DNA of 61,929 nt, counting the filler, from Basidiobolus ranarum (taxonomy: Eukaryota): NCBI GenBank assembly GCA_040143965.1. It is 22 parts of 22 records of this genome, joined end to end, with 100 filler letters (N's around TTAATTAATTAA, not from the genome) between each part and the next. Parts side by side here need not be neighbours in the genome. Positions count along the whole stretch, not along the records: positions 50,785 to 53,497 come from JASJQH010009920.1; 21 more parts are not named here. The stretch is one strand, 5' to 3'. The translations under genes were made by a program, and so were the position numbers. Below the pieces are notes generated by a model that worked only from the letters and a program-made list of their open reading frames with translations, had not been told where the DNA came from and searched no databases. Positions 1-61,929 of this stretch are shown one piece after another (within the stretch, counting starts at the first letter, position 1; every line of letters starts with the position of its first letter).

Positions 1-111
1 TTAATTTTCCAAACTTGATAATTGGTTCCATCCAATTTTTCAGAAGAGGGAAAAGTTCCAGAAATTTGAGAAGTAGACATTACAGAGAGTGCAAGCTCGG
101 GGCTCATAACC
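1..111 (-). mobile_element. Copia family B primer-binding site and gag start, LTR absent
   Basis: Minus strand reads GGTTATGAGCCCCGAG then MSTSQISGTFPSSEKLDGTNYQVWKI; homologous to 60700-60816. Confidence 0.8.
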
Positions 112-2622
112 CTGATTCAGCATGATTTTCTGATTGGGCGTAACTTGCTTAAATTGGATTACAAGAAAATAACTAAATTCACCCATATCAGTATCTGAAA
201 TTGGCTTGATCAGCTGCTTTTTGCCTGAATAAATGTTTCTAGATTGTATGTGGCTACAATCAAGTCATCCACATATCATGCCAAGATAAGGATCCTATTT
301 CTGGTTGTGTTGATGTAAATAATCTGATCTGCCCTGCATTTTTGATATTCTGATGATTACAAATAGGTACCTATCATGTTGCACTATGCCCAGGATGCTT
401 GCTTGAGTCCATATAGCAACTTCTGCAGTTTATAGACCATATCAGGGTGTTATAATCAACAAATGTAACTGGTTGCTCCATATAGATCTCTTCTTGTAGA
501 TTTCCTTTCAGAAAGGCTGTTTTACATCCATTCAATGTAAATCAAGGTTATTGAGGGCTGTGAGTGCCAGGACTGATCTAATGGAGCTAAACCTAGCTAC
601 TGTAGCAAAGGTTTCATTAAAATCAACTCCTAAGATCTGCAAATAACCTGTTGCCACTAATCTTGCTTTGTATGTTTCCATCTGTTTAGTTATGAATCTG
701 TAGATCCATTTGCAACCTATTGGCTTTCTCCCTGATGGGAGAGGACTTTAAACCCACATTATATTATCCTGACATGAAGAAGACTCCGCAGATATTGCTT
801 TTTGCCATAATTTAGATTCTGGACACTGCAGAGCTGGATCTAGAGTCTGTGGCTTGTCACAGAGTGATGCATAAGCATATACATTAGGACTGGAAGTGTT
901 CTACCAATTTTCTGGCTTGTTTCTCCTTCTGTATGCTATTCTGGCTCCTGAATCATCCTTTGATGTAATTGGGACTGGAATTTTGGTTTAATAGGGCTCC
1001 AATATAGCTGGAACGTTGTCAGACACATCCTGAATAGTGCTGATTGTATTTTTTTGATCAAAAACTGTGATTTGAGTTCAAAAATATGCTTTTTCATCTA
1101 AATCATATCTCTGCACTTAATTAGCTTATGATTATCAGAATCAAACAGTCAATAGGCCTTAGATCCATCACAGTAACCAAGAAATATGCATTTATGCCTT
1201 TGGGTTCCAAGTTAGAGCATTTTTGAGCTCGAATTAGGCAATATGCTATGCAACCCAAGATCTTGTGATGATCTGCAATTGGTTTCAGTGCATATTAGAC
1301 TTCAAATGGAGTAGAATTTTGTAGCAATCTTATTGGGCTTCTATTTTTAATATAGGCTGCAGTGAAGAAAGATTCAGCCCAATATTGGTAATCTAACTTT
1401 TGATCAAGTGACATTGAACTTGCCATCTCCACTATAGTCCTATAAGCACGGTCTGCAACTCCATTTAGCTGTGGAGTATCAGGTAGAGTAATCTATTGCT
1501 TAATCCACATTAGAACAAAAACTAGTAAAGTCTTTAGAGCAGCATTCTCCACCATTATCACTCCTTGGTACCCATATGATTTGTGCTGATTCTTGCTCTA
1601 CCATTGCTTTGCAAAGCTTGAATGTAGCTATGGCTTCTGATTTTCATTTGAGAAAGAATACCCAAGTATATCTTATAAGTACCTCTTATAACCTAGTAAG
1701 ACAGTTTTTATGGGCCCACATAGATCAGAGTGAATCAGGGCAAAATTTTGAGTGAATTTAGTCTTTCCAGAGCTTGAATATGTTAGTATGTGCTGTTTTC
1801 CTTAAATGCAACATTCACACAGATTCAATTTTGAGATTTTTCATTTTCTAAAGTGTGAAACAGGCTGATTTTGGATTGTTTGGGTCAGTTATTATTCCTA
1901 AATGTGGCCTAATCTTCTATGCCACATATGGCAGCTTAATTTACCACTTTTGGCCATGTTTGCATGCTCAGAATGCAATTTGTTGATTTCTAGCCTTTAT
2001 AAGTTTTGAAGTTTGATCCCAGTAGCTTACTTAGTATTATTGTGATCTGTGATAGTGCATCTAGCCTTGCGGAACATGAACTTTAGTCCTTGAGTTGTTG
2101 CTTGGCTTACTGAGAGTAGATTGCTGGCTGTATTTGGTACATAGAGTACATGATCTAATTTTGCAGATGGTATAGCGGAACAATGTTCAAAATTGAGCAC
2201 AACTATGCTCTTACCAACTGCATCTAGCACATAGTCTGCACCTAAGTATACTTTCCTTGTTGGGATGGGTTTTAGAGCTGGGAAACCAATCTTTCTTGTT
2301 TGACATATGCTACAAAGCTCCCAAATCAATGTACCATGTTTAAGAGTCTTATTTAATGTTTACTGATAGGGCAGATCTAAATGATGATCCCTACCGGTGC
2401 TTACTTGATTTGCTTGTTCCTATTTTTACTTTTTGGCAAAAATCCTTTTTCTTCAATCTTTGATTATACGACCTGGTATCTAGCAATACTTATAGATGAT
2501 TGATTTCCTATTAGAAGCACCATTGTTAAAGCCTGTTTGATGCTGTACAGCTCCAAAAAATGCCCGTACTGCATCAATTTGCTGAGAATTAGATTTCCTT
2601 TATTCCTCATTCAAAAGCCTAG
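112..2622 (-). mobile_element. Degenerate Ty1/Copia family A gag-PR-INT-RT fragment
   Basis: Protease region (KVYLGADYVLDAVG..VLYVP..SNLLSV), integrase (HSDLCGP, DNGGEC, CIFLGYC) and RT (PIGCKWI, ETFATVARFSSIR, KTAFL) in Copia order, with many stops and frameshifts. Confidence 0.92.
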
Positions 2623-2731
2623 CCCTAACAAAAATAAAATCGATTTGATCCGGATCGGATCCACCCTCCGAAATAGCAAAACCGTCAGAGAACCGTCACA
2701 ATATTGTTGGCTTGCATTCTGCCAGGGATTT
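2623..2731 (-). mobile_element. CACTA-family right terminus inserted in Copia gag, CpG-intact copy
   Basis: CCCTAACAAAAATAAAATCGATTTGATCCGGATCGGATCC; the same terminus occurs at ~5940, 14763, 15566, 16337, 47349, 48769 and 59888. Confidence 0.85.
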
Positions 2732-2831
2732 NNNNNNNNNNNNNNNNNNNNNNNNNNNNNNNNNNNNNNNNNNNNTTAATTAATTAANNNNNNNNNNNNN
2801 NNNNNNNNNNNNNNNNNNNNNNNNNNNNNNN
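2732..2831. other. Artificial contig-joining spacer (first of 21)
   Basis: N44-TTAATTAATTAA-N44 (stops in all six frames). Recurs at 5561, 8390, 11218, 14044, 16867, 19690, 22513, 25334, 28154, 30974, 33793, 36610, 39426, 42242, 45058, 47872, 50685, 53498, 56309 and 59120. Intervening contigs shrink from 2731 to 2710 bp. Confidence 0.98.
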
Positions 2832-5560
2832 AAACTCCATGATTTTACTGTCAAGAGCCCAGTCAGATTTCAACATGATCACTGATATCAATTCACCAAA
2901 TAGTCAGTCTAACATCAAACTTGGTATTAGCCATAAGCCTAATATTATATTGCTAAAGGTGATCAGCTGGAGCCAGAGCTTCCCATTAGGCACTACGTAC
3001 TTACTATTCAATTGTGCTCATGGGTTTTTATATTGTTTGAGCACAGCAACAGCAACAAAGCCCAATCTATGGACACATGGTAAGTACCTTTATAATCAGA
3101 CTAATTTGCTTGTGTGATACTCTGATGGTATTTTTAGGAAAGCTGCAAGCCAGATTTCTGGGTGAGATTGATGGAGATACATAGTATTATTGTCTTAGCC
3201 ATGGGATAATCTATTCAATCAATGACTCATCTACTTGTGGCAGCACATTTGTTGACTGCAAGTTGGGGATATATTGGCTGGATTCTTAATTTTTGTATGG
3301 CAAAATACTGGGTTTAGTGCTATAGGAATTTGAATTAATATGCATGCCGTTGATTATATTCTTTAGGCTTTGTGTTCCAGCCCTAATGAGAATCAAAAAA
3401 TACAAGAATCTTGTTATTTTTAGTCCCTACATATGCACATACTTGAGTGTGCAGACTTAACTCAATGACATCAATATCTTTACCAGCAAACTAAAGGTTG
3501 AAAATAGTTAAAAATCTGAGATTTTGAATAGCACTGACACTTGTCAAATAGCTGACTCTTGTTACTGTTCCCAATGTGAGTAAGCTCTTTTTTTTAGCAT
3601 ATTTCCATGAAGAATTCAACAATATATCCCTGACTTCCAGTCAATATATGTCCACCACAAGCAGATGTGATATTACTTGAATATATTACACCATGGCTAA
3701 AACAAAAATACTGCATATCTTGATCTCTCTCACAAAGAAGTCTGTCTTGCAACTTTCCCAGAAATATTATCAGATAATCACAAAAACAAATTAGTCCAAA
3801 TTATAGAGATACTTACTCTGTGATCATGGATTGGGCTTTGTTGCTGTTTTTGTACTCAAATAATCAAAAACCAAGGAGCACATTGAAAAGAGCCCTTTGT
3901 TGTAAGGTTAATATATTCTGTAGTCTCCTTAACTCATCACATTATATCCATCACTGATTTTCCTGATACATTGTTTGACAGATTAGCATATGGGAATACT
4001 GACAATTTCACATGGAGCATCATTTCACCACAGGTGCACTCCATTGGGAACTTCCAGAGTGTGTAGCAAGTGCCTATAATCTCTAAGCATCAAGAAAGAT
4101 GCCACATGGAATATATAGAATAATGTCATTGATTCAGTATACATTTATTAAACCTGTAATAAAGTTCTACAAATCTAATTACAAAATCCTTGCACATTTA
4201 GTGTATCTGCCTGAGATCTGCAATTGTGAGCTGATGCCACAAGAATATATTGATAACATCCCAGGACAACTCCAAATGTTGCCAATACTTATCAGGCAGA
4301 AATCTCTTAAAGATTCTACTTGAATATACACAGATCTAATACTTCCGGTCTTTGCATTTGAATAAATGCCTAGAAGAGTGGTTATTGATGGGAGATCTGG
4401 TCAAAAATTATGGTATCTTGATGTTTTCAAGCATTTTCCTAATCAATTCAGGCTTTGACCCTATATTGAATTGCTCATTGATTTGCACTATTGCTGGAAA
4501 GGAATACCTCTGGTAAACCAAACAATGATTCATCATTACTTGAGTTAGCTTCTAGCATGTCAATTCCATCCAAAGTGGGTAGTGGATTGCTAGACTTTTC
4601 ATCAATTAAGTCCTTGATTCTTGCTGGGTTTTTTCCTTCCATGCCAACAAGCTTTGGCTTTCAAGCCAATTTAATTCAGATTTTGAATGCTTTTTGAATG
4701 GCATTGAAATATTCAGATAGTAAACTTGGTGTAATGGTATTGCTCAGAAACATCATATAATAAACCAAAATTGCCATCCATTACTGGAAACCTCTTGTAC
4801 ATCCCCTGATGACTCATCTGTGACACTGTCTCAGAATCAGCTGATGATATTGATGGGCTATACCTCAAATACCACCCTCATGTAGGAGGTGTTCTTTCTT
4901 CTACAATATCTTTTTCATGCTGAAACACAAACATTTAAAGAAGCCCTGCTAAAATTGTCACAAATTCTTGGATATGATAGCCAGAGGCTTCATCAAAAAA
5001 ATAATCACAAACATGGTAACTGTACAAAGCCATTGCTGCACAAAGTCTAGTTAGTGACAACAGTAATAAGTGCCCAGAATCAACTTTAGTTTTGCCCACC
5101 AAGTCTACAGACTGTACTTTGCCTCAAAGTTTTGCTAACACTACCTAAAGTCAAGATACCATGGAGTTACCACAGTTATAAGACCAGAATGATGTAGGTA
5201 GTAGTACAACTTTGGTTTTGCAAGATGTTGACCTTGATTATTTCAGTACCAATGATAGTATAACAGAATTTGAAGAAGATGATGGTTTTGTTACAGATGC
5301 TTTGTTATTGGCAAGCATTAGTCCACTCATAACACTTACTGTAAAGGAAGCAGCTTTGATTATTGAGGAGTGGAGAGTTCAATCCAAACTTAGCAACTAC
5401 ATGTTTATTGGTTTTTTTAGACTTTGATCACAGTTGATTGGCAACTCTTGCTTGCCACAGACCTGGTATAAGTGGAAAACACTTGCCAACTGTATGACTT
5501 ATGATCCTTCAGTAATTAAGCTACCTTCATGTCCAAATGGTTATATGGTTTTCACTGGTG
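2832..5560. mobile_element. Mosaic of CACTA/En-Spm fragments in both orientations
   Basis: 2832-~3290 transposase (+, internally deleted); ~3300-4470 transposase (-); ~4480-5560 accessory-ORF region running into the transposase N-terminus (LPSCPNGYMVFTG, the C-x-N-x-C-x-x-F-T-G motif of Transposase_21 proteins). Confidence 0.85.
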
Positions 5561-5939
5561 NNNNNNNNNNNNNNNNNNNNNNNNNNNNNNNNNNNNNNNN
5601 NNNNTTAATTAATTAANNNNNNNNNNNNNNNNNNNNNNNNNNNNNNNNNNNNNNNNNNNNTTCCAAGCTTGGATTTCGTCAACATAACCGGCTTCGTCAG
5701 GAGCGCTATAAGTGTTACCTAAAACTAGGGTTGTGTTCAGAATATCTGTGGGAGTAAAATCAGCCATTTTTGGGGCAATTTGGACAAGTTCAAAATTTTC
5801 AATATGGAATTGCAAATCCTCACATTACTCACATATTTATATAATATATGTTCTGATTTTCAGTTAAGTGATATTTGACTAAGTAATCTGAACTAATTTA
5901 TATATGATGTATATGTTTAATGGCTTTCCCACACTTTCA

Positions 5940-6926
5940 TACTAGCAAAAATATAATTGATTTGATCTGGATTGGATCCACCCTGCAAAATAGCAAAACC
6001 ATCAGAGAACCATCACAATATTGGTGGCTTGCATTCTGCCAGGGATTTTGATGGTGCAATGGTGGTCTCTTGATGGTATTTTGATGGTATTCATAAATGT
6101 TTAAATATTGATCATCAAATGTGGCATGTGTTTTTTAATATCCAGCAATTTTTGCAAAAAAATTAACTTTCAAATGGCAAATTACTGGGTTTACTGCTGC
6201 AGAAATTCAAATCAACATGCATGCCTTTATTTAGATATTTTAGGCTTTGTATTACAGACATAATGAGAATCAAAAAATACAAGAATCTTGTAGTGTTTAG
6301 TCTCTACATATACACATACTTGACAGATTAGACATAACTGAACAACATCAATATGCTATACCAGTAAACTAATGGTGGTAAAATTGCTAAACATCTGAAA
6401 TTTTGAACAGCACTGAGACTTGGCAAAGAGCAGACTCTTGTTACTGTTCACAATGAGAATAAGCTCCTAGATTTTGGCAAAATTCTGTAAAGAATTCAGC
6501 AAATATATCCCCATGTTGCAGTGAACAAATGTCCAATCACATGTAAATGTGTCATTGCTTGAATAGATTAACCCATGGCTAAAAAATAATACTGTGTTTC
6601 TTGATCTATCTCACCAAGAAGACTGTCTTGCAGCTTTGCTAAAAATACTGTCAGATTATTGCACAAGCAAATTAGTCCAGATATAGAGGTACCTACTCTG
6701 TGTCCATGGATTGGGCTTTGTTGCTGTTATTGTGCCCACACAATGCAAAAACCCATGAGCATATTGAAAAGAGCCCTTTGTTGGCAGGTTAATATACTCT
6801 GGAGTCTCTGTAACCCATTGCATTACATCCATCACTTATTTTGCTGATACATTGTTAATCAGATTAACATATGGTAATACTGACAATTTCACATGGAGCA
6901 TCATTTCCCCACAGGTGCACTCCATG
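5940..6926 (-). mobile_element. CACTA right arm (degenerate)
   Basis: Homologous to 46370-47349 in reverse; decayed terminus at ~5940. Confidence 0.85.
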
Positions 6927-8389
6927 CCCTAACAGAAATTTGAGGATTGTTACTATAGGAAAACTGTCACAGTTTTAAACCACTTGGGATTGACTGTTTA
7001 TGTACCAACATAAAATTGTCAAGTTAGATTTGATTTTAATTAATTTTTTCAGTTTCAGGAGTGAAATTTCAAGATCTTGCAAAATTGTTGCGCTTGATTA
7101 GCTACAATATCAGAGAGCTTTGGATCAACAAATGTGCTAAAAATGTAACTCAAATTTTACACAATTACCACTTGAACACTAATTTGTCACCTTTGAAATC
7201 CCTAGTCTCTTTGATATATTCTCCTGAAAATTTCTATACAGTTCTTCATACCCAAGGTTTAGCTCATACCCAACATGAGTTTATTATTGAATGGATGAGC
7301 CACATGAAATAAGTCAAGAACCTTCAGAGTAACACCTTGTTTTCGGTTTTTCCACAATTTGCTCAAATCCCGGTGATTTCAGGCTAGATTCCACACTGAT
7401 TCCAAAATGTTGAACCACTCATCATCAGAGCAAGTGATGGCAGCTCTGACATTCAGAGTCTTTTGTTTGCCAGTTTTCCTATGAGATTTCTACTTTCATG
7501 TGCCCAACCAATTTTGGGTTGTTGTGCAGGCTTAATAGTCCAACACATATTGTACTCTGCTAGATTGTAAGAGTTACATTCATATATATGGTGTGGGATT
7601 GATTGAAATCCCATATGAGAATGGATGGAGGGAGCAGCATGTTGCTCTAGCTCAAGTACAGCCTCCTGAAGATCTTGTATCATTGTTGAGTGACTCTCTA
7701 ACCACTGACTAGTTGCTTCCAAATGCTGCATTAATTGCAATATTGCAACATTCTTGCTTGTCACGGCCTGTGTAGCACCTTTGTAGTTTTTACTCATCAT
7801 TGTGGACAAATCATTACAGTGTTCTGCCTGCCATGCCCTTGTTTTAACAATTCTATCCATATTTTCTATGGAGGATTGTTCAATACTGGGCAAAGTAGCC
7901 ATTTTGGAAGTTGATGGTCTTGACAGTGTTTCAGTTGAACTTTGCTCATATATTCATTTACTACATAATTGGGGGATTACAATCTCTTCACTTGTGCTAT
8001 TGCTGGAAAGGAACACAACTGGTAAATTGAATAAAGCTTCATCATTACTGATTTAGTTACTGGCATGTTAATGCCTTCCAGAGTGGATAGTGGATTGCTA
8101 GATGGTCATCAATTAATTCCTCTGTTCTTGCTGGTTTATTTCCTCTTGTGCCACCAGGCTTTGGTCTGGAAACCAATTTTGACTTGGATTTTGAATACTT
8201 TTTGAGTGGAATTGAAATTTTCATATGGTAAACTGGGTGTAATGAAAATGCTTAGAAACAGCTTATAATAAACCAAAATTGCCATCCATTACCGGAAGTA
8301 TCTTGTAAATCCCCTGATGACTCATCTATGACACCATCTCAGAATCAGCTGATGATATTGATGGGCTTTACCTAAAGTATCACCCTTAC
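6927..8389 (+). mobile_element. CACTA left arm with decayed accessory ORF on the minus strand
   Basis: Begins CCCTAACAGAAATTTGAGG, matching the right terminus CCCTAACAAAAAT. ORF 7453-7902 is homologous to 8960-9370 and 41428-41900. Confidence 0.8.
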
Positions 8390-8489
8390 NNNNNNNNNNN
8401 NNNNNNNNNNNNNNNNNNNNNNNNNNNNNNNNNTTAATTAATTAANNNNNNNNNNNNNNNNNNNNNNNNNNNNNNNNNNNNNNNNNNNN

Positions 8490-8690
8490 TTTGATATTGT
8501 AATTATACATTGACCAGGTAGCCAGCAAGGAAAACCTAATGCCTTATCACATAGAGCAGAAGATCAGCCCAAAGAAAGGGATGAGGCCTTTGACCAACAA
8601 AATACTCCCAGATATTGGCACAGTCAACACCAGACTGACCATCAAGTTGAGTGTTCTTCTTCTGAAGCTACTCTCTCTGCATATCTTCAC
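8490..8690 (+). mobile_element. Ty3/Gypsy (Tf2-like) RNase H C-terminus/linker relic
   Basis: Translates FDIVIIH*PGSQQGKPNALSHRAEDQPKERDEAFDQQ, resembling FxIxYRPGxxNGKADALSR; homologous to 37801-38122. Confidence 0.7.
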
Positions 8691-11217
8691 TGAGTTTTTC
8701 TGTTATAATATTGAAAGTTTTCCTCAAGCACTTTCTCTATTTTTATACTTTGTTGTGTGATAGCCACATGGTGTAAGTCAAGAACCTTCAGAGTAATGAC
8801 TGGTTTTTGGTTTACCCACAATTGGCTTGAATCTAGGTGATATTGGACAAGATTGTTCACAGTTTCCCAAAATGTTATACCACTTATCATCACAGCAAGT
8901 GATGGCAGTTCTGTCATTCAGAGTCTTTTGCTTTGCTGGTTTTTCTATGAGATTTTGACTTACAAGTGCCCAAGAAATTTTGGGTTGTTGGGCAGGCTTA
9001 ATGGTCCACCATATATTCTGCTCTGGCAGCTTGCACATGATAATGTTTCATATGTATTGTGTGGGATTGACTGAAATCCCATATGAGAATACACAGAGAG
9101 AGCAGAATGTTGCTGTAGCTCAAGTAGAGCATTCTTAAGGTCTTGAATCATTGTTCCATGACTCTTTAACTGTTGACTAGTTGCTTCAGAATGCTGGATT
9201 AAATGTAATATTGTAGTGTTATTGCAAGTCATGGCCTGTATAGCAAGTTGGTAGTTCTTACTTATGATTGTATATATATCATGCTGGTGTTCTGTGTGCG
9301 ATTTGCTTGTTGTAATAATTCTATCCAAATTTCCAATGGAAGGCTGTTCAATAGTTGGCAAAGTATCCATTTTGATGGTCTTGACAGTGTTTTGGTTGAA
9401 CTTTGCCCAACTATTGTTTTTCTATGTAATTGCAGGATTACAGTCTCTTCACCTGCACTATTGTGGGAAAGAAATATATCTGGTAATTTCATTGATCCTT
9501 CATCATTATTTGAGTAGGTTTCCAGCATGTCAATGCCTTCCAAAGTGGATAGTGGAGAGTGGTTCTTTAGACTGCTCATCAATCAGGTCCTCTGTTCTAG
9601 CTGGCATTTTTCCTTTCATGCCAGCAGGCTTTTGCTTGATAGTTAATTTAATTTAGAATTTGAAACCATTTTGAATCACATTAAAATATTCAAATGGTAA
9701 ACTTTGTGTAATGAAATTGCTTAAAAAAAGCTTATAATAAACCAAAATTGACATCCATTACTGAAAATATCTTGTGAATCCACCAATGAATCCTCTGTGA
9801 CACCATCTTGGAATCAGCTGATGATATTGATGGGATATACCAAAAATACCATTATTACATATCCCTAACAGAAATTTGAGGATTGTTATTGTAGGAAATC
9901 ATCACTATTTTAATCCATTTGGGATTGCCCATTTACTTACCATCATCTACATGTCAAGTTAGATTTGATCTTAATCAATTTTTTCAGTTTCAGGAGTGAA
10001 ATCTCATGATCTTGTAAAATAGTTGCACATGATGGACTACAATCTCAGAGAACTATGGATCAATGCTGGTGCAAAAAATGTAACACAAATTTTACACATT
10101 TACCACTTGAACCTTAATTTGTCACCTTCAAAATTCATAGTTTCTTTGTTATATTCTCCTGAATATTCAAATGGAGCTCTTTATACCCAAGGTTTAGCTC
10201 ACATCCAAAACAAGTTTGTATCAATTTCTCCATCAAAGCCTGCCATTGTATTAACATTGCTGAATCAACATTCTTACAACTATCTACAGGGTAGCCTGCA
10301 ATATTGTGCAACTTTGTATTTTGTTCTTCCCAGATATCTGAACAATCAACACCAGACTTAATGTCAAGTTGAATATTTTTCTTTGCACTGCATTTTCAAT
10401 TGATACTTTTGAAAATACTCCTCAAGCATGTTGCCTATTTTTGTATGTTGCTCTAGTGTGACACTACTGAGAGTACTTTGCAGTGTTTGTGCAGCTTTTT
10501 GCTTGCCTTTAAGCTTGGTGCTAATTTCAGCACCTTGAAAAGTAGTAGTTGAGGCTGGAGAGTCTTGAGTTTCATTTGCTGGGGCTTTGGCTTGTTGAGA
10601 AGTGCCAGGTGTTGCATAAACTTCCCAATTTAGCACTCTTGCAACTGGTGTACCTGGTTCCATGGTGAAACCAAGTTTTTTTGCACCTATATCAGACTCT
10701 GGAAATGCAGATCTTTGTAATGGTGTAACATATTCCATAAGTGGGAAAGTAGAGCCTAAACTCACTGGCTGCTTTGCTCTTCCCTTGGGCTTACTAACTT
10801 CCTGCTCCTTAAGTATTTCTTTGGCTGCTCAATTAAGTCCTCCATTCTTCCTGGTTTTTTTCCTTTTATACCTGCAGGCTTTGGCTTGGCAGCCAATTTT
10901 GGTTTAGATTTTGAATGCTTTTTGATTGGCTTTGAAACTTTTAGATGGTAAACCTGGTGTAATGAAATTGCTTAGAAATACCTTACAACAAACCAAAATT
11001 GCCATCTATTACTGGAAAAATCTTGTAAATCCCCTGATGACTCAACTGTGACAGCATCTCAGAATTACCTGGTGATATTGATGGGCTATACCTATAATAG
11101 CACCCTTAAGTAGGAGGTATTCTTTTTTCCACAATATCTTTCTCAAGCTATAACACAAACATTTAAAGAAGACCTGCTATCATTGTCACAAACTAAAAAT
11201 TGATTAAAATCAAATCT
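8691..11217 (+). mobile_element. Two nested CACTA left-arm copies
   Basis: A second left terminus CCCTAACAGAAATTTGAGG at 9863 interrupts the first copy; ORF 10364-10765 is homologous to 36876-37274. Confidence 0.8.
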
Positions 11218-11317
11218 NNNNNNNNNNNNNNNNNNNNNNNNNNNNNNNNNNNNNNNNNNNNTTAATTAATTAANNNNNNNNNNNNNNNNNNNNNNNNNNN
11301 NNNNNNNNNNNNNNNNN

Positions 11318-14043
11318 AATGGTTGGATATGAATAGAGATCCTGTACGGTTAATTCAAATCCAGCTTTGTGAGCGACACCAACAAGTCTTATGGCTAGGA
11401 TAGAGTCACCTCCAATAGCAAAGAACGAATCATATACCCCAATGGAATTTATAGGAATATTAAGTACTCTCGACCATAGACTCGTCCAATGCTTCTCAGT
11501 AGGTGTCCTAGCTCCAACATACTCCCTGCCACTAGACTGATTTATTAGCATTAAATCAGCTTTATCGATGGTAGTATAGAAGGAGGCCAATAATTTACGA
11601 TCAATTTTATCACTCGTTGTGGTGGGCATCCGGTTGATTGGGATCCAAATAGTAGGCATCATGTACGAAGGAAGTTTGTTCCTAAGTAGGTGCCTTATCT
11701 CGACGATATAAGAGGTGGCTGTATCAAAATACACTTTCTTCAGTAATTCAATAGAGAGGCTATCATGGAACAATTGATCAAAGACAATGAAGGCAACAAG
11801 GACCTCATGATTGGTACTTTCATCAGTGACCAAGGGAAATACACAGACACTTATGACTTTGGAGTGACCATGAATTGCATGCTCAATCTCATCTAACTCA
11901 ATTCGAAAGCCGCGAATCTTGACTTGGTTGTCCTTTCTACCGATCAGCTCTACTGAGCCATCTTCATTAAATCGAGCAAGATCGCCAGTCTTGTACAATC
12001 GTTCCCCAACAACAAATGAAGTGGTTACGAATACTTTCTGTGTAAGATCTGGTCGGTTCAAATATCCCCGGGCTAATTGAGGTCCGGCAATACACAGTTC
12101 TCCTACTGTCCCAATAGGAGCGGGATAGTTATCGTGACCAAGGATATATATCCTGTTACTACCAATTGGCTTCCCAACATTACTACACGATGTATGCTCG
12201 TTCAGTCGAGGATTTACCAGGACATCCACTGCAGCTTCGGTAGGCCCGTAGGCGTTGCTAAGTTCTACGTACGGTATCCATATGTTACGGGCTATTGTTG
12301 TCATCATCTCACCACCCATCATCAGGCGCTTCACTGAGGGTATCTTAGTCGGGTCAATCAGTGTTGCAATAGTTGGAGTCAGCGTAATTGTTGTAACATT
12401 CATAGTATTTATACAATTCTCCAGATCAGAGATCAAGGTTTCCTTCGAAGTCAGTGCGATAGAAGCTCCAGCAGCAAGTGTACAAAAAATATCGATTACC
12501 GAAGCGTCAAAGGTATAATTGGCGAACTGTAGCACAGAATCATCGGGAGTGAGATTCCGTACTTTTCGAAGGGCTTGGATGTAATTGGCAACAGCGCAGT
12601 GTTCCAGCATGACTCCTTTTGGTGCCCCAGTAGATCCAGATGTATATAGTACATAGCACAGATTTGTAGGGCTAAGTTCTTTAACTTGCGGGTTTTCGTA
12701 TGAAGATGATTTGAGAGCTTCTTCGGTATCAAGGAGAATAAGAAGCTTGCTGCCGAAGTTTTGCTGGTATTTCCTTTCTGTCAACATGATCTGTGCTTGT
12801 ATCTCATCGAGAATAAAGTTATTTCGCTCAATCGGATTGTTTGGATCTAGCGGAACATATGCACCACCTGCTTTGAGTACTGCCAACATCGCCACTATCA
12901 TGAACACCGACTTGTCAAGACAAAGAGGTACCATTGCCTCTGGACGGACACCGAGTTCTATCAAATGATGAGCAAGTCTATTAGCTCTTTGGTTCAGATC
13001 CGCATAGGTGACATATTCAGATGTTTCAAACTGCACTGCAATATTGTCAGGATGAATGAGTACATTCTTTTCAAACAGGGAATGAATATAGGTAACTTCG
13101 GTATCACTGATGCTTTTGCCACTCCAACTATCCAATAGTACAGATTCATCAGATGTTATAATGCTCATATTTTTCACTAGAGTATAAGGGTCACTTAAAA
13201 TAGTTCTCAATGCTGCTATGAAATGGTTGACGATCCATCGTGCTTCAAACTCGGTTACTACCTGTTGGTTGTATGTTAATGAAATCTGGTGATTCGATCC
13301 TTGACTACTCAACTCCATCACGACGGGATAATTGGCAGGCATGGATGCTGTTATCTCTTTCAGCCCAATTGCTGCGAGGCTTTGCGTTGTGTCTACCTGG
13401 TCCAGATTCTGAATGACTATGAGAGAATCAAACAGGGAGCTTACACCTTCATCGCAGCAATGCTTGAGAATATCCTGTAATCCAACAGTCTGATGCTGGC
13501 CTTGTTCAATCTGAGTAGCGCGTATCAGCTTCATCAAACTCAAAAGAGATGAATCATCTGGCAAAGAGATACGAGTTGGCAGTGTATTGATACATGGGCC
13601 ACAGATATCTTGTATATCCTTGAGAGGAATATTCCTTCCCGAATTCACAGCACCAAACACAACATCTGAATTTCCAGTGTGTACTTTCAATACCATTGCC
13701 CACGCTAGGTAAGCGATTGTGGCCATTGTAATGGCATGAACACTAGTCAAAGAATTGAAATCAGCATTCAACTCCTCAGTAATTTGTGACGAACATTGAA
13801 GTTCTCCCAAACCAAAAGCTGATTTAGCCAAGTGTGTTACTGGTGCATTGTTAAGCGCTATTTTCCAAAAGTCAAGTGACTGGTTTTTATCCAACGACAA
13901 AATGTAATCGATGTACGTATTGTACGAAGGCCTAGAAGGTGTACTGATGTCTAGATATGCAGCACGAACGTCAGTTTCGATATGGTCCATAGACCAGCCA
14001 TCATAAAGGACATGATGAATGGTCCATATAAGATAGGTGGCTG
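11318..14043 (-). CDS. Nonribosomal peptide synthetase, internal C-A-T module (open at both contig ends)
   Basis: Frame is open upstream of the track start and gives the C-domain core HHVLYDGWS. A-domain motifs YTSGSTGAPKG, FDAS, NAYGPTE, GELCIAGPQLARGYL, YKTGDL, GRKDNQVKIRGFRIEL, LPSYMMP, DKIDRK; carrier motif FFAIGGDSI. No intron in 2.7 kb. Confidence 0.97.
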
Positions 14044-14143
14044 NNNNNNNNNNNNNNNNNNNNNNNNNNNNNNNNNNNNNNNNNNNNTTAATTAATTAAN
14101 NNNNNNNNNNNNNNNNNNNNNNNNNNNNNNNNNNNNNNNNNNN

Positions 14144-16866
14144 CCATGAGGTAATCTATTCAAGCAAGGATACATCTACTGATGGCAAGCCATTTATTGA
14201 CTGCAAGTTGGGGATATATTGGCTGAATTCTTTATGGAAATTTGCCAAAATCCAAGATCTTATTCTCATTGTGAACAATAACATGAGTCAGCTATTTGCC
14301 AAGTGTTGGTGCTATGCAAAATTTCAGATGTTTAGCAATTTTTCCACAGTTAGTTTGCAGGAAAAGCATACATATGTTGTTAAGTTATATCTAATCAGTG
14401 AAATATGTGCATATGTAAAGACTAAGCACAGCTAGATTCTTGCATTTGTTGATACTGAATATGGCTGGAATACAAAGCCAAAAATATCTAAATAAAGGCA
14501 TGCATATTGATTCAAATTGCTTCAGCAGTAAACCCAGTAATTTGCAATTGAAAATTGCTGGAAATTAAATGACACAGGCCAAATATGATGATCAATATTT
14601 CAACATGTATAAATACTGTCAAGATACCATCAAGAAGCTACCATCACATCAACAAAATTCTTGGCAGAATACAAGCCACCACAATTGTGATGGTTCCCCA
14701 ATAGTTTTGCAATTTGGAAGGGTGGATCCTATCTGGATCAAATCAATTCTATTTTTGTTAGGGCATTGTTTATGCACAAAAACAGCAGCCAAATTCAGTT
14801 CATGGACACATAGATGGTACCTCTATAATTTGAACTAATTGGTTTATGTGATAATCTGAAAGTACTTCTAGGAAGCATGCAAGACAGACTACTTGGTGAG
14901 ATAAATTAAGGTATGTAGTCTGGTTTTTTAGCCATGAGGTAATCTATTCAAGCAAGGATACATCTACTGATGGCAAGCCATTTATTGACTGCAAGTTGGG
15001 GATATATTGGCTGAATTCTTTATGGACATTTGCCAAAATCCAAGATCTTATTCTCATTGTGAACAATAACATGAGTCAGCTATTTGCCAAGTGTTGGTGC
15101 CATGCAAAATTTCAGATGTTTAGAAAATTTTCCACCATTAGTTTGCTGGTAAAGCATATTGATGTTGTTGAGTTATGTCTGATCAGTCGGGTATGGGCAT
15201 ATGTAGATGCTAAACACCACAACATTCTTGTCTTTTTGATTCTCATTATGGCTGGAATACAAAGAAAAAATATCTAGATAAAGGCATGCATATTAATTCA
15301 AATTCCAATAGCAGTAAACCTAGTAATTTGCCATTTGAAAATTACATAGCTGAAAAAATTGTTGGAACTTAAATATTGCATACCAAATATGAGGGTAAAA
15401 GTTTCAACATGTATGAAAATCATCAAAATACCATTAAGAAGCTACCATCACACCATCAAAATTCCTGGCAGAATGTGAGCCACCAATATTGTGATGGTTC
15501 TCTGATGGTTTTGTGATCCAAGGGGTGGATCCAATCCCAATCAATTTGACTTAATTTTTGTCAGGGTATCATGATGAAACACAAATGTTTAAAATAGCTG
15601 TTCTATTATTGTCACAAATTCTTGTGCTATGAAAGCTGGAGGCTTTCTAGAAAACATAATCACAAGTGTGCTCACAGAACAAAACCACCGGCTGCACAAA
15701 GCCAAGTGAATAACATCAGAAACAAGAGCAAAATATTGACTTTAGCTTTGCCCACTGAATCAACTTGCTGTGCTTTAGCTCAAAGAACTGGTAATACTAT
15801 CAATAGTCAAGATATCATGGAGTTCCCACAGTTATATGACCAGAACGATGTAGGTAGAAATGCAACCTTGGTTGAACCAGTAAGTCTAGGCAACTATGAC
15901 AACATGCTACTGGATGTTGAACTTGGTTATTGCAGTACTGATGGTTGTATATCAGAAGCTGAAGAAAAAGGCACAGACCTGGAACAAGTGGAAAACACTT
16001 GTCAATTGTGTGACTTATAATCCTTCAGTAATTTTACTACCTTCATGTCCAAATGGTTGTTTGGCTTTCACCAGTGATCTGATAAAGCTGAAGTCATGTA
16101 CTGTTTGCACTCAATTGGCCATCACTGAATGACGCAAATACTGCTCATTTTTGGCTTACATTCTGTTGATTCCCTGTCTTAGAGTATTGATGAAATCACC
16201 TAAGTATAGATCATTGATCCAATAGCAAAGTACTCATCACAAAGCTGATGGTATTACCAACACAGTGGATGGTTATCAGTACCAGAATCTGAAAGGTCAA
16301 CATTTGTTTGAGAGCACATATGATGATGCATTTGCACCCAAACAAAAATAAAATTGATTTGATCTGGATCGGATCCACCCTCCAAAATAGCAAAACTGTC
16401 AGAGAACCATCACAATATTGTTGGCTTGCATTCTGCCAGGGATTTTGATGGTGTGATGGTGGTTTCTTGATGGTATCTTAACAGTATTCATATATGTTAA
16501 AATATTGATCCTCAAATTTGGCATGCATTATTCAATATCCAGCAATTTTTGCAAAAATATAATTTTCAAATGGCAAATTACTGGGTTTACTGCTGTAGGA
16601 ATTCAAATTAATATGCATGCCTTTATTTAGATATTTTAGGCTTTGTATTCCAGCCATAATGAGAATCAAAAAATACAAGAATCTTGTTGTGTTTAGTCTC
16701 TACATATGCACATATTTGACTGATTAGACATAACTCAACAACATCAATATGCTTTACCAGCAAACTAACGGTGGAAAAATTGCTAAACATCTGAAATTTT
16801 GAATAGCACTGACACTTGGCAAATAGCTGACTCTTGTTACCATTCACAATGAGAATAAGCTCTTGG
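14144..16866. mobile_element. Cluster of four CACTA fragments
   Basis: Right arms (+) ending at 14763 and 15566, transposase N-terminal part 15567-16336 (SCPNGCLAFTSD..CTVC), and an inverted right arm starting at 16337. Confidence 0.88.
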
Positions 16867-17071
16867 NNNNNNNNNNNNNNNNNNNNNNNNNNNNNNNNNN
16901 NNNNNNNNNNTTAATTAATTAANNNNNNNNNNNNNNNNNNNNNNNNNNNNNNNNNNNNNNNNNNNNCAAGCAACTGATTGGCCTTAGACTTTGTGTTCAG
17001 ATGCAGTCACCATACTCCATATTTTCCTCTTTGGGAATTACTGCTTGTACCACAAGTCACCAGACTTTCAA

Positions 17072-17410
17072 CACAGTTGACATTTATAGATTTGTCAAGA
17101 TGTATACTAGCTAACATGTAGAATATATTAAGAAAGGTCTCAGGAACATGTGTGCAAAGTTTGGGGCTTCTGGCCCAAGTTTTAAAAAGCTATACATCTC
17201 AGAACCTCTAAGTTGGTAAAAATATTCTAAGTAAATTCCTCATGAGAATCATGGGTAATATCTTAGTGAAATACAAGATAACAAAGTACTAAGTTATATA
17301 TTGATATATACATGTTTAGACAATGCTAATTTCAACATAGAATATGTTTAAGCAGGTCCCAGAAACATGTGTACAAAGTTTGGGGCTTCTAGCACAAGTT
17401 TGAAGAAATC
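17072..17410 (-). repeat. Copia family B LTR fragments (one inside another)
   Basis: Homologous to 60817-61166; the first copy ends TTTCAACA at 17337 and a second partial copy follows. Confidence 0.75.
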
Positions 17411-18705
17411 TTCAGGAAAATATATAAACATTAATTTTTATGCGATTTCAAGAACATACATTAGATTCCTATTTGGTGCTAGTGGATATTGTATTGAATG
17501 TGTGGCAGAATGATGAACTTCGACACTGATTGGTTGAATAGGTACTCGCTCAGTTGTTGAAGTTAATTTTAATCATTGAGGTTCGTTCAAATACGCAGAT
17601 ATTCTCTAATTGCCTGTCTTAGGAAAATGCAGTTTCCATATGGGATTGTTTTCGGCAGGCATTCAACATGGTAGAAATATAAACTCTGCATTTCCACACA
17701 CTTTTGCTAACCCTAAGTGTTTACATAATTTTGAACTAAACTCCTATTCTAAGACCATAGTCCTAGTGTAAGTAAGCTTGGTTATGCTTATCCTATATGT
17801 CCAAGCAAGAACTCTTTATATATATTTGCATGTTGCGAGTATTTGCATTCATAAATTGGGGCTGTTGAATCCAAAAGGTGAAAAATTTCTCGAGGCTTTA
17901 ATAATGTCGCAATATAACTGGTTCTAATTTAGCTTGGAACTCTCCTCCATTAAGCCTATTCAGACATCCTTTGCTGTATTCTTTACACTAAAAGGCAACC
18001 AAAAGATCTAGCGATCTCAAAAACTAACACAAACCTACGTTCAACAACTGGATGTCAAATAAATACCACAATACTCTGAAATCAGATAACGACCAAAAAC
18101 ACGTGTTAACTCATGACAACTAATCATTGGAACTAGAAGTGATCGACCTTCTGGTTTCAGATCACAATGTGTGGTTAATTAACATGAGACCAGATCAGAT
18201 CAGACCAGGCACTCTTGCCCAGACATATACGAAACTTAACCCAACAAAATGTAGCCAGAAAGGTCGAAGTGGTTAGAATCCACAGCCATTCTGCCTAGGC
18301 TAAATACACTGATGGTGTTTAAAAAATATAAAGCGTGTAAGAAGTCAATTTGAAGAGAATGATGCTTATATTTTGAAAACATGGGTCTCCATACAAATGC
18401 TATGTTGACCAAAAGCTCGAGACCTGATTGGCCTACGACAATTATTTTCATTGAATGTAGCGTTGAACAAGGCCCCAACTATTTTTTTTATTTCAGTACA
18501 GATTGTTGAATCATATCATTTTTCCTACAAATTTGTATGGGTGAGTTTTCCCCCAATCGCCCCACATTTTATAGATTCTTAGCACCCCAATATTTTTTAA
18601 AATGTCATTCTTGCAAACTCGCGTGTGAGGATTTTACTCAAGCCTATCCCTGCCCAATAAACTTTGCTGGTCTTCTCTCTCCCTTAGTTCGGCATTTTCT
18701 GTATT

Positions 18706-19689
18706 ATGTTTAGCAACATTTCCAAGAGAGCTGTTAGAAACGTTTCCCGCGTTGCCACTCAGGTACATACTATATTAGATATTTGTGGTGGCAAGTTGAT
18801 ATGATACGAAACCATGATGCTTGTGATGTAAGGTTATGTGTATGAAATTCATCTTTCTTTTTCAATGTAGGCTCGCTTCAACTCTACCAAGGTTGCTGGT
18901 GAATTCTCGGTTAGTGTGTTTAGAAAAATAGCGCCGTTGTAGCCGAGAGTTAACTAACACTGTATTCCCAAATTCATTAGAGTCCTTTGAACAGACTTGC
19001 CACTGCCGGTGCTGCCGCCACTATTGGTGGAGTTACCACTTATGCTTATCTTAACAGTACCGTCATGGCTGACGCTTCTGCCGAAGGACTTCATCCTCCT
19101 GCCTTCCCTTGGTCTCATAATAGTCCTTTAAGCACTTTCGATCACGCTTCTATTCGCCGTGGTTATCAAGTTTACAAGGAAGTCTGTTCTACCTGTCACT
19201 CTTTAGATCGTATTGCTTTCCGTAACCTCATCGATGTTTCTCATACCGAAGATGAAGTTAAGGCATTGGCTGAAGAGATTGAGGTAGAAGATGGCCCCAA
19301 TGATGTTGGTGAGATGTTCCAAAGACCTGGTAAACCCTCCGACTACTTCCCTCGTCCTTATCCTAACGAGGAAGCTGCTAGAGCAGGTAATGCTGGTGCC
19401 TATCCTCCCGATCTCAGTTTGATCTTTAAAGGTAGACACGGTGGCGCAGATTACATTTTCGCCCTTCTTACTGGTTATGTTGACCCCCCAGCTGGTGTCG
19501 AGATTCGTGAGGGCTTAAACTTCAACCCTTACTTCCCTGGTGGTGCTATTGCCATGGCTCGTGTCCTGTATGATGGCCTTGTTGAATACGAGGATGGTAC
19601 CCCTGCTACTGCCTCTCAAATGGCCAAGGATGTCTCTACTTTCTTATCTTGGTCTTCCGAACCCGAACATGAAGAGCGTAAGAAGTAAG
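18706..19689 (+). CDS. CYT1: Cytochrome c1, mitochondrial (3' truncated by contig end)
   Basis: Exons 18706-18762, 18871-18909 and 18981-19684 splice in frame (GT-AG introns, CTAAC branch ~18955) and give presequence [26 protein letters not shown]. Heme motif [29 protein letters not shown] third intron starts GTAAG at 19685; the membrane anchor is not in the window. Confidence 0.97.
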
Positions 19690-19789
19690 NNNNNNNNNNN
19701 NNNNNNNNNNNNNNNNNNNNNNNNNNNNNNNNNTTAATTAATTAANNNNNNNNNNNNNNNNNNNNNNNNNNNNNNNNNNNNNNNNNNNN

Positions 19790-20853
19790 ACGTTACCGAG
19801 GGATTCACAAGCTTGTTGGACACGCTTGATCATAGTCTTCTCGGCTTCACGAATGAAGACACGTGGGTCGTAGTACTTCTTGTTGGGCTTGTCGGCACCC
19901 TCGGGGTTACCGATTTGTCCTTGAAGGTATCCCTTGTTCTTCTCGTAGAAGTTCTTGAGACCTTCCCAGTAAGCCCATTGAGTATCAGTATCAACGTTCA
20001 TCTTGATGACACCGTTGGAGACAGCGATCTCAATCTCCTTCTCGGTAGATCCAGAACCACCGTGGAAGACGAAGTAGACAGGCTTGTCAGATTCGCACTT
20101 CAATTGCTCCTTAACATAAGCTTGGTGGACACCCAAGATTTCAGGCTTGAGGACAACGTTACCAGGCTTGTAGACACCGTGGACGTTACCGAAAGCGGCA
20201 GCGATGGTGAACATGTCAGTGATGGTGGAGAAGTTGCGGTAAACATCCCAGATATCTTCAGGGGAAGTGAAGAGGGAGTCTTTGTCGACGTGGGAGTTAT
20301 CAACACCATCTTCTTCACCACCGGTGATACCGATCTCCATCTCCAAAAGACAACCCATAGGAGCAAGACGCTTCAAGTAGTCCATGCAGATAGCAATGTT
20401 CTCTTCCTTAGGCTCTTCGGAAAGATCCAACATGTGGGAGGAGAAAAGAGGTTCACCGTTAGCCTTGAAGTAAGCTTCATCAGCTTGGACCATACCCTCG
20501 AACCAAGGAAGGAGCTTCTTGGCGCAATGATCGGAGTGGAGGACAACGGGGATTCCGTATTCCTTAGCAACAGCACGGACGTGGTGAGCTCCGGCAATAG
20601 CTCCAAGAATACTGGCCTTTTGACCTTCGTTGGAGATACCCTTACCGGCGTAGAAAGCGGCACCACCGTTAGAGAATTGGACAATAACGGGGCACTTCAT
20701 GTCACGAGCAGCCTCGAGGCAAGAGTTGATGGTGCTGGAGGAGGTGCAGTTGACAGCGGGGATGGCGAACTTGTGCTCACGAGCATAGTCGAAAAGTTTT
20801 CTAAGGTTGTCACCAGTGACGACACCAGCGGGAACAATATCAAGAATACCCAT
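19790..20853 (-). CDS. FBA1: Fructose-bisphosphate aldolase class II, copy 1 (last few codons cut off)
   Basis: HSDHC, SSHMLDLS, FGNVHG, VFHGGSG, KMNVDTD, KYYDPR; intronless, strongly biased codons; TATAAA at ~20910-20916 on the minus strand. Confidence 0.97.
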
Positions 20854-21543
20854 GTTAAATTATAAAAGCTTATAGTTTGGGATAACTAAATTTTTTGAAC
20901 GAGAGCTTCATTTATAGACAATATTTTCAGCTATACTAGCGACATCTCTCACTTTGCATTGATGACAAAGATAGGCCTATTAAGGTCCATACCCGATTTG
21001 TATGCCGATAACCTGCATTCATCAAATCTCCGACTTCGTGAGATCTTCCTATTTGGCAGCTAAATACCTGGGCCAATTTTTATAGTATCTCTACACCTGT
21101 CTAGCCTTTGAGTAGATGAGAATTCGAATCGAAAGGCATTAAACCAATGATCTGATTAAGAATTTGTTGATATAACACGCGGATTCATTTATGGATACCT
21201 CTGGATACCCTTGAACTTGCTGGAAACAAGTATCTCCAATCACTTAACTGCATGAGAAATGGGCCAAAAGGGAAAGTAGTAAAAAAATATAATACGGATC
21301 GCATGAATAATACCAATTTTCTTTTCCTAAAACCCGGTATTAGTAGTCGATCATCTGGATTGACTATTGCTTGATATGGTTTGATGGAATATATTACGTA
21401 GGGAGTATTCCATTATAAAAACTTATCGTAATGACTATTCGATACTACTTAATACCAGGTTTGCCCGAAAATATGCTAAGAAACAGTTGTCGAAAATATT
21501 TCGTTTATTATATTCTACGGGGTTAAGATTTGTTTAGGAAAAT

Positions 21544-22512
21544 TTACAAGTTGTTGACGTTACCAAGAGATTCACAAGCTTGTTGGACACGCTTGATCAT
21601 AGTCTTCTCGGCTTCACGAATGAAGACACGTGGGTCGTAGTACTTCTTGTTGGGCTTATCGGCACCCTCGGGGTTACCGATTTGTCCTTGAAGGTATCCC
21701 TTGTTCTTCTCGTAGAAGTTCTTGAGACCTTCCCAGTAAGCCCATTGAGTATCAGTATCAACGTTCATCTTGATGACACCGTTGGAGACAGCGATCTCAA
21801 TCTCCTTCTCGGTAGATCCAGAACCACCGTGGAAGACGAAGTAGACAGGCTTGTCAGATTCGCACTTCAATTGCTCCTTAACATAAGCTTGGTGGACACC
21901 CAAGATTTCAGGCTTGAGGACAACGTTACCAGGCTTGTAGACACCGTGGACGTTACCGAAAGCGGCAGCGATGGTGAACATGTCAGTGATGGTGGAGAAG
22001 TTGCGGTAAACATCCCAGATATCTTCAGGGGAAGTGAAGAGGGAGTCTTTGTCGACGTGGGAGTTATCAACACCATCTTCTTCACCACCGGTGATACCGA
22101 TCTCCATCTCCAAAAGACAACCCATAGGAGCAAGACGCTTCAAGTAGTCCATGCAGATAGCAATGTTCTCTTCCTTAGGCTCTTCGGAAAGATCCAACAT
22201 GTGGGAGGAGAAAAGAGGTTCACCGTTAGCCTTGAAGTAAGCTTCATCAGCTTGGACCATACCCTCGAACCAAGGAAGGAGCTTCTTGGCGCAATGATCG
22301 GAGTGGAGGACAACGGGGATTCCGTATTCCTTAGCAACAGCACGGACGTGGTGAGCTCCGGCAATAGCTCCAAGAATACTGGCCTTTTGACCTTCGTTGG
22401 AGATACCCTTACCGGCGTAGAAAGCGGCACCACCGTTAGAGAATTGGACAATAACGGGGCACTTCATGTCACGAGCAGCCTCGAGGCAAGAGTTGATGGT
22501 GCTGGAGGAGGT
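21544..22512 (-). CDS. FBA1: Fructose-bisphosphate aldolase class II, copy 2 (5' truncated)
   Basis: Protein identical to copy 1 over the shared length; offset 1767 bp; ends GNVNNL*. Confidence 0.96.
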   Translation of the reverse strand, partial: TSSSTINSCLEAARDMKCPVIVQFSNGGAAFYAGKGISNEGQKASILGAIAGAHHVRAVAKEYGIPVVLHSDHCAKKLLPWFEGMVQADEAYFKANGEPLFSSHMLDLSEEPKEENIAICMDYLKRLAPMGCLLEMEIGITGGEEDGVDNSHVDKDSLFTSPEDIWDVYRNFSTITDMFTIAAAFGNVHGVYKPGNVVLKPEILGVHQAYVKEQLKCESDKPVYFVFHGGSGSTEKEIEIAVSNGVIKMNVDTDTQWAYWEGLKNFYEKNKGYLQGQIGNPEGADKPNKKYYDPRVFIREAEKTMIKRVQQACESLGNVNNL

Positions 22513-22738
22513 NNNNNNNNNNNNNNNNNNNNNNNNNNNNNNNNNNNNNNNNNNNNTTAATTAATTAANNNNNNNNNNNNNNNNNNNNNNNNNNNNNNNN
22601 NNNNNNNNNNNNATGTTCCGATTTGCAGCTAAGTGATATTTGACTAAATAATGTTGACTAACTAATAAGTGATATATGAAATAGTTAGGTGTATAAAGAT
22701 AGGGATAACATATATGATAAAGACAATAAACTTCAACA

Positions 22739-25010
22739 GTGGGAACTATTCAAGTCAATTTAATTGGAGCTTCTGAAGAGAAAGTATATACTTTTGAGGA
22801 TATACTACATGTTCCAGACATTGCCAAGAATTTAATATCTGTATGCAAGGCCACCTCAGAAGGGCTAAAATTCAATTTTGATAAGTCAGGATGCACCATC
22901 ACAAATCAAAATGGGAATTATTTACCTTTGGGAGAAAAGTATCAAAACATATACAAACTTACGTATAGTCCAACAGGTTTATGTGTTAATATAATTTATT
23001 CTGATTAAGAAACTATTCAATGATGGCATAAGAGCTTTGGCCATATTGAATTTGATTATTTGATCAAAATAATAAAAAATTGCCTAATTTCTGGAATTCA
23101 AATCAACCCCCAACCAAAATGGAAATTTGTGAGGGTTGCATATATGAAAAACAAGCCAGGTAACTGTTCAAGAGCTCTGGTTTAATCAAACTTGTCAAAA
23201 AATTAAATCTAATTTGTTCCGATTTGTGTGGACCCATGCAAAATTTATCTTTAGGTGGAAAAAGATATTTAGTCACATTTGTTGATTATTATACAAGATT
23301 CCCTTGAGTCTACTTAATGGAAAGAAAAGAAGAAGCTCTCTCTATCTTCAGTGATTTTAAAACACTTGTGGAGACTGAAACTGGAACTAAAATCAAGATG
23401 ATACACACTGATTATGGTAGAATATACTTCAACACTCTTTAACCACTTTTGCAAAATTCATGGAATTAAGCAAGAAACTACTGCCCCCTATTCACCTCAC
23501 CAAAATGAAGTTGCTGAAAGAGCTCACAGGACTATAGGAGAAATGGTAAGATCTATGATAAATGCTCAAAATTTATCTCATAACTTTTAGGCAGAATCTG
23601 CTGCTACAGCTGTATATCTGAAGAATAAGAGTTTCACTAGAAGTCTGTCTAACTATTCACCATATCAAGCTTGGTTTGGAGTTACACCTGATGTAAAACA
23701 TTTGAGGATCTTTGGATGCTTTGCTTATGTCAAAATTATGACCAAAAATTGATCTAAATTTGATCCAAAAAGTAAGATATGCATATTTCTAGGTTATTGT
23801 ACTCAAACTAAGGCCTACAGACTCAATGATACCAAAATTTCCAAGTCAATCAAGTCCAGGGATGTTTTGTTCAATGAAAATGAAAAATTATAGCTAAAAC
23901 GACCTCAAATGATAACAAAAATTAATTTTCTCCTGATCCAATCATTCAAATTGATTCAAACTAAAACAATAAATAAAATAATATTCCTGTGGACACTTCA
24001 ACCAAAACTTTGCCTATTTAAGTGCCCAATACAATGCTAGAAGCTGTAGTACCTTTATCTTAAATCAGGAGATCAAATTGGATCAGAAATAGCCCTGATT
24101 ACTACATCAATGAGTCCCAAAATTAGGCCTATGCCTCTACAGCTCAAAAACATAAGCCCCGGACTTTAAAAGAGGCCCTGAATGACCCTTGCACAAAATT
24201 TTGGAGCTCTGCAATGGCTGATGAGTATCAGGCTTTGACTGATAATCAAACTCGGACTTTGACCATCTTACCAGCTAAAAAAAATCAAATGGCTGCCAAT
24301 GTGTGTTTAATGTTGAATACAACTCTGATTGCAATATAGAGAGGTACAAGGCTAGACTAGTGACTAAAGGCTATTCCAAGACATCTGGGATAGATTATAC
24401 AGGAAATTTTGCTCCTGTAGCAAAGTTTGATTCAATTTGATTGATTTTAGCAACTTCAGCTACATATAAGTTTATGATACATCAAATAGATGTTAAGCTG
24501 CTTTTTTTTATGGTGAGCTTGCTGAGGAGAATTGTTGGGTCAGCCAGACCAATTTTTGGACCCATAAAACCCTAAAAAAGTTTGCAGATTCCGGAAAACA
24601 CTATATGGCTTAAAACAATCTCCACAAGCTTGAAGTAGCAAGCTAGATGCTTTTTTGCAAACACTCAAATTCCAAAAGAGTAATGCTGACTATAGTATCT
24701 ACTTCAGGCCTGATAAGTCAAGCCCGGTTTTATTAGCCTTATGTGTAGATGACCTTTTTATAGAAACCAATGACTTAAAGACTTTGGAGAAGCCAAATCC
24801 AGCTTATCTGCCAAATTCAAAATGACTGATCTTGGTGAACTGATGTATTATCTTAGAAACCAAATAAGATAGATAGGCCTACCAAAACAATAACTTTAAG
24901 CCAGTCTAGGTGTATCCTAGATACGTTAAGGAAGTTTAAAATGGAAGAATGCAATCCAGCATCTGCCCCAATGCAGACAAATCTTAACTTGACTAAAAAT
25001 GGCTCAAATT
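22739..25010 (+). mobile_element. Degenerate Copia family B PR-INT-RT
   Basis: DILHVPDIAKNLISV, SDLCGPM, PHQNEVAERAHRTI, CIFLGYC, RYKARLVTKGY, LYGLKQSP, CVDDL (decayed YVDDL). Confidence 0.92.
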
Positions 25011-25433
25011 AGATGTTTTTGAATTCATATTGTTGGACAATTTCTCTTTATTCAACATCATAGTTAACTTTAGTTATGATACATATATCCGAAGCAAAAA
25101 GTAATGTATCTATAGCCCCCATATTCTAAATAGGAATATCTCTATATCTATTTAACAAGTATATTTTATTACCACCACTTATTTATTATATCTTATTACC
25201 CAAATTCCTGAATACCTTGAACTATTGATTTATTTTTCTACTATATAAGTCATCATATACTCTTAAGAGTAAAGCAACTAAAACACACTATCAAAAGTTG
25301 CTTCTAATACTCAAAGTCTCCCCCCATTATGTCNNNNNNNNNNNNNNNNNNNNNNNNNNNNNNNNNNNNNNNNNNNNTTAATTAATTAANNNNNNNNNNN
25401 NNNNNNNNNNNNNNNNNNNNNNNNNNNNNNNNN

Positions 25434-25728
25434 ACAATCAAAAGCTCCAAGATGCTACTTATAAGCACTGATGATTTAGGCCCAGATATGATGGCTAGTA
25501 TCAATAATATCATGACTGTTATACTGTTAAGAAAGAGGAATATTTAAGTTAATTACAATTCTCAACCAGCAAGCTGTTTCAATGCTATATGTGTTTAGTT
25601 AGAAAAAGTCCAGAGTCAATGCAAATGCAAGAACATATGTGTTCTCAAAGAAACCTTGACTTTTCAGAATCTGGTAGTGATAACCATCAAATCTATAGGT
25701 AATACCATCAGCTTTACAATGAGTACTT
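25434..25728 (-). mobile_element. CACTA transposase fragment flanking a Copia 3' LTR
   Basis: Reverse complement of 31909-32140 and homologous to 45210-45500. Confidence 0.85.
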
Positions 25729-28153
25729 TGATAAGAGTGCTTAAGGGATTTGGAAGTGTTTTGGACAATATTTGGATTTGTGAATTAGAAATTTAAGTTT
25801 TCTCAAGTTGAATATGTCCTATTTATATTTTACTATGAAGTAAGACTATTGTATGTGCTTAGATTATAGTAAACATGCCTGTTAAGCATGGGTGAAAACT
25901 TGAGGTGATTTGGAGAAAATTTGAGAAAATAGTTAAAATTGGTAAAAGTGATCTAATTGATATTTCTATCAATTAGAGCAATAAGCACATGTATTTTGAA
26001 TGACAGAGTTGAGTGCTAAATAATGGGAATATGAATAAACTAACTACTAAATAAAGAGTAGCTATTTACCTAATTTAAACATTCTCACTCAACTAATTAT
26101 TTTGTATTTCTCTTAAACCCAACTCATATCTCTATAATTCAAATTGTGCTTTAGCTAAAGGTTTGGATAAGATATCACTATCATTTCTTCAGTAGGCCAA
26201 TAGACAAGTTCAATTATATTGTTCTCTATTGCTTCTCTAACAAATGTTGCCCAATATCTATATGTTTTGTTCTAGCATGAAATGTGGGGTTTTTAGCTAA
26301 TGAAATACAACTTTGAATGTCTTCAAATACAGTAATAGCACACTTTTGCATATATCCTAAGTCTGTAAATAACTTCCTTCACCACATAGCTTCTTGTGTA
26401 GTAGCAGAGGCTGCCATATACTCTGCTTCTGTAGTGGAAAGTGCTACAGTTGGTTGCTTCTTGCTATTCCAAGTTATGGCTCCATTACCATAGGGAGAAG
26501 TGTACTCAGTTGTTATTCTTCTATCATCAAAATTTCTTCCCCAGTTTGCATCACTGTTGCCTTCAAAATTTTGTGCATCAGGAATGGCAGAGTATTCCAG
26601 AACTAGATCTACAGTTCTTCTGCAATACCTGAATATTCATTTTACTGCAATTTTATGCCCAGATCCTGGATTTTTGAGATATTAGCTGACTGTTCCCACT
26701 GCCACAGCAATGTCTGGATGTGTTCCAACCATTGTATACATTAAACTACTCACCATGGATTGATTAGGGAACCCCTGGCTTTGATTTGAGTCATTTTGCG
26801 TCAAATCAGATGAAATTTTGATTAATTTCACATTGGGATCTATCAATGTTGATACAGCCTTGCTTTTCTCCATTTTGAAGGTTTTTAGGATATCTGGGAT
26901 ATATTTAGACTGATTCAGCATGATTTTTAGATTGGATTTATCTCTCTTGATTTAGATTCTAAGAAAATAACTTAATTCACCCATATCAGCCATCTCAAAT
27001 TTGTTTGATTAGCTGTTTTTTGGTCTGATTGGGTGCTTATTGAACAGTTGTGGCAGTGATCAAGTCATCCACATATAGTGCCAGGACAAGGACCTAGTTC
27101 TGGTTGTTTTGATGTAAATACTGTAATCTGCTATGCATTTTTGGAATTCTAGTGATTCCAAATATGTATCTTTCTTTTTGTACCATCCCCTGGGTGCCTG
27201 CTTGAGTCCTTTTAGCAATTTGTTCAGTTTATTAACCATATCAGGATGTTTTCGGTCAAAAAATCCATCTGGTTACTCCATATAAATCTCTTATTCCAGA
27301 TTACCATTGAGAAAGGCTGTTTTTATGTTGATTGGTGTGAATCAAGGTCATGGATGGCTGAAAGTGCCAGAACTGATCTAATGGAGCTAAACTTTGCTAC
27401 TGGAGCAAATGTTTTATTAAAATCAACTCCTGGTGTCTGGGAATAACCTTTTGCAACTAATCTTGCTTTGTACCTTTCTATGGTCCCATTAGCTTGGTTT
27501 TTGACTTTGTTAACCCATTTGCAACCTACGGGCTTTCTCCCAGCTGGTAGAGGACTTGAAACCCATGTTTTATTGTCCTGAAGTGAAGAAAACTCATCAG
27601 ACATTGCCTTCTCCCATAATTTTGATTTTGGACATTCCATAGCTTGATCTAGAGTCTGTGGCTTGTCACAGAATGCTGGATAAGTACATACATCACCATT
27701 GGAAGTGTTCCACCAGTTTCCTGGCTTATTTCTTGTCATGGATGATCTTCGAGGTCCTGAATCATCCTCTGATGGAATTGGGACTGGAACTTTGGTTGAA
27801 TAGGGCTCAGATACAGCTGGTGCTTCATCTGACACTTCCTGAATATTGCTGTTTGTGTTTTCTGGATCAAGAGCTGCAATATGAGGAGCAAAATTTGCTT
27901 TTTCATCAAAAATCAAATTTCTGCACTTAAATAACTTCTGATTTTTGGTATTTAGGAGTGTATAAGCCTTATATCTGTCACAGTAGTCAAGAAATATGCA
28001 TTTGCAGCTTTTTGGATCCAATTTGGAGCATTTTTGAGCTGGAATCAGGTAATTTTCTGTGCAACCAAAGATCCTGAGATGATCTACACTTGATCTTGAT
28101 CCATATAGGGCTTCAAATGGAGTAGAATTTTGTAGCAATCTTGTTGGGCAGCT
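25729..28153 (-). mobile_element. Copia family A 3' half: INT-RT-RNase H, polypurine tract and 3' LTR (25729-26081)
   Basis: ORF 27323-28138 has KPVGCKWV..RYKARLVAKGYSQ..FAPVAK; YVDDL, KQPTVALSTTEAEY; TTGAGTGAGAA immediately precedes the TG...CA LTR. Confidence 0.93.
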
Positions 28154-28490
28154 NNNNNNNNNNNNNNNNNNNNNNNNNNNNNNNNNNNNNNNNNNNNTTA
28201 ATTAATTAANNNNNNNNNNNNNNNNNNNNNNNNNNNNNNNNNNNNNNNNNNNNAAGAGCGAGAGCTTTTGTTACTTAAATTAAGCAATTAATCTCTACAA
28301 CATGGTCATATCATTTCACATATTTACACTCATTTTATTATGACAACTTGTACTTTTTTTCTTCTCAATAAATTTGAGCTTTATTTTACATAATCATTTC
28401 TATTTGGATCAGATTGTTAGTACCAAGTGATTAATACCGTCCTTCCGAAACTACTTCCTTTTTGATATCCTTATTCCGATTCCATCGTTA

Positions 28491-29287
28491 TTATTCATCC
28501 TTTCGAGCGCCATTATCTAACCAGCCAATATCATGGAACCAATCCCATAGTTTTCCCGTCTTATTGACATCTACTCTACACATCCTTTGTGCGTCAGTTT
28601 TACGGAATTGTACTTTTATACGGGATTCGTGTAAGATCACTCTTTTGATGGTGAGTTACTGGTCTGGTTTCAATCTTAATGTCGAAGCAACATCCGCTTC
28701 TTCTGGTAATAGTGTATTATAGAGCGGGTGCCGTGATATATCCAATGGTACACCTATCAATCAAAATATCTGGTAAATACATGAATTTTTATCTTGAATG
28801 CGATGGCCGGGAATTTACCTTTCCAATATACTTTGTATTTCGCAGCAATTTGTGCGTTAATAGGCGGAGTAACTATCTCCTCCTCCAAAGTAGAATCTAA
28901 CATTTTCTTCAGCTTATCTGATTGCAATTTGTGTGTATTAGAGATGTGTTTACGAAGTTGTTCATATTCTGAACTTGGTGGTTTCATTGAATGCTCGATA
29001 TGAATAGTTCCCAATTCGAATAGCCTCTTGGGATTATTTCGATACATATTATCTATGGCATCTAATTTAATTATCCCAAGCTTTAAACGTTCCTCCGCGG
29101 ATACGGGAGATATGATACTACGCTTTGGATATGGATTCTTACGTCTTCGGTGTCGAAGTACCCCTGTGCTAGATCTATGCGTATCTGGAGAATTCATTCT
29201 TTCGTAGTTGACGTTGAGTGTTGGTCCACATTGATGTGTGGCGTGCCGATTTGTCGACGAAATCAATGGTTGGTGCAACATTAACAT
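28491..29287 (-). pseudogene. Fun19/Laf1-like SWIRM-domain gene with an in-frame stop
   Basis: Removing intron 28754-28818 (GTAAAT..GATAG) gives WKGVPLDISRHPLYNTLLPEEADVASTLRLKPDQ*LTIKRVIL..FRKTDAQRMCRVDVNKTGKLWDWFHDIGWL; TAA at 28656-28658. Confidence 0.85.
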
Positions 29288-30779
29288 TTATCCCGTATCA
29301 CCTAAGGGATAGATGGCGCAGGAAAGTTAACTAACCAGCGAGGGTTTTCACTTCTGATATGGATTCCAAAGAAAGAATGCTAATTAATGAGCACTCTTCG
29401 TGAGTAATGCAAACGAAACTAACGAAAACTCTATACGTGATGCTCGCAAGCGCGGCGGTTGTGTTATAACTAACTTGTAGGTTGGTGAAGGCGGGGGAAA
29501 GATGTATTGCTAAATTACCAAATTTGACTGAGTATGTGTTCAAGTATCCCTGTTTATATATACTACCAAGGGAAATTGAGGAGATCTAGCGATTGGCGTA
29601 AGCGGTTGACCCCGAGTCAGATTTATGATACTTACACTTGGTTCCATTTCTTCGCATAATAAACTGAATCAGTGTTTGAATATAAACATGATATGATTAA
29701 CCAACATTAACCAGGTTAACAAGCAGATTTATATTCCCTCTTCTGCCGACCCCTTGCGCACAAGAATTTGAAAATGCATCATTGAGAGGTTCCTCTAAAT
29801 AAATCGGTCAGATGACAAGTTAATCTCTGAACCAAGAAGAGGTTATATAACAAGCATGTTCGGTATTAGCTAAATTTCTACTCCTGCCTCTAGAAAACCA
29901 GTTTAATATCATACAGATATCTTGGAGTGAGATCTTACGGTAATATCAATTTGGAATTCGTCAGATATCACTCATCTGAGCACATCGTGCACTATCTCAG
30001 TCTTGAAGTTTTACCGACCCATTAACTTGGCTCTAATATTAACCACTGATATGTGACTAGACTTAAACGCTGACATCACCAAGAGTATTGGTGGGCATTA
30101 GTGACTCCCCATTTATCCGACCACTGCTATCCAACGATGAAGTGTTGAAAAGTACTATGAACAGAATTCACGCGTAGATAGCTTAGTCTCGCAAACCCTC
30201 GTGACAGTCTATCACAATGAAATAGTTGATAGTGGAATTCAATAGTGTATAGAAACTCTATGCCTTACCATTAGGATAATTCTCACTTGAAGTTTGAAAG
30301 TACGCTTCCCTTGCTTGGTCTGATTTGCTTTAATCACTTGAAATTTCCTTTTCATATTCGACAATATTCCAACTCTCCAACTTCAATGCTTGTCTGTCTT
30401 CCGTAAGGGCCATTCACTGATTTGAACTTTCTAGACTTCTTTTCGCTGATGCTTTTTAATGACAAGCGTGACTTACTAACTTGAGAGAAATAAATCATGG
30501 TTAAATAGCATTCAAATAAAGAGTAAAGTGATGAGACAATAATACCATCTCATGTAATTTATATGAAATTCGATAAATCAATGTCAATCCTGATGACCAT
30601 TAATAAATCTGATTGATTCTAATGAATAAATGCTCAATACGAATGCAGTCAATGAATTCAGCTGCATATATATTAGATATAGAATTGAATTTGGTTAATG
30701 TATTTTATAGGTCTCTATGAGGTTGATGAGGATGACTGATCAATTACTAATGAATACATTCGTGAGTTTGATCAATCAT

Positions 30780-30973
30780 TTATTCGACTTGCTTAGTTGC
30801 TGCAACCATGGCGACGAGAGCTGAACCAATGCAACCGCCATCGCGGGCTAGTTCCAGCTTGATGCGCGCTACCTTCTCCGGGCCAAGCACCACTTCCATT
30901 GAGCGCCTGATACGTCGAGCAAAATATGGGTAAAATTCGTAGACTGAACCATCAATACCAATGGTAATGGTTT
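30780..30973 (-). CDS. Hexokinase/glucokinase C-terminus (partial; not in ORF track)
   Basis: Translates TITIGIDGSVYEFYPYFARRIRRSMEVVLGPEKVARIKLELARDGGCIGSALVAMVAATKQVE*, matching hexokinase DGSVY..YP.F and DGSGxGAAL motifs. Confidence 0.88.
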
Positions 30974-31073
30974 NNNNNNNNNNNNNNNNNNNNNNNNNNN
31001 NNNNNNNNNNNNNNNNNTTAATTAATTAANNNNNNNNNNNNNNNNNNNNNNNNNNNNNNNNNNNNNNNNNNNN

Positions 31074-31908
31074 GAATGCAACAGTGATGCAAACTGGGGA
31101 AGAAATTTTGATGATAGAAGAATAACAACTGAGTACCCTTCTCTCTATGGTAATGGAGCCATAACTTGGAATAGCAAGAAGCAACCAACTGTAGCACTTT
31201 CCACTACAGAAGCAGAGTATATGGCAGCCTCTGCTACTACACAAGAAGCTACGTGGTGAAGGAAGTAATTTACAGACTTAGGATATATGCAAAAGTGTGC
31301 TATTACTGTATTTGAAGATATTCAAAGTTGTGTTTCATTAGCTAAAAACCCCACATTTCATGCTAGAACAAAACATATAGATGTTGGGCATCATTTGTTA
31401 GAGAAGCAATAGAGAACAATATAATTGAACTTGTCTATTGCCCTACTGAAGAAATGATAGTGATGTCTTAACCAAACCTTTAGCTAAAGCACAATTTGAA
31501 TTATAGAGATATAAGTTGGGTTTGAGAGAAATACAAAATATTTAGTTGAGTGAGAATGTTGAAATTACGTAAATAGCAACTCATTATTTAGTAGTTAGTT
31601 TATTCATATTCCCATTATTTAGCACTCAATTCTGTCATTCAAAAAACATGTGCTTTTTGCTCTAATTGATAGATATATCATTTAGATCACTTTTAAAATT
31701 TTAACTATTTTCTCAAATCTTCTCTAAATCACCTCAAATTTTCACCCATGCTTAACAGGCATGTTTACTATAATCCAAGCACATCCAATAGTCCTACTTC
31801 ATAGTAAAATATAAATAGGACATATTCAATTTGATAAAACTTAAATTTCTAATTCACAAATCCAAATATTGTCCAAAACACTTCCAAAACCCCTAAGCAC
31901 TCTTATCA
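31074..31908 (+). mobile_element. Copia family A RNase H, polypurine tract and 3' LTR (31557-31908)
   Basis: WNSKKQPTVALSTTEAEY, HARTKHID; LTR TGTTGAAATT...CTTATCA. Confidence 0.92.
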
Positions 31909-33592
31909 AAGTACTCATTGTAAAGCTGATGGTATTACCTATATACTTGATGGTTATCACAGGACTTTTTCTAACTAAACACATGTAGCATTGAAACAGC
32001 TCGCTGGTTGAAAATTGTAATTAACTTGAATATTCCTCTTTCTTAACAGTATAACAGTCATGATATTATTGATACTAGCCATCATATCTGGGCCTAAATC
32101 ATCAGTGCTTATAAGTAGCATCTTGGAGCTTTTGATTGTGGAATTTCAAAGGTTATCTATTGGGGTTCAGATGGCTGAATATTTCTTTAAAGCTAATATC
32201 ATGGTATGTAATGGTGACACTCCAGCCATCAGTAAACTTGTAGCCTTTTGTAAGCATGATGCACTATCCTGCTGTAGATTTTGGCTAATCAATGGAGTCT
32301 ACTCAATTGGGCATATGGCTTACTATTATCCAAATAAAATGCTAAACTCCATGATTTTACCATCCTGGGCCGGTCAGGCTTCATCATGCTCACTGGAATT
32401 AACTTACCAAATAGTCTGTCTAACCTTAATCTTGGGATTAGCCATAAGCCTAGAATTATATTACTAAAGGGGATCAGCCCGAGCTAGAGTTTCCCATTAG
32501 GTACCATGCACTTACTATTCAATAACATTCTAATTCTACTTACACAGCTATAAAGTGGAGAAAGCAATAAGAATGAGCCTTTCAAGATAGGATCAAGGTT
32601 TGAATCAGTTAGGAAATGCTTGAAAATGTCAAGATTTCAACATCCTTTACCAAAACTCCCATCAATATCTACATAGCAAGGCAGTTATTCCAGTGCAAGG
32701 ACTGGAAGTGTTTGATTTGTATATATACAAGTGGAATCTTGAAAAGAATTCTGCCCAATAAATATTGGCAACATTGGGTGTTATTTGTCAATATTTGTAT
32801 TATATACTTGTGGTATCAACTCACATTGGCAGATCTCAGGCACATATAGTGACTGTGCAAAGATTTTGTACTTGGATATGAAAAACTCTGTTACAAGTTT
32901 AAAGAGGATAGACTGAATCTGCACCAGTATGAAATATATTCCCTGCTGCAGCTTTTACAATATTTAGAGGCTATAGGCCCTTGCTGTATTTTCTGGGAGT
33001 TCCCAATGAAGCACACCTGGGGTGAAATGATGCTCTTGGTGAAGTTGTTGGCATTACTTTATGCAAATCCAAATAACAATGTATCAGCCAAATCAGTCAT
33101 GCATGCAATGTAATGGGCTAAATAGACACCAGAGTATATTAACCTTCCAACATAGGGTGCATTTCAATGAGCTCACAGGTTTTGCATTGTTTGAGCAAAA
33201 TGACAGCAACAAAACCTAATCAATGGACACAGAATAAGTACCTCTACAATATAGACTAATTAGTTTGTGTAATGTTCTCACAGTATTTATAGGAAACCTC
33301 CAAGACAGAACTTTTTGATGAGATAGATTGACATACACAGTATTATTGTTTTATGATGGAGTAATCTATTCAAGAGATAACATATCTACCTGTGGCAGAT
33401 CATTTGTTGGCTGCAAGCATGGGATGTTTTGGATTAATTCAAGAAGAGAACTTGCCTAAATTCAAGATCTTATTCTCATAGTGAATAGTAACAAGAGTGA
33501 GCTATTTACCAAGTGTCAGTGCTATTCAAATTTCAGATATTTAGCAATTTTTCCACCTTTAGTTTGCAGGTAAAGCATACTGAAGTTGCTGA
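31909..33592 (+). mobile_element. CACTA transposase pseudogene
   Basis: IISGPKS..LELLIVEFQRL, GDTPAISKL, KDWKCLICIY, GPC..WEFPM. Confidence 0.88.
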
Positions 33593-33792
33593 CAGGAATA
33601 TGAGACCAGCCTCTAGAAAGATCCCAAGTCCCACTCTATTAGCTCCTGTCTTCTTCAAGTCACACTCTTATAATACTCCAGCCTATGATTCAAGCCAATG
33701 TCTGCACAGCTCTCCTCTCTCAGTCACCATAGCTGATATTGCCAAAGTGCTTAAAAAGCTGCCTCAAAATACTGCACCAGGCAATGATCACA
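33593..33792 (+). mobile_element. Non-LTR (LINE-like) reverse transcriptase N-terminal relic
   Basis: VTIADIAKVLKKLPQNTAPGNDH resembles the T..E+...+K.L...APG.D motif at the start of non-LTR RT domains. Confidence 0.65.
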
Positions 33793-34020
33793 NNNNNNNN
33801 NNNNNNNNNNNNNNNNNNNNNNNNNNNNNNNNNNNNTTAATTAATTAANNNNNNNNNNNNNNNNNNNNNNNNNNNNNNNNNNNNNNNNNNNNCTAAGAAA
33901 AGGCTTTACGAAAAAAGACATTTTTCGATTTTCTTTTGGAGAATAGCCTAGCCTGAGAGGTAGTTAGTAAGCTTGTTAGAATATGCGTTAAAAAAGATGG
34001 TGTTTTCTAGATAAAGGACT

Positions 34021-36525
34021 CTAATTTGAGGTTAAGAATATGCTTTTTCATCAAAAATCACTTTTGCACATAATTAACTTCTGATTTTTGGTAACAAACA
34101 GTCTGTAGGCCTTAGATCCATTGCAGTAACCAAGAAATATGCATTTTCTGCTTTTGGGCTTCAACTTAGAGTATTCTTGAGCTGGATATAAGCAATATAC
34201 TGTGCATCCAAAGATCCTTAAATGGTCCTCACTTTGTTTTGATCCATATAGAACTTCAAATGGATCAGAGTTTTGTAGTAATCTTGTTGGCATCTGCTTT
34301 TGATGTTGCATGCAGTGGAGAGAGATTGAGCCAAATGTTGGTAATCTAACCTTTGATCATGTAACCTTGATCTTGCCATCTCCACTATGGTCCTATTAGT
34401 GTCCTCTGCAACTCCACTTTGCTGTGGAGTATAAGGTACAGTAGTTTGTTGCTTAATTCCATGTTTAGAACAAAAACTAACAAATTCCTTAGGGCAGTGT
34501 TGTCCACCATTATCACTTTTGAGTACCATTATTTTTTGCGCTGTTTCTTTCTCTACAATTGCTTTGTAGTGCTCAAATGTAGTTCAGGCATCAGATTTTT
34601 ATTTGATAAAGAATACACAAGTATATCTTGTTTTATCATCAATAAAGGTCACAAAGTACCTTTGGTCACCTAGTGGGACATTTTTCATGGGTCAACATAG
34701 GTAAAAATGAATCAGGCAAAATTCTGAGTGGATTTGATCTCTCCAGAGCTTCAGAATGACCATAGGTGAGGTATTCTGAATATGAAACCTTCACACAGAT
34801 CTAATTTAGTGCTATTTTCAATTTTTAAGCCTGAAACAAGCTGATTCTGGATCATTTGGGTAAATTTTTGTTCCTGAATATGGCCTAATCTTTGATGCCA
34901 TGTTGTCAGCTTGTTTAACTGGTTTTGGCCAAGGTTGCATACTCAGATTGATATTTGGTGATTACCAGCTTGTATAAGTTTTGAGATTTAATCTCATTCA
35001 CTAATTCGGTATTATTCTGATCTACGCTAGTGCTTCTAGCCATACTGAACACAAAATTCAGTCCTTGAGCTGTTGCTTGGCTTTCTGAGAGTAAGATTTT
35101 GGCTGTATTGGTTTATGGAGTACTTTGTTCAATCTTATAGATAGTGTGACTGATTTTTTGGTTTAAATTGAGCACAACTGTGCCCTTACTAGCTGCTTCC
35201 AGTGCATAGTCAACCTCTAATTAGACATTCCATCTTTGGATATGTTTCAAGCTGGAAAACCAATCTTCCTTTTTTGACATATGCTGGGCAGCCCCTGAAT
35301 CAATGTACCACATTTCTGAATCTTCTCAAGTGGTTACTGATAGGGCTAACACAACATGATGATCCCTATCAGTCCTTACTTGACTGGATTGTTTAATTTT
35401 GGCCTTTTGGCAAAAATCTTTTTTCTGCAATCTTTGATTAAATAGCATAGTTTCTTGCAACACTTGTAGATGATGGATTTCCTATTAGCAGCACCATTAT
35501 TGAATACTGTTGAATATTTCCCAGCTTCAGAAAATGCCTGAGCTGTATTATTTAGATGAGAATTAGATCTCCTTAATTCTTCATTTAAAAGCCTAGCTCC
35601 AGCATATTTCAGTGTTAATGACTCTGAGCTTGATTCTATGGCAATTAAGAGGTTCCTAAACTTGTCTGGTAGGCTCCCAAGTAGTGTCATCACTAAGTCA
35701 TCATCATTTAAAGGTGTTCCAATGAATGAGAGTGGAGCAGCCATGGTTTTTATCAGATTTATATGATCAAGCATAGAATCATCAGAATTCTTCTGAATTG
35801 AGAACAATTCTCACATAAGATATAGCTTAATGCCTGTACCTGTAGTCTCATTTAGTCCTTCAAGTGTTTTCCAAGCAATTTGGACATTTTTGGCTGATTG
35901 TATGAGCCTCAATTGAGAGTCTCTGAGATGTAGACAAGGTGAAGAGAGTGCTTTCCTCTGCTTCTTGTTAAAGGCTAGGAGTGCTTTGGAGGTCCCTTTT
36001 GCTCTATTTCTTCTTCTGTAACAAATCCCCAAAGATCTTTCTCTTCAAGCACCATTTGCATCTTGAACTTACAAAGGTGATCGGCTCTGTCATCAAACTT
36101 CCCTGTAGATATCAAAACATTGGTAATAGTACTGGTAAACCTTCCTTTAACAGCTAGCTTGGGGCTTCTAACCTGATAAAGATGTTTAGGGGATGTGGAA
36201 GTGCTTTGGACAAGACTTGTATTTATGAGTTAGCCACTAAGGTTTTATTGAATTCAATATGTACTATTTATAGTTTACTATGAAATAGAACTATTGGACC
36301 TACTGAGATCATAACAAACATGCCTGTTAAGCATGCATGAAGATTTGAGATGATTTGGAGAGGTTTTGAGAAAAAAGTGAAAATTGATAAAAGTGATATA
36401 ATTGCTATCTCTATCAATTAAAGTTATCAACACATGTTTTTGAATGGCAGAAATGAGTGCTGAATAGTTCAAATATGCATACACTAACTACTTAATAATA
36501 ATTTGCTATTTTCCTAATTTCAACA
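34021..36525 (-). mobile_element. Copia family A 5' half: 5' LTR (36174-36525), PBS, gag, PR, INT
   Basis: LTR TGTTGAAATT..TTTATCA followed by GGTTAGAAGCC; gag (LVMTLLGSLPDKF, decayed knuckle CCKKLCYLIKDC); integrase SDNGG..TPQQSGVAE. Confidence 0.92.
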
Positions 36526-36769
36526 AAATCCTCTTCCCAATTAATAATAATGTTTCAATTAAACTATTTCTTTCCAATTTAGTTAATTTTGGATCTTCAA
36601 GAATAGTATNNNNNNNNNNNNNNNNNNNNNNNNNNNNNNNNNNNNNNNNNNNNTTAATTAATTAANNNNNNNNNNNNNNNNNNNNNNNNNNNNNNNNNNN
36701 NNNNNNNNNCTTATCCTGGGTTTTTGGAAGCAAATGGCAATTGGGCTAGTATAGGCCTATTCATGAAAC

Positions 36770-37800
36770 ATCTCAAAAATGTACACAATTATTGACTTGG
36801 AAAAGAAAGTAAAGCAGAAAAAGAAGTACTCAAGGAGCAGGAAGTTTGTAAACCTAAGGAAAAGCAAAGGAGGCAGTGAGTTTAGGCTCTGCTGTCCCAC
36901 TTACAAAATTCTTCACACCATTACAAAGATCTGCATTTCCAGTGTCAGAAATACTGACAAAAAAGCTTAATTTCAACATGGAACCAGGTACACCAGTTGG
37001 AAAAGTGCTAAAATTGGAAGTTTATTCAACACCTGGCACCTCTCAACAAGTTAAAACACCAGCAAGTAAAACTCACACCTCTCCAACCTCAACTGGTGCT
37101 TTTCAAAGTGTTGAAATTAGCTCCAAAGTTAAAGGCAAGCAAAAAGCTGCACAAACACTACAAAGCACTCTCAGTAGTGCCACACTACAAGGATGTACAA
37201 AAATAGTCAAAGTGCTTGAGGAGTATTTTCAAAAGTATGAAGGGAAAAACACAGTGCAAGTATGCAGAAAGTAGCTTCAGAAGAAAACAATCAGCTTGAC
37301 ATTCAGTCTGGTGTTGACCATGCAGATATCTGAGAAGAAGTTACTACAGAGTGGCACATTATTGTAGGGTATCTGCCAGATAGCTGGACAAATGTAGATT
37401 CAGCAACAATAATGCAATGGTAGGCTTTGATAGAGATATTGATACAAACTTGTGTTGGGTATGAGCTAAACCTTGGGTGTGAAGAACTCTATAAAAATAT
37501 TCAGGAGAATATATCAACAAGATTAGGGATTTCAAAGGTGACAAACAAGCATTCAAGTTGTAATTGTACACAATTTGAGTTTTGTTTTTTGCACATGTAT
37601 TGATCCATGGTTCTCAGAGATTATAGCCAATCATGTGCAACTATTTTGTGAGATCTTGAAATTTCATGCCTGAGACTGAAAAATTGATTAAAATAAAATC
37701 TAACTTGACAATTTTATGATAGTAAGTAAACTGTCAATCCCAAATGGATTAAAATTTTGACGGTTTTTCTACAACAACAATCCTCAAGTTTCTGTTAGGG
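36770..37800 (-). mobile_element. CACTA left arm ending in terminus at 37800
   Basis: Ends TCCTCAAGTTTCTGTTAGGG, the reverse complement of the 6927/9863 terminus. Confidence 0.82.
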
Positions 37801-38122
37801 GATACCTTTTTATGTAGAGTGGATTATCAGCCTAAAGAAGGGGATGAGTTCTTTGGCCAACAAAATACTTCCCTACTGGAGCCCCACCAACTTCAAATTA
37901 GTGCAACTGCTCTTTCTTTTCCAAGTTCACACACATTCAACAAGTACATCTGCCAACTTCAATCTGAAGACCCATTGGTAATATGAATCAAGAAAGCCTG
38001 GGATACACCCAAAGGCCTCTCAAGCTGAACATGTACTGCCACAATCCATAATCAATGATCACTTGTTTTATAAGGAGCACCTTTATATTCCTGACCATAC
38101 TTCCAGACTCAAAATCATGCTG
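37801..38122 (+). mobile_element. Ty3/Gypsy RNase H-integrase linker relic
   Basis: DYQPKEGDEFFGQQNTSLL..LVYKEHLYIPD..RLKIM; homologous to 8490-8690. Confidence 0.65.
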
Positions 38123-39195
38123 TAAATGGTTGAGGTATATTCTCCACCACTATCAGTATGTATTTTCATTATTTTAGTTCCAGTTTCAGTCACCGCAAGT
38201 GTTGTAAAATTACTAAAGATAGAGAGAGATTCTTCTTTTTTTTCTGCAAAGTAGACCTAAGTGTATCTTGTATATTCCTCAATAATTGTTATATGATATT
38301 ATTTTCTGCCTAAAGATAAATTTTGCATAAGACCACACAAATTTGTATGAATTAGATCCAAGTTTTTGGCCAATTTGTTTAAATCAGAGTTCTTGGATGG
38401 TTGCCTGGCTGGTTTTCCACATATACAAGCCTCACAAATTTCCAATTTGGTTAGGGGGGGTTAATTTGAATTCCAGAAATTAGGCGATTTTTGATCATTT
38501 TGCTCAAATAATCCAATTCAATATGGCCAAATCCCTTATGCCATAATCAGATAGTTTCTTGAATGGAGAAATTTATATTTAAGCATAGAACTCTTTCATT
38601 ATATATAAACTTGTGTACATTCTCATCCTTTTCTTCTTATACCAAATCATTCCCTTTATCATCAGTTATGGTGCATCCTGAATTATCAAACTTGAATTTA
38701 AGCCCTTCTGAGGTGGCCTTGCATACAGATATTGTATTCTTTGTAATATCTGGAACTTGTAGTACATCCTTAAAAGTATACACTTTCTCTTCAGAACCTC
38801 AGTTAAATTGACTTGCATTGTACCCATTCCAACAACATCCAATTTGTGGTGATCCCCACAAAAGCCTTTTGAATTAGGATTTCTTCATATTTCACAAACC
38901 AATGTTTTTCATTTGTGAAATGTTGGGAAGCCGAAGAATCAATATACCATATCTGGGAATCCTTGTTGAAAGTCATAGATATAGCAGATATGAACAAATG
39001 ATCTTCTGTAGTAACCAAATTTCCAGATTCAGTACATTTTTCCCCTTTTGCAATTGATTTAAAGCAAACTTTGCTTAAATTTCCAGTTCTTTTATGTTAA
39101 TCATAGAATGTGTTACTTTTTTTCTCAAAGTTCTTTTGACCTTTGTAGGAAGATTTCACATAGCCTATTAAAGTTTTTTCTTCATTTTGTCCAGT
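38123..39195 (-). mobile_element. Copia family B gag-PR-INT fragment
   Basis: WYIDSSASQHFT protease active-site region; homologous to 22739-23430 and 47400-47871. Confidence 0.88.
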
Positions 39196-39425
39196 CTAGT
39201 TTGTGGTTTATTTGTATCTACAGTCTCTTCTTCAGATTTGGAGCCTTCACTTACTGGGTCAACTAGCTATTGCTGCTGGCATGCAGCTCTACATGTCAAC
39301 TTGGATTGTCTCACTTGAGGTTTGTGCTTGACAGTTATTGCTTCTTCAACCACAGTGGAATCTTCATCTCTCAACTGGCAGTGCCCACAGTTGCATGGCA
39401 GTACATGTTGGAGTGAGTTGTCTAC
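39196..39425 (-). repeat. Copy of the 114-bp tandem repeat family
   Basis: Reverse complement shares CTCCAACATGTACTGCCATGCAACTG..GAGATGAAG..ACTGTGGTTGAAGA..AAACCTCAAG with 41938-42241. Confidence 0.75.
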
Positions 39426-39609
39426 NNNNNNNNNNNNNNNNNNNNNNNNNNNNNNNNNNNNNNNNNNNNTTAATTAATTAANNNNNNNNNNNNNNNNNNN
39501 NNNNNNNNNNNNNNNNNNNNNNNNNATGAGAATACAATATAGCATCAGAAGCACCAGTAACATTGATTCCAGTGGAATCTAATCTACAAACAGCTCTCAT
39601 GAAAACTTA

Positions 39610-40883
39610 TCGAAGTGGAATTTCTACATAAACAACAAACCAATGTTTTTCATTTCTCAATCTTGGAAGGCTCCAGAATCAATATACTATATCTGCTAAT
39701 CTTTGTTGGTAGTTGTAGATAAAGTATATACAAACAAGTTATATCTGTTGTAGTTGCATTTTCAGATTCAGTAACTTTCTATTCTATTATAATTCTTATA
39801 ATGGCATCTTGGTTCAAATGGGGAGTTATTTTAAAGTAATTGCAACATTGGTAGCCTTTCTTCTCTAAGTACTTGTGATTTTTATAGTAAGGTTTCCCAT
39901 AACCTATCATAACATTTTCTGCTTTCTTTTAGCTTGAATCTAATTTGCATAAATATTCATCCAGGATTCCACCAAAGACACAATTTAAGGTTAGGTTTTT
40001 AGTTCTTGATATTAATGCCATCATTAGGCTATGAAACCTGTGTAACTGGCTATTCAGGACTGTAAATATGATTGTTAGATCAGTATTAGGTATTTTAATG
40101 CATTACACTTCATTCATCAACATAATGACTTGGCTAATCAATTAGTGTATGTCTTCTCTTCATTGTATCTTTAAGCTAAAGAATTGCTCCTTAGAAACGT
40201 CTTGTTAGTAACAGAATATGTTTGAAAATGTCTTCCAAGGTCCTCAAAACCTTCTTAGCAGTTGTGGCTCTTTAATGTCAAAATAGCAATTTGTCTTTAA
40301 TATAAGGACAAATTTTGTCAAAGACACTTGGTTCTTTTTTAACCCGGAGTAAAGCTCTGGTTTCAGATGGTTTTGCATTGTTTTCTTTGCCTGCAATAAG
40401 AGCCCAAAGTCTTTTTGCTTGCAGCAGGATTTTCATTTAGTTTTCTAATCTTGATAACTGTCTCCATCCCATTTTGCAAAGAAGGAAAGGTTGCAGAAAC
40501 TTGAAAAGCAGATATTACAAAGAGTGTAAGCTTGCAGATCATAATCTTTTAAATTATTTGGGAACCTGTTGGCAGTGATATCAAAAATTAGAGAAATCGG
40601 TGATTTTTATTTCTTGATTTATGGAGCAAAAAGTTGACACTTAAAGTTTTGTCAAGATGCAAAAAAACTAATATGGAGTGTATTAAAGAAAGTGTTAGGA
40701 ACACATGTGAAAAGTGTGGGGCTTTTTTGAAAGATCTATACTTATGAGAACTACCAAGCTGGTTAGAATATTCTGAGTAAATTCCAATTGAGAATAATGG
40801 GTAATATCTTAGTGAAATATAAGATAACTAAGTACTAAGCAGTGTGTAGCTATAAAGGTGCTCTGCCACTGCTAGTTTCAACA
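39610..40883 (-). mobile_element. Diverged Copia family B gag, decayed PBS and 5' LTR (40547-40883)
   Basis: Homologous along its length to 59889-61166. Confidence 0.82.
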
Positions 40884-41937
40884 TCTGTGAAGGTGGTATC
40901 TCAGCTATATCCAATCAATATTATCAGCTGCTCTCAGATGGTGTTACCAATAATTCATTAGGGAACTTACAAGATGTTACCAATTAAAGATGGCAATTTT
41001 GGCCCAATATTATATTTTTCAATGCAATGTCATTGGGTTTAGTGAGCACCTAAATAATTCAATACCATTGACAAAATATCTCCAATCTAAATCAAAATTG
41101 GCTTCCAAGTAAAAGCCTGCATACAGAAATAAAAAGAAACCAGCAAGAATAGAAGACTTAATAAATGAGCAGTCTGATAATTCAACATCCACCTTGTAAG
41201 GCATTGACATGCTGGGAACTAACATTAGTAACAACAAAGCATTACTCAATATGCCAGCTATATTCCTTTCTACCAATAGTGAAAGTCAAGAGATTACAAT
41301 CCCACATATACTTAGCATATTAATAGTTGATGCAAGTTCAATAGAAACACTGTTAAAGCTGCCAACTTCCAATATCCCTACTTCAATTATTAAACAGTGC
41401 TACACTTATAATTTTGACTGAATCATCATGACCAGGGAATATGAGGCAGATAACAGTAATGATCTACATGATAATATAAGTAAATACTACAAAGTTGCTA
41501 TACAGGCCATGACAAGTGATACTGCATCAGTATTGACACTAATGGAGCATTCTGAAGCAACTAGTATCAGTTTGAGAGTGACTCAACAATGCTACAAGAC
41601 CTTCAAAATGCTGTACTTGAGCTACAGTAACATGCAACTCCCTCCATCCATTCTCATATGGTATTTTAATCAATCTTACACCATACATATGAATATCACT
41701 GTGACAAGCTAGCAGAGCAGAATATGTGTTTGACCATCAAGCCTACATAACAATCCAAAATTGTTTGGCTACATGACAGTAGAAATCTGATAGGAAAACC
41801 AGCAAACCAACTGACTCCAAATGTCAGAGCTACTCTCATTTGCGCTGATTGTGAATGTTTTAACATTGTGGAAACTATGTGGAATCTTGCCCAAAATGAC
41901 CATGATTTGAGCCAAATGTGGAAAACCCCAAGATCAT
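40884..41937 (-). mobile_element. Diverged CACTA accessory-ORF region
   Basis: Reverse-complement homologue of 7340-8389. Confidence 0.75.
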
Positions 41938-42241
41938 AAACCTCAAGATAGGTGACTTGCTCCAACACATACAGCCATGTCACCAAAGGAATGGCCAGTC
42001 AGAAGAGATGAAGCTTTGACTGTGGTTGAAAAAGTAATAGCAACCAAACACAAATCACAAGGTGGTTAACTTGCTCCAACATGTACTGCCATGCAACTGC
42101 AGCCACAGCCAGTCAAAAGAGATGAAGCTTCTACTGTGGTTGAAGAGGCAAGAACTGCCAAATTCAAACCTCAAGGTAGGTGACTTGCTCCAATGCATGC
42201 TGCCATGTGACCACAGCCATGGCCAGCCAAATGAGATAAAG
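41938..42241 (+). repeat. 114-bp tandem repeat, about 2.7 units to the contig end
   Basis: Units start at 41938, 42052 and 42166 (AAACCTCAAG..GACTTGCTCCAA..GAGATGAAGCTT..ACTGTGGTTGAA). Confidence 0.85.
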
Positions 42242-42341
42242 NNNNNNNNNNNNNNNNNNNNNNNNNNNNNNNNNNNNNNNNNNNNTTAATTAATTAANNN
42301 NNNNNNNNNNNNNNNNNNNNNNNNNNNNNNNNNNNNNNNNN

Positions 42342-42824
42342 AATGGATGTAAAAACAGCCTTTCTAAATGGAAATCTAGAAGAAGAGATCTATATGGAGC
42401 AACCAGATGGATTTATTGACCCAAAACATCCTGATATGGTCTGCAAACTGTAAAAATCCCTATATATACAAAAGCAAGCACCCAGGGCATGGTACTACAA
42501 GTTAGATACCTATGTGAAATCACTAAAATTTCAAAAGTGCATAGAAGATCACAGTTTACACATCAAACCACCCGGAAATAGGAACCTTATCTTGGTGCTT
42601 TATGGGGACAAGTTGATCATAGCCATAAATGATCTAGAAACACTTAATCAGACAGAAAAATGCTTACCAAACAAATTTCAGATGCCTGATATGGGTGATT
42701 TAAATTATTTTCTTTGAATCCAAATCAAAAGAGATACATCCAATGAGAAAATCATGCTGAATCAGTCTAGATACATACTAGCTATCCTTAAATGCAGCAG
42801 CATGGAGAACAGCCAGCCTGTACC
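42342..42824 (+). mobile_element. Copia family A RT fragment
   Basis: [32 protein letters not shown]. Confidence 0.92.
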
Positions 42825-44990
42825 TGATTAAAGTGTTGGGGGGATTTGAAAGTGCATTGGACAAGATTTAGATTTTTGAATTAAACACTTAAGTTTTATT
42901 GAGTTGAATAAATCATATTCTTAGTTTACTATATATTAGGGTAATTGGACATGCCTAGATCATAACACAAATGCCTGTTAAGCTTGGGTTAAATTTGAGG
43001 TGATTGGGAAAAGATGGGAGAAAATAGTCAAAATTGGTACAAGTGATCTAATTGATGTTTCTATCAATTGGAGCAGTAAACACATATCTTTGAATGGTGG
43101 AATGGAGTGCTAAATACTCAGAATATGAATAAACTAACTATTAAATAAGAAGTTGCTATTTACCAAATTTCAGCATTCCCACTCAACAAATTTTTTTGTA
43201 TTTCTCTTGAACCTGACTTATATCTTAATAATTCAAGTTGTGCTTCAGCTAAAGGTTTGGTCAAGATGTCAGCAATTATTTTTTTGGTAGGGCAATAGAT
43301 AAGCTCAATTATATCATTTTCTATTGCTTCACTAATTAAATGATACCTAATACCTATATGTTTTATTCTAACATGTAATGCAAGGTTTTTAACTAAAGAA
43401 ATACAACTCAAATTATCTTCAAATACAGTGCTAGCATGTTTTTGCATGTATCCTAAGTCTGTACATAATGTCCTTAGCCACACAGCCTCTTGTGGTAGTG
43501 GAGGCAGCCATATCCTCTGCTTCTGTAGTGGAAAGTGCTATGGTTGGTTGTTTCTTGCTATTCCAAGTTATATCTTGATGACCAAACATAAAAGTATACC
43601 CAGTTGTTGATCTTATGTGATCCAGGTTTCTTCCCTGGTCTGCATCACTATAGCCTTAAAGATCTTGTGCTTCAGGAATGGCCAAGTAATCCCAAACTGG
43701 CTCTACAGTTCTCCTCAAATACCTGAATAATAGTTCTACTGCAGTTCTGTGCTCAGAACCTGGATTTTCAAGATATTGCCTAATAGTTCCCACTGTCACA
43801 GTAATATTTGGATGTGTTCCAAGCATTGTGTACATAAAACCACCTGCCATTGATTGTTTAGGAAACTCCTGGCTTCAATTTGAATTATTTTGAGCCAAAT
43901 TGGATGCAGTTTTGATTAATCTCATGTTGAGATCCATTGGTATTGATACAGGCTTGCTATTCTTCATGTTCAAGCATTTCAGGATGTCTATGATGGATCT
44001 AGACAGAGTCAGCATGCTTTTCTGATTAGGTTTTTTTCTCTTTGTTAGGATTCTAAGAAAAGAACTTAATTCACCCATATCAGCCATCAGTTATTGGTTT
44101 GAAAACCTGCTTTTCATCTGAAAATGTAGCAAAGATCTTGAAATCTCCACTATGGTCCTATTGGGTCCATTCTGCAACTCCATTTTGCTGTGGGTTGGAT
44201 GCTAAAGTAGTTTGGTACTAAATTCCATGTTTATAACAAAAATTAACAAAGTTTTTAGAGCAGTATTCTCAACCATTATCACTCCTTTGTACTCTTATTT
44301 TTGTTCTGTTTCTTTCTCTACCATTGCTTTTTAATGCCTGAATGTAGCAAAGGCTTCACATTTTCCTTTGAGAAACAGTACTCAAGTGTATCTTGTTTTG
44401 TCATGAGTAAAGGTCGTAATTTACCTTTTGCCACCTAGTGAGATGTTCTTCATAAGCCCACGTAGGTTCAAATAAATCAAGGCAAAACCATGAGTGGATT
44501 GGATCTCTCCAGAGCTTGAAAATGGCTGTCTGTGATGCTTTCCATATATGCAAAATTCACTCAGATTCAATATAGTGATATTTTCAATATATAAGCCTGA
44601 AACAAGCTCATTGTGGATTATTTTGATCAGTTTTTTTCCCAATGTGGCCTAATCTTCTATGCCACATTTAAAAGCTGATTTCACCAGTTTTGGCCAGGTT
44701 TGTGTACTCAGTATGCAATTTGATGATTTCTAGCTTGTGTATGTTTTGAGTTTTGATCGCAGTAGCAAATTTGGTAGTATTCTGATCTGTGATAGTGCAT
44801 CTAGCTTTGCTGCACATGAAATTTAGTCGTTGAGTTGTTACTTGGCTTACTGAGATTAGATTCTTGGCTATATTTGGTATATTGGGTACATCATCCAATT
44901 TTGCAGATGGTGTAGCTGAATTTTGGGCAAAGTAGAGCCCAACTGTGCCCATACCAACTGCATTTAGCACATAGTCCTCACCAAACTCAC
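42825..44990 (-). mobile_element. Internally deleted Copia family A element with 3' LTR (42825-43175), inserted in the preceding copy
   Basis: PR and INT join directly to late RT at ~44130; RNase H (FEDNLSCI..ADILTKPL); TTGAGTGGGAA precedes the LTR. Confidence 0.9.
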
Positions 44991-45157
44991 CGGTTGATGT
45001 TTGGACTGGCTTTATGCTAGCAAACAAATTTGCTAGTTTGACATGGGCTGCAAAGCCNNNNNNNNNNNNNNNNNNNNNNNNNNNNNNNNNNNNNNNNNNN
45101 NTTAATTAATTAANNNNNNNNNNNNNNNNNNNNNNNNNNNNNNNNNNNNNNNNNNNN

Positions 45158-47349
45158 CGTCTTAAAGTTTTGATGAAATCACCCAAATATAGATCATTGA
45201 TCCAATACCAAAGTACTCACCGTAAAGCTGATGGTATTACCAATATACTTGATGGATATCACTACCAGAATCTGAAAAGTCAAGGTTTCTTTGAGAACAC
45301 ATATGATCATGCATTTGCATTGGCTGTGGAGGGTTTCTTACAAAACAAATACACCATTGAAAGGGCTTGGTGGCCAATAAATTTAGTTAGCTTGAATCTT
45401 CCTCCTTCTGAATGGTATAAGAGAAATAGGATTCTGATACTATCCATCATATTTGGACCTAAATCACCAGTGCATATTGATAGCTTGTTGGAGCCTTTGA
45501 TTGTGGAATTTGAATGGTTATCTAATGGGGTTTAGGTGGGTGAATACTTTATTAAAGCTAATATCAATGTATGTATTGGTGACACTCCCGCCATCAGCAA
45601 ACTTGGAGGTTTATGCAAGCAGAAGGCACTCCCTTGCTATAGATTTTGTCAAATCAATGAAGTCTGCTCTATCATGCATACATTTTACTACTATCCAAGT
45701 ACAAAGCTAAACTCCATGATTTTACCATTAAGAAGCCAGTCAGATTTCAACCTGATAACTGATATCAATTCACCAAATATTCAGTCTAACATCAAATTTG
45801 GTTTTAACCATAAGCCTAAGATTGTATTGCTAAAGGGGATCAGCTGGAGCCAGAGCTTCCCAATAGGCACCATGCACTTACTATTCAACAATATTCTAAT
45901 ACTACTTACTCAGCTATATAGTGGAAAATTCAATATGAATTAACTGTTCAAGATAGGTTCAAAGTTTGAAACAATTGGGAAAATGCTTGAAAATGTCAAG
46001 ATGCCATCATATTTTACCAGGACTTCCATCAATATCCACTCATCTAGGCATTTATTCCAATGCAAAGACTAGAAGTATTTGATTTGTATATATTCAAGTG
46101 GAATTGTGAAAAGATTTTGGCCTGACAAATATTGGCAACATTGGGAGTTGGTTGTGGACTTTGTTAATATATTCTTACAGCATCAACTCACATTGGCAGA
46201 TCTCAGGCAGATACAGCAGCTGTGCAAAGATTTTGTGATTGGGCATGAAAAACTTTATTGCAGGTTTAAAGAAGATAGACTGAATTTATGTTAGTATTTA
46301 ATACATTCCCTGCTGCATCTTTCACAATGCTTAGAGATTATAGGCCCTTGCTATACATTTGGGGAGTTCCCAATGGAGTGCACCTGTGATGAAATAATAC
46401 TCTGTGTGAAATCATCAGTATTACCATATGCTAATCTGATTAAAAATGTATCAGCAAAATCAGTGATGGATGTAATGCAATGGGTTCAGAAGACTAAAGA
46501 GTATATTAACCTTTCTACAAAGGGCTCTTTTCAATGTGCTCATGGGTGTTTGTATTGTTTGAGCATAATAACAGCAACAATGCCCAATCCATGGACACAG
46601 AGTAAGTACCTCTATAATATGAACTAATTTGTTTGTGTAATAATCTGATGGTATTTTTAGGAAAGCTGCAAGACAGACTTCTTAGTGAGAAAGATTGAGA
46701 TATGCAGTATTATCATTTTGGCCATGCAGTAATCTATTCTAGCAATGACACATCTACTTGTGGCAGGACATATGTTGACTTCAAGTTGGGGATAAATTGG
46801 CTGAATTCTTTATGGAAGCTTGGCAAAATCCAGGAGCTTATTTTCATTGTGAATAGTAACAAGAGTCAGGTATTTACCAAGTATCAGTGCTATTCAAAAT
46901 TTCAGATGTTTAGCAATTTTTCCACCATTAGTCTGATGGTAAAGCATATTGATGTTATTGAGTTATGTTTGATCAGTCACATATGGGCATATGTAGAGAC
47001 TAAACACATTGAGATTCTAGTATTTTTGACTCTCATTATAGCTGGAATACAAAGCCAAAAATATATAAATAAAGGCATGCATATTAATATGAATTACTAC
47101 AGCAGTAAACCCAGTGTTTTGCCATTTGAAAACTATATTTTTGCAAAAGTTGCCAGAAGTTAATAATGCATGCCAAGTTTGAGGATCTATATTTTAACCA
47201 GTATGAATACCATCAAAATATCATCAAGAAACCACCATTAAAATCCCTGGCAGAATGCAAGCCACCAATATTATGACAGTTCTCTGATGGATTTGCACTT
47301 TAGAATGGTGGATCCAATCCAGATCATATGAATTTTATTTTTGCTAGGG
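45158..47349 (+). mobile_element. Longest CACTA/En-Spm transposase pseudogene with right terminus
   Basis: Transposase_21-type ALAVEGF..WWPINLVSLNLPPSEWYK..ILILSIIFGPKSP.HIDSLLEPLIVEF..GV..GDTPAISKL, then DUF4218-type HSLLHL..GPC...EFPME; ends TTTTTGCTAGGG. Confidence 0.92.
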
Positions 47350-47871
47350 GATATTTCAGGGTGAAGATTTATGCAAATTGGGATCCAACCAAAAGAAGGA
47401 AGAAAACGCTTTAATAGGCTGTGGAAAATCTTCTCATAAAAGCACTTTGAGAAGAAAAGTAACACATTCTGTGATTACTGTAAAAGAACTGGCCATTTAA
47501 GGAAAGACTGCTTCAAAAGAATTGCAAAAGAAGAAAAACATACTGAATCTGGAAATGTGGTTACAACAGAAGGTCACTTGTTCATATCTGCTCTATCTAT
47601 GACTACCAACAAGGATTCTCAGAGGTGGTATATTAATTCTGGAGCTTTCTAACATTTCACAAATGAAAAGCATTGGTTTGTGGAATATGAAGAAATCCCA
47701 ATTAGAAAGGTTTTGATGGGAAATGACCACACATTGGATGTTATTGGAATGGGAACAATTCAAGTCAATTTAACTGGAGCTTCTGAAGCAAAAGTATATA
47801 CTTTTAAGGATGTACTACATGTTCCAGATATTGCCAAGAAGCTAATATCTGTATGCAAGGCCACCTCAGAA
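47350..47871 (+). mobile_element. Copia family B zinc knuckle and protease fragment
   Basis: CDYCKRTGHLRKDC, WYINSGA, DVLHVPDIAKKLISV. Confidence 0.88.
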
Positions 47872-47971
47872 NNNNNNNNNNNNNNNNNNNNNNNNNNNNN
47901 NNNNNNNNNNNNNNNTTAATTAATTAANNNNNNNNNNNNNNNNNNNNNNNNNNNNNNNNNNNNNNNNNNNN

Positions 47972-48769
47972 TGAGCACAATACAGCAACAAAGCCCAATC
48001 CATGGACACAGAGTAAGTACCTCTATAACTTTGACTAATTTATTTGCATGATAATCTGATGGTAATTCTAGGAAAGCAGCAAGACAGACTTCTTGGAGAG
48101 ATAGATCAAGATACACATTATTATTGTTTTAGCCATGGAGTAATCTATTCCAGCAATTACATATCTACTTGTGGCAGGACATTTGTTGACTGCAAGTTGG
48201 CAATATATTGGCTGAATTCTTTATGCAAATTTGCTAAAATCCAAGAACTAATTGTCATTATGAATGATAACAGGAGTCAGCTATTTGCCAAGTGTCAGTG
48301 CTATTCAAAATTTGAGATGTTTAGCAATTTTTCCACCATTAGTTTGCTAGTAATTCATATTGATATTGCTGAGTTATGTCTGATCAGTCTAGTTTGTGCA
48401 TATGAAAAGACTAAACACAACAAGATTCTTGTATTTTTTGATTCTCATTATGGCTAGAATACAAAGCCAAAAATATCTAAATAAAGGTATGCATATTGAT
48501 TTGAATTCCCATGGCAGTTAACCCAGTAATTTGCAATTCAAAGATTAGATGTTTGCAAAAATTGCTGGATATTAAATAAAGTATGCTAAATATGAGGATC
48601 AATATTTTAACATGTTTGAATACCATAATGATACCATCAAGAAGCCACTGCCACACCGTCAAATCTCTGGCAGAATGCAAGTGACCAATATTCTGATGGT
48701 TCTCTGATGGTTTTGCAATCCAGAAGGGTGGATCCAATCCAGATCAAATCAATTTTATTTTTGTTAGGG
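47972..48769 (+). mobile_element. CACTA right arm with terminus
   Basis: Ends ATTTTATTTTTGTTAGGG at 48769. Confidence 0.88.
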
Positions 48770-49362
48770 TCCTTTTCCAGTTCCTTATTGAGACAGAAGG
48801 TCCTATGAGCATGTATGTAAAGTTTTCAGCTTCTAGGGCAAGTTATCATAATTGATATGTCTGCAAACTTCAATGTGAATTCCTCTTGGAAATAGTGGAT
48901 GATATCTTAGGTCAAATTTGGTACAACTAAATGCTAAGCTCTATGGCAATATATATATGTTTAGGCTGTGTTAATTCCAACAATCAATTTGTAGTTACTC
49001 TACTCATGTTCTCAAGCATCACCCAATTCTGGTGCTTAAAACATTTCACCATGGCTCTAATAGATGAGTTTTTTACTAACTTTTACCATTTGATAATAAC
49101 AACTACAAAACATCACAAATTTTTGCCCATGCTGTTGAGAACATCCAAAAAGCTGCATAATATTTGCTAGTATTTTTGCATTACTATAATATTGGATCAA
49201 TTCTCTTTGAGGACTAGCTGGTTACAAGTTCCCACAAAATAGTATTTTTGTTTTATTTGGAAATATTGCTTGTTAATTTGTTACAGTCATAGAAACCAAC
49301 AATTATTGGTAAATATAAATTCAACTGATATTCAGTTTATTGAAGAATTTGCATAAAGGTGA

Positions 49363-50442
49363 TTATAATCGGGCTAACGTCTCATGAGCTTTGGCAAATG
49401 TGTTATTCGATACAGCAGCAATTGTTGATAACTCAAGAGCTAAGCAGAATGAGGCTACAGTCTCTGCAAAAGCCATTTTACGACCCACTCCTAAACAATC
49501 AAGCATTTTTAAGTGTTTCGATTGATCACTATACTGTGTTCCTCCGCCCACTGTACCAACAAGTAGTGACGGAAAGTAGAGTGACATATGCAGATTATCA
49601 TCATCATCGATATCCATGGATAACTGACTCCATGAGCTCTCAGCAATTGAGCCTGCATCTTGGCCGCATGAAAGATACATAGCCGCTAAGATGTTAGTGG
49701 AGTTGATGTTCATTCCTAGAGTACTCGTTCTGATTGAGGATTGCATAGCCTCAATATAGAGTCTGTAAATATCTCTAGGATGGACCTTGAGATACTTGAG
49801 ACATGCATCTTTACTCACAATTCCCCAGCTTCTAACTTTTACTCCACGAGTAGTAAAGGATCTCATAAGAGATAGCTTCTTTTCAGCCGTAGTATTTCCT
49901 TCCACAAAGCTCTTCTCGAATACGAACCTGCTGTTTAATGTTTTGTTGGTCAATAATTCATCACAGACTTTCTGGGTCGCGATAGTAACAATGTTTTGTC
50001 CAGCGGCATCACTAGTAGTATATGTAAGCTCCAAGTGCACAGATCTAGCGAAAACATACGGCTGGATTTTAATGAGTTTCCCATGATTAGTAGTGCTTTC
50101 GGCAATCTTCTTTAATTCAGTAAATTGTTCTTTGATCCAGTCAGCAAATTCTAACGTTAATTTGGTCGAAGACAGCACGAAAACAGGACTCCGAGATATT
50201 TGTTCCTCGTACGCTCTGGCTGATATTCCACCACAAACTTCGAATACCTTCACCCCGCGAGAGCAGGAAGCAACTAGAGTAGCTTCGGTAGTGGCCAATG
50301 GAGCTTTAACTCTTTTTTTCTGGTGAAAACCATATATGGTCAGTGGCGGTGTCACTCCAACTGGTACTTTAGTATATCCTATGAAGTTTTCGATGCGGAC
50401 TTGCTGGTCAGCACTATCGGTATTGGAAGTTGATTCATACAT
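49363..50442 (-). CDS. HMG-CoA reductase, class I catalytic domain only (359 aa, no membrane domain)
   Basis: ENFIG, PLATTEATLVAS, DAAGQNIV, EGNTTAEKK, GQDAGSIAESS, VGTVGGGT and C-terminal AH; intronless; TATATAA about 35 bp upstream. Confidence 0.92.
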   Translation of the reverse strand: MYESTSNTDSADQQVRIENFIGYTKVPVGVTPPLTIYGFHQKKRVKAPLATTEATLVASCSRGVKVFEVCGGISARAYEEQISRSPVFVLSSTKLTLEFADWIKEQFTELKKIAESTTNHGKLIKIQPYVFARSVHLELTYTTSDAAGQNIVTIATQKVCDELLTNKTLNSRFVFEKSFVEGNTTAEKKLSLMRSFTTRGVKVRSWGIVSKDACLKYLKVHPRDIYRLYIEAMQSSIRTSTLGMNINSTNILAAMYLSCGQDAGSIAESSWSQLSMDIDDDDNLHMSLYFPSLLVGTVGGGTQYSDQSKHLKMLDCLGVGRKMAFAETVASFCLALELSTIAAVSNNTFAKAHETLARL

Positions 50443-50784
50443 ATTATGTTGGTCCTTTTAGTTTGAATATGTTCTTATATAGGTAAGTCCCAAACGGCCA
50501 AGTTCATTGCAATGCTCACCCAAACAAAATCAACATTAAAGTACACCTGGAACATCCAAGGTCATCATTGGTACTGTTTATAATTGATATTGCACATAAT
50601 TGTTATTTATGTTTCAACCGATTGGATTACTATTATCCAACCATGTCTAATGGATACCATCATACTTACTACCCTTGACTTGCGNNNNNNNNNNNNNNNN
50701 NNNNNNNNNNNNNNNNNNNNNNNNNNNNTTAATTAATTAANNNNNNNNNNNNNNNNNNNNNNNNNNNNNNNNNNNNNNNNNNNN

Positions 50785-50928
50785 GGTCGTGGTCGATTTG
50801 GAAGAGGCGGAAGGATTGGTCGTTTTGGTGGGCGCAGATTGGGTAGGTTTGTCAGATTCGGGAGATTTGGTGGTTGGGGATCTGGGTGGAACAATGATTG
50901 TGGTGGTAATGATTGCGGAGATTGCTAG
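50785..50928 (+). CDS. Secreted Gly/Arg-rich peptide precursor, copy 1 (3' end only; true frame not in ORF track)
   Basis: GRGRFGRGGRIGRFGGRRLGRFVRFGRFGGWGSGWNNDCGGNDCGDC*; downstream sequence also similar to that of copy 2. Confidence 0.85.
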   Translation, partial: GRGRFGRGGRIGRFGGRRLGRFVRFGRFGGWGSGWNNDCGGNDCGDC

Positions 50929-51440
50929 TCAACTAGCATCTGAAATATCAAAACCCTCAATAATTCACACAAATCTGCTTATACCAACTTTTCATTGCCT
51001 TCATCTTATCAATCAACTTAATAAAAAGGCTCTGCAAAGGAGGTAATACTAAACTATCGCGAAATCTTGATATCTGCCGTTACTTTGTTTCGTAACCGGA
51101 ACCAAAAAATTGACAACGCAACTAATTTATAGTTATTATGCCATCCCGGAATAAATTTTGCGTACACTCTGTACTAAGCAAGTATAACATTATTCGCCCT
51201 AAGATTGGTATATTAACTTGAGAAGACATGATTACATTGACATTAGAGTCAGTGGTTACTAATATGACCAATATAACCCACTGCTTTATATATATGATTA
51301 TAACAGTCCGAAAATGATCTCACTAACTCTCTAGATTTCATTTGTGAAGCTCACAATTCTATATCGGCAGCTGGTATCTAATCTTCAGTAACACTATTTC
51401 AAAATATCTGTATCAATGGAATAAATTTAAACCTTGGCTG

Positions 51441-51447
51441 TATAAAA
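51441..51447 (+). promoter_or_regulatory. TATA box of precursor copy 2 (paralogous box at 52835-52841)
   Basis: CTGTATAAAA lies exactly 76 bp before the MYLQ ATG in both copies. Confidence 0.7.
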
Positions 51448-51516
51448 TGACCTGATAGTACCCAGTTTTTTGACAGTTTCAATTTGCTTTTCAACAATTG
51501 ATCTATCATGCTCAAT

Positions 51517-52197
51517 ATGTATCTACAAACTACCTTTATCAACACCATCATGTTTGCCTTCCTCGCAAATGCATCTGACACTAAACGAAGTCTACCTAGT
51601 GAACATATTGCTTTAGTCACTGCTACTACCTTCCCAGCGAGTAAGAACATGATGCTTGAGACTGACACTGACTTCTTCATTCCCAATTTTATATTAAAAG
51701 AGGAGATCGAGCTCACTCCCGAAGAATCCCAGTCGCGTCGTGTCAGCCTTGGAAAAATATTTGCTCGCTTGTCCAAGTCCTTTTCTGGTAAGATAGGGAT
51801 ATTCAACCCATCCAAGTTACATAAACCTGGTAAACATGTAACTACAATGCATCCTGAAACTGATAACCAAGATTTGAATACTTCTGTGAACTCAGACAGT
51901 GTTACCGCAACTGATAGAGACAACGGTAATATTGCTGATATTGATTATAGTGCGGATGATGAAGGAAATATGGATTTAGATACTTCTCCTGAAGAAACTG
52001 AGTTGCGACGTGGAGGGCGTGGTGGGCGCGGACATGGGGGTCGGGGTCACTTTGGTCGTGGCCGGTTTGGAAGAGGTGGAAGGTTTGGTCGTTTCGGTGG
52101 GCGCAGGTTTGGTAGGTTTGGCAGATTCGGGTGGTTTGGTGGTTGGGGATCCGGGTGGAACGATGACTGTGGTGGAGATGATTGTGGAAATTGTTGA
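51517..52197 (+). CDS. Secreted Gly/Arg-rich peptide precursor, copy 2 (complete, 226 aa)
   Basis: Signal-like N-terminus MYLQTTFINTIMFAFLANA-S, two acidic spacers ending in RR, C-terminal GRF repeats and C-x4-C-x2-C. An in-frame ATG at 51508 is an alternative start. Confidence 0.85.
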   Translation: MYLQTTFINTIMFAFLANASDTKRSLPSEHIALVTATTFPASKNMMLETDTDFFIPNFILKEEIELTPEESQSRRVSLGKIFARLSKSFSGKIGIFNPSKLHKPGKHVTTMHPETDNQDLNTSVNSDSVTATDRDNGNIADIDYSADDEGNMDLDTSPEETELRRGGRGGRGHGGRGHFGRGRFGRGGRFGRFGGRRFGRFGRFGWFGGWGSGWNDDCGGDDCGNC

Positions 52198-52910
52198 TCA
52201 ATATGATTCCAAAAATTGAAATTCTTCAATATCTCTCACAAGTCTGTTTATACCCAACTTTCACATCCTCATTACCCTCTTCCTATTGCCTAATCCAATA
52301 AAAAGGATCTGTATAGGATGTAATACTGAACTATTTCAAAAACTTGATATCTGCAGCCGCTTTGTTTATGTCATCATGAAACAAATTTCGCATAAGCTCT
52401 ACGCTAAGAAAGTATAATGCCGTTCACCTTTAAGCTGGTATATTATCTTGGGAAAGTATGATATTGTTGCATTTTAAATTTGCTGAATATAGCATTAAAT
52501 TTTATGGATAAAACTGAAACTTTTAAATCTATTCTAAGTGTTGAAATAAATAAACTGTAGCAATACCATCACTGATATATCATGCTGAAGCAGTGCTATT
52601 AATGATACAATAACATTTACTTTGCTCTAAAAATTGCACAGTGTTAATGCGCAACACTGATAATTATCTACTTATAATTGGGAATACTACGTAAAAGTTT
52701 ATTAATAGAAGTTCATCTGGTTCATAAAAGCACATCTCATGTGTTAAACTCATATCCATATATCAGGAGCAAAAGTTTATTCATCAGTAACGCTATTTTA
52801 AAATGACTGCGTCATTATTCTATCAAATTACCTGTATAAAACTACCAGTAGAGATCTTGTTTTTTGACAGTTTCGATTTGCCTTCCAACAAACCATTTAC
52901 CATTACAAAG

Positions 52911-53497
52911 ATGTATCTGCAAATTGCTCTTATTAATGGCTTGTTATTTACTTCCCTAACTAATGCATCTGATGCGCAACTAAACACACCTATTGCGAAT
53001 GTTGCTTTAGCTACAGCTACTACCTTCCCAGCAAGTGAGAGCATGATGCTTGGAACTGACGCTGATTTCTTCATTCCTGATTCCATATTGGATGAGGAGG
53101 TTGAGCTCACTCCCGAAGAATCTCAGTTGCGCCGTGTCAACCTTGGGAAGATATTTGCTCGCCTGTCCAAGTTCACCCCGGGTAAGATAAAGAAACTTTA
53201 TTCAACCAAGTTACATAAACCTGGTAAACATGTAACAACAATGCTTCCTGGAGCTGGTGAACAAGATACAAATACTCCAGTCACTTCTGACAGCATTACC
53301 GTACCTGATATCGACTATAGCCCAAATGAGCAAGGAGATGCAGATTTAGATACTACTCCTGAAGAAACCGAGCTGCGACGTGGAGGGCGCGGTGGTCGAG
53401 GTGGCCGTGGTGGTCGCATACGTGGAGGTCGCGGTCGGGGTCGCTTTGGAAGAGGGCGAGGACGCTTTGGCCGTGGCCGGTTTGGAAGAGGTGGAAG
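52911..53497 (+). CDS. Secreted Gly/Arg-rich peptide precursor, copy 3 (3' truncated)
   Basis: Colinear paralogue of copy 2. The track start at 52803 lies upstream of the TATA box, so MYLQ at 52911 is preferred. Confidence 0.85.
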
Positions 53498-53597
53498 NNN
53501 NNNNNNNNNNNNNNNNNNNNNNNNNNNNNNNNNNNNNNNNNTTAATTAATTAANNNNNNNNNNNNNNNNNNNNNNNNNNNNNNNNNNNNNNNNNNNN

Positions 53598-53774
53598 GAA
53601 GCCCCAAACTTTGTACACATGTTCCTGGGACCTTCCTTAACACATTCTACATGTTAGTTTGTTTACATCTTGACAAAACTATAAATGTCAACTTTCTACT
53701 CAATCAATAAGTGAAAACCATCAATTCCTCTAATTCTCCAAACCACTTCCAACAGGCTCCCAAATACTTTAACA
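53598..53774 (+). repeat. Copia family B LTR 3' part
   Basis: Ends CCAACAGGCTCCCAAATACTTTAACA; reverse complement of 60817-61000. Confidence 0.8.
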
Positions 53775-53967
53775 CCTTTCCTATCAATTACTTGCAGTTT
53801 CTATACCAGAGTGCTTTTTTAAATACATAGATAGTGGATGAGAACCCACAATCCATTTCGAATTGGTCAAGTGGTTTTATTTAATATCAAGCAAAAATTA
53901 ATAAATACACAGTGCCTTGTAACCAAGGTTACATTCATTTAATTTGATTACAATGTTGACGAGATAC

Positions 53968-56184
53968 TTAGTTTGACGTATGCATATCTCTAGCTTCATG
54001 AAGATCTTCTCTGGCTTGACCATGAGTTGCTTGTCCTTCTGACTTCAATTGTTCATTTCCTAATATAGAGCCCGCTGCTTGCTTGATTTTTCCTAAGAGC
54101 ATGCTACCCAACGCTGAGGCGGTGCCAGTTTCCGCATTAGTAGAGTCATCACGATGGATAGGAGTGTTGTTGGTTGCATCACTCAATCCATTCTCATTGT
54201 GGCTTCTGCCAGATAAATCTCTTTGGGAAAGATGATCGTTAGTCTCTAGTGTACCGCTAGGACCACGGCCAGAAACACTGTGCTCACCACCTAATACGTC
54301 CTTTGAACCAACACGAGAAGAGTTGCTGAGAGTACTGTCACGCTCCAAAGATACATCATGAATTCTCTCGTTATTTGAGCCAGTTGTATTCAAGTCACGA
54401 TTATCAACATCCGATACTCTTGAACCCCCCTGAGGATGAGTAGAATGATTGTTGTAATGTTCAGAACGGTTATTTTTATCTGCCAAACTACTCAAACCAG
54501 AACCGACAGTGACACCTCCAGCTTCAAGAGTACTAGTATGGCTATGAGCCTTATCGTCAACTCCATGGTGATTCGACCCCGAATTGTGAGCGAACGATTG
54601 AAGAGAAGGAGCAAGTGAATCATCATGATTGTGGGCTACATTGGGCACCCCAGCTTCACGAGAGCGTTCGGATAAAGGGTTGGTGGGATCAAAGGTACTA
54701 TTACTACTGTGATTGCGAATACTATTAGAATCATTATGACCGATCTGACCATGTCCTGTAACATCGGTGATTTTGTTAGACTCTACGAGTTTGGTTTCTG
54801 TAGGTCTCAATTTACGTGATGGATTGCCAAAGCTATCAGTCAGTATTTCTTGAGTTGTAAACTCACCATAGTGTGGTTTGATTGTTTCGTGGTTGTCAGA
54901 TAAAGCGGATTTAACTCTGTGACCAGAGTGATCATGGCTTCCGATACTTCTATCAACTGCACTATCTCTGTGTGCACTATTTTCTTGATGGGTAGGGATA
55001 ATGGGTGCGCCGCTTGCCATTCCACTAGCAGCTCCTGAGCCCAGGGCGTTTACTAAATGACTAGAATGATGTTTGTCCCCGTGGGTGTTAGAATCTAACC
55101 CTGAGTTGGCTCCAAATTCACTAGATCTTCCAAGTTCACTGACCACGTTTGTATGATCAGTAGGATTGCTGATGTCATGCTTGTATTCGCTGATTTGGTT
55201 GTCGACTCCGGAGCCAAGTCTAGTGTCTCCACTGCCTGGGAATACAGATTTGTTTCCATCTTGTCCTAACTCGTTCTGAGTACTTCCGGTTCTACTACTG
55301 AGGCTGTCATTGGGACTGAAATTATTGGACACTGGGTGACTGGAGGCCATGGGAGCATTGTGTACTGAACGAGTGCTGATATCGTCATCGGCTCCAAGTC
55401 CAGTGGATCGTGGCTGTGGATCAATATTTTGAGTAGATTTATCATCGAGGGAAGTATTATGAATATCATGGATGAGTTGGCCCATATTGTGAGCATTACC
55501 GATATTGCTATGAGTGCGAAGACTTCCGGGCTGCCCAAGATGTTGATGGTTATGATGACCACTGTGATGTTCACCACTGCCAATTGCATTGGATCCATCA
55601 TAGAAACCACTATCTACTGGGTGATCATGCTGATTATTAAAGGAGTTGTTGCTTCCAAGATCCGCCCCGATAGTATTCTTAGTGCCTTGGGGAGTTGCTG
55701 ACACATCTGGGTTTACTCTATCAGGTGTACTTGTGTGGTCATAGAGGCCAGTGGTTTTGGTATTTGTTGCATATTGATTATTGCTTCCAATATCAGCGCC
55801 AATAGTGTCCTTAGCACTATGAAGAGTAGTCGACTCATTGGGGTTAACTGTGTGTTGACTATCGTGTGTGAGATTGCCACTGTTTAGGCCAGTGAGTCCT
55901 TCGTTCTTGTTGAAACCATGGTCTCCGGGGAAAGATCCCGGGATATTGACAAACGAATCTTGTTCATTGTGAAGTGGCTTCGAGTGATCATAACTGGGAA
56001 GGATGTTATGTGCGGAAGTTTCCAGAGTAGATTTGTCGCGATTTAGGGAGTCACGTCCGAATTCAGGAGTATTTACAAAGGAAGGATCTGTAGTACGTTG
56101 TTGAACAGAGCCAGAAGTGATTGGGTTTGATTGGAAATCTTGGGAGCGGTCATCAGATGGGCGTGTGTTATTGAAAGAGCTCAT
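53968..56184 (-). CDS. 738-aa hydrophilic, probably disordered stress protein with a C-terminal CsbD-like motif
   Basis: Intronless; rich in S/G/N/D/H/T with no Cys or Trp seen; IPGSFPG; repeat KDTIGADIGSNN/KNTIGADLGSNN; C-terminal LGKIKQAAGSILGNEQLKSEG. Confidence 0.8.
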   Translation of the reverse strand: MSSFNNTRPSDDRSQDFQSNPITSGSVQQRTTDPSFVNTPEFGRDSLNRDKSTLETSAHNILPSYDHSKPLHNEQDSFVNIPGSFPGDHGFNKNEGLTGLNSGNLTHDSQHTVNPNESTTLHSAKDTIGADIGSNNQYATNTKTTGLYDHTSTPDRVNPDVSATPQGTKNTIGADLGSNNSFNNQHDHPVDSGFYDGSNAIGSGEHHSGHHNHQHLGQPGSLRTHSNIGNAHNMGQLIHDIHNTSLDDKSTQNIDPQPRSTGLGADDDISTRSVHNAPMASSHPVSNNFSPNDSLSSRTGSTQNELGQDGNKSVFPGSGDTRLGSGVDNQISEYKHDISNPTDHTNVVSELGRSSEFGANSGLDSNTHGDKHHSSHLVNALGSGAASGMASGAPIIPTHQENSAHRDSAVDRSIGSHDHSGHRVKSALSDNHETIKPHYGEFTTQEILTDSFGNPSRKLRPTETKLVESNKITDVTGHGQIGHNDSNSIRNHSSNSTFDPTNPLSERSREAGVPNVAHNHDDSLAPSLQSFAHNSGSNHHGVDDKAHSHTSTLEAGGVTVGSGLSSLADKNNRSEHYNNHSTHPQGGSRVSDVDNRDLNTTGSNNERIHDVSLERDSTLSNSSRVGSKDVLGGEHSVSGRGPSGTLETNDHLSQRDLSGRSHNENGLSDATNNTPIHRDDSTNAETGTASALGSMLLGKIKQAAGSILGNEQLKSEGQATHGQAREDLHEARDMHTSN

Positions 56185-56875
56185 AATGAAAATAGTGTAT
56201 ACAATGCTAAAGTTAGGTTTCTGAAATTTCCAAACGTTTTGGTACTGATATTTATGTAAATGTATCCCCTCTATGATCGGGCAATATCATTGATGGTACA
56301 GTCATCTANNNNNNNNNNNNNNNNNNNNNNNNNNNNNNNNNNNNNNNNNNNNTTAATTAATTAANNNNNNNNNNNNNNNNNNNNNNNNNNNNNNNNNNNN
56401 NNNNNNNNCTTGTATACGTCGAACTAAACAAGGCTAATTTTCAGCAATCGAGTAGATATCAGCCAAAATACGACATCTGGCACATGATGCACTTTATACT
56501 GTTAGAATACAATAAAGATTGGCCAAATAAGATATACCACTCTAAAAGGTTGTACAAATATATTCCAATGAGACCAACCGATACATTATTTCCGAGGTAA
56601 CTTTGCATATATGGGTGTATACCAGTTTTCTGGAAACACTACATTAGAGGTTAGCCTTTCGCCCTGTTCTTGATGCAAAGTAATATATGATCCGAGTTAC
56701 CTCATAAATGCGTGGTAACTACTGCAAAACAGGTTAGTACACAGCGTATAATATTCAGTGTGATTCGCACATTCCTTTTGCAAAGAAGGTACTTCATATG
56801 TGCCCAAAAATAAGGTTATCATTGGTATTTATTGAAGTATAAGTCAATCCTTACTAATCACCTAGTAATTGGTCA

Positions 56876-57268
56876 TTAGATTGTATTCGGATCAATACCA
56901 ACAGTCCATCCATTGTTGAGATTGAAGATTCCGCCTCTGGTGTCGTCATTCCTTCCTGCACAGGTGGTACCAATATATGACACAGCTTGGCGCATATCAT
57001 CATAGTAAAATGTTGCACAGCCACTTCCGATAGACACGCTAAAATCATATCTGTACCTAGCTCCATGATTGTCATAGTACATATTGGAAGAGAATTGTAG
57101 AGGAAATCCTGCACAGATCCATGAACTATCGTATCTTACTTATTTACCTTCTACAGCATCCCTCAAGGCAACAAGCTCTCCCCACTGACCAGTTGTATGA
57201 CATTTGCTTGCATCCGTAACCGACAACAATCCAAGAGCAAGCAGAATACTATACTTGACGGGAACCAT
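56876..57268 (-). CDS. Small secreted Y3-like protein with in-frame TAA (57140-57142): nonsense allele or 39-nt intron
   Basis: Track ORFs 57140-57382 and 56876-57082 share one frame: MVPVKYSILLALGLLSVTDA-SKCHTTGQWG..EGK*VRYDSSWICAG..RYDFSV..TCAGRNDDTRGG..VGIDPNTI; TATAAAA at ~57320-57326. Confidence 0.7.
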
Positions 57269-58479
57269 AAGACGTTCGATCACAGAATAAGTTACTGAAT
57301 CTGCCATGTCTAAAGCATTTTTTATACTTGTCACCATGGTATGTACGACATAGGGAGCCCCAAACTTCTGAAATGGCCCCAAAACTGCTCAGTGTCTGTG
57401 GGTACTTTACTCGCATAATCGTATCTGGTGAGGAACTGGTTCAACCCAAGTACCAGGTGCTCTGATCCTATTATTTTTCTCAAGTTCCGTATTAGGGTTC
57501 CTTCGTACCCTAATCCCATTGTTGCAACTTTGGGGACCTAGGTATGTTTATAGCAATGCAACTGTTGAGGTTTATTGCCTTCAGCATATTTCTTATTTCC
57601 ATACTTATACAGCTAAACATTACCTATATCCTATTTAAGTTAGTTAACATTGCCTAGTCAAATAGAACTTAGAAAATCAGAACATATTCCTAGTATGTAT
57701 CCTAGTAATGTCATGCTTCAAATTTCAAAGTTGTCCAAATTAACCGAAATATAAATCAACTTACTCTCAATGACGTTTTGGGCACAACCCCAGTGTTTAT
57801 TTTCCATATTTCCACCAAAAGGTATAAATGTTGTATTTCTGGTTAATTATTAAATATCTCTCAAGTTGACCACGACTTCATTTTCTAAGATCTCCATAAA
57901 CAGAACATTTACTCAATAATATTGGTGCGGCTTCTACCAAACTCCGAGTTTTAATGATGATGATGTGCCCTGTTCTAGAGGAACAACACGTTCTTCATGT
58001 TCATGATATACTTGTGGCTGCTCCGAATCAAAATTGCCGATTGTGTTCGGCATAGTTTTTGTTGCAGAAGAATGGGACGATGCTTGTTGTGGTACTAGCG
58101 AATGGATATCTTGAATTGCTGGACCGTACATGTTTTCGCAATACAACTCTTCTCCATATTGATCTAGCGCTTGTTTAAAAAAAAGGAAATTAATTATCAG
58201 CAGACAACTTTTCCAATCTCTCATGTATATACAAGCAGCTGTAAGTTAGTTACAAGAATAATGTAGAGCATCAGGAGCAAGAAAGACATACCAAACTCAT
58301 TATTTGACGGTTTGGAGGCCAATCAAGAAAGTGATATCAATTGCTAAGATTAATAAAGTTGTTTGAAATTGTGAGATCACGGATGTTTTTCTTGTTCAAA
58401 GTGTATATAAGGTTTATTTCATGACACCAAATACAAAATAGATTATAAACAAATAATATAGTAATACAATAACCAGAGC

Positions 58480-59119
58480 TTAATTATTCTTGATTTGGTT
58501 ATAGAAAGGATAGTCAGTGTAACCCGCAGCTTCGTTAGAGTAGAAAGTAGATCTGTCGTATTTGTTAAGTTCCCATCCATTGCGGAGACGTTCAGGAAGA
58601 TCGGGATTAGCAATAAAGGCGCGGCCATATGAAATCAAATCATTAGTACGCTCAGCAATATCGGCAGCAGTCTCTGTGGCATTGGAGAAGCCAGAAGAAG
58701 AAATAAAAGGTCCCTTCCAGATTTCACGGAAAGGCTCCAAAGTATCTTCAACTTCAGCGGAATCGCTCATAATGTTGGCACGAGCTTCGATAAAATGAAG
58801 ATAAGCTAAACTGGGGTGATTCTTTTGGAGTTGTGCAGTCAAGTAAGACCAGGTCTTGACAGGATTTTCGTCAGCCATGCCTTGGAAAGCTCCGTCAGGA
58901 GAGAAACGGATGGCAGTACGTTCAGCACCAACAGCATTCACAACAGCGTCTACGACTTCCAAAGCAAAACGACCACGGTTTTCGACTGACCCACCATACT
59001 CATCAGTTATATTGTTACTACTAGTGTTGATGAACTGGTCAATAAGATATCCGTTAGCTCCGTGGATTTCAACACCATCAAAACCGGCTTCAACAGCGTA
59101 CTTTGCAGCACGTGCATAT
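58480..59119 (-). CDS. Old yellow enzyme (NADH:flavin oxidoreductase), 5' truncated
   Basis: Frame extends to the contig end: [61 protein letters not shown]. Confidence 0.95.
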
Positions 59120-59219
59120 NNNNNNNNNNNNNNNNNNNNNNNNNNNNNNNNNNNNNNNNNNNNTTAATTAATTAANNNNNNNNNNNNNNNNNNNNNNNNN
59201 NNNNNNNNNNNNNNNNNNN

Positions 59220-59888
59220 TAGATGGAGATATGCAGTATTATTGTTTTAGCCATGGGGTAATCTATTCAAGCAATGATACATCTACTTGTGGCAGGACAT
59301 TTGTTGACTGCAAGTTGGGGATATATTGGCCAAATTCTTTACAGAAATTTGCCAAAATTCAAGAGCTCATTCTCATTGTGAATGGTAACAAGGGTCAGCT
59401 ATTTGCCAAGTGTCAGTGCTATTCAAAATTTCAGATGTTTAGTAATTTTCCACTGTTAGTTTGCTGCTTAGGCATATTGATGTTGTTGAGTTGTGTCTTA
59501 TTGGTCAAATATGTGCATATGTAGAGACTAAACACAACAAGATTCTTGTATTTTTTGATTCTCATTATGGCTGGAATACAAAGCCAGAAATATCTAAATA
59601 AAGGCATGCATATTAATTCAAATTCCTAAAGCAGTAAACCCAGTAATTTGCCATTTGAAAATTATGCTTTTGCAAAGAATTCCTGGATATTGGATAACAC
59701 ATGTCAAATTTGAGGATCAATATTTTAACATGTATGAATACCATTAAGATACCGTAATGAAGCCACTGTCGCACCATCAAAATCCCTGGCAGAATGCAAG
59801 CCAACAATATTGTGACAGTTCTCTGATGGTTTTGCTATTTTGGAGGGTGGATCCAATCCGGATCAAATCAATTTTATTTTTGCTAGGG
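59220..59888 (+). mobile_element. CACTA right arm with terminus
   Basis: Ends TTTTTGCTAGGG at 59888 and interrupts a Copia protease. Confidence 0.88.
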
Positions 59889-61166
59889 ATCTTCATAATC
59901 CAGAAGCCAATGTTTTTCATTTGGGAAATGTTGGGAAGCTCCAGAATCAATATACCACATCTGAGAATGCTTGTTGGTAGTCATAGATAGAGCAGATATG
60001 AACATGTGATCTTCTGTGGTAACCACATTTCCAGATTCAGTATGCTTTTCTTCTTTTGCAATCCTTTTAAAGCAATTGTTGCTAAAATTGCCAGTTCTCT
60101 TACATTAATCACAGAATGTGTTACTTTTCTTCTTAAAGTGCTTTTGACCTCTATAGGAAGGTTTCCCATAGCCTATAAAAGCATTTTCTTCATTCTTTTG
60201 GTTGAATCCTGATTTGCATAAATCTTCATTGAGAAGTCTGCCAATTACATAATTTAAGGTCAAATTTTCAGTTCTTGATTCTAGAGCCATTACTTGGCTC
60301 TGAAACTCATGTGGCAGGCTATTTAAGACTGTAACTATGATATCTTGATCAGTAGGTACTCCAATGCATGCCATATCAACCACTAAAATGGTGACCCTAT
60401 TAATTAGTGATTCAATGACTTCTCCAGGCTTAATCCTTAAGTTAAAGATTTGTCTTCTTAGAAACACCTTGTTGGCAGCAGAACATGTTTGGCCGGTGTC
60501 TTCTAAGGCTTTCCATACCTTCTTGGCTGTTTTAGCTCTTGAACATTGAATTAGAAATTTGTCTTCAACATTAAGACAAAATGTGTTAAAGGCACTTTGT
60601 TCTTTTTTAACCTGGAGTAAAGCTTTGGTTTCCAAGAGTTTTGCATTGTTTTTTTCTCCTACAATAGTGGCCTAAAGTTCTTTTTCTTGTAGCAGCATTT
60701 TGATTTTAATTTTCCAAACTTGATAATTGGTTTAATCCAATGTTTCAGAAGAGAGAATAGTTCCATAAATTGGAGAAGTAGACTTAACAGAGTGTGTAAG
60801 CTTGAGGCTCATAACCTGTTAAAGTATTTGAGAGCCTATTGGAAGTGGTTTGGAGTATTAGAGAAGTTGGTGATTCTCACTTAATGTTTTATTGAGTATC
60901 CAGTTGACATTTAAAGTTTTTTTCAAGATGTAAACAAACTAACATGAAGACAGAGTTAAGGAAGATGCCAGGAACATGTGTGCAAAGTTTGAGGCTTCCA
61001 GCACAATCTTGAAAAATCTATATATCTCAGCACTTCTAAATTGGTAAAATGTACACTGGGTAAATTCTGATTGACAATAAAGGATAATATCTTAGTGAAA
61101 TATAAGATAACTAAGTACCAAGCTATATATGACTATATAGGTGTTTAGGCAATGCTATTTTCAACA
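59889..61166 (-). mobile_element. Copia family B 5' LTR (60817-61166), PBS (60806-60816), gag and PR start
   Basis: LTR TGTTGAAAATAG..CTTTAACA then GGTTATGAGCC; gag ORF 60105-60635 (TAKKVWKALED..VTVLNSLPHEF); WYIDSGASQH. Confidence 0.92.

Positions 61167-61929: not shown

What the first reader, a model, noticed from the sequence alone, without database searches (positions are those of the whole stretch)
50785..53497. Tandem array of two-core secreted peptide precursors with a duplicated PEExxxRR processing leader
Seen: three head-to-tail intronless paralogues about 1.3-1.4 kb apart, with the contig broken inside the array at both ends. Copies 2 and 3 have a signal-like N-terminus and two related acidic leaders, ELTPEESQ(S/L)RR and DT(S/T)PEETELRR, similar also in DNA (ACTCCCGAAGAATCCCAGTCGCGTCGT vs TCTCCTGAAGAAACTGAGTTGCGACGT). 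Known: fungal Kex2 cleaves after KR/RR, and an acidic propiece before a cationic peptide is the classic antimicrobial/toxin precursor layout; Candida Ece1/candidalysin is a Kex2-processed multi-peptide example. Inference: each gene releases two chemically different cationic peptides. I do not recognise the family, so it may be an undescribed peptide-toxin or RiPP-like system.
Basis: partly seen in the sequence, partly recalled or inferred. Interest (0 to 1): 0.8.

Follow-up and report, generated by a model that had tools for sequence, protein, structure and literature searches.

The report
Tandem secreted cationic-peptide precursor genes
A small stand-alone contig carries three tandem copies of a gene family found so far only in the fungus Basidiobolus, encoding secreted, disordered proteins in which acidic segments alternate with strongly basic ones, most likely precursors of antimicrobial-type peptides, though nothing about their processing or activity has been shown.

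Summary
Window 50785-53497 is one 2,713-bp contig with three head-to-tail paralogues: a C-terminal fragment, a complete 226-aa gene and a 3'-truncated gene. The window is a chain of 22 unrelated small contigs joined by N/TTAATTAATTAA linkers, so the apparent neighbours are not neighbours.

Each protein has five parts:
- a signal-like N-terminus
- an acidic pro-piece ending ELTPEESQxRR
- a cationic stretch with an amphipathic helical head
- a very acidic spacer ending D(T/S)PEETELRR
- a 61-78-aa Gly/Arg/Phe tail ending in an acidic three-Cys motif

Every named relative is an unannotated hypothetical protein of Basidiobolus ranarum or B. meristosporus. Distant relatives keep both PEE junctions but swap the basic cargo (GRW repeats, DYDRYRR repeats, His/Lys-rich or Pro/Arg-rich stretches). 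There is no Pfam, PDB, Atlas or metagenome match.

My best reading (about 0.5) is a genus-restricted family of convertase-processed antimicrobial-type peptide precursors.

Caveats:
- RR is not invariant at either junction.
- The first "core" has no C-terminal cleavage site.
- No expression, processing or activity data could be obtained.
- RiPP status is untestable here and unlikely.

Novelty: new variant of a known kind. Interest is moderate.

The parts
50685..50784 (.). Assembly linker (N44-TTAATTAATTAA-N44). It separates the array contig from an unrelated contig.
   Evidence: 21 identical linkers split the window into 22 contigs of about 2.7 kb.
50785..50930 (+). Copy 1: 3' fragment of a paralogue. 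It encodes the Gly/Arg/Phe tail and the C-terminal motif GWGSGWNNDCGGNDCGDC, then a stop.
   Evidence: translation, and tblastn 83.3% identity over 24 aa to the copy 2 C-terminus.
50931..51090 (+). Conserved 3' flank of copy 1, with AATAAAAAGG at 51020-51029.
   Evidence: 77% identity over 314 nt to the copy 2 end plus its 3' flank.
51335..51516 (+). Promoter and 5' leader of copy 2. CTGTATAAAA lies at 51438-51447, 79 nt before the ATG.
   Evidence: conserved with the copy 3 upstream region. The 10-mer occurs only at these two places in the window.
51517..51573 (+). Copy 2 signal-like peptide (aa 1-19, MYLQTTFINTIMFAFLANA).
   Evidence: hydropathy, and A-x-A at positions -3 and -1; helix at residues 2-20. 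SignalP was not run.
51574..51741 (+). Copy 2 acidic pro-piece 1 (aa 20-75, net -4), ending in junction 1, ELTPEESQSRR.
   Evidence: Junction 1 is one of the two most conserved non-repeat segments between subfamilies (0.56 identity).
51742..51834 (+). Copy 2 cationic stretch 1 (aa 76-106, net +7), with an amphipathic head, VSLGKIFARLSK.
   Evidence: hydrophobic moment 0.58 over the first 12 aa; helix at 68-89, with 10-residue-block mean pLDDT 64-76 over residues 61-90.
51835..52011 (+). Copy 2 acidic spacer (aa 107-165, net -13), ending in junction 2, DLDTSPEETELRR.
52012..52197 (+). Copy 2 Gly/Arg/Phe-rich cationic tail (aa 166-226, net +8; G 43%, R 20%, F 13%). It has one internal RR and the acidic C-terminal motif NDDCGGDDCGNC, then a stop.
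52198..52367 (+). Conserved 3' flank of copy 2, with AATAAAAAGG at 52297-52306.
52734..52910 (+). Promoter and 5' leader of copy 3. CTGTATAAAA lies at 52832-52841, 79 nt before the ATG.
52911..53497 (+). Copy 3: a paralogue truncated by the contig end inside the Gly/Arg/Phe repeat. Junction 1 is at 53112-53135 and junction 2 at 53358-53381.
   Evidence: 78% identity over 157 aa to B. ranarum P0002.
53498..53597 (.). Assembly linker.

Best explanation
The contig carries part of a tandem array of a Basidiobolus-restricted multigene family of secreted pre-pro-proteins.

Proposed mechanism (inferred, not shown):
1. The N-terminal signal peptide takes the protein into the ER.
2. The two acidic segments neutralise the two basic segments during transit.
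3. A Golgi kexin-type convertase cuts after the RR that follows the conserved PEExxL junctions.
4. This frees a 61-78-aa Gly/Arg/Phe-rich polycation. With a further, unidentified cut it also frees a shorter amphipathic cationic helix.
5. These peptides act outside the cell as membrane- or nucleic-acid-binding antimicrobials against competitors in gut, dung or soil.

Shown: the gene structure, the paralogy, purifying selection, the block-charge layout, junction conservation, cargo swapping among relatives, and restriction to one genus in the databases searched.

Inferred: secretion, cleavage, the protease, and the activity.
For: Real genes.
- dN/dS is 0.26 between copies 2 and 3.
- Promoters with a TATA box 79 nt before each ATG are conserved, as are the 3' flanks.
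- Predicted proteins of B. ranarum are colinear with the ORF.

Old array.
- Copy 3 is 78% identical to B. ranarum P0002 but only 61% identical to its neighbour copy 2.
- Consecutive locus tags on contigs of the same length suggest tandem pairs in B. ranarum (018647/018648) and B. meristosporus (357304/357305).

Layout in the 8 GRF-type proteins.
- Pro-piece 1 has net charge -4 to -10.
- Stretch 1 has +3 to +9.
- The spacer has -10 to -15.
- The tail has +8 to +16.
- Whole-protein net charge is -3 to +1 in 6 of the 7 complete ones.

Junction conservation against cargo turnover. Identity between GRF-type and distant members:

| Segment | Identity |
|---|---|
| Junction 1 | 0.56 |
| Junction 2 | 0.51 |
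| Stretch 1 | 0.17 |
| Spacer | 0.21 |
| Signal peptide | 0.21 |

Cargo swapping. Distant members carry other polycationic cargos behind the same junctions:
- GRW repeats plus a His/Lys-rich stretch (P0010, P0016)
- DYDRYRR repeats (P0011)
- a Pro/Arg-rich stretch (P0014)

Structure. The AF2 model is disordered (mean pLDDT 51.5) except for the signal helix, a short helix at residues 57-61 and a helix at 68-89 over the amphipathic head.

Literature.
- Dibasic RR with Arg at P1 is a canonical Kex2 site (Outram et al., bioRxiv 10.1101/2020.05.27.120113, passages).
- Glycine- and aromatic-rich secreted peptides are proven antimicrobials elsewhere, for example caenacin CNC-4, which is 40% Gly with GGYG repeats (PMC8181894, passages).
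Against: - No transcript, peptide or activity data exist.
- RR is not invariant.
  - Junction 1, 15 sequences: RR in 11, HR in 2, LR in 1, KG in 1.
  - Junction 2, 15 sequences: RR directly after PEExEL in 7. The others are RH, RG, HQ, WG (three times), YRR, and a degenerate LARR.
  - The invariant element is therefore PEExxL, not the dibasic pair.
- Leu sits at P3, not at the preferred P4.
- No dibasic site bounds stretch 1 on its C-terminal side.
- An internal RR occurs in the tail of 6 of the 7 complete GRF-type proteins, so the tail itself might be cut.
- Within the GRF subfamily the tail is the most conserved part (0.89 identity; dN/dS 0.08, on an uncertain repeat alignment). This is unlike the hypervariable mature regions of many antimicrobial families.
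- The acidic three-Cys C-terminus has no explanation.
- Charge balance fails in P0006 (+6), P0007 (+9), P0010 (+10) and P0014 (-13).
Confidence: 0.5

Rival explanations
1. The protein is a secreted block-polyampholyte that works largely intact or only partly cut, as a structural, adhesive or condensate-forming material. Examples would be spore or capilliconidium adhesive, wall matrix or extracellular coating. Arg-Phe/Trp/Tyr cation-pi contacts and alternating charge blocks would drive self-association.
For: - The protein is almost wholly disordered.
- Charge blocks alternate strictly, and 6 of the 7 complete GRF-type proteins are near neutral.
- The Gly/Arg/Phe tail is the most conserved segment within the subfamily.
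- The odd number of C-terminal Cys residues could make intermolecular disulfides.
- Dibasic sites are dispensable in several members.
Against: - There is no homology to any wall or structural family.
- There is no hydrophobic C-terminus for a GPI anchor (sequence).
- Cargo chemistry changes radically between subfamilies (His/Lys-rich, Pro/Arg-rich, GRW, DYDRYRR) while the junctions stay conserved. That fits releasable cargo better than a material.
- That RG/FG-type sequences phase-separate is recalled knowledge and was not tested here.
Confidence: 0.2
2. The protein is a host-directed effector or cytolysin. Processed Arg-rich or amphipathic peptides would act on animal (insect, amphibian or mammalian) cells, as candidalysin does for Candida.
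For: - The layout is secreted and carries dibasic junctions.
- Stretch 1 has an amphipathic helical head.
- Basidiobolus lives in animal guts and can be an opportunistic pathogen (PMC9391592, passages).
Against: - No search returned any effector or toxin.
- The amphipathic head is short (about 12-20 aa) and cationic, not hydrophobic.
- The candidalysin comparison is recalled and was not tested.
Confidence: 0.1
3. The protein is a signalling or pheromone-like precursor of the KEP type. Released peptides would regulate the fungus's own development.
For: - B. meristosporus is reported as the KEP-richest genome surveyed, with 43 KEPs (PMC7329392, passages).
- P0011 carries DYDRYRR repeats that resemble the Asp/Tyr-rich Basidiobolus-only KEP type S-3 and the DW[K/R]R repeats of MiSSP8 (bioRxiv 10.1101/218131, passages).
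Against: - The window genes have no repeated short core between dibasic sites.
- The products would be long, low-complexity polycations, unlike known pheromones.
- Multiple diverged paralogues argue against a single receptor-ligand system.
Confidence: 0.08
4. The protein is a RiPP precursor. The PEExxLRR motifs would be leader recognition sequences for tailoring enzymes encoded nearby.
For: - The only support is that a short motif is conserved and duplicated in front of each variable segment.
- Basidiobolus is rich in secondary-metabolite genes (bioRxiv 10.1101/2025.03.31.646025, passages).
Against: - The cores are 31-78 aa and low in complexity, not short defined cores.
- No tailoring gene lies on the contig, and none could be looked for.
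- In the KEP survey the Basidiobolus type S-3 had 0 of 7 members beside a DUF3328 gene. Whether S-3 is related to this family is unverified.
Confidence: 0.05

Closest known systems
Kex2-processed repeat proteins (KEPs; Le Marquer 2019 PMC6339444; Umemura 2020 PMC7329392)
   Same: A signal-like N-terminus and dibasic junctions inside a disordered secreted protein. The family is genus-restricted with tandem duplicates, as reported for many KEP types. Basidiobolus is reported as KEP-rich.
   Different: The segments between the sites are not repeats of one another. Only the 9-residue junction is duplicated. One survey required at least three repeats. The products would be 31-78 aa, not short peptides.
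Kex2-processed pro-domain (K2PP) effectors (Outram et al., bioRxiv 10.1101/2020.05.27.120113)
   Same: [quoted passage not shown]
   Different: The "mature" part is itself disordered and low in complexity, not a folded Cys-rich domain. There are two pro-domain/cargo units in series. Leu is at P3, not P4.
Glycine/aromatic-rich antimicrobial peptides, e.g. nematode caenacins/NLPs (CNC-4, PMC8181894)
   Same: Secreted and about 40% Gly, with short Gly-aromatic(-Arg) repeats. They are encoded by clustered paralogues. That caenacin genes are clustered is recalled.
   Different: No sequence homology: no search returned any such protein. The arginine content here is far higher (20-30%). Acidic pro-pieces and a Cys-containing acidic tail are present here. 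The producer is a fungus.
Amphibian prepro-antimicrobial peptides
   Same: A signal peptide, an acidic pro-piece ending in a dibasic site, and a cationic peptide. The prepro region is conserved while the cargo diverges.
   Different: The lineages and sequences are unrelated. There are two units per precursor here. The cargo is repeat-rich.
Laccaria MiSSP8 and DW[K/R]R proteins (bioRxiv 10.1101/218131)
   Same: The distant relative P0011 has D-Y-D-R-Y-R-R repeats that contain RR, similar in kind to the DWRR repeats that KEX2 cuts in vitro.
   Different: The window genes carry GRF repeats in which RR is rare. No homology was detected.
Candida Ece1/candidalysin
   Same: One secreted precursor that would be cut at dibasic sites into several peptides.
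   Different: No search returned it. The sites are RR, not KR. The cargo is polycationic Gly/Arg-rich rather than a hydrophobic helix.

Membership tests
KEP (Kex2-processed repeat protein) | ER signal peptide | tested here: inconclusive
   The 11-aa hydropathy maximum is 1.5-2.5 in the 12 proteins scored. The 8 GRF-type proteins all have A/T-x-A before residue 20. AF2 models a helix at 2-20. No SignalP run was possible, and the n-region has no basic residue in copies 2 and 3.
KEP (Kex2-processed repeat protein) | Several (three or more in Le Marquer 2019) near-identical core repeats separated by KR/RR | tested here: not met
   Only two PEExxxRR junctions occur per gene. The two halves share only 9 aligned columns. 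The segments between the sites are unrelated to each other.
KEP (Kex2-processed repeat protein) | Actual cleavage by Kex2 | not testable with these tools
   This needs an in vitro digest or peptidomics.
K2PP effector | [quoted passage not shown] | tested here: met
   RR lies at aa 74-75 of 226. Residues 23-52 have pLDDT below 50.
K2PP effector | A folded (often Cys-rich) mature domain after the site | tested here: not met
   The AF2 model has mean pLDDT 51.5 and no folded domain. It contains only a helix at 68-89 plus a three-residue helical turn at 98-100 after the site.
Dikaritin-type fungal RiPP precursor | A neighbouring DUF3328 (UstYa) gene and short repeated cores | not testable with these tools
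   The contig holds only the array. Short repeated cores are absent.
Glycine-rich antimicrobial peptides (functional class, not a homology family) | A secreted peptide with about 40% Gly and Gly-aromatic repeats | tested here: met
   The tail is 39-43% G, 20-30% R and 11-13% F in the 7 complete proteins.
Glycine-rich antimicrobial peptides (functional class, not a homology family) | Antimicrobial activity | not testable with these tools
   This needs synthetic peptides and MIC assays.
Cell-wall or structural protein families | Full-length homology to a characterised family, or a GPI-anchor signal | tested here: not met
   Pfam gave no significant match. Copy 2 had none. Copy 3 had only a Colicin_immun match below cut-off, at 17.4 bits against 22. 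The PDB profile search gave nothing below E 0.05. The C-terminus is acidic and Cys-rich, not hydrophobic.

The most novel reading that the evidence does not exclude
Basidiobolus would have a modular, genus-wide cassette system for ribosomal linear polycationic defence peptides, and it would be the first such system in fungi. A conserved acidic pro-piece ending in PEExxL(RR) serves as a portable neutralising and processing unit. That unit has been combined with at least four chemically different cargos: an amphipathic helix, His/Lys-rich, Pro/Arg-rich, and Gly-Arg-Phe/Trp/Tyr repeats. Two units sit in each precursor. The layout converges on the prepro-peptide system of amphibian skin, in a fungus that lives in amphibian guts. 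In subfamilies without RR, a protease other than Kex2 would recognise the PEExxL junction.
Probability: 0.3. Interest if true: 0.8.

Novelty: new variant of a known kind. Interest (0 to 1): 0.55.

Why it matters
To my recollection, known fungal antimicrobial peptides are mostly disulfide-stabilised defensin-like proteins or non-ribosomal peptides. That statement was not checked here. A gene-encoded family of linear Gly/Arg/aromatic polycations with self-neutralising pro-pieces would therefore be a new source of such peptides.

It would also bear on how a gut-dwelling, NRPS-rich zygomycete competes with bacteria.

The conserved PEExxL junction paired with exchangeable cargo gives a simple handle for mining further members. 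It also gives a testable case of pro-peptide and cargo modularity.

The peptides are short enough to synthesise, so the hypothesis can be tested directly. If they turn out instead to be an extracellular material, that would be unusual in a different way: RGG/FG-type low-complexity sequence used outside the cell.

Tried and rejected
Tools that were unavailable or gave nothing:
- Whole-genome access: none is held.
- Cluster-member look-up for the unnamed relatives P0008, P0009, P0012, P0013 and P0015: switched off. Their source organisms remain unknown.
- Metagenome scan. The first alignment was too diverse. The narrower alignment matched 595 pattern stretches, and none encoded a relative.
- ESM Atlas, whole protein and tail alone: no usable hit.
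- PDB sequence searches. The profile search gave 5 chance-level hits, best E 0.052, on RG-rich tails. The tail alone gave 0 hits.
- tRNA scan of the window: 0 genes, so it gave no direct information on the genetic code. A CTG in copy 3 aligns with a TTG in copy 2 at junction 2, which is compatible with the standard code.

Steps not taken:
- Fold search was not run. The AF2 model (pLDDT 51.5) is too poor to give meaningful matches.

Readings rejected:
- The upstream ATGs at 51508 and 52803 as starts. The homologues begin at MYLQ, and the extension in copy 3 runs across the TATA box.
- The antisense ORFs at 51399-51680 and 52823-53086 as genes. They mirror the conserved sense frame, which has homologues and a dN/dS of 0.26.
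- The apparent neighbours, an HMG-CoA reductase fragment and a 738-aa ORF, as context. They lie on other contigs.

Literature searches that found no description of this family:
- Basidiobolus + antimicrobial peptide: 25 papers, 15 listed. By title and abstract start, none concerns peptides encoded by Basidiobolus.
- Basidiobolus + Kex2: 1 paper.
- Basidiobolus + secreted + glycine-rich: 0 papers.
- Basidiobolus + secretome: 31 papers, 12 listed, of which passages of two were read.
Full report
**What the window is.**
- The 61,929-base window contains 42 runs of 44 N and 21 copies of TTAATTAATTAA. It is therefore 22 small contigs of about 2.7 kb chained with six-frame-stop linkers.
- The finding covers exactly one of these contigs, 50785-53497 (2,713 bp).
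- The HMG-CoA reductase fragment at 49363-50442(-) and the 738-aa ORF at 53968-56184(-) lie on other contigs and say nothing about context.
- No whole genome is held for this window.

**The observation.** The contig carries three head-to-tail paralogues on the + strand.
- Copy 1 is a 3' fragment, 50785-50930.
- Copy 2 is complete, 51517-52197, 226 aa.
- Copy 3, 52911-53497, is cut off by the contig end inside its Gly/Arg repeat.
- Copies 2 and 3 share 60.7% of 163 residues and 71.9% of 698 nt, including the upstream region.
- Copy 1 and copy 2 share 77.4% of 314 nt, including the 3' flank.
- The 10-mer CTGTATAAAA lies 79 nt before each ATG and nowhere else in the window. The expected chance count is 0.35.
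- The block after the TATA box and the 3' flank with AATAAAAAGG are conserved.
- Nei-Gojobori dN/dS between copies 2 and 3 is 0.26 with dS 0.75. These are old, constrained coding genes.
- Both contig ends fall in the same repeat. Each end matches 52050-52082 at 97% over 33 nt, which explains the assembly break.
- The two ends match each other at only 25 of 29 positions, so copies 1 and 3 are different genes.
PEExxxRR occurs four times in the six-frame translation of the window, all in copies 2 and 3.

**Anatomy of the protein.**
- Residues 1-19 are hydrophobic and end in A/T-x-A. AF2 models a helix at 2-20.
- An acidic pro-piece of 56 aa follows, with net charge -4 to -10 in eight family members. 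It ends in E(I/V)ELTPEESQxRR.
- A cationic stretch of 12-31 aa follows, with net charge +3 to +9. Its first 12 residues (VNLGKIFARLSK-like) have a helical hydrophobic moment of 0.53-0.70. They lie in the best-modelled part of the protein outside the signal region: helix 68-89, with 10-residue-block mean pLDDT 64-76 over residues 61-90.
- A very acidic spacer of 51-78 aa follows, with net charge -10 to -15. It ends in D(L)D(T/S)(S/T)PEETELRR.
- A tail of 61-78 aa closes the protein. It is 39-43% Gly, 20-30% Arg and 11-13% Phe, with net charge +8 to +16. It ends in GWGSGWNDDCGGDDCG(D/N/S)C.
- Apart from the three helices, AF2 predicts disorder (mean pLDDT 51.5, pTM 0.20).
- Profile-profile comparison of the two halves aligns only TPEESQLRR with SPEETELRR: 9 columns, E 9e-4. 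The "duplicated leader" is real but short.

**Relatives.**
- Pfam gives no significant match. Copy 2 has none, and copy 3 has only a Colicin_immun match at 17.4 bits, below its cut-off of 22.
- A word-indexed search of 5.8 billion proteins returned 7 hits among 5,534 candidates, all hypothetical proteins of Basidiobolus ranarum.
- A full HMMER pass over 1.84 billion representatives returned 10 hits at E up to 1e-3.
- A profile search returned 9 hits, again all B. ranarum. Only the 8,000 candidates sharing the most words were scored.
- A search with the non-repeat part of P0010 returned 2 proteins of B. meristosporus CBS 931.73 with consecutive locus tags, on a contig of the same length.
- Copy 3 is 78% identical over 157 aa to B. 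ranarum P0002. That is closer than to its neighbour copy 2, so the duplication predates the split of the two organisms.
- The window comes from a Basidiobolus-like organism other than the B. ranarum assembly in the database. This is an inference from these identities.
- A metagenome scan (0 of 595 pattern matches confirmed), PDB sequence searches and the ESM Atlas gave nothing.

**What the wider family shows.** The two junctions are the best-conserved non-repeat segments between the GRF-type proteins and the distant members.

| Segment | Identity, GRF-type vs distant members |
|---|---|
| Junction 1 | 0.56 |
| Junction 2 | 0.51 |
| First cationic stretch | 0.17 |
| Spacer | 0.21 |
| Signal region | 0.21 |

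Behind the same junctions the cargo changes chemistry.
- In B. meristosporus P0010 and P0016 it is a His/Lys-rich stretch and (GRW)n.
- In P0011 it is an Arg/Lys-rich stretch and DYDRYRR repeats.
- In P0014 it is a Pro/Arg-rich stretch.

This pattern of constant junction and exchangeable polycation is my main argument that the basic segments are releasable cargo.

**What weakens the simple Kex2 story.**
- At junction 1, RR is present in 11 of 15 sequences. Two have HR, one LR and one KG.
- At junction 2, RR follows PEExEL directly in 7 of 15. The others have RH, RG, HQ, WG (three times), YRR and a degenerate LARR.
- The invariant element is PEExxL rather than the dibasic pair.
- Leu is at P3, whereas yeast Kex2 prefers an aliphatic residue at P4 (Outram et al., passages).
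- No dibasic site separates the first cationic stretch from the spacer. RR-only cleavage yields a 90-aa, net-acidic middle piece rather than a free cationic peptide.
- Six of the seven complete GRF-type tails contain an internal RR.
- Within the GRF subfamily the tail is the most conserved part, at 0.89 identity.
- Whole-protein charge is near zero (-3 to +1) in 6 of the 7 complete GRF-type proteins. It is not near zero in P0006 (+6), P0007 (+9), P0010 (+10) or P0014 (-13).

**Interpretation.**
- I rate a family of secreted, convertase-processed antimicrobial-type peptide precursors at about 0.5.
- The main rival, at 0.2, is a secreted block-polyampholyte that acts as an extracellular material.
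- Smaller rivals are a host-directed peptide effector (0.1), signalling KEP-like peptides (0.08) and a RiPP precursor (0.05).
- The RiPP idea cannot be tested without neighbours, and the long low-complexity cores speak against it.

**Comparison with the literature.**
- KEPs are defined by a signal peptide and repeated cores between Kex2 sites (PMC7329392, passages). One survey demanded at least three repeats (PMC6339444, passages). The window genes fail the repeated-core criterion.
- Umemura 2020 reports B. meristosporus as the KEP-richest of 1,461 assemblies, with 43 KEPs. It includes a Basidiobolus-only type S-3 with 7 members, rich in Tyr and Asp, none beside a DUF3328 gene. This may be the DYDRYRR branch seen in P0011. 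I could not verify that, because the figures and supplementary tables are not available here.
- K2PP effectors share the disordered pro-domain plus RR, but they have folded mature domains.
- Caenacins show that secreted peptides with 40% Gly and Gly-aromatic repeats can be membrane-active and DNA-binding antimicrobials (PMC8181894, passages).
- MiSSP8 shows KEX2 cleavage of DWRR repeats in vitro (bioRxiv 10.1101/218131, passages).
- For Vogt 2022 (PMC9769878) I saw the abstract only.
- The parallels with amphibian prepro-peptides and with candidalysin are recalled, not checked.
- Searches for a description of this family in Basidiobolus found none.

**Verdict.**
The precursor layout and the novelty of the family hold. 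"Two released peptides", strict Kex2 dependence and RiPP status do not follow from the sequence.
- Novelty: a new variant of a known kind.
- Interest: 0.55.

Noticed in passing
whole window; linkers at 2732-2831, 5561-5660 ... 59120-59219: The window is a pseudo-molecule of 22 contigs of about 2.7 kb in descending size order, joined by N44-TTAATTAATTAA-N44. No first-stage finding in this window should use neighbouring contigs as genomic context.
   Followed up: yes
window 11318-14041 (-): One whole contig is a single open frame encoding a non-ribosomal peptide synthetase fragment (Condensation, AMP-binding, AMP-binding_C, PP-binding). It is cut at both contig ends.
   Followed up: partly
window 19792-20865 and 21538-22512: Long ORFs are open on both strands of the same stretch. 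The minus-strand one at 19792-20859 is a class II fructose-bisphosphate aldolase. The plus-strand ORFs at 19792-20865 and 21538-22512 have no Pfam match. Copy 3 gave the same weak tblastn hit at 20384-20506 and at 22151-22273, which hints that the two contigs carry similar sequence.
   Followed up: no
window 53968-56184 (-): A 738-aa ORF, rich in Ser, Asn, His and Gly. Its only Pfam match is a weak CsbD-like one at the C-terminus (E 4e-4, below cut-off). It lies on a separate contig.
   Followed up: no
window 27323-28153 (-): A Ty1/copia-type retroelement fragment (RVT_2 and a retroviral SH3-like domain).
   Followed up: no
P0002 (B. ranarum K7432_000592), closest relative of copy 3: Both junctions have lost the RR pair (HR and RH), while the rest is 78% identical over 157 aa and the frame is intact. 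Either this copy is no longer processed, or RR is not the determinant.
   Followed up: partly
C-terminus of copies 1 and 2 (50878-50927; 52145-52194) and homologues: The conserved acidic motif GW..W(N/Y)DDC(G/S)GDDCG(D/N/S)C, with three Cys (four in P0004, two in P0007), closes an otherwise polycationic tail. No explanation was found.
   Followed up: no
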